From contig JBDZWC010000027.1 in assembly GCA_040256005.1 (NCBI GenBank), positions 4,175 to 28,988 of the forward strand: a stretch of 24,814 nucleotides of DNA. The letters are read 5' to 3'. Source of the DNA: Deinococcaceae bacterium (lineage in GTDB: Bacteria; Deinococcota; Deinococci; Deinococcales; Trueperaceae). The notes below the pieces were generated by a model. It had not been told where the DNA came from. It made no database searches and was given only the letters and a program-made list of their open reading frames with translations. The position numbers and the translations under genes were made by a program. Shown here in pieces: positions 1 through 24,814 of this stretch; position 1 is the first letter of the stretch; each line of letters begins with the position of its first letter.

Positions 1-68
1 GGATCGACGACGAGGGCTTCGGAGCCACGCTGAGGGAAGCCCTCGGGCCGCCGGGACCCGCCACCTGA
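1..68 (+). CDS. 3' end of an unidentified upstream gene (partial)
   Basis: Frame from nt 3 reads IDDEGFGATLREALGPPGPAT-TGA(66-68) with GC-rich codon usage. Too short to identify. Confidence 0.35.
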   Translation, partial: IDDEGFGATLREALGPPGPAT

Positions 69-165
69 CGCCGACCGGCCCCGCCGCCTGAGCCCCGCCG
101 CCATCGGCTGCCGATTAGGCCCGCACGCAACGAGCCTAGTCGTAAGCGGACCGTCAGAGAGCCCG

Positions 166-174
166 TGCTATCCT
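166..174 (+). promoter_or_regulatory. Extended -10 promoter (TGcTATCCT) for a leaderless yqeG-pilB transcript
   Basis: TATCCT at 169-174 preceded by TG at 166-167, 6 nt before ATG 181. No SD sequence. Confidence 0.65.
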
Positions 175-180
175 CCGCCG

Positions 181-660
181 ATGCTGCGCCCGGACGTCCG
201 TCTGGACTCGTTCGACCAGGTGACGCCCGAGCTTCTGATCGGCCTCGGTGCCCGCCACGTGCTTCTCGACCTCGACGACACCCTCGTGGCATCGGACCGC
301 GATGACCTCGAGGCCGGCGCCAGCGACGCCGTCCACAGGCTCCGGGCGGCGGGGCTGGGCGTGGCCATACTGTCCAACGGCACACATGAGCGGGTGATGA
401 GGCTGGGTAAGCTGTTGGACGTGCCTGGTATCGCCTTGGCGGGCAAGCCGTTCGCCTGGGCCTTCAGGCGCGCCCTCAAGCTACTGCCCGGCGCGGAACC
501 GTCCAACACGGCGATGGTGGGAGATCAACTGTTCACAGACGTGTTGGGCGCCAAGCGTGCCGGCATGGCGACGGTCCTGGTGCGGCCCCTGACGAAGGGT
601 AAGCTTCCTCATACCAGGTTCGCCAGGCGGCTTGAGAGAATGATCCTCGAGGAGCGTTGA
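181..660 (+). CDS. yqeG: YqeG-family HAD-IIIA phosphatase
   Basis: HAD motifs DLDDTL, ILSNG, KP, VGDQLFTDVLGA. 159 aa. Confidence 0.85.
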   Translation: MLRPDVRLDSFDQVTPELLIGLGARHVLLDLDDTLVASDRDDLEAGASDAVHRLRAAGLGVAILSNGTHERVMRLGKLLDVPGIALAGKPFAWAFRRALKLLPGAEPSNTAMVGDQLFTDVLGAKRAGMATVLVRPLTKGKLPHTRFARRLERMILEER

Positions 661-3326
661 CCTTGGCAGTTCTCTCGATCGGCGACAAGCGCCTTGGCGC
701 CGTTCTGCTGGAGCGTGGATACGTCACCGACGACGCGCTCCAACAGGCGATCGCCCGCCATTCGGAGGTGGGTGGCCGCCTGGCCGAGATCCTCATGCAG
801 CTCGGCGTGATCTCGGAGCAGCGCATCGCCAGGGCCGTCGAGGAGTCGATCGGCATCCCGCTCGTCAACCTCCCCCGCGTCGACGTGATGGGCGACGCGC
901 TCGCGAAGTTGCCAGGCACCCTGGCAGCCGAGCTGCTGGCCATGCCGTTCGCGCTCGACGGCGACCGCCTCCGCGTGGCCTTCGTTGACCCCCTCGACGC
1001 CCTCCTCATAGAAGAGGTGGAAGACGCTTCCGGTTGCCTGGTCGAGCCCTACCAGGCTCTCCATAAGGAGATCCAGTGGGCCCTCGCCACGTACTACCCC
1101 GAGCTGGGCCTCGAGCCACCCGTCGATGTCGACGTCGACATCAGTCAGCGGCTCGGCAACCTGGCCGTCGGCAAGGGGCTCCTGACAGAGCAACAGCTCG
1201 AGGACGCCATCGCCGAGCAGCAGCGCACAGGCGGTCTGTTGGGCCGCATCCTCGTCCAGATGGGCCACATCGGCGAGGAGGAGCTGGCGCAGCTCCTCGC
1301 CGAGCAGATGAACATCGAGTACGTCTCCAACCTCGACGACGAGCCCGTTTCGGACAAGCTCGGCACGACCCTGCTACGGCTCGACGCCGTCCAGTTCTCG
1401 GCGGTGCCGTACCGGTTCGAGGACGACGAGCTCGTCGTGGCCATCGCCGACCCCAGGCGGATGCCCGACATCGAGGCCATCGTCAACCGCAAGGTCAGGT
1501 TCGTGGCGGCACCCGAGGGCGCCGTCCAGAAGCGCATCGACCGGCTCTACGCCGACGACAAGGGCCGCCTGGGCGAGACGCTGCTGCAGAGCCGACGCCT
1601 CAAGCGCGAGCAGCTGCGGCGCGCCCTCGAGGAGCAGACCAAGCTGGGCAGCGTCAAGCCGCTCGGCGAGATCCTCGTGGACCTCGGCTACGTGACGCAG
1701 GGCGACGTCGACGAGGCGCTCAACAAGCAGCGGGCAGGTGGCGGTCGCCTCGAGGACACGCTGGTCCAGTCCGGCAAGATCAGCCCCGACATGCTGGCGC
1801 GGAGCCTGGCGATGCAGTTGGGCTTCCCGTTCGTCGAGGAGAACGTCCAGGTCGACCCGTACGCGGTGAGCCTGGTGCCGGAGGCGACAGCCAGGCGCTA
1901 CACGGCCATGCCGGTGAGGCTGGAAGGCAACACGCTCGTCGTGGCCATGAAAGACCCCCGCCACGTGTTCGCGCTCGACGACATCCAACTGATCACGGGC
2001 CGTGAGATCCAGCCGGCCGTCTCCACCGAGGAGACCCTGACCCGCCTGCTCAACCGCTACTACCGCGACGGCGCCGACATGGACGAGCTGGCGCGGGCGG
2101 TCGTGGAGGAGGTCGCCGGCGCCACCGGCAAGGAGCAGGAAGAGGACGACAGCTCGGCGATCGACGACAACGCGCTCGTGCGCGTCGTCAACAACATCAT
2201 CCGCGACGCCATCATCAACGACATCTCCGACATCCACATCGAGCCTCGCCCCGAGCGCGTCATCGTCCGCGTGCGCAAGGACGGCTCGCTGCGCGAGTAC
2301 ATGACGATGCCCAAGGTCACCGCGCCCGCGCTGTCCTCACGCATCAAGATCATGGGTGGCCTCAACATCGCCGAGCGCCGGCTGCCTCAGGACGGCCGCG
2401 TCCGGTTCAAGGACCGCAACCTCGAGGTCGACCTGCGCCTCTCGACCCTTCCCACCGTCTACGGCGAGAAGACCGTTATGCGCATCCTGAAGAAAGCGAC
2501 CGACATCCCCGAGATCGAGGAGCTCGGCTTCGCCGACTACAACTTCCAGAGCTTCGAGGACATCATCCAGAAGCCGTACGGCATGTTCCTGATCACCGGG
2601 CCCACCGGCTCGGGCAAGTCGTTCACGACGTTCTCTATCCTCAAGCGCATCGCCACACCAGACGTCAACGTCACGACGATCGAAGACCCGGTCGAGTACG
2701 AGATCCCCGGCATCAACCAGACCCAGGTGAACGTCAAGGCGGGCCTCGACTTCGCCAGGGCGCTGCGATCCTTCCTGCGCCAGGACCCCGACATCATCAT
2801 GGTCGGCGAGATCCGCGACCACGAGACGGCCAAGATCTCGATGGAGGCCGCCCTCACCGGTCACCTCCTCATCGCCACCCTGCACACCAACGACGCCGCC
2901 GGCGCCGTCACGCGCCTCACCGAGATGGGCATCGAGCCGTTCAACGTCTCCGCCTCGCTCCTCGGCGTGCTGGCCCAGCGCCTCGTCAGGAAGGTGTGTA
3001 AGGACTGCAAGGTGGCCTCCACCCCGGAACCGGACGTCCTGCGTCGCCTCGGCATGAAGGACGACGAGATCAAGGGCAAGGTCCTCTACCGCGGCGTGGG
3101 CTGCGAGAAGTGCGGCGGCAGCGGGTACAACGGCCGCTACGCGATCCACGAGCTGCTCGTCATAGACGACGAGATCCGCACCGCCATCGTCAAGGAGGCG
3201 TCGGCGTTCGAGATCCGCGAGCTGGCCATCGAGCGCGGCATGCACACCCTCAGGGACGACGGCATCAACAAGGCGCTGCAGGGCATCACGACGCTGGAAG
3301 AGGTCCTCGCCCGCACGTCCGAATGA
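657..3326 (+). CDS. pilB: Type IV pilus assembly ATPase PilB/PilF with three N-terminal GSPII (MshEN-type) domains
   Basis: RLGxxL repeats; Walker A GPTGSGKS; TIEDPVEY; LRQDPDIIMVGEIRD; TGHL/TLHTND; CKDC...CEKC zinc site. TTG start overlaps the yqeG stop (TTGA). Confidence 0.95.
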   Translation: MTLAVLSIGDKRLGAVLLERGYVTDDALQQAIARHSEVGGRLAEILMQLGVISEQRIARAVEESIGIPLVNLPRVDVMGDALAKLPGTLAAELLAMPFALDGDRLRVAFVDPLDALLIEEVEDASGCLVEPYQALHKEIQWALATYYPELGLEPPVDVDVDISQRLGNLAVGKGLLTEQQLEDAIAEQQRTGGLLGRILVQMGHIGEEELAQLLAEQMNIEYVSNLDDEPVSDKLGTTLLRLDAVQFSAVPYRFEDDELVVAIADPRRMPDIEAIVNRKVRFVAAPEGAVQKRIDRLYADDKGRLGETLLQSRRLKREQLRRALEEQTKLGSVKPLGEILVDLGYVTQGDVDEALNKQRAGGGRLEDTLVQSGKISPDMLARSLAMQLGFPFVEENVQVDPYAVSLVPEATARRYTAMPVRLEGNTLVVAMKDPRHVFALDDIQLITGREIQPAVSTEETLTRLLNRYYRDGADMDELARAVVEEVAGATGKEQEEDDSSAIDDNALVRVVNNIIRDAIINDISDIHIEPRPERVIVRVRKDGSLREYMTMPKVTAPALSSRIKIMGGLNIAERRLPQDGRVRFKDRNLEVDLRLSTLPTVYGEKTVMRILKKATDIPEIEELGFADYNFQSFEDIIQKPYGMFLITGPTGSGKSFTTFSILKRIATPDVNVTTIEDPVEYEIPGINQTQVNVKAGLDFARALRSFLRQDPDIIMVGEIRDHETAKISMEAALTGHLLIATLHTNDAAGAVTRLTEMGIEPFNVSASLLGVLAQRLVRKVCKDCKVASTPEPDVLRRLGMKDDEIKGKVLYRGVGCEKCGGSGYNGRYAIHELLVIDDEIRTAIVKEASAFEIRELAIERGMHTLRDDGINKALQGITTLEEVLARTSE

Positions 3327-3413
3327 GCCCGCTGGGGGCGATGTGTGATTCGTCAGAGCCCCGTGAGTGTGCCCGCGCTAGCGTGACGACAGCGAGAGGA
3401 CGCTTCGAACCCT

Positions 3414-4622
3414 ATGGCTGACCAGATCAGATCCACGCAGATACAGGCCGACATCGTCGACCTGTTGAAGATCGCCATCGAGCGGAAGGCGTCCGACCTC
3501 CTGCTCACCGTCGGGCTCCCGCCCATGCTCCGTATCCACGGCGAGTGGCGGCCCACCGAGCACGAGACCCTGACGCCCACCATGACGCGCCGCTTGATGT
3601 ACGCGCTCATGGACGAGAAGAAGCAGCGCAACTTCGAGGAGAAGAAGGACCTCGACTTCTCGTTCAGCCTCTCCGGGCACGGCCGCTTCCGCGTCAACGT
3701 CTTCGTGCAGCGCGGCTCCGTGGGTGGGGTCATGCGCACGATCTCGGAGGAGGTCCTCAGCTTCGCCGAGCTGGGTCTGCCCGACGAGGTGGCGGACGTC
3801 GCGCGGCTGCCGCGCGGCCTGGTGCTGGTCACCGGCCCCACGGGCTCGGGCAAGTCGACGACGCTCGCGACGATGATCGACCTCATCAACACCGAGTACC
3901 CCAAGCACATCGTCACGATCGAGGACCCGATCGAGTTCTTCCACCGCCACAAGCAGTCGATCATCAACCAGCGCGAGGTCGGCGAGGACACCCAGAACTT
4001 CAACAACGCGCTCAGGAGCGTGCTCCGGCAGGCTCCCGACGTGATCCTCGTGGGTGAGATGCGAGACCACGAGACGATCGGCGCCGCCGTGACCGCGGCC
4101 GAGACCGGTCACCTCGTCATGGCGACGCTTCACACGAACTCCGCCTCCGAGGCCATCGACCGCATCATCGACGTGTTCCCCGACGCTCAGCAGGAGCAGG
4201 TGCGCGTACAGCTCGCCAACAACCTGCAGGCGATCCTCACCCAGCAGCTGGTCCCGCGCATGAACGGCGAAGGCCGCGTGCTGGCCTACGAGTTCCTGCT
4301 GGCGACCCCTGCCATCCGCAACCAGATCCGCGAGGGCAAGTCGCACCAGATCCCCGGCTCCATCCAGACGAGCGGCCAGATCGGCATGATCACGATGGAC
4401 GCCTGCCTCGCCGAGCTGCATCTGAAGAAGATGATCTCGTTCGAGATGGGCCTGGCGCGCAGCGTCGACCAGAAGGAGTTCGAGCGCCTCGTGACCAGCG
4501 GTGGCATCGCCGGCCAGGAGCGCCCCAACAACGGCACGACGACGGTGCCCACGCGCGTCGGCCCCGAGGTGGGCCGCATGGGTGGACCGCCCGCCATCGG
4601 CCGAGGGGGCAGGTCGGCGTAA
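3414..4622 (+). CDS. pilT: Type IV pilus retraction ATPase PilT
   Basis: GPTGSGKSTT, TIEDPIEF, LRQAPDVILVGEMRD, ETGHLV, AIRNQIRE (variant of the AIRNLIRE motif). Confidence 0.93.
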   Translation: MADQIRSTQIQADIVDLLKIAIERKASDLLLTVGLPPMLRIHGEWRPTEHETLTPTMTRRLMYALMDEKKQRNFEEKKDLDFSFSLSGHGRFRVNVFVQRGSVGGVMRTISEEVLSFAELGLPDEVADVARLPRGLVLVTGPTGSGKSTTLATMIDLINTEYPKHIVTIEDPIEFFHRHKQSIINQREVGEDTQNFNNALRSVLRQAPDVILVGEMRDHETIGAAVTAAETGHLVMATLHTNSASEAIDRIIDVFPDAQQEQVRVQLANNLQAILTQQLVPRMNGEGRVLAYEFLLATPAIRNQIREGKSHQIPGSIQTSGQIGMITMDACLAELHLKKMISFEMGLARSVDQKEFERLVTSGGIAGQERPNNGTTTVPTRVGPEVGRMGGPPAIGRGGRSA

Positions 4623-4640
4623 CCACTTCGGGCGCCTTGG

Positions 4641-4670
4641 TTGACGCCCTTCGGAGACCGAACTTATACT
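4641..4670 (+). promoter_or_regulatory. Sigma70-type promoter of the leu leader/operon
   Basis: TTGACG (4641-4646), 18 nt spacer, TATACT (4665-4670). ATG of the leader ORF lies 7 nt downstream. Confidence 0.8.
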
Positions 4671-4677
4671 TCCGGTC

Positions 4678-4755
4678 ATGCTTCGCGGCCGCCAGCACGA
4701 CCTCGCTGACTCCGCTCGTGGCGACACCTCGCTACTAGCCGGAACGGGGGCTTAG
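4678..4755 (+). CDS. Leucine attenuator leader peptide (leuL-like), 25 aa, leaderless
   Basis: [28 protein letters not shown], with tandem rare CTA CTA Leu codons at 4732-4737. Upstream of a terminator and leuC. Confidence 0.75.
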
Positions 4756-4804
4756 GCGACCCGGGAGCGCCTCCCCTCGTGGGAGCGAACCAAGGATCTC
4801 CAGC

Positions 4805-4841
4805 GACCCCCGGCCCACCCGCGGCCGGGGGTCTTCTTCTT
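4805..4841 (+). terminator. Intrinsic terminator (attenuator) upstream of leuC
   Basis: Perfect 11-bp stem GACCCCCGGCC(4805-4815)/GGCCGGGGGTC(4823-4833), 7-nt loop, followed by TTCTTCTT. Confidence 0.8.
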
Positions 4842-4865
4842 GACAGCGCGGGCGAGAGGATACGG

Positions 4866-6296
4866 ATGCCAAGACCGAGAAGCCTCCTCGACAAGGTGTG
4901 GGAGACCCACGCGGTGCGCACCTTGGGGAACGGCCAGACGCAGCTCTTCATCGACACCCACCTGGTCCACGAGGTGACGAGCCCGCAAGCCTTCGCGATG
5001 CTCGAGGACCTGGGACTGGGCGTGCTGATGCCGCACCGGACCTTCGCCACCGTCGACCACATCCTGCCGACGCACACGCGTGCGGAGCCGTTCGACGATC
5101 CGATGGCGCAGGCGATGATCACGGCGCTGAGACGCAACGTGGCAGGGCATGCCGTCCCGTTCTTCGACGTGGGCTCCGGCAGCCAGGGCATCGTCCACAT
5201 GGTGGGGCCCGAGCTCGGGATCACGCAGCCCGGCACGACGATCGTCTGCGGCGACAGCCACACCAGCACACACGGCGCGTTCGGCGCCATAGCGTTCGGG
5301 ATCGGTACTCGCGAGGTGCGTGACGTCCTGGCGACCCAGACCCTCGCGCTCTCCAAGCCGAAGCTGCGCCGCATCGAGGTCAACGGCCACCTGGGCCCCG
5401 GCGTGTACGCCAAGGACGTGATCCTCCACATCATCAGGACGCTGGGCGTGAAGGGCGGGGTCGGCTACGCCTACGAGTACGGCGGCGACGTCTTCGACGC
5501 GATGAGCATGGAGGAGCGCATGACCGTCTGCAACATGTCCATCGAGGGCGGGGCGCGCTTCGGATACGTCAATCCTGACGCGACCACCGTGGAGTACCTG
5601 CGCGGCCGGGAGTACGCGCCGGCCGGTGACGCCTGGGAGCCCGCCGTGGAGCGCTGGCTCTCCTACCGCTCCGACCCCGACTGCGATTACGACGACGTCG
5701 TGACGCTCCGGGCCGAGGACGTGCCGCCCACGGTCACGTGGGGCCTCAACCCCGGCCAGTCCGTGGCGATCCACGAACCAGTACCCACGCCGGACTCCGT
5801 GCCGGCGAACGAGCGCCCGGCCGTAGAGGAGGCACTGGCGCACATGCGGCTCCAGGGCGGCACGCCCATGACCGGCACGAAGATCGACGTGGCCTTCCTG
5901 GGCTCGTGCACCAACGCTCGCCTGTCCGACTTCGTGGAGGTCGCCAGGTTCCTGGAAGGCAGGCGTGTGCACCCCGGCGTCAAGGCCATCGCGGTGCCTG
6001 GCTCCGAGCGCGTCAAGCGCGAGTGCGAGACCCGCGGCATAGACCGCATCCTCAAGGCCGCCGGGTTCGAGTGGCGCGCCGCCGGCTGTTCCATGTGCCT
6101 CGCCATGAACCCGGACAGGCTCGAGGGCGATCAGCTGTGCGCCTCCTCGTCTAACCGCAACTTCAAGGGCCGCCAGGGCTCGCCGACCGGCCGCACCGTG
6201 CTCATGAGCCCGGTGATGGTGGCGGCCGCCGCCGTGACGGGCGTCGTGTCCGACGCGCGCGAGGTGTTCGGGGTGGGCCGCGAGGTCGTGGCATGA
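4866..6296 (+). CDS. leuC: 3-isopropylmalate dehydratase large subunit
   Basis: [41 protein letters not shown]. Start reassigned to ATG 4866, after SD GAGAGGA (4854-4860). Confidence 0.96.
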
Positions 6297-6901
6297 CCGC
6301 CTTCCAACCCGTGACGCGCGTGACGGGCCGGGCCGTCGCGCTACCCGCTGACGACATCGACACCGACCGAGTCATCCCGGCGCGCTTCCTCAAGGCCGTC
6401 ACCTTCGACGACCTAGGCGACCAGCTCTTCTACGACGAGCGCTTCGACGAGTCCGGCGCGCCCAAGGGCCACCCGCTCGACGAGCCGGCCAGGGCCGGCG
6501 CCTCCGTCCTGGTGACGGGCGTCAACTTCGGCTGCGGCTCCAGCCGCGAGCACGCACCGAGGGCCATCGCCAAGGCGGGGTTCCAGGCGGTCGCGGCCGG
6601 CAGCTTCTCGGAGATCTTCTTCGGCAACGCCACCGGCCTGGGCCTCCCCTGCGTGTCGCTGGCGCGGGGTGACCTGGCGGAGCTGACAGCCGCCGTGCTC
6701 GCCGACCCCAGCCTCGAGGTCACGGTAGACCTGGCATCGCTGCGCGTCGAAGCGGGCGACCGGAGTTACGCTGCGTCCATGCCGGATAGCGCCAGGACCG
6801 CCCTGCTGGGAGGAACCTACGACCCCCTCTCCGAGCTGCTCGAGGGGCTGACCGAGACGAAGGCCGTCGCCGCTCGTTTGGGCCACGGGGCCGGCGCGTG
6901 A
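6293..6901 (+). CDS. leuD: 3-isopropylmalate dehydratase small subunit
   Basis: [37 protein letters not shown] overlap with leuC. Confidence 0.95.
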
Positions 6902-8007
6902 CGCCGGGCCGCAGCCAAGGCTCGCGTCGCGTGAAGGTCGCGGTCCTGCCCGGTGACTTCGTCGGGCCGGAGGTCGTCGCGGCCGCTCTGGAGGCGTTGG
7001 ACGCCCTGAGCGCGCCCTTCGGGCTCGACCTCGAGCTGAGCACCCTGCCGTTCGGCGGCAAAGCCTTCGAGGCGCACGGCGACGCGTTCCCCGCGGAGAC
7101 GATGCGGGCCGTCTCCGAGGCCGACGCGGTGCTGCTCGGCTCGGTGGGGGGCCCCGTCGGCGATCACCCTTGGAACCGCCTGCCGCGCGAGAAGCGCATC
7201 GAGACCGCGATCCTGAACCTCAGGCGCCACTTGGGCGTGTTCGCGAACCTCAGGCCGGTGAAGGTATTCCCTGGGTTGGAGCACCTCTCTCCCCTACGCC
7301 CCGAGCGGGCCGCCGGCACCGACATGGTGATCTTCCGCGAGCTCACGGGCGGCATCTACTTCGGCAAGCCGTCTCACAACCGGGAGGACGAGGGCCTCTC
7401 GACGATGGTCTACCAGCGCCATGAGGTGGAGCGCATCGCGCGGTTGGCGTTCGCGACCGCCAGGGACAGGCGCAACCGCGTCACGAACGTCGACAAGTCG
7501 AACGTGCTGGACGTGTCTCAGTTCTGGCGCGACGTCGTGGTCGACCTGCACGCCCGCGAGTTCCCAGACGTCGAGCTGAACCACCTCTACGTCGACAACG
7601 CCGCCATGCAGCTCGTGCGAGATCCGACGGCGTTCGACGTGCTGGTCATGGGCAACCTCTTCGGCGACATCCTGTCCGACCTGGGAGGAGTCATCCCGGG
7701 CTCGCTGGGTGTCCTGCCGTCCGCCAGCCTGGGCGGCAGCGTCGGGCTCTACGAGCCTGTGCACGGCAGCGCGCCAGACATCGCCGGCCAGGGGGTGGCG
7801 AACCCGACTGGCACCATGCTCTCGGTCGCCATGATGCTGCGGCACAGCTTGGACGCGCCCCACGCCGCGCACGCGCTGGAGGGCGCCGTGCAGGACGCGC
7901 TCGCCGAGGACCCGACTCGCGACCTTGGTGGGTCCCGCGACACGCGCGCCTTCACCACAGCGGTTATCGACGCGATCTCCCGGAGGACCGAACTTGTCAA
8001 CAACTGA
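6898..8007 (+). CDS. leuB: 3-isopropylmalate dehydrogenase
   Basis: [55 protein letters not shown]. Start is GTG 6898 (GTGA overlap) or alternatively GTG 6931. Confidence 0.95.
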
Positions 8008-9694
8008 GGCGACAGCCGAGACGAAGCTCAACCGGCGCAGCGCGGTAGTCACGACCGGCGACGAACGCGCCCCCAACCGCGCGATGCTCCGCGCCGTCGG
8101 TTTCAAGGAAGAGGATTTCGGCAAGCCCATCGTGGGCATCGCCGACGGTCATTCGACGATCACGCCCTGCAACTCGGGCCTCAGGCGGCTCGCTGACGCG
8201 GCCGCGGCGGCGGTAGCTGGCGCCGGCGGGATGCCACAGACGTTCGGCACCATCACGATCTCCGACGGCATCTCGATGGGGACCGAGGGCATGAAGTGCA
8301 GCCTCGTCTCACGGGAGGTCATCGCCGACTCCATCGAGACGGTGGGACGCGGGCAGAGCATGGACGCCATGCTCGTCGTGGGCGGCTGCGACAAGAACAT
8401 GCCCGGCGGCATGATCGCCCTGGCCAGGCTCGACGTGCCCTCGATCTACGTCTACGGCGGCACGATCAAGCCGGGTCGGCTGGCGGGCGAGGACCTGACG
8501 ATCGTCAGCGTCTTCGAGGCCGTGGGGGCCAGGGCGGCCGGCCGCATCGAGCTGGAGACGCTGCAGGCGATCGAGGCGTCCGCGTGCCCCGGCCCGGGCT
8601 CCTGTGGCGGCATGTACACCGCGAACACCATGTCCTCGGCGATCGAGGCGCTGGGCATGAGCCTCCCCTACTCGAGCACGATGGCTGCCGAGGACGACGA
8701 GAAGGTCACCAGCGCGCACGATAGTGGGGAGGCGCTGGTGCGTCTTGTGGCCCAGGACCTGCGCCCCAGCCGGATCATGACGAGGCACGCCTTCGAGAAC
8801 GCGATCCGGGTCGTCATGGCCGTAGGGGGCAGCACCAACGCCGTGCTGCACCTGCTCGCCATCGCTCACTCGATGGGCGTCGAGCTCGGCATCGACGACT
8901 TCGAGCGCCTGCGCTTGACGACCCCCGTGTTGTGCGACCTCAAGCCGTCCGGCCGCTACGTGGCGACCGACCTCCACGCCGTCGGCGGGATACCGCTCGT
9001 CATGCGCATGCTCCTCGACGCCGGGCTGCTGCACGGTGACTGCCTGACGGTGACCGGACGGACGGTGGCGGAGAACCTGGCCAACGTGGCCAGCACGCCG
9101 CCCGCCGGTCAGGACGTGGTGCACCCCATCACGGACCCGCTGTACGGCGTCGGGCACCTCAACGTGCTGCGTGGCAACCTGGCGCCGGAGGGCGCCGTCG
9201 CGAAGACGACCGGTCTCAAGAGCACCCACATCACGGGTCCAGCCCGCGTGTTCGACGGCGAGGAAGCCGCCATGGCGGCGATCCTGTCGCGGTCGATAGT
9301 CCCGGGCGACGTCGTGGTGATCCGCTACGAGGGCCCCAAGGGCGGGCCCGGCATGCGGGAGATGTTGGCGCCGACGAGCGCGATCATCGGCCAGGGCCTG
9401 GGCGACTCCGTGGCCCTCATCACGGACGGCAGGTTCTCGGGCGGCACCTACGGCCTCGTGGTCGGTCACGTCGCTCCGGAGGCGGCGGTGGGCGGACCTA
9501 TCGGTCTCGTGCAGGACGGTGATCTCATCACGATAGACGCCGCGACCAACCTCCTCCAGCTGGAGGTGGACGAGGCCGAGCTGGCCCGGCGCCGCGCTGC
9601 GTGGCGGCCGCCGACCCCGCGCTACACTACCGGCGTGTTGGCCAAGTACGCCAAGCTCGTGTCCAGCGCGTCCGTCGGTGCGGTGACCGATTGA
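7994..9694 (+). CDS. ilvD: Dihydroxy-acid dehydratase
   Basis: [53 protein letters not shown]. Start reassigned to TTG 7994, after SD GGAGGA (7982-7987). Confidence 0.95.
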
Positions 9695-9718
9695 CGCCTC
9701 GCCGGAGGTAGGTCCACC

Positions 9719-10474
9719 TTGAAGGTCACCGTCTTCAACGAGTACCTGCACGAGCTGGAGGACGAGCGCGTCGCGGGTGTCTACCCCCAGGGGATCCACG
9801 CGGCCGTCGCGTCAGCCGTGAAGGAGCACGTGCCCGGCGCCGAGGTACGCAGCGCCACCCTCAGGGAGCCCGAGCACGGCCTCACCCAAGAGGTCGTCGA
9901 CGACACCGACGTCATGCTGTGGTGGGGCCACAAGGCCCACGGCGACGTCTCGGACGCGGTCGCGGAGCGCGTGCAGCAGGCCGTCCTGGCCGGCATGGGC
10001 CTCGTCGTCCTGCACTCCGGGCACCTCTCGAAACCGTTCCTGCGCCTGCTGGGCACCCACGGGTCGCTCAAGTGGCGCGAGGCCGACGAGAAGGAGCGGC
10101 TGTGGAACCTGGCTCCTGCCCATCCCATCCTCGCGGGCGTGCCGGATCACGTCGAGCTGCCGCAGGAGGAGATGTACGGCGAGCGGTTCGATGTCCCCGA
10201 GCCTGAGGAGCTACTGATGATCTCGTGGTTCCAAGGCGGCGAGGTCTTCCGCAGCCTGATGACCTGGCGCCGCGGGCACGGCCGCGTGGTGTACTTCCGT
10301 CCCGGTCACGAGACCTACCCCACCTACCACCACCCCGACGTCAGGCGCATCGTGGCCAACGCCGCCGCCTACGCCGCCCGCACGATCAGGCGCGACGACT
10401 CGAGCTGCCCCAACCCGGCCGCTCTCGAGCCGGTGCCCAACCCAGCGAAAGAGCACGTGCTCAAGCGCTCATGA
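9719..10474 (+). CDS. thuA: ThuA-family (trehalose utilization, class I GATase-like) protein
   Basis: VFNE...YPQGIH, PEHGLT, WWGHKAH, GMGLVVLHSGHLSK, EEMYGERFDVPEP, GGEVFRS, YFRPGHETYPTY. SD GGAGG at 9704-9708. Confidence 0.85.
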   Translation: MKVTVFNEYLHELEDERVAGVYPQGIHAAVASAVKEHVPGAEVRSATLREPEHGLTQEVVDDTDVMLWWGHKAHGDVSDAVAERVQQAVLAGMGLVVLHSGHLSKPFLRLLGTHGSLKWREADEKERLWNLAPAHPILAGVPDHVELPQEEMYGERFDVPEPEELLMISWFQGGEVFRSLMTWRRGHGRVVYFRPGHETYPTYHHPDVRRIVANAAAYAARTIRRDDSSCPNPAALEPVPNPAKEHVLKRS

Positions 10475-11529
10475 TCGCCGAAGGACCTCTGCGCGTCGGG
10501 ATCATCGGCACTGGCAGCATCTCCCAGGCGCACTACGACGGCTTCAAGGCCGCGGGAGCCAACGTCGTCGCCGTCTGCGACGTCAACCCCGTCCAACTGG
10601 CGGCCAGGGCGACGGCCTGGGGCGTGGACAGGACCTACTCCGATTACGGCGAGATGTTCGCCGCTGGGGGCATCGACGCCGTGTCGATCGCGGCGCCCAC
10701 GGCCGTGCACCACCCGGCCACCATGGCCGCGGCCAGGGCCGGCGTCCACGTGCTGGTCGAGAAGCCCATCGCCCTCGACCTGTCGCTCGCCGACGAGATG
10801 ATCGCCGCCTGCGCCGAGGCAGGCGTGAAGCTCGTCGTCAACCACCAGTTGCGGTCCTCCGCCCCGGCCAAGAAGGCGCGCGAGCTCATCGAGGCCGGTG
10901 CGATCGGCCGGGACACCCACCTGCGCCTGCGGCAGGCCCACGACTGGGGCGGCCAGGGCGTGCGCCCGTCCTTCGCCACGAAAGCCAGCTCAGGCGGCGG
11001 CACCCTGCTCGACAACGGCTGTCACCTCGCGGACCTGGCGCGGTTCTTCGGTGGCAGGGTGCGCGAGGTCTACGCCCGCGTTGCCACGCTCGCCTACGAG
11101 ATCGAGGTCGAGGACACCGCCAACGTCTCGCTCGCGTTCGCCGACGGCGCCATCGGGACGATCGAGACCGCCTGGACCGCGACGGGGTGGGAGGAAGGCT
11201 TCTGGATCTACGGCACGGAAGGGGCCCTCGAGTCCACGAACCGCTTCGGTCCCCCCTGGCTGCGGCACTACTACCGCGGCACGCCGGGCGGCACCTGGGA
11301 CGTCACCGACCTGGCCACCTACAGCTTCGGCGGCTACAAGCCCCACACGGCACACGTGATCGCGTTCGTCGCCGCGGTCCGGGGCGAGGGTCCCGTCGTG
11401 TGCTCGGGCGAGGACGGCCGCGAGGCCGTGCGCCTCATCCTGGCCGCGTACGCCAGCGCGGCCGAGGGCAACGTCGTGCGCCTCAGGGACGCACCAGACA
11501 CCTTCGAGGAAGCCTTGGCGACACCGTGA
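10471..11529 (+). CDS. Gfo/Idh/MocA-family NAD(P)-dependent oxidoreductase (ThuB-like)
   Basis: VGIIGTGSIS Rossmann motif, HVLVEKPIA, GGGTLLDNGCHLAD, VEDTA. Start ATG 10471 overlaps the thuA stop (ATGA). Confidence 0.88.
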   Translation: MIAEGPLRVGIIGTGSISQAHYDGFKAAGANVVAVCDVNPVQLAARATAWGVDRTYSDYGEMFAAGGIDAVSIAAPTAVHHPATMAAARAGVHVLVEKPIALDLSLADEMIAACAEAGVKLVVNHQLRSSAPAKKARELIEAGAIGRDTHLRLRQAHDWGGQGVRPSFATKASSGGGTLLDNGCHLADLARFFGGRVREVYARVATLAYEIEVEDTANVSLAFADGAIGTIETAWTATGWEEGFWIYGTEGALESTNRFGPPWLRHYYRGTPGGTWDVTDLATYSFGGYKPHTAHVIAFVAAVRGEGPVVCSGEDGREAVRLILAAYASAAEGNVVRLRDAPDTFEEALATP

Positions 11530-11909
11530 CGTTCGAGGAGTTCGAGCACCTCATCGCCGAGATGGTCGACGAGGTCCCCGCCGAGTTCATGCGCGGTCTC
11601 CAGGGCGTTCACGTGCTGCCGGAGGCCCGCCGCGAGGAGGGCTACGACGAGGACGTCTTCCGCATGGGCGAGTACATGGACCCCGGACCCGAGGATTTCC
11701 TCGGCTCGGGCGACGGCATCGGCAGGCACGTCGCCATCTACTACGGCTCGTTCCGGGCGATCGCCAGCCAGGACCCCGAGTTCGACTGGGAAGACGAGGC
11801 CTGGGAGACGCTCACCCACGAGCTCAAGCATCACGTCGAGTCGTTGGCCGGGGAGGACTTCTTGGTCCAGGAGGACGACGAGTTCAGCCGGCAGCTCAAG
11901 GGCGGCTAG
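11526..11909 (+). CDS. Minimal zincin-like metallopeptidase family protein
   Basis: MTFEEFEHLIAEMVDEVP...IYYGSF...ETLTHELKHHVE contains HExxH. GTG 11526 overlaps the upstream stop (GTGA). Confidence 0.75.
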   Translation: MTFEEFEHLIAEMVDEVPAEFMRGLQGVHVLPEARREEGYDEDVFRMGEYMDPGPEDFLGSGDGIGRHVAIYYGSFRAIASQDPEFDWEDEAWETLTHELKHHVESLAGEDFLVQEDDEFSRQLKGG

Positions 11910-12793
11910 GCGGTACTCGCCACCCTGACCCACAGGTCCGGGAACCGCCCCGCGATCTCGCGGGACACCTGCTCCGCGGCCGCCAGGTCGTCCGCGACCC
12001 CGAAGCAGGTGGGGCCGCTCCCTGACATGAGCACCCCGCGCAGGCCGGCACCTCTCATCGCCTCAAGGAGGGCCCTCAGCTCCGGGTGCGCACGCGCTAC
12101 TCCTGCCTGCAGGCCGTTGCGCCACCGCGGCTCCTCGCCTGAGGCCAGCGCCGCCAGGGCGGCCTCGTGCTTGAGGCGCGGGGTGAACCCGACCAAGGCA
12201 GCGTAGGCGTCCGCCGCCGAGACGGTGGTCTCCGGCTTGGCCAGCACGAGCGCCAGGCGCGGCACCTGTGCCTGACTGAGGCGCTCGCCTCGACCGCGCG
12301 CGAGGGCAGCCGCGGCGCCCGAGACGAAGAACGGCACATCGGACCCCAGGCGCGCCGCGATCTGCTCGAGCTCGAGCCCGCCTTCCAGGTGCGCCTCCAT
12401 GGCCCGCAGCACCGCGGCTGCGTCCGACGAGCCGCCGCCCAGGCCGGCCGCGACCGGCACCCTCTTCACGAGGCCGATACCTACGCCCGGCGCAGCGGCG
12501 CCGGTCTTACCCTCGAACTCACGCTGGTAGGCGGCCGCCGCCCTCACGGCGAGGTTCCCGTCACCGGTGGGGACGGCGGCCAGCGCCGCCGCGTGCCAGG
12601 CGGGGTCCCCGGCGGCCGCCTCCGGCTGCACCTCCAGCGTCACCTCACCGGGCCGGTCCTCCAGCAACCTCACCGTGACCTCGTCAGCCAGGTCGAGCCG
12701 AGCCATGAGGGTCTCGACCTCGTGGAAGCCGTCACCGCGCCTGGCGAGCACCGCCAGGCCCAGGTTCACCTTCGCCGGCGCAGCGACCCTCAA
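11906..12793 (-). CDS. ispE: 4-diphosphocytidyl-2-C-methyl-D-erythritol kinase
   Basis: APAKVNLGL, DGFHEVET, GHMP motif PVAAGLGGGSSDAA, LGSDVPFF, MSGSGPT. Likely TTG start at 12793 overlapping the ispD stop. Confidence 0.93.
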   Translation of the reverse strand: MRVAAPAKVNLGLAVLARRGDGFHEVETLMARLDLADEVTVRLLEDRPGEVTLEVQPEAAAGDPAWHAAALAAVPTGDGNLAVRAAAAYQREFEGKTGAAAPGVGIGLVKRVPVAAGLGGGSSDAAAVLRAMEAHLEGGLELEQIAARLGSDVPFFVSGAAAALARGRGERLSQAQVPRLALVLAKPETTVSAADAYAALVGFTPRLKHEAALAALASGEEPRWRNGLQAGVARAHPELRALLEAMRGAGLRGVLMSGSGPTCFGVADDLAAAEQVSREIAGRFPDLWVRVASTA

Positions 12794-13443
12794 CGCGTTG
12801 CCGCCTGTAGGCGTGTGGCCAGCGCCTCTGCCAACTCCAGGTCTTCCGGGCGCGTCACCTTGATGAGCCACGGGCTGCCCTCGACCAGCTCGACGTGCCT
12901 GCCCAGGCGCCGCACCAGGCCGGCGTCGTCGGTGGCCTCGTGGCCGCCGGAGCGTGCCGCGTCGTGCGCGGCCAGCAACAGCTCTCGGGCGAAGGCTTGC
13001 GGCGTCTGTACGGCCCGCAGCGTAGACCTGTCCAGCTCGCCGCCCTCCGCCGTCACGACCGTGTCCGCTATGCCTACCGCGGCCGTCGCGGCGCCGTGCC
13101 GCACCGCCGCCGCGAGCACACGCGTGACGACCTCTTCAGGCAGGAACGGGCGCGCGACGTCGTGAACCAGAACATGCTCGGCGGTCGTCGCGGTCAACAT
13201 GGCCGACACCGAGTCCTGCCGGGTAGCGCCGCCCGCCACGTAGGTGACGCCACCGCGACCGGGCCAACGGCCCACCGCGCTCGCCGGCACGGCGACGACC
13301 ACCTCGTCTACGAGCGGCGCCAGCGCCTCCAGGGCGATGTCCAGCAGGGTCTTGCCGCCCACGGTGACGAGCGCCTTGGGCCCCATCCCCAGCCGGTCGC
13401 CCGTGCCGGCGGCCGCGATCAGGGCCGCGACGCGACCGCTCAC
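12790..13443 (-). CDS. ispD: 2-C-methyl-D-erythritol 4-phosphate cytidylyltransferase
   Basis: AAGTGDRLG..PKA, GGATRQDSV, VHDVARP, VQTPQAF, TDDA, KVTRPEDL. Likely GTG start at 13443 (GTGA overlap with ubiX). Confidence 0.92.
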   Translation of the reverse strand: MSGRVAALIAAAGTGDRLGMGPKALVTVGGKTLLDIALEALAPLVDEVVVAVPASAVGRWPGRGGVTYVAGGATRQDSVSAMLTATTAEHVLVHDVARPFLPEEVVTRVLAAAVRHGAATAAVGIADTVVTAEGGELDRSTLRAVQTPQAFARELLLAAHDAARSGGHEATDDAGLVRRLGRHVELVEGSPWLIKVTRPEDLELAEALATRLQAATR

Positions 13444-14036
13444 GGCTCGCCCCACCGCCGCACGCGCTCGTTGTCGATCCCGAGGTGGTCGAGTAGCCGC
13501 GCCGTCACGCTCCCGACCAGGTCGTCGATCGTCTCAGGCCGGTGGTAGAAGCCGGGAGAAGCAGGCACGATCACGGCGCCGGCGTCGGCGGCGGCCAGCA
13601 TGTTCGCGATCATCGGGCGCGAGTACGGGGCTTCCCTGACGACCAGCAGGAGCGGGCGCCGCTCCTTCAACGCCACGTGGGCGGCACGCGAAGTGAGGTT
13701 GTCGGTCAGGCCGTTCGCCACCTTGGCCAGGGTGCCGGCGCTGCACGGCACGATGACCATCGCTCCGAAGCGGTGGCTCCCCGACGCGATGGGCGCCCCG
13801 CTGTCGCTGTCCTTGTGCACCTCGCCGGCCAACGACGTGAGGCTCTCGAGGCCGCCGTCCAGTTCGGTGGGGACGACCCGCTTCGCGCCGGCCGTGACGA
13901 CCAGGTGCGTGTGGACGCCGGCAGCTCTGAGCGACCCGAGGAGGTCCAGGGCGTACACGAGGCCGCTCGCGCCGGTGACGGCGACGACGACCTCGCGGCG
14001 CTCACCGGTCCCTACGTCGGGTACCCTTTCCGTCAC
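13440..14036 (-). CDS. ubiX: UbiX-family flavin prenyltransferase
   Basis: VTGASG, IASGS, PCSAGTLAKVANG, ALKERRPL, PASPGFYHRP. Confidence 0.92.
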   Translation of the reverse strand: MTERVPDVGTGERREVVVAVTGASGLVYALDLLGSLRAAGVHTHLVVTAGAKRVVPTELDGGLESLTSLAGEVHKDSDSGAPIASGSHRFGAMVIVPCSAGTLAKVANGLTDNLTSRAAHVALKERRPLLLVVREAPYSRPMIANMLAAADAGAVIVPASPGFYHRPETIDDLVGSVTARLLDHLGIDNERVRRWGEP

Positions 14037-14042
14037 GCGGCA

Positions 14043-14072
14043 AGGTTACCGCGAGCGTGGTGGACGTATACT
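14043..14072. promoter_or_regulatory. Divergent -10 boxes for ubiX (TAACCT, - strand) and the pspC-like gene (TATACT, + strand)
   Basis: AGGTTA at 14043-14048 is 6 nt from the ubiX GTG. TATACT at 14067-14072 is 9 nt before ATG 14082. Neither gene has an SD. Confidence 0.6.
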
Positions 14073-14081
14073 CGCCGCGCG

Positions 14082-14351
14082 ATGGCGCTTGTCGACGAGA
14101 ACCTCGACGCATCGAACGCAGCGCGGCTGCGCCCCGGGCCCGACGGTCACTTCGTCCCCATCGGCCCGCGCCTGACGCGGGCGCGACACGGCGGCGTGGT
14201 GACGGGTCTCTGCGCCGGGATCGCGAACCTGATCGGCGCCAGGGTCTCTACGGTGCGGGCGGTGTTCGTCGCCGGCGGAGTGGTGACCTTGGGCACGCTC
14301 GCGCTCGCCTACCTCGGGCTCAGCGCCATGGTGCCGGCTTCCTCTGACTGA
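14082..14351 (+). CDS. PspC-domain small membrane protein
   Basis: RLTRARHGGVVTGLCAGIANLIG..VSTVRAVFV...LAYLGLSAMVP matches the PspC pattern (RLxRsxxxxxIxGVCxGLA). 89 aa from ATG 14082. Confidence 0.75.
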   Translation: MALVDENLDASNAARLRPGPDGHFVPIGPRLTRARHGGVVTGLCAGIANLIGARVSTVRAVFVAGGVVTLGTLALAYLGLSAMVPASSD

Positions 14352-14395
14352 CCCTCACGTCACCAGGCTTCCGACTGACCCTCACATCACCAGGC
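14346..14395. repeat. Tandem direct repeat, 23 nt x2 (1 mismatch, 27-nt period), at a convergent gene junction
   Basis: GACTGACCCTCACGTCACCAGGC (14346-14368) and GACTGACCCTCACATCACCAGGC (14373-14395). Confidence 0.9.
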
Positions 14396-16031
14396 GGATG
14401 GGTGCGTCGAGCAGCTCGGCGACCCGGCCGAGGAGCCGAGCCCCCTGTTCGGCCGGCAGGTCTCCGGTCAGCGTGAGCGTGCTGCGGTACCCGCCCCGCT
14501 GGTTGTCGTAGAGCATGCGGCCGAGGCTCACCACCGGAAGGTCGACGTCCAGGACGACCTCGTCGAGGTCCAGGCTGCTCAGGTCGGCCACGACGAGCCC
14601 CGCTTCGTCCTCTTCCTGGCCGGGGCCGCTCAGCGCGCCGACGAGCTCGGCGAACGGTCGACCGGCCGCGTCATCGACCCGGCGCAGCGTGAGCCCGCCG
14701 TCGAAGGTGGCCAGCGCGACCTGGCCGCGGCCCACGCCCTGGTCGCGGGCCGCCTTGGCGACCGCCCGCAGCACGAACGGCCCTGCGCCCAGCGGCTCGT
14801 CGTGGCCCAGCTCCTGGGAGACCGAGAGCTGTGCTCCCGCCAACGCCGTCACGTCCACGTGCCGACGCAGCACCGTGCCGGTGCGGGCCAGCGGGATACC
14901 CGCCAAGCTCGCCGCCTCGCCCGTGGGCTCGGAGAGCTCGGCGTCGGCAGCCGTGGCCTGACTCCAGGTCGGCTCTGCCTCCGGCTGGTCCCAGCCTGAG
15001 GAAGACGCCACCGCCTGTCCTCCGGCGACCTCCTCGGCCGTTCCCGTGGCGACGTCCGCTCGCTCGTGTTCCGCCGCGGAAACGTCCGCCGGCTCTCCTT
15101 CTGTCTCGCCTGAAGCCCACGGGTCCGCTGCCGTCGTCGCGGCTTCCGTGTCGTCCATGCCCGCGGCCCAGACGTCTGGCTCTGCGGTCCCTCGATCCAC
15201 TTGCTCGGCGGTCCCTCGATCCGCGCTCGCGCCGTGCGACCAAGGGTCCTGTGTGTCTGCCTCTTCTGCCCCATCCTGGTCCCTGACCCATGGGTCGTCA
15301 TCCACGCTCGCCGTGACGGAGTCGGCGAAGAGGTCCGTCGCGGCTTCCGAGGACCCCTGAGGCTCGCCCCAGATATCCGGAGCGTCGTCCTGCGCAGCGT
15401 GCTCGTGGCCGCCCAAGGAGATGCCCTCGCCCCACTGCGCACCGGTGAACTCCTCGGTATCGCCGGTGGCGGAACGGCTGAAAGCGTCCTCGTCGGCCTG
15501 TCCCACCGAAGCGCCGAAGGCGTCCAGCGCCTGGATGTCGTCCTCGTCGCCCAGCAGCCCGGCATCGTCACCGGACACCAGCAGGTCCTCGAGCTCGTCG
15601 CCACCCACGGCTCCCGCGGGCTCACCGGCCGGCTCGTCCTCCAGCGGCTGCGCCGCGGCGACCGGCTCGTCGTCGAACAGGAACACGTCCTCATCGACAG
15701 CGGCGGTCGAGGGGGTAACCGTGACCTCTTCCGACGGGGCGGGGTCGTCCCTCACCGCGCTGCCGATCTCCTGCCTCAGCTCTCCCAAGGTGGTGGCCTG
15801 ACCGGCCTGGCGCAACGCGGGGTCCTGGTCGGGCCAGGCCTCCATGCCATCGGGCAGAGGCTCGGGCGTGGGGTCCAAGGCCTCTTCGCCCGCCATCACA
15901 CGCGCCAGGTAGTCGAGGACGTCGCGTTCGACGATCCTGCCGCCCTCGCCCGTGCCATCCAGGCCCCGCCAGTCGACGTTGTTCTGCTCGGCCAGCCGTC
16001 GCGCCAGCGCGGTGATGTCGGGCTCGCTCAC
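14382..16031 (-). CDS. E3-binding-domain protein: N-terminal peripheral subunit-binding domain, long acidic low-complexity linker, degenerate 2-oxoacid dehydrogenase E2 core domain
   Basis: ITALARRLAEQNNVDWRGLDGTGEGGRIVERDV (PSBD). C-terminal VDVTAL..PFVLRAVAKA..GARLLGRVAELLDAPIRL resembles the E2 core but lacks DHRxxDG. SD AGGAGG at 16039-16044. Confidence 0.8.
   Translation of the reverse strand: MSEPDITALARRLAEQNNVDWRGLDGTGEGGRIVERDVLDYLARVMAGEEALDPTPEPLPDGMEAWPDQDPALRQAGQATTLGELRQEIGSAVRDDPAPSEEVTVTPSTAAVDEDVFLFDDEPVAAAQPLEDEPAGEPAGAVGGDELEDLLVSGDDAGLLGDEDDIQALDAFGASVGQADEDAFSRSATGDTEEFTGAQWGEGISLGGHEHAAQDDAPDIWGEPQGSSEAATDLFADSVTASVDDDPWVRDQDGAEEADTQDPWSHGASADRGTAEQVDRGTAEPDVWAAGMDDTEAATTAADPWASGETEGEPADVSAAEHERADVATGTAEEVAGGQAVASSSGWDQPEAEPTWSQATAADAELSEPTGEAASLAGIPLARTGTVLRRHVDVTALAGAQLSVSQELGHDEPLGAGPFVLRAVAKAARDQGVGRGQVALATFDGGLTLRRVDDAAGRPFAELVGALSGPGQEEDEAGLVVADLSSLDLDEVVLDVDLPVVSLGRMLYDNQRGGYRSTLTLTGDLPAEQGARLLGRVAELLDAPIRLVM
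15184..15222. repeat. In-frame intragenic duplication (15-nt identity, 24-nt period) encoding DRGTAE twice
   Basis: GCGGTCCCTCGATCC at 15184-15198 and 15208-15222. Confidence 0.85.
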
Positions 16032-16087
16032 TTGGGCTCCTCCTGGCGGGCTCCTCGTGCCCGCGCCTTCGGTTCGTTACGGCAAAG

Positions 16088-16093
16088 AGTATA
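16088..16093 (-). promoter_or_regulatory. -10 box (TATACT) upstream of the E3-binding protein gene
   Basis: AGTATA on the + strand at 16088-16093, about 55 nt upstream of the GTG start. Weak -35. Confidence 0.5.
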
Positions 16094-16239
16094 CAAGGCC
16101 GATACTCGGTGTCCGGGAGGGCCGGCGTAAGCGACAAATCCCACTCGCCTCACCGCGTGCTTCAGCCGCTCGTTGAGACGCGGTCCATGCCCGGGCCCGC
16201 TGCCCACGACACGATGAGCGGAGGTAACCGAAGGACCTC

Positions 16240-17535
16240 TCAGGGCCGCCAGGCCTGGAAGAAGACGCCGTCGATGTAGGTCTGCAGTAGCGCGTCGGAA
16301 CCGTACACGGGCACCGACGTCGAGGCGACCTCACCGGGATCCATCGTCTGGTCGAAGACCGTGCGTTCGCCGCGCTCGTCGCTGACGATCAGCTGCAGCC
16401 GGTACGGCTCCTCCAGCAGGCGCCTGACGCCCATGAAGGTGGGGTCGAAGGTGAACGGGATCGTGCGACTGCCGTCGCCGGCAACGATCGAAGGTCCGCC
16501 GCCGCCCGCCGAGTCGTCGCCCCCCGCCCGGCCCGGTGTCAGGTCGTCCGCCCCGTTCCCGGGTCCCGGCAGTCCCAGGTCGGGGAACACCAGTGGCGCC
16601 GAGGGCTCGCCGTTGATCGTCAGCAGCACCGGGGTGCCGGGAAGCGTGTAGCCCGTGGGCTGCACGTCGATGACGCCAGCCGGCCTGGCCGGGTCGTCGA
16701 CGAACGTGATCGGCCCCATCTGGAGCTGGGCGGCGCGCAGGGCCAGCTGGGCCCGCCACTGCGGCATGCCCATGACGTCGGGTACCTGCACGACGTTGCG
16801 CGACGACAGCGCGTAGTTGACGACCACCGGCGTGCTCAGGACGACCTCGGTGCCCGCCGGTGGCCAGACGGACACCACGTCACCGGCCTGGGTGAACGAG
16901 ACGGTGCTCGGCACGGTCTCGACGCGTCCGAACCCCAGCTCCTCGAGACGCCTCACCGCCTCTTCCAGCGGCATCCCGGCCAGTTCCGGTACCGCGACCT
17001 TGGGTAGCTGGCGACCGCTGCTAACGGTGATCTGCAGCTCCTCCCCGGAGGCGAGCTGAGCGCCGCCTGCCGGTGACTGACCGATGACGGTGCCGATGGG
17101 CCGGTCGTTCGGCTCGTAGACCGTCGTGGCCAGCGGGAGGTTGAGGTCCCTGACCAGCTGCTTGGCGTCAGACTCCCTCATGCCGGTGAGGTCCGGCACC
17201 CTCTCGGCGGCACCCGTCGTGTTGACGCCGAGGTGGATCGTGCGACCGCGCTTGACGCTCGCGCCAGCGGGAGGCGCCTGGCTGGTGACCGCATCCGGCT
17301 CCGCGCCGGCGACGTGCTCGACGAAGGTGACGGGCTCGAGGCCCATACGTCGCAGCACCTGGGCCGCCTCGTCGTGCCGCATGCCCACCACCTCGGGTAG
17401 ACGCACCTCGGCGACGGTGAAGTAGTCCCTGACGCTGAGAGCTGTGTAGACGATGGCGCCCACGAGGATCGCCCCGGCCACCGCCAGCCAGGTGAGCCCC
17501 GTCCTGCGCGCGTTGCGAGCGTCCGTAACAGACAC
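16240..17535 (-). CDS. Membrane-anchored protein with four PASTA domains, no kinase or PBP domain
   Basis: Single TM (LTWLAVAGAILVGAIVYTALSV). Repeats begin LPEVVGM, VPDLTGM, VPELAGM and VPDVMGM. Gly/Pro linker and a beta-rich C-terminal domain follow. Confidence 0.88.
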   Translation of the reverse strand: MSVTDARNARRTGLTWLAVAGAILVGAIVYTALSVRDYFTVAEVRLPEVVGMRHDEAAQVLRRMGLEPVTFVEHVAGAEPDAVTSQAPPAGASVKRGRTIHLGVNTTGAAERVPDLTGMRESDAKQLVRDLNLPLATTVYEPNDRPIGTVIGQSPAGGAQLASGEELQITVSSGRQLPKVAVPELAGMPLEEAVRRLEELGFGRVETVPSTVSFTQAGDVVSVWPPAGTEVVLSTPVVVNYALSSRNVVQVPDVMGMPQWRAQLALRAAQLQMGPITFVDDPARPAGVIDVQPTGYTLPGTPVLLTINGEPSAPLVFPDLGLPGPGNGADDLTPGRAGGDDSAGGGGPSIVAGDGSRTIPFTFDPTFMGVRRLLEEPYRLQLIVSDERGERTVFDQTMDPGEVASTSVPVYGSDALLQTYIDGVFFQAWRP

Positions 17536-17540
17536 GGCCA

Positions 17541-17577
17541 GACTCTACCGCGACGCCCTTCGGAGCCGAGTAGAGTC
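17541..17577. promoter_or_regulatory. Mirror-image divergent -10 boxes (TAGAGT on both strands)
   Basis: GACTCTAC (17541-17548) / GTAGAGTC (17570-17577). The TAGAGT boxes are 6 nt from GTG 17535 (-) and 7 nt from GTG 17584 (+). Confidence 0.7.
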
Positions 17578-17583
17578 GGGAGC

Positions 17584-18195
17584 GTGAACCGGGCCCTCAT
17601 GTTCCCGCCGTCTACCGTGTCGCATCTCGGCGCAGAGGCGATGCATGGCGAGCTTGCCGACCTGTTGGCGCTCGAGCGCAGCGGCATGGCCCTGGGTCTG
17701 GTGGCGCTGCCCGCCGCCGTGGAGGACAGCCTCTACCGCTTCAACAACCTGCCGGCTCGGCTGGCCGCGCTGTACGCGGGGCTCGACCCCTTCGATCCCG
17801 ACGAGGACCTGCTCGAGGAGGCCGAGGAGAGCGCCGTGAGGCTGGTGGACCAGGCACACCAACTAGACGAGGTCATCGACGCCGTCTACGAGGCCCTGGC
17901 AGGTCTCCCGGCCGAGCTCGTCGTCAGGAGGCCCGGCGAACCAGGCGGCCTCGAGGTAGCCGGCAGGCGCGGCGCGTTGCTGGCTCTCAAGCGGTTGGCG
18001 CAGGGCGACTGGTCGGCCCAGGCCGTCATGGCCAGAGTGACCCGCACCGCCAGCGTCGCGCTGGAGGCCCGCGAGGTGATCGTGCATGCGTCGGGCTCGA
18101 CGCACGACGCCGCGCTGTCGGCCCGTGCCGCGCAGGTCCTCGGGCGTCAGGTGGACGTAGCGGGTTGGCAGGGTTCGGTCACACGGGTGACGTGA
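17584..18195 (+). CDS. Hypothetical protein resembling a degenerate PEP synthase/PPDK N-terminal subdomain
   Basis: By-eye similarity: YRFNNLPARLAALYAGLD...LVVRR...LEVAGRRGALLALKRLAQGDWSAQAVMAR...VIVH. The SSATAEDLPxASFAG loop is absent. Confidence 0.6.
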   Translation: MNRALMFPPSTVSHLGAEAMHGELADLLALERSGMALGLVALPAAVEDSLYRFNNLPARLAALYAGLDPFDPDEDLLEEAEESAVRLVDQAHQLDEVIDAVYEALAGLPAELVVRRPGEPGGLEVAGRRGALLALKRLAQGDWSAQAVMARVTRTASVALEAREVIVHASGSTHDAALSARAAQVLGRQVDVAGWQGSVTRVT

Positions 18196-19078
18196 GGCTG
18201 CGCCGCGCCACCGCCGCCGCGCCGATCACGCCCGCGTCGTTTCCCAGCACTGCCAGCCTGAGATCTGGCTCGCAGTAGCCCTCCAGGTACTCCCGGGTCG
18301 TGGCCGCGACCTTGTCAAGGTAGAAGGGGCCGACGTTCGTCAGGCCGCCACCGAGCACGAAGGCCTCCGGGTCGAACATCTTGACGAGGTTCGCCAGGCC
18401 GATGCCGGTGAACCGGGCCGCGTTGTCCACGATGCCGAGGGCCTTGGGCTCGCCGGCGACGGCGCGCGCGAAGAGCTGCTCCGTCGTCATCTCGATCCCG
18501 TAAGCGTAGCTAGCGTCCCTGGCGAGCGACCGGCCCGCGGCGATCGCCTCGAGGCTACCGGTGTGCCCGTCGCCTCCCATCGGGCCGCCAGGCAACACGG
18601 TCATGTGGCCGATCTCGCCTGCGATACCGTGCGCCCCGCGGATGAGCCGGTCGCCGAGGAACAGGCCCCCGCCGATGCCGGTCGAGAGCGTCACGTAGAT
18701 GCTCGAGTCGAGACCCCGCGCGGCGCCGTAGAGGTGCTCGGCGTAGCCGGCGGCGTTGGCGTCGTTCTCCAGCTCGACCTTGAGGCCCAAGGCCGCCTGC
18801 AAGGCATCCACGATGGGCGCGTCCACCATCCCGGCGATGTTGGGTGCGAACACCACGCGGCCGCGCACGTGGTCGAGGGGCCCGGGCGAACCCACTCCCA
18901 CGGCGTCGACCACGTGCCCTCGCTGTAGCAACGCTCGCGCCGCCCCGGCCATCGCAGCGACGACGTCGGTGAAGCCCGTCTGCGGTGTGTCGACCCGCAC
19001 GCGGTCGACGATGGTGCCGCCGTTGACGACGGCGGCCAGGATCTTCGTGCCGCCCAGGTCTATGCCCAAGGTGCTCAA
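18179..19078 (-). CDS. glk: ROK-family sugar kinase (probable glucokinase)
   Basis: GIDLGGTK, VGSPGP, LENDANAA, TLSTGIGGG, GEIGH, LGGG, DAGVIGAA. No HTH. TTG start overlaps the ackA stop. Confidence 0.85.
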   Translation of the reverse strand: MSTLGIDLGGTKILAAVVNGGTIVDRVRVDTPQTGFTDVVAAMAGAARALLQRGHVVDAVGVGSPGPLDHVRGRVVFAPNIAGMVDAPIVDALQAALGLKVELENDANAAGYAEHLYGAARGLDSSIYVTLSTGIGGGLFLGDRLIRGAHGIAGEIGHMTVLPGGPMGGDGHTGSLEAIAAGRSLARDASYAYGIEMTTEQLFARAVAGEPKALGIVDNAARFTGIGLANLVKMFDPEAFVLGGGLTNVGPFYLDKVAATTREYLEGYCEPDLRLAVLGNDAGVIGAAAVARRSLTSPV

Positions 19079-20208
19079 CTCGTCCTCGCCTTCATAGCGC
19101 GCGCCGCCTCCACCGCCTGGCCCGCGATCACGCTCTCCTCGTCTGTCGGCACGACCAGTACGCTCACCCGGCTCCCCGGCGTGCTGATCACGGGACCGCC
19201 CGCCCTGTTGGCAGCGTCATCGAGCTCGATACCCAGGAAGCCAAGGCCGCTCACGGCCTCGGCCCGGATGAGGTGGTCGTTCTCCCCCACCCCGGCGGTG
19301 AACACGACGGCGTCCAGACCACCCATGGCGGCCGCGTAGCTGGCGATGAGCTTGCGCACGCGGTAGGCGTAGAGCTCCAGCGCGGCCATGGCAGCCTCGG
19401 AGCCCGCCTCCGCGGCGGCCCTCACGTCGCGCATGTCGTTGCCGACGCCGGACATCCCGGCCAACCCGGAGCCCCTGTTCAGCAGCTCGTTCAGCTCCCC
19501 CTCGCTCACACCCTCCCTCAGGAGGTGCAGCAGGAGACCGGGGTCGACGTCACCGCTGCGCGTGCCCATGAGCAGGCCCTCGAGGGGCGTGAACCCCATG
19601 CTCGTGTCGACCACCTCACCGCGATCAACCGCGGCGCCGCTGGCGCCGTTGCCGAGGTGCAGGGTCACGATCTTCAGGTCGTCGCGGGCACGACCCAGGA
19701 GCCTGCCCGCCTCGCGAGACACGTAGTCGTGGCTGGTGCCGTGGAAGCCGTAGCGGCGCAGGCCCCGCTGGGCGAACGAGAGTGGCAGCCCGTAGAGGTA
19801 GGCGCGTCGCGGGAGCGTGGCGTGGAAAGCCGTGTCGAACACGGCCACGTGCACCGCGTCCGGCATGAGAGCGAGCGCAGCCCTGAGGGCTTCGAGGTTG
19901 GCCGGGTTGTGCAGCGGCGCCAGGGCCTCGAGCTCGGCGATGCCGGCCAGCACGTCGTCCGTGACCAGGGTGGGCGCCGTGAACCTGGTGCCGCCGTGTA
20001 CGACACGGTGACCCACCACGCTGGGCTGGTACGAGGTGCCGTCGCCGAGGCTGCGCAGCCCAGCTTCCAGCGCGTCTCCATGTGCGCCACGGTGCGTGAG
20101 CCTCTCCACCGTCACCGCGCCGCCCTGCGGATAGGTCTTGAGCTTGAGGCTGGAGCTGCCGGCGTTGACGACCAGCACGTTCTCCCCCGCCGCGATGTCC
20201 GCCAGCAT
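19075..20208 (-). CDS. ackA: Acetate kinase
   Basis: VVNAGSSSLK, GHRVVHGG, APLHNP, FDTAFH, RRYGFHGTSH, HLGNGAS, MGFTPLEGLLMGTRSGD, FTAGVGEN, PTDEE. Start reassigned to ATG 20208. Confidence 0.95.
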   Translation of the reverse strand: MLADIAAGENVLVVNAGSSSLKLKTYPQGGAVTVERLTHRGAHGDALEAGLRSLGDGTSYQPSVVGHRVVHGGTRFTAPTLVTDDVLAGIAELEALAPLHNPANLEALRAALALMPDAVHVAVFDTAFHATLPRRAYLYGLPLSFAQRGLRRYGFHGTSHDYVSREAGRLLGRARDDLKIVTLHLGNGASGAAVDRGEVVDTSMGFTPLEGLLMGTRSGDVDPGLLLHLLREGVSEGELNELLNRGSGLAGMSGVGNDMRDVRAAAEAGSEAAMAALELYAYRVRKLIASYAAAMGGLDAVVFTAGVGENDHLIRAEAVSGLGFLGIELDDAANRAGGPVISTPGSRVSVLVVPTDEESVIAGQAVEAARAMKARTS

Positions 20209-20219
20209 GCCCGGCGAGT

Positions 20220-20915
20220 CTACCGTCCACCCAGGTCGGCGACGAGGCGCGGCCTGAAGCCGAGCGCGTCGGCCGCGACGAAGTGCAGGTCTATGCCGGG
20301 GAGCCGCGTCAGGACCGGCTCCTCGCCGTGGACGTGCCCGAAGACGAGGGCGTCGGGTGCGTAGTCCTCGATGAGGTCGGTGAAGCCACTGGGCTCGAGG
20401 CGAGCGTTGGTGGGCGGGAAGTGCAGCATGACGACCCGGTAGTCGCCCTGCAGCCGCCTGGCCGCCGCCAACGACAGCGACAGGCGCTCGACCTCGCGCA
20501 GGTAGACGCGCTGGTCCTCGGCGGTGAACCCGCGGCTGCCGGGGCAGACCCAGCCCCGTGTGCCGGCAACGACGACGCCGTCGATCTCGAGCGCGTCGTT
20601 CTGGATGGCGTACATGCCCTCGGGCAGGGCGCGCCGCAGCTTGCTGATTGACGGCCACCAGTAGTCGTGGTTGCCCCTGAGCAACACCTTCCTGCCTGGC
20701 AGCTCGGCGATGTCGCGCAGGTCGACGAGAGCGTCGTCCAGCCGCATCGCCCACGACACGTCGCCCGGCACCAGCACGATGTCGTCTGGGCCCACCGTCT
20801 CCCGCCAACCCGCGAAGAACGCCTCGGGGTGGCCCGCCCAGTTGCCACCGAACACGTCCATCGGTTTGGGGTCGGCGCGCGAGAGGTGGGGGTCGGCGAT
20901 CGCGAAGAGGCGCAT
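20220..20915 (-). CDS. Calcineurin-like metallophosphoesterase
   Basis: IADPHLS, PGDVSWAM, RGNHDYWW, GTRGW, MLHFPP, FGHVHG. Confidence 0.88.
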   Translation of the reverse strand: MRLFAIADPHLSRADPKPMDVFGGNWAGHPEAFFAGWRETVGPDDIVLVPGDVSWAMRLDDALVDLRDIAELPGRKVLLRGNHDYWWPSISKLRRALPEGMYAIQNDALEIDGVVVAGTRGWVCPGSRGFTAEDQRVYLREVERLSLSLAAARRLQGDYRVVMLHFPPTNARLEPSGFTDLIEDYAPDALVFGHVHGEEPVLTRLPGIDLHFVAADALGFRPRLVADLGGR

Positions 20916-20924
20916 CGAACCGCG

Positions 20925-20930
20925 ATTCTA
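20925..20930 (-). promoter_or_regulatory. -10 box TAGAAT for the metallophosphoesterase-ackA-glk unit
   Basis: ATTCTA on the + strand at 20925-20930, 9 nt from ATG 20915. No SD. Confidence 0.55.
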
Positions 20931-21013
20931 GCCGGTGGTGCGGGCGCGTCCAGGACGCTCGCCGGCGGGCTCTAGCCGGCCTCCCGGCGAACCCCAGTGA
21001 GGCGCACGCGGTC

Positions 21014-21523
21014 TCACCACTCGAGGTCAGTGCGCCGCACGCCGTCCGTGTCCAGCCGCGCCAGCAGCTCCTCGACGCTGGCGCCGGTCACCGGATGCCG
21101 CCAGGCGGGCGAGACCTCGGCCAGCGGCACCAGCACGAACGCCCGGTGATGTAGGCGCGGGTGTGGCACCGTGGTGACCGGGTCGTCGACGTTCACGTCC
21201 CCGTGGGCCAGGAGGTCCAGGTCGATGTTGCGGGGTCCCCAGCGCACGTCGCGCACGCGTCCGAGCCGCTCCTCGAGGTCGAGCAGCGCCCGCAGCAGCG
21301 CGTGGGTGGTCAGGTCGGTCCTCAGCGCCACGACGGCGTTGAGGTAGTCGGCCTGGCCCGGGGGCCCGCCAACGGGATGCGTCGCGTAGACGCTCGACCT
21401 GGCGGTCACCTCCCCCAACGAGCGCAGGCCCTCCGCGGCACGCCGCAGCTCGGCCAGGCGGTCTCCCAGGTTGCTGCCCAGGGCCACCCAGGCGAGCGGC
21501 TCGTCGCTGTCCGCCCGGGCCAC
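21014..21523 (-). CDS. folK: 2-amino-4-hydroxy-6-hydroxymethyldihydropteridine diphosphokinase
   Basis: ALGSNLGDR, YLNAV, RWGPRNIDLDLL, VPHPRLHHRAFVLVPL. Confidence 0.95.
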   Translation of the reverse strand: MARADSDEPLAWVALGSNLGDRLAELRRAAEGLRSLGEVTARSSVYATHPVGGPPGQADYLNAVVALRTDLTTHALLRALLDLEERLGRVRDVRWGPRNIDLDLLAHGDVNVDDPVTTVPHPRLHHRAFVLVPLAEVSPAWRHPVTGASVEELLARLDTDGVRRTDLEW

Positions 21524-21530
21524 GCCGCCC

Positions 21531-21908
21531 TCAGCCCTCTCCGCGCGCGCGCCTCAGCTCGTAGTACACGTCCCTGACGATCCCGTGGAGCGGAGCGTGG
21601 GGCTTGTGGACCCTGACCACCAGCGAGCGAACCCCTGGCTCCTCGGTCATGATCGTGCCCGCTATCGCTGCCGCCAACGACTCGATCAGCTTGAACGACT
21701 CGCCGGTCACGATGCGCTTCACGGTGGCGAACACGCGCGAGTAGTCGACGGTGTCCGGCAACGTGTCGCGCGCCGGAGGCGACACCGACAGCTCGAGGTC
21801 CACGACGAAGCGAGCGCCACGCTTCAGCTCGTAGTCGTGAACGCCGTGGAAGGCGTGGAACTCCATGCCGCTCAGCACGATGGTGCCGAGCCCGTCGACC
21901 TCAGACAT
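21531..21908 (-). CDS. folB: Dihydroneopterin aldolase
   Basis: MEFHAFHGV..E, FVVDL, TVDYS, LIESLA, VHKPHAP. Start reassigned to ATG 21908. Confidence 0.93.
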   Translation of the reverse strand: MSEVDGLGTIVLSGMEFHAFHGVHDYELKRGARFVVDLELSVSPPARDTLPDTVDYSRVFATVKRIVTGESFKLIESLAAAIAGTIMTEEPGVRSLVVRVHKPHAPLHGIVRDVYYELRRARGEG

Positions 21909-22764
21909 CGCGACCTTCCCCTCCTTCGCCCGCAGCCAGGGCCGCCAACACGGCCAGCGCCTGTCTGTGAGCCTCAACGTCATGAACCCGCAGCAGCGCG
22001 GCGCCGAGCCGCGCGACCCACAGATGCGCCGCCAGGCTGGCGCCCAGACGCTCGCGCGGTTCCTCGACGCCCGTGATCCGGCCCAGGAAGCCCTTGCGGG
22101 AGGCGCCGACCATGACCGGATAGCCCGTCCTGGCCAACCGGTCGGTGGCTCTGAGCAGGTCGAGGTTGTGCTCGAGCGTCTTCCCGAAGCCTATGCCGGG
22201 GTCGATAACGACCGAGGGCACGCCGGCGGCGAGCGCGCGCTCTGCCGCCGCCCTGAGGTACTGGCCGACCTCGGCCACGACGTCGTCGTAACGCGGGTCC
22301 ACCTGCATCGTCGTGGGGTCGCCGAGCATGTGGCCGATCACTACCGGCACGCCGGCTGCCACGCAGACCTCGAGCATGGCGGGGTCGCGCAAGCCGGAGA
22401 CGTCGTTCACGATGGCGGCGCCGGCGCCGATGGCAGCCTCGGCCACCGCGGCGTGGCGGGTGTCGATGCTCACCCTGACGCCGCTCCTGACCAGGCCTTC
22501 CACTACGGGCAGCACGCGGGCCAGCTCCTCGACCTCGGTGACCGGCTTTGCGGCGGGCCTCGTTGACTCGCCGCCCACGTCAACGAACAGCGCTCCTTGG
22601 GCTGCCATCGCGGCGCCTGCCGCCACGGCGGCGTCCACGGACCCATGCGACCCGCCGTCCGAGAAGCTGTCCGGGGTTACGTTGAGCACGCCTACCAGGG
22701 CGGGCCCGGCCCAGGCGAGGACCTCGCCACCACGTCCGAGAGGCAACTCGTGCGCGACGTGCAC
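21901..22764 (-). CDS. folP: Dihydropteroate synthase
   Basis: GVLNVTPDSFSDGG, GGESTRP, SIDT, NDVSG, DPGIGFGK, GASRK, RVHDV. Probable GTG start at 22764, just after the wecB stop. Confidence 0.94.
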   Translation of the reverse strand: MHVAHELPLGRGGEVLAWAGPALVGVLNVTPDSFSDGGSHGSVDAAVAAGAAMAAQGALFVDVGGESTRPAAKPVTEVEELARVLPVVEGLVRSGVRVSIDTRHAAVAEAAIGAGAAIVNDVSGLRDPAMLEVCVAAGVPVVIGHMLGDPTTMQVDPRYDDVVAEVGQYLRAAAERALAAGVPSVVIDPGIGFGKTLEHNLDLLRATDRLARTGYPVMVGASRKGFLGRITGVEEPRERLGASLAAHLWVARLGAALLRVHDVEAHRQALAVLAALAAGEGGEGRDV

Positions 22765-22765
22765 G

Positions 22766-23914
22766 CTAGGCCCGCCAGTCCTCGGGCCTATCGGCGAGGC
22801 CGAAGCGCCAGGCCACCGCCTGGGCGATCCGCTCCGAAGCCCTGCCGTCGCCGTAGGGGTTGGGCGCGGCGCGCATGCTCGCCAGCTCGGTCTCGTCACC
22901 CAGCAGCTCGAGGAGGGCGATCCGTACCGTCTCCGGATCGTTGCCAACGAGCCGCAGCACGCCACCCAAGCCCTCGGGCCGTTCCGTCACGTTGCGCAGC
23001 ACGGCCACGGGCCTTCCCAGCGCCGCACCCTCCTCCTGTATCCCGCCGGAGTCGGTGATGACCAACCGGGAACGGTCCAGCAGCGCGAGCATGCTCAGGT
23101 AGTCGACGGGGCCCAAGAGCCTGAAGTTGCCTACGCTTCCCAGCACCGGCTGCACGGCCTCCTGCACGCGCGGGTTCAGGTGCACCGGGTAGACGAACGT
23201 GTACTGAGGGTACGCCCTGGCGACCGCGGCCAAGGAGGCCGCCAGCTCGCCCATCACCCCCAGGTTCTCGCGTCTATGCATCGTGACGGTCACGAGCCCA
23301 CCCTCCGGCAGGCCGGCAGGCAACTTGGCGCGTTTACGGTTGGCGAGCACGGCGTCAACGGCCGTGTTGCCGGTCACGACCATCTTCTCCGGGCGCTTGC
23401 CCTCGCGCAGCAGGTTCTCCCTGGCCGTCGCCGTAGGTGGCAGGTCCAGGTCGGTGAGGACGTCGGTCAGCCGCCGGTTCGCCTCCTCTGGGAACGGCTG
23501 CCGCATGTCGAAGCTGCGCAGGCCGGCCTCGACGTGAGCCACGCTTGCGCCTTCGAGGAAGGCCGCGAAGGCCACGGCGAACGTCGTCGTCGTGTCACCG
23601 TGGACCAGGACGTAGTCGGCTCGCAGCTCGCGCAGGGCCGCAGCGGCGGCGGGAGTGATCCTGCCGACGAGGTCCGGCAGCGACTGGCGAGCCGTCATGA
23701 CGTTCAGGTCGGCATCGGCAGACAGCCCGAACGTGGCGAGCGAGTCGTCGAGCTGCTCCCGATGCTGCCCTGTGACGAGCGTCAGCACCTCTGCCTGCCC
23801 CTCCCGGCGCAGCGCGTCGACGACGGGGGCCATCTTGTTGGCCTCCGGCCGCGTGCCGAAAGCCACCACGACGCGCGGCTTGGTTCCGGCCGCGGCGTCA
23901 CCGCGCCGCGTCAC
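22766..23914 (-). CDS. wecB: Non-hydrolyzing UDP-N-acetylglucosamine 2-epimerase
   Basis: [69 protein letters not shown] 23914 overlaps the upstream stop. Confidence 0.94.
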
Positions 23915-24814
23915 GCCGGCACGCCGTCCCGTCTCACCTCGGCCAGGCGCGCCAGGGACACCGTCGCGATCAGGACCACCGTGAGCACCAGCGTCAGCAA
24001 CGTGAGCGCCGGGGGTGTCGAGGACAGCAGCATGCCTGCTACCCCCAGGGCCAGCGTGGCCATCCACAGCAGGATCACCGTGCCGCGCTTGGAGCCGGAG
24101 CGCTGCCTGAGCATGTCGTGTATGTGGTCGTTGTGGGCGAGCGTCGGGTTGCTGCCGCGGCGGAGCCGCCGCACCGTGACCTGCGTGATGTTGACGACCG
24201 GCAGGGCCAGCACGAGGATCGGAGCGACGACCGACACGGCCGCCGTCACCTTGAGGGCGCCGATGACGCTCACGGCGGCCAGGACGTAGCCGAGGAGGTA
24301 GGCGCCGGAGTCGCCCATGATGATCGTGGCGGGTCCGAAGTTGTGGCGGAGGAACCCCAGCGCGGACCCGGCCAGCGCCGCCAGCAGCAGCACGGCGGCA
24401 CCGCGATCGTCGAACTGCACAGCCACCGCCAGCAGGCTGAGGCTGGATATCGCAGCGATGCCCGATGAGAGGCCGTCGAGCCCGTCGATGAAGTTGAAGG
24501 CGTTGGTGAAGCCCACGACCCACACCACGGTGACGACGATCGCCAGGCTCTCCGACAGGAACAGGAAGTTCCCGCCCCCGAAGTAGTCGGTCAGGAAGCC
24601 GATACGCACGCCGTTCACGACGAGGATGCCGGCGGCCACCGCCTGCGCGGCCAGCCGCAGGGCCGGCCCCACCTCCCACATGTCGTCGAGGAAGCCGACC
24701 AAGGTCATGAGCGCGCCCCCGAGGGCGATGGCGAGGAGCTCCACGCGGTACGAGTCGATGACCTCGGGCGCGACGAGGCTGCCCGCGATGAGCGCGACCA
24801 GGAAGCCGCCCAGG
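23911..24814 (-). CDS. MraY/WecA/TagO-family undecaprenyl-phosphate GlcNAc-1-phosphate transferase (5' partial)
   Basis: Multi-[37 protein letters not shown]. The frame stays open to the window end. Confidence 0.9.

Follow-up and report, generated by a model that had tools for sequence, protein, structure and literature searches.

What would a bacterium do with a protein that is built like the E2 subunit of a 2-oxoacid dehydrogenase complex and has neither the lipoyl domain nor the catalytic residues of one? Such a protein is encoded in a stretch of 24,814 nucleotides from Deinococcaceae bacterium (Trueperaceae); this whole stretch is called the window below. The first-pass annotation, made from the letters alone, had read the gene as a catalytically dead, lipoyl-less E2 paralogue with a very long acidic linker and had suggested that, like eukaryotic E3BP, it tethers or sequesters E1 or E3, or that it forms a condensate or polar hub. 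Close homologues carry the label Trueperaceae, in agreement with the origin of the window. We analysed the protein, referred to here as pseudo-E2, its relatives and its candidate partners.

A lipoyl-less E2 paralogue with a long acidic linker

The features of the locus are, in window positions:

14382..16031, minus strand: pseudo-E2 gene, 549 aa (PSBD module, acidic disordered linker, dead E2-core fold; ORF, Pfam, hhalign, AlphaFold, Foldseek, VIA-align)
15828..16031, minus strand: N-terminal module, aa 1-68, a PSBD (helices 8-16 and 35-46) and a Pro-rich tail ending in W66 (PF02817, alignment, residue counts, model)
14919..15827, minus strand: acidic linker, aa 69-371, with a short helix (82-93) and the acidic-aromatic motif DEDVFLFDDE, otherwise predicted disordered (composition, motif scan, AlphaFold)
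14385..14918, minus strand: dead E2-core-like domain, aa 372-549, with Ala482 in place of the catalytic Ser/Thr, a deletion of His-Arg-Leu following Asp524 and no helix H1 (alignment, hhalign, AlphaFold, Foldseek, VIA-align)
16088..16115, minus strand: sigma-70-like promoter candidate CGGACA-16-TATACT, located 57 nt before the GTG (identified by consensus alone)

The reading frame and its order of PSBD, linker and C-terminal domain are as first annotated. The frame opens with GTG and has AGGAGG just upstream; one sigma-70-like promoter match was found upstream of it, versus 0.1 expected in shuffles. The claim that a lipoyl domain is lacking held up: PF00364 had no match in the 549 aa, the lipoyl-type motif [ET][TS]DK[AVT] was present in 0 of 65 full-length homologues, and an in-frame stop lies 16 codons 5′ of the GTG, which leaves no room for a hidden lipoyl domain ahead of the start.

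The AlphaFold model of the full-length protein, built with 65 homologues, has two confident domains (residues 1-50 and 381-549) and a pTM of 0.44. From residue 105 to 369 the pLDDT is mostly below 50 and secondary structure is absent; given these values, fixed packing between the two domains is not predicted. The linker had been described as more than 300 aa rich in D, E, A and G, and residues 51-371 do form a segment of 321 aa with 17.8% A, 13.7% D, 11.5% E and 10.3% G (25% D+E) and a net charge of -73. Across the homologues linker length ranges from 110 to 915 aa, and all linkers are poor in K/R. Of 79 linkers, 65 contain the acidic-aromatic motif, while shuffled sequences would give 11.8; the pattern was picked after the sequences had been seen.

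The C-terminal domain has the E2 fold and no catalytic residues

Searched alone, the C-terminal domain of the window protein had no Pfam match and no NCBIfam match at 1e-10; PF00198 matched 4 of 76 homologous domains, with a best E value of 1.3e-4. PDB matches of the single sequence were designed repeat proteins, which are not real relatives and were discarded. An alignment of 76 such domains, drawn from across Deinococcota, was compared by hhalign with 15 true E2 cores and gave a probability of 94.2 and an E value of 1.1e-7 over 150 columns; the reversed alignment gave E 0.41, and block shuffles gave E ≥ 0.008 in 10 of 10 cases. The domain was modelled by AlphaFold with a pLDDT of 94.4 and a pTM of 0.90. 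A Foldseek search with this model returned only E2/E3BP cores among the matches listed (best E 3.8e-11), and VIA-align Z scores were 19.0-17.1 to E2 cores versus 13.3 to CAT (Z 19.0 to E. coli E2; Z 18.1, with an rmsd of 2.7 over 168 residues, to human E2). The AlphaFold and Foldseek check that the first-pass annotation had called for thus found an E2/CAT-type fold, and the shortened E2-core-like C-terminus that it had described is real.

Catalysis by E2 depends on the His of the DHRxxDG motif and on a Ser/Thr. In the hhalign comparison VVADLS aligned column for column with TITNIG, which places Ala482 at the catalytic Ser/Thr; this column is 93% hydrophobic or small apolar among the 76 homologous domains. 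The segment LTLTGD---LPAEQGARLL aligned to LSLSFDHRLVDGAEAAMFT, with HRL deleted in pseudo-E2. The DHR motif was present in 0 of the 76 domains, and a His anywhere in that segment in 4. Both motif replacements are therefore exactly as first noted, and pseudo-E2 is a lipoyl-less E2 paralogue without catalytic residues.

Helix H1 of the E2 core helps trimer formation, and the C-terminal end of E2 makes trimer-trimer contacts. The hhalign match begins at position 33 of the E2 profile, after helix H1, the N-terminal arm and H1 being missing, and models of the domain have no helix before the first strand. The C-terminal P-x-x-L-x-x motif is retained (P invariant, L 99%), and the polar residues R18, R19, R51, D119, E120 and R134 are conserved at 75-91%. 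Weak PDB matches of the domain profile include three protein X/E3BP chains at non-significant E values of 0.18-0.27. The domain scored best against E2b, but the profiles compared differ in depth (11 vs 5 vs 4), which confounds this ranking.

The N-terminal module is a PSBD with unusual conserved residues

PF02817 matched aa 9-39 with an E value of 6.7e-10, above the curated cut-off, and solved PSBDs were matched by phmmer with E values down to 3.8e-6. The N-module has a mean column identity of 64%, the dead domain one of 37%, which makes the better conserved N-module the likely binding determinant. Residues were counted in 92 distinct N-terminal sequences from selected loci, close kin included; E15, W21, E35, D37, L42, M46 and G48 are invariant in this set. 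The basic residue of helix 1, at position 11, is R/K in 90 of the 92. By phmmer, query residues 10-43 correspond to 135-168 of 3duf_I and position 11 to residue 136 of the G. stearothermophilus E2 (file numbering), an Arg which we take to be the main E3 contact. Helix 2 carries L39 (D+2) in 89 of 92 sequences and L42 (D+5) in all, and is followed by G48 in all; at the sequence level this pattern is similar to the motifs by which the PSBDs of E3BP and E2 are told apart in the accessible part of PMC10156792.

Other positions depart from the canon. An Arg beside the PSBD glycine was found in 11 of 11 true E2 PSBDs recovered, and is universal in eukaryotic PSBDs according to the portion of PMC10156792 available. 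Arg/Lys beside Gly31 was present in 49 of the 92 N-modules, namely in 42/46 from Trueperaceae, 7/28 from Deinococcus/f5 and 0/18 from Thermus/Meiothermus/f4. Position 15, at which Arg predominates (82%) in true E2s, is Glu in 92/92; the charge of the N-module is neutral to acidic. The charge reversal at position 15 was considered as proof against E3 binding and rejected, because C. glutamicum AceF also has Glu there. Judged by its residues, the N-module would keep one canonical contact, lose another in whole families and add an extended hydrophobic helix 2. The PSBD does look intact in the window protein, as first annotated, but many members of the family have lost one canonical basic residue.

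The dead domain is replaced in some lineages

The C-domain had no match in genera g2 (0/3) and g5 (0/6), which include Truepera radiovictrix and in which the N-module is kept; these genomes without the dead domain still keep E2s. In 13 inspected variants, found in g2 and g5 and as second copies in g10, the N-module is followed by a heptad-rich region and a basic-aromatic tail (for example K/R-P-W-W-K-x-W/F-G), and from their composition such tails probably bind membranes. Some Trueperaceae thus have, in place of the dead core, a coiled coil and a probable membrane tail. Two genomes (G184 and G147) have both the dead-core form and the heptad-rich form. Further second copies join the N-module to a Pro-rich repeat and a TM helix (L168) or to signal peptidase I (L167). 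Since the N-module is joined to such different C-termini, the C-terminal part looks like an exchangeable anchor; the membrane-type tails leave room for a role in localisation, which we keep open.

Pseudo-E2 is widespread in Deinococcota and independent of dehydrogenase operons

The C-domain profile matched 274 of 301 Deinococcota genomes (238 of the 260 of high quality), with a single match in all but ten; an unpublished genome (G251) contributes to the counts over 301 genomes and to nothing else. The C-domain also matched 366 of 1.84 billion representative proteins with E ≤ 0.001. In the search with the N-module all named matches were from Deinococcota, among the 120 of 807 matches listed. 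ESM Atlas scores below 0.9 were taken as leads only. Orthologues include BAD71714.1 of T. thermophilus (TTHA1891/TT_C1530), AAF09723.1 of D. radiodurans and ADD26889.1 of M. ruber. Their database label, 'E3 binding domain-containing protein' or similar, notes the PSBD only and gives no function, and the dead E2 domain goes unrecognised by Pfam and NCBIfam in the window protein.

In a quick tree of 75 C-domains the host-family label changed 5 times (minimum 4; shuffled mean 33.5). The pseudo-E2 tree thus tracks host families, consistent with vertical descent. The gene was never adjacent to genes of dehydrogenase complexes in the neighbourhoods examined. Its neighbours are, in many Trueperaceae, a PASTA-repeat protein (the upstream gene) and ubiX-ispD-ispE; in Thermus relatives, an M29 aminopeptidase, uvrB and slpA; and in several Deinococcus, a divergently oriented amino-acid dehydrogenase, udk and purA. 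Pseudo-E2 is independent of dehydrogenase operons. According to the accessible part of supplement 1 of PMC13140390, TT_C1530/TTHA1891 adjoins uvrB and is listed as a PSBD protein persistent in Thermaceae; the same source gives it as 'Intermediate' in T. thermophilus Tn-seq (mean z -0.12), a value that is uninformative because the screen could not separate essential genes. Contigs of RNA runs cover the T. thermophilus locus; they show neither level nor strand.

The gene was not found in genus g48 (3/3 genomes) or in G237, G174, G122, G155 and G187, all of which keep E2 and E3. Likewise, a search of 30 genomes that had been chosen for weak or odd matches failed to find the N-module in 15, and the eight of these that were checked keep E2s. 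The gene is therefore lost without loss of E3 too.

E3 is the candidate partner left by a comparison of carriers

True E2 cores were found in 300 of the 301 genomes, a single genome (G196) being the exception. In carriers of pseudo-E2 with one E2, that E2 was of the TTHA0232/E2b type in 4 of 4 checked (63-72% identity); these genomes have one E3 above the cut-off (4 of 4 checked) and one E1-alpha match. E2b was absent from 22 of the 301 genomes (15 of the 260 of high quality), and at least 10 of those 15 retain the dead domain. Two carriers without E2b, each assembled as one contig (G089 and G128), retain the same E3 type. With carriers that lack E2b and carriers that have only E2b, no E2 type is common to all. 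The E2b complex as a general partner, a candidate drawn from the single-E2 lineages and from G122, G155 and G187, was rejected, because carriers without E2b exist. With AceE surveyed in the genome of the window, no E1 type appears to be common to all carriers either, which disfavours the tethering of E1 proposed at first. E3 was found in every carrier checked (the genome of the window, the four single-E2 carriers and these two).

In the host genome all three E2s have a PSBD of their own. Besides pseudo-E2 itself, the PSBD matches there are E2b, E2p and a lipoyl-bearing gene at the end of contig C194, which was taken as the 5′ half of E2o.

The search of G196 returned no E2 core and no E3, the single match of the E3 search being MerA. 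The E1-E2-E3 operon, which follows groESL-hxlR in G025 and G043, is missing from the syntenic site on a continuous contig. Flanked by uvrB on one side and a LysM/NlpC gene on the other, the pseudo-E2 orthologue of G196 is interrupted by a stop inside the PSBD and by further stops and frame changes. Blastx over 68 kb gave 49 rows, of which 15 were flagged: 11 antisense shadow frames, 3 with a stop before the start, and pseudo-E2. The latter is thus the only broken sense-strand gene among 38 in this region. Since the assembly is 91% complete and still contains an E1 alpha/beta pair as well as an intact gcvT-H-P operon, an E3 may be encoded in DNA that was not assembled. As a separate observation, lipA was not found in G196 nor in the window's own genome; for this reason its absence from G196 was not used.

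A possible adaptor for E3

We propose, with slightly less than even confidence, that pseudo-E2 is a non-catalytic adaptor in which a long tether would connect E3 to an anchor domain. The partner bound by the N-terminal PSBD module would be the dimer of E3 (dihydrolipoamide dehydrogenase), not E1 and not one specific E2 core; the long acidic disordered linker would give the bound E3 reach; and the dead E2 fold would serve as a self-associating or localising anchor, which a coiled coil and a membrane tail could replace. In this way pseudo-E2 may pool E3, position it or ration it between the systems that use it, namely glycine cleavage and the three 2-oxoacid dehydrogenase complexes; it would not be there to make up for an E3 site that is missing. 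This reading is suggested by the fold and sequence of the PSBD, with R/K at position 11 and the L/L/Gly motif of helix 2, by E3 being the partner left at the intersection of E2b-only and E2b-less carriers, and by the decay of the gene in the only genome in which neither E2 nor E3 was found. Several observations count against it: by the residue counts, the Arg/Lys beside the PSBD glycine is often lost and position 15 is always Glu; the co-loss in G196 is a single event in a 91%-complete genome, and the gene is also missing from genomes that keep E2 and E3; the gene never lies beside dehydrogenase genes; and all three E2s of the host already carry PSBDs. The invariant W21, E35 and M46 could serve a different partner.

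That different partner might lie outside 2-oxoacid metabolism altogether, the PSBD having been repurposed in a scaffold for localisation to the pole or membrane whose clients would be recruited by acidic linker motifs. We consider this rather unlikely. Such a scaffold would account for the invariant non-canonical residues, the loss of the second Arg in whole families, the repeated fusion of the N-module to membrane-type C-termini, the lack of linkage to dehydrogenase genes (with a PASTA-repeat protein upstream in Trueperaceae) and the excess of the acidic-aromatic motif, a pattern chosen post hoc; it fits poorly with the retention of the basic residue of helix 1 in nearly all N-modules and with a gene that has decayed in the sole genome without E2 and E3. 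A further rival is a true E3BP-like subunit, the dead domain of which would dock into or onto an E2 core while the PSBD would bring extra E3. The dead domain shares its fold with E2/E3BP cores, keeps the C-terminal P-x-x-L motif, gives weak, non-significant profile matches that include three protein X/E3BP chains, and has its best, depth-confounded score against E2b. Moreover, fungal E3BP is a reduced fold able to bind the core (from the accessible text of PMC10156792), and pseudo-E2 is missing or broken in 4 of 15 high-quality genomes without E2b (14 listed). We nevertheless regard integration into a core as improbable: the dead domain has neither helix H1 nor an N-terminal arm, E2b-less and E2b-only carriers have no E2 type in common, a coiled coil replaces the dead domain in g2 and g5, which keep their E2s, and linkers of 110-915 aa far exceed the need. 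Of the tethers first suggested, the one to E3 has indirect backing from the E3s found in all carriers checked and from the decay in G196.

A regulatory decoy or sensor, in which the dead domain binds CoA, acyl-CoA or lipoyl domains and so switches sequestration of E3 or E1, would explain the conserved polar residues of that domain and, in several Deinococcus genomes, the divergent arrangement with an amino-acid dehydrogenase. The active-site channel of E2 sits between subunits, and pseudo-E2 has lost the elements that form it; the polar residues may be structural, and the neighbouring gene differs between families, so that we find this reading very unlikely. A functionless remnant of an E2 duplication would fit the lineages in which the gene was not found, and TTHA1891 is not among the insertion-poor genes of T. 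thermophilus in the available part of PMC13140390, in a screen that was not discriminating. The open frame and invariant residues across five families and in 274 of 301 genomes, together with a tree that follows host families, effectively refute it; we give it almost no weight.

Relation to known systems

Pseudo-E2 is like active E2 (PF00198, PF02817 and PF00364) in its PSBD, its core fold and the order of PSBD, linker and core. Unlike active E2, it lacks the lipoyl domain, the His of DHR, the catalytic Ser/Thr and helix H1, several of its loops are shortened, its linker is acidic or Pro-rich and 110-915 aa long, and its gene stands alone. E3BP, or protein X (human PDHX; fungal PX, PDB 7r5m, 8ohs and 6h60), is also an inactive E2 paralogue with a PSBD; the core fold of pseudo-E2 is reduced, as in fungal E3BP, and the hydrophobic motif of PSBD helix 2 appears similar in sequence. 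In the accessible part of PMC10156792, E3BP is described as a eukaryotic gene that keeps the E2 topology, lipoyl domain included. In contrast, pseudo-E2 is bacterial and lipoyl-less, and its dead domain is dispensable in some lineages; we infer that the two arose independently. MRPS36/KGD4 of eukaryotic OGDH is, in the available part of PMC9974300, a eukaryote-only, lipoyl-less, non-catalytic adaptor that recruits E3 and replaces the PSBD missing from E2o. Unlike in that case, all three E2s of the host have PSBDs, and pseudo-E2 has a real PSBD and an E2 fold. By analogy, pseudo-E2 would resemble E3BP and MRPS36 most in its proposed action, yet it falls outside both groups and outside active E2.

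We found no description of the family in the literature searched, which leaves out most subscription journals and supplements; proteomics tables may mention it. In their accessible parts, PMC10156792 and PMC9974300 present inactive E2 paralogues and E3 adaptors as eukaryotic devices. A broader view, which we think rather unlikely, is that Deinococcota independently evolved a bacterial counterpart of E3BP, lipoyl-less and off the core, as an E3 leash on an anchor for which a membrane-bound coiled coil can be swapped in, and that this protein has been a dedicated factor for positioning or rationing E3 since the ancestor of the phylum. If true, a phylum-wide bacterial pseudo-E2 would be a case in which the E2 scaffold was convergently reused to make a pseudoenzyme; it would also be an unrecognised component in how bacteria share E3 among several complexes. 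The proposed adaptor role is testable, as uncharacterised orthologues are present in T. thermophilus and D. radiodurans, which are genetic and structural models, and E3-PSBD complexes have been solved (PDB 2eq7 and 2eq8).

Variant forms of the N-module and of the linker

The N-terminal PSBD module of the pseudo-E2 protein (N-module) was also found in proteins of other architectures, at the following extracted loci:

L087, L089-L092, L173-L175, L211, L216-L218 and L220: paralogous form, N-module followed by a coiled coil and then a tail
L167:5324-6169, + strand: N-module with signal peptidase I (TIGR02227) as its fusion partner
L168:5032-6288, + strand: N-module joined to KxPEPVQP repeats and a C-terminal transmembrane helix
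L224 and L225, from two genomes of family f5: stand-alone N-module copies, 46-49 aa between the matched start and the stop codon

The paralogous coiled-coil form ends in a K/R-PWWK-x-W/F-G or an RRGLFRR tail. In genera g2 and g5 no other form was found, whereas genomes G184 and G147 have it alongside the standard form (N-module, acidic linker and E2-core-like C-domain). The C-domain was matched three times in each of genomes G204, G278 and G291. The linker reaches ~915 aa, 38% of it D+E, in the following version:

L077:4974-8483: pseudo-E2 of 1170 aa

In Deinococcus linkers (L140, L118, L119, L130 and L136) we noted a conserved GLG(S/G)LLS(R/Q)L stretch, which could form an amphipathic helix.

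Surroundings of the pseudo-E2 gene

Many Trueperaceae loci carry a PASTA-repeat protein and a divergent 203-aa ORF upstream of the pseudo-E2 gene. The window contains both, together with two features at the 3′ end of the gene:

16240-17535, - strand: PASTA protein with four PASTA repeats and without a kinase domain
17584-18195, + strand: divergent ORF, 203 aa
14346-14395: direct repeat of 23 nt with one mismatch, copies 27 nt apart, read from the sequence
14057-14347, + strand: convergent small ORF, 96 aa

Pfam searches gave no match for either ORF, nor did tblastn of the 96-aa ORF against related loci; by eye, this 96-aa ORF looks PspC-like. The direct repeat overlaps the pseudo-E2 stop codon and the end of the convergent ORF; the final codons of the pseudo-E2 gene appear to have been duplicated in a short tandem.

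E3 and lipA genes

A search of the window's genome for lipA returned no match. Its second E3 gene stands alone between leuS and argJ-like genes:

L177:4118-5509: second E3 gene

In genome G196 (loci L200, L201, L207 and L208), searches for E2, E3 and lipA found no match; its gcvT-H-Pa-Pb operon is intact, and its E1 alpha/beta pair is stand-alone. This pattern could stem from a gap in the assembly, or else the genome has an unusual glycine cleavage system without E3.

A possible parallel outside Deinococcota

In the ESM Atlas we found clusters of 149 and 62 members, mostly from Pseudomonadota (score 0.82-0.87), in which PF02817 is present with little or no PF00198. These clusters are possibly a parallel combination of PSBD and degenerate core in another phylum, and we regard them as a lead only.
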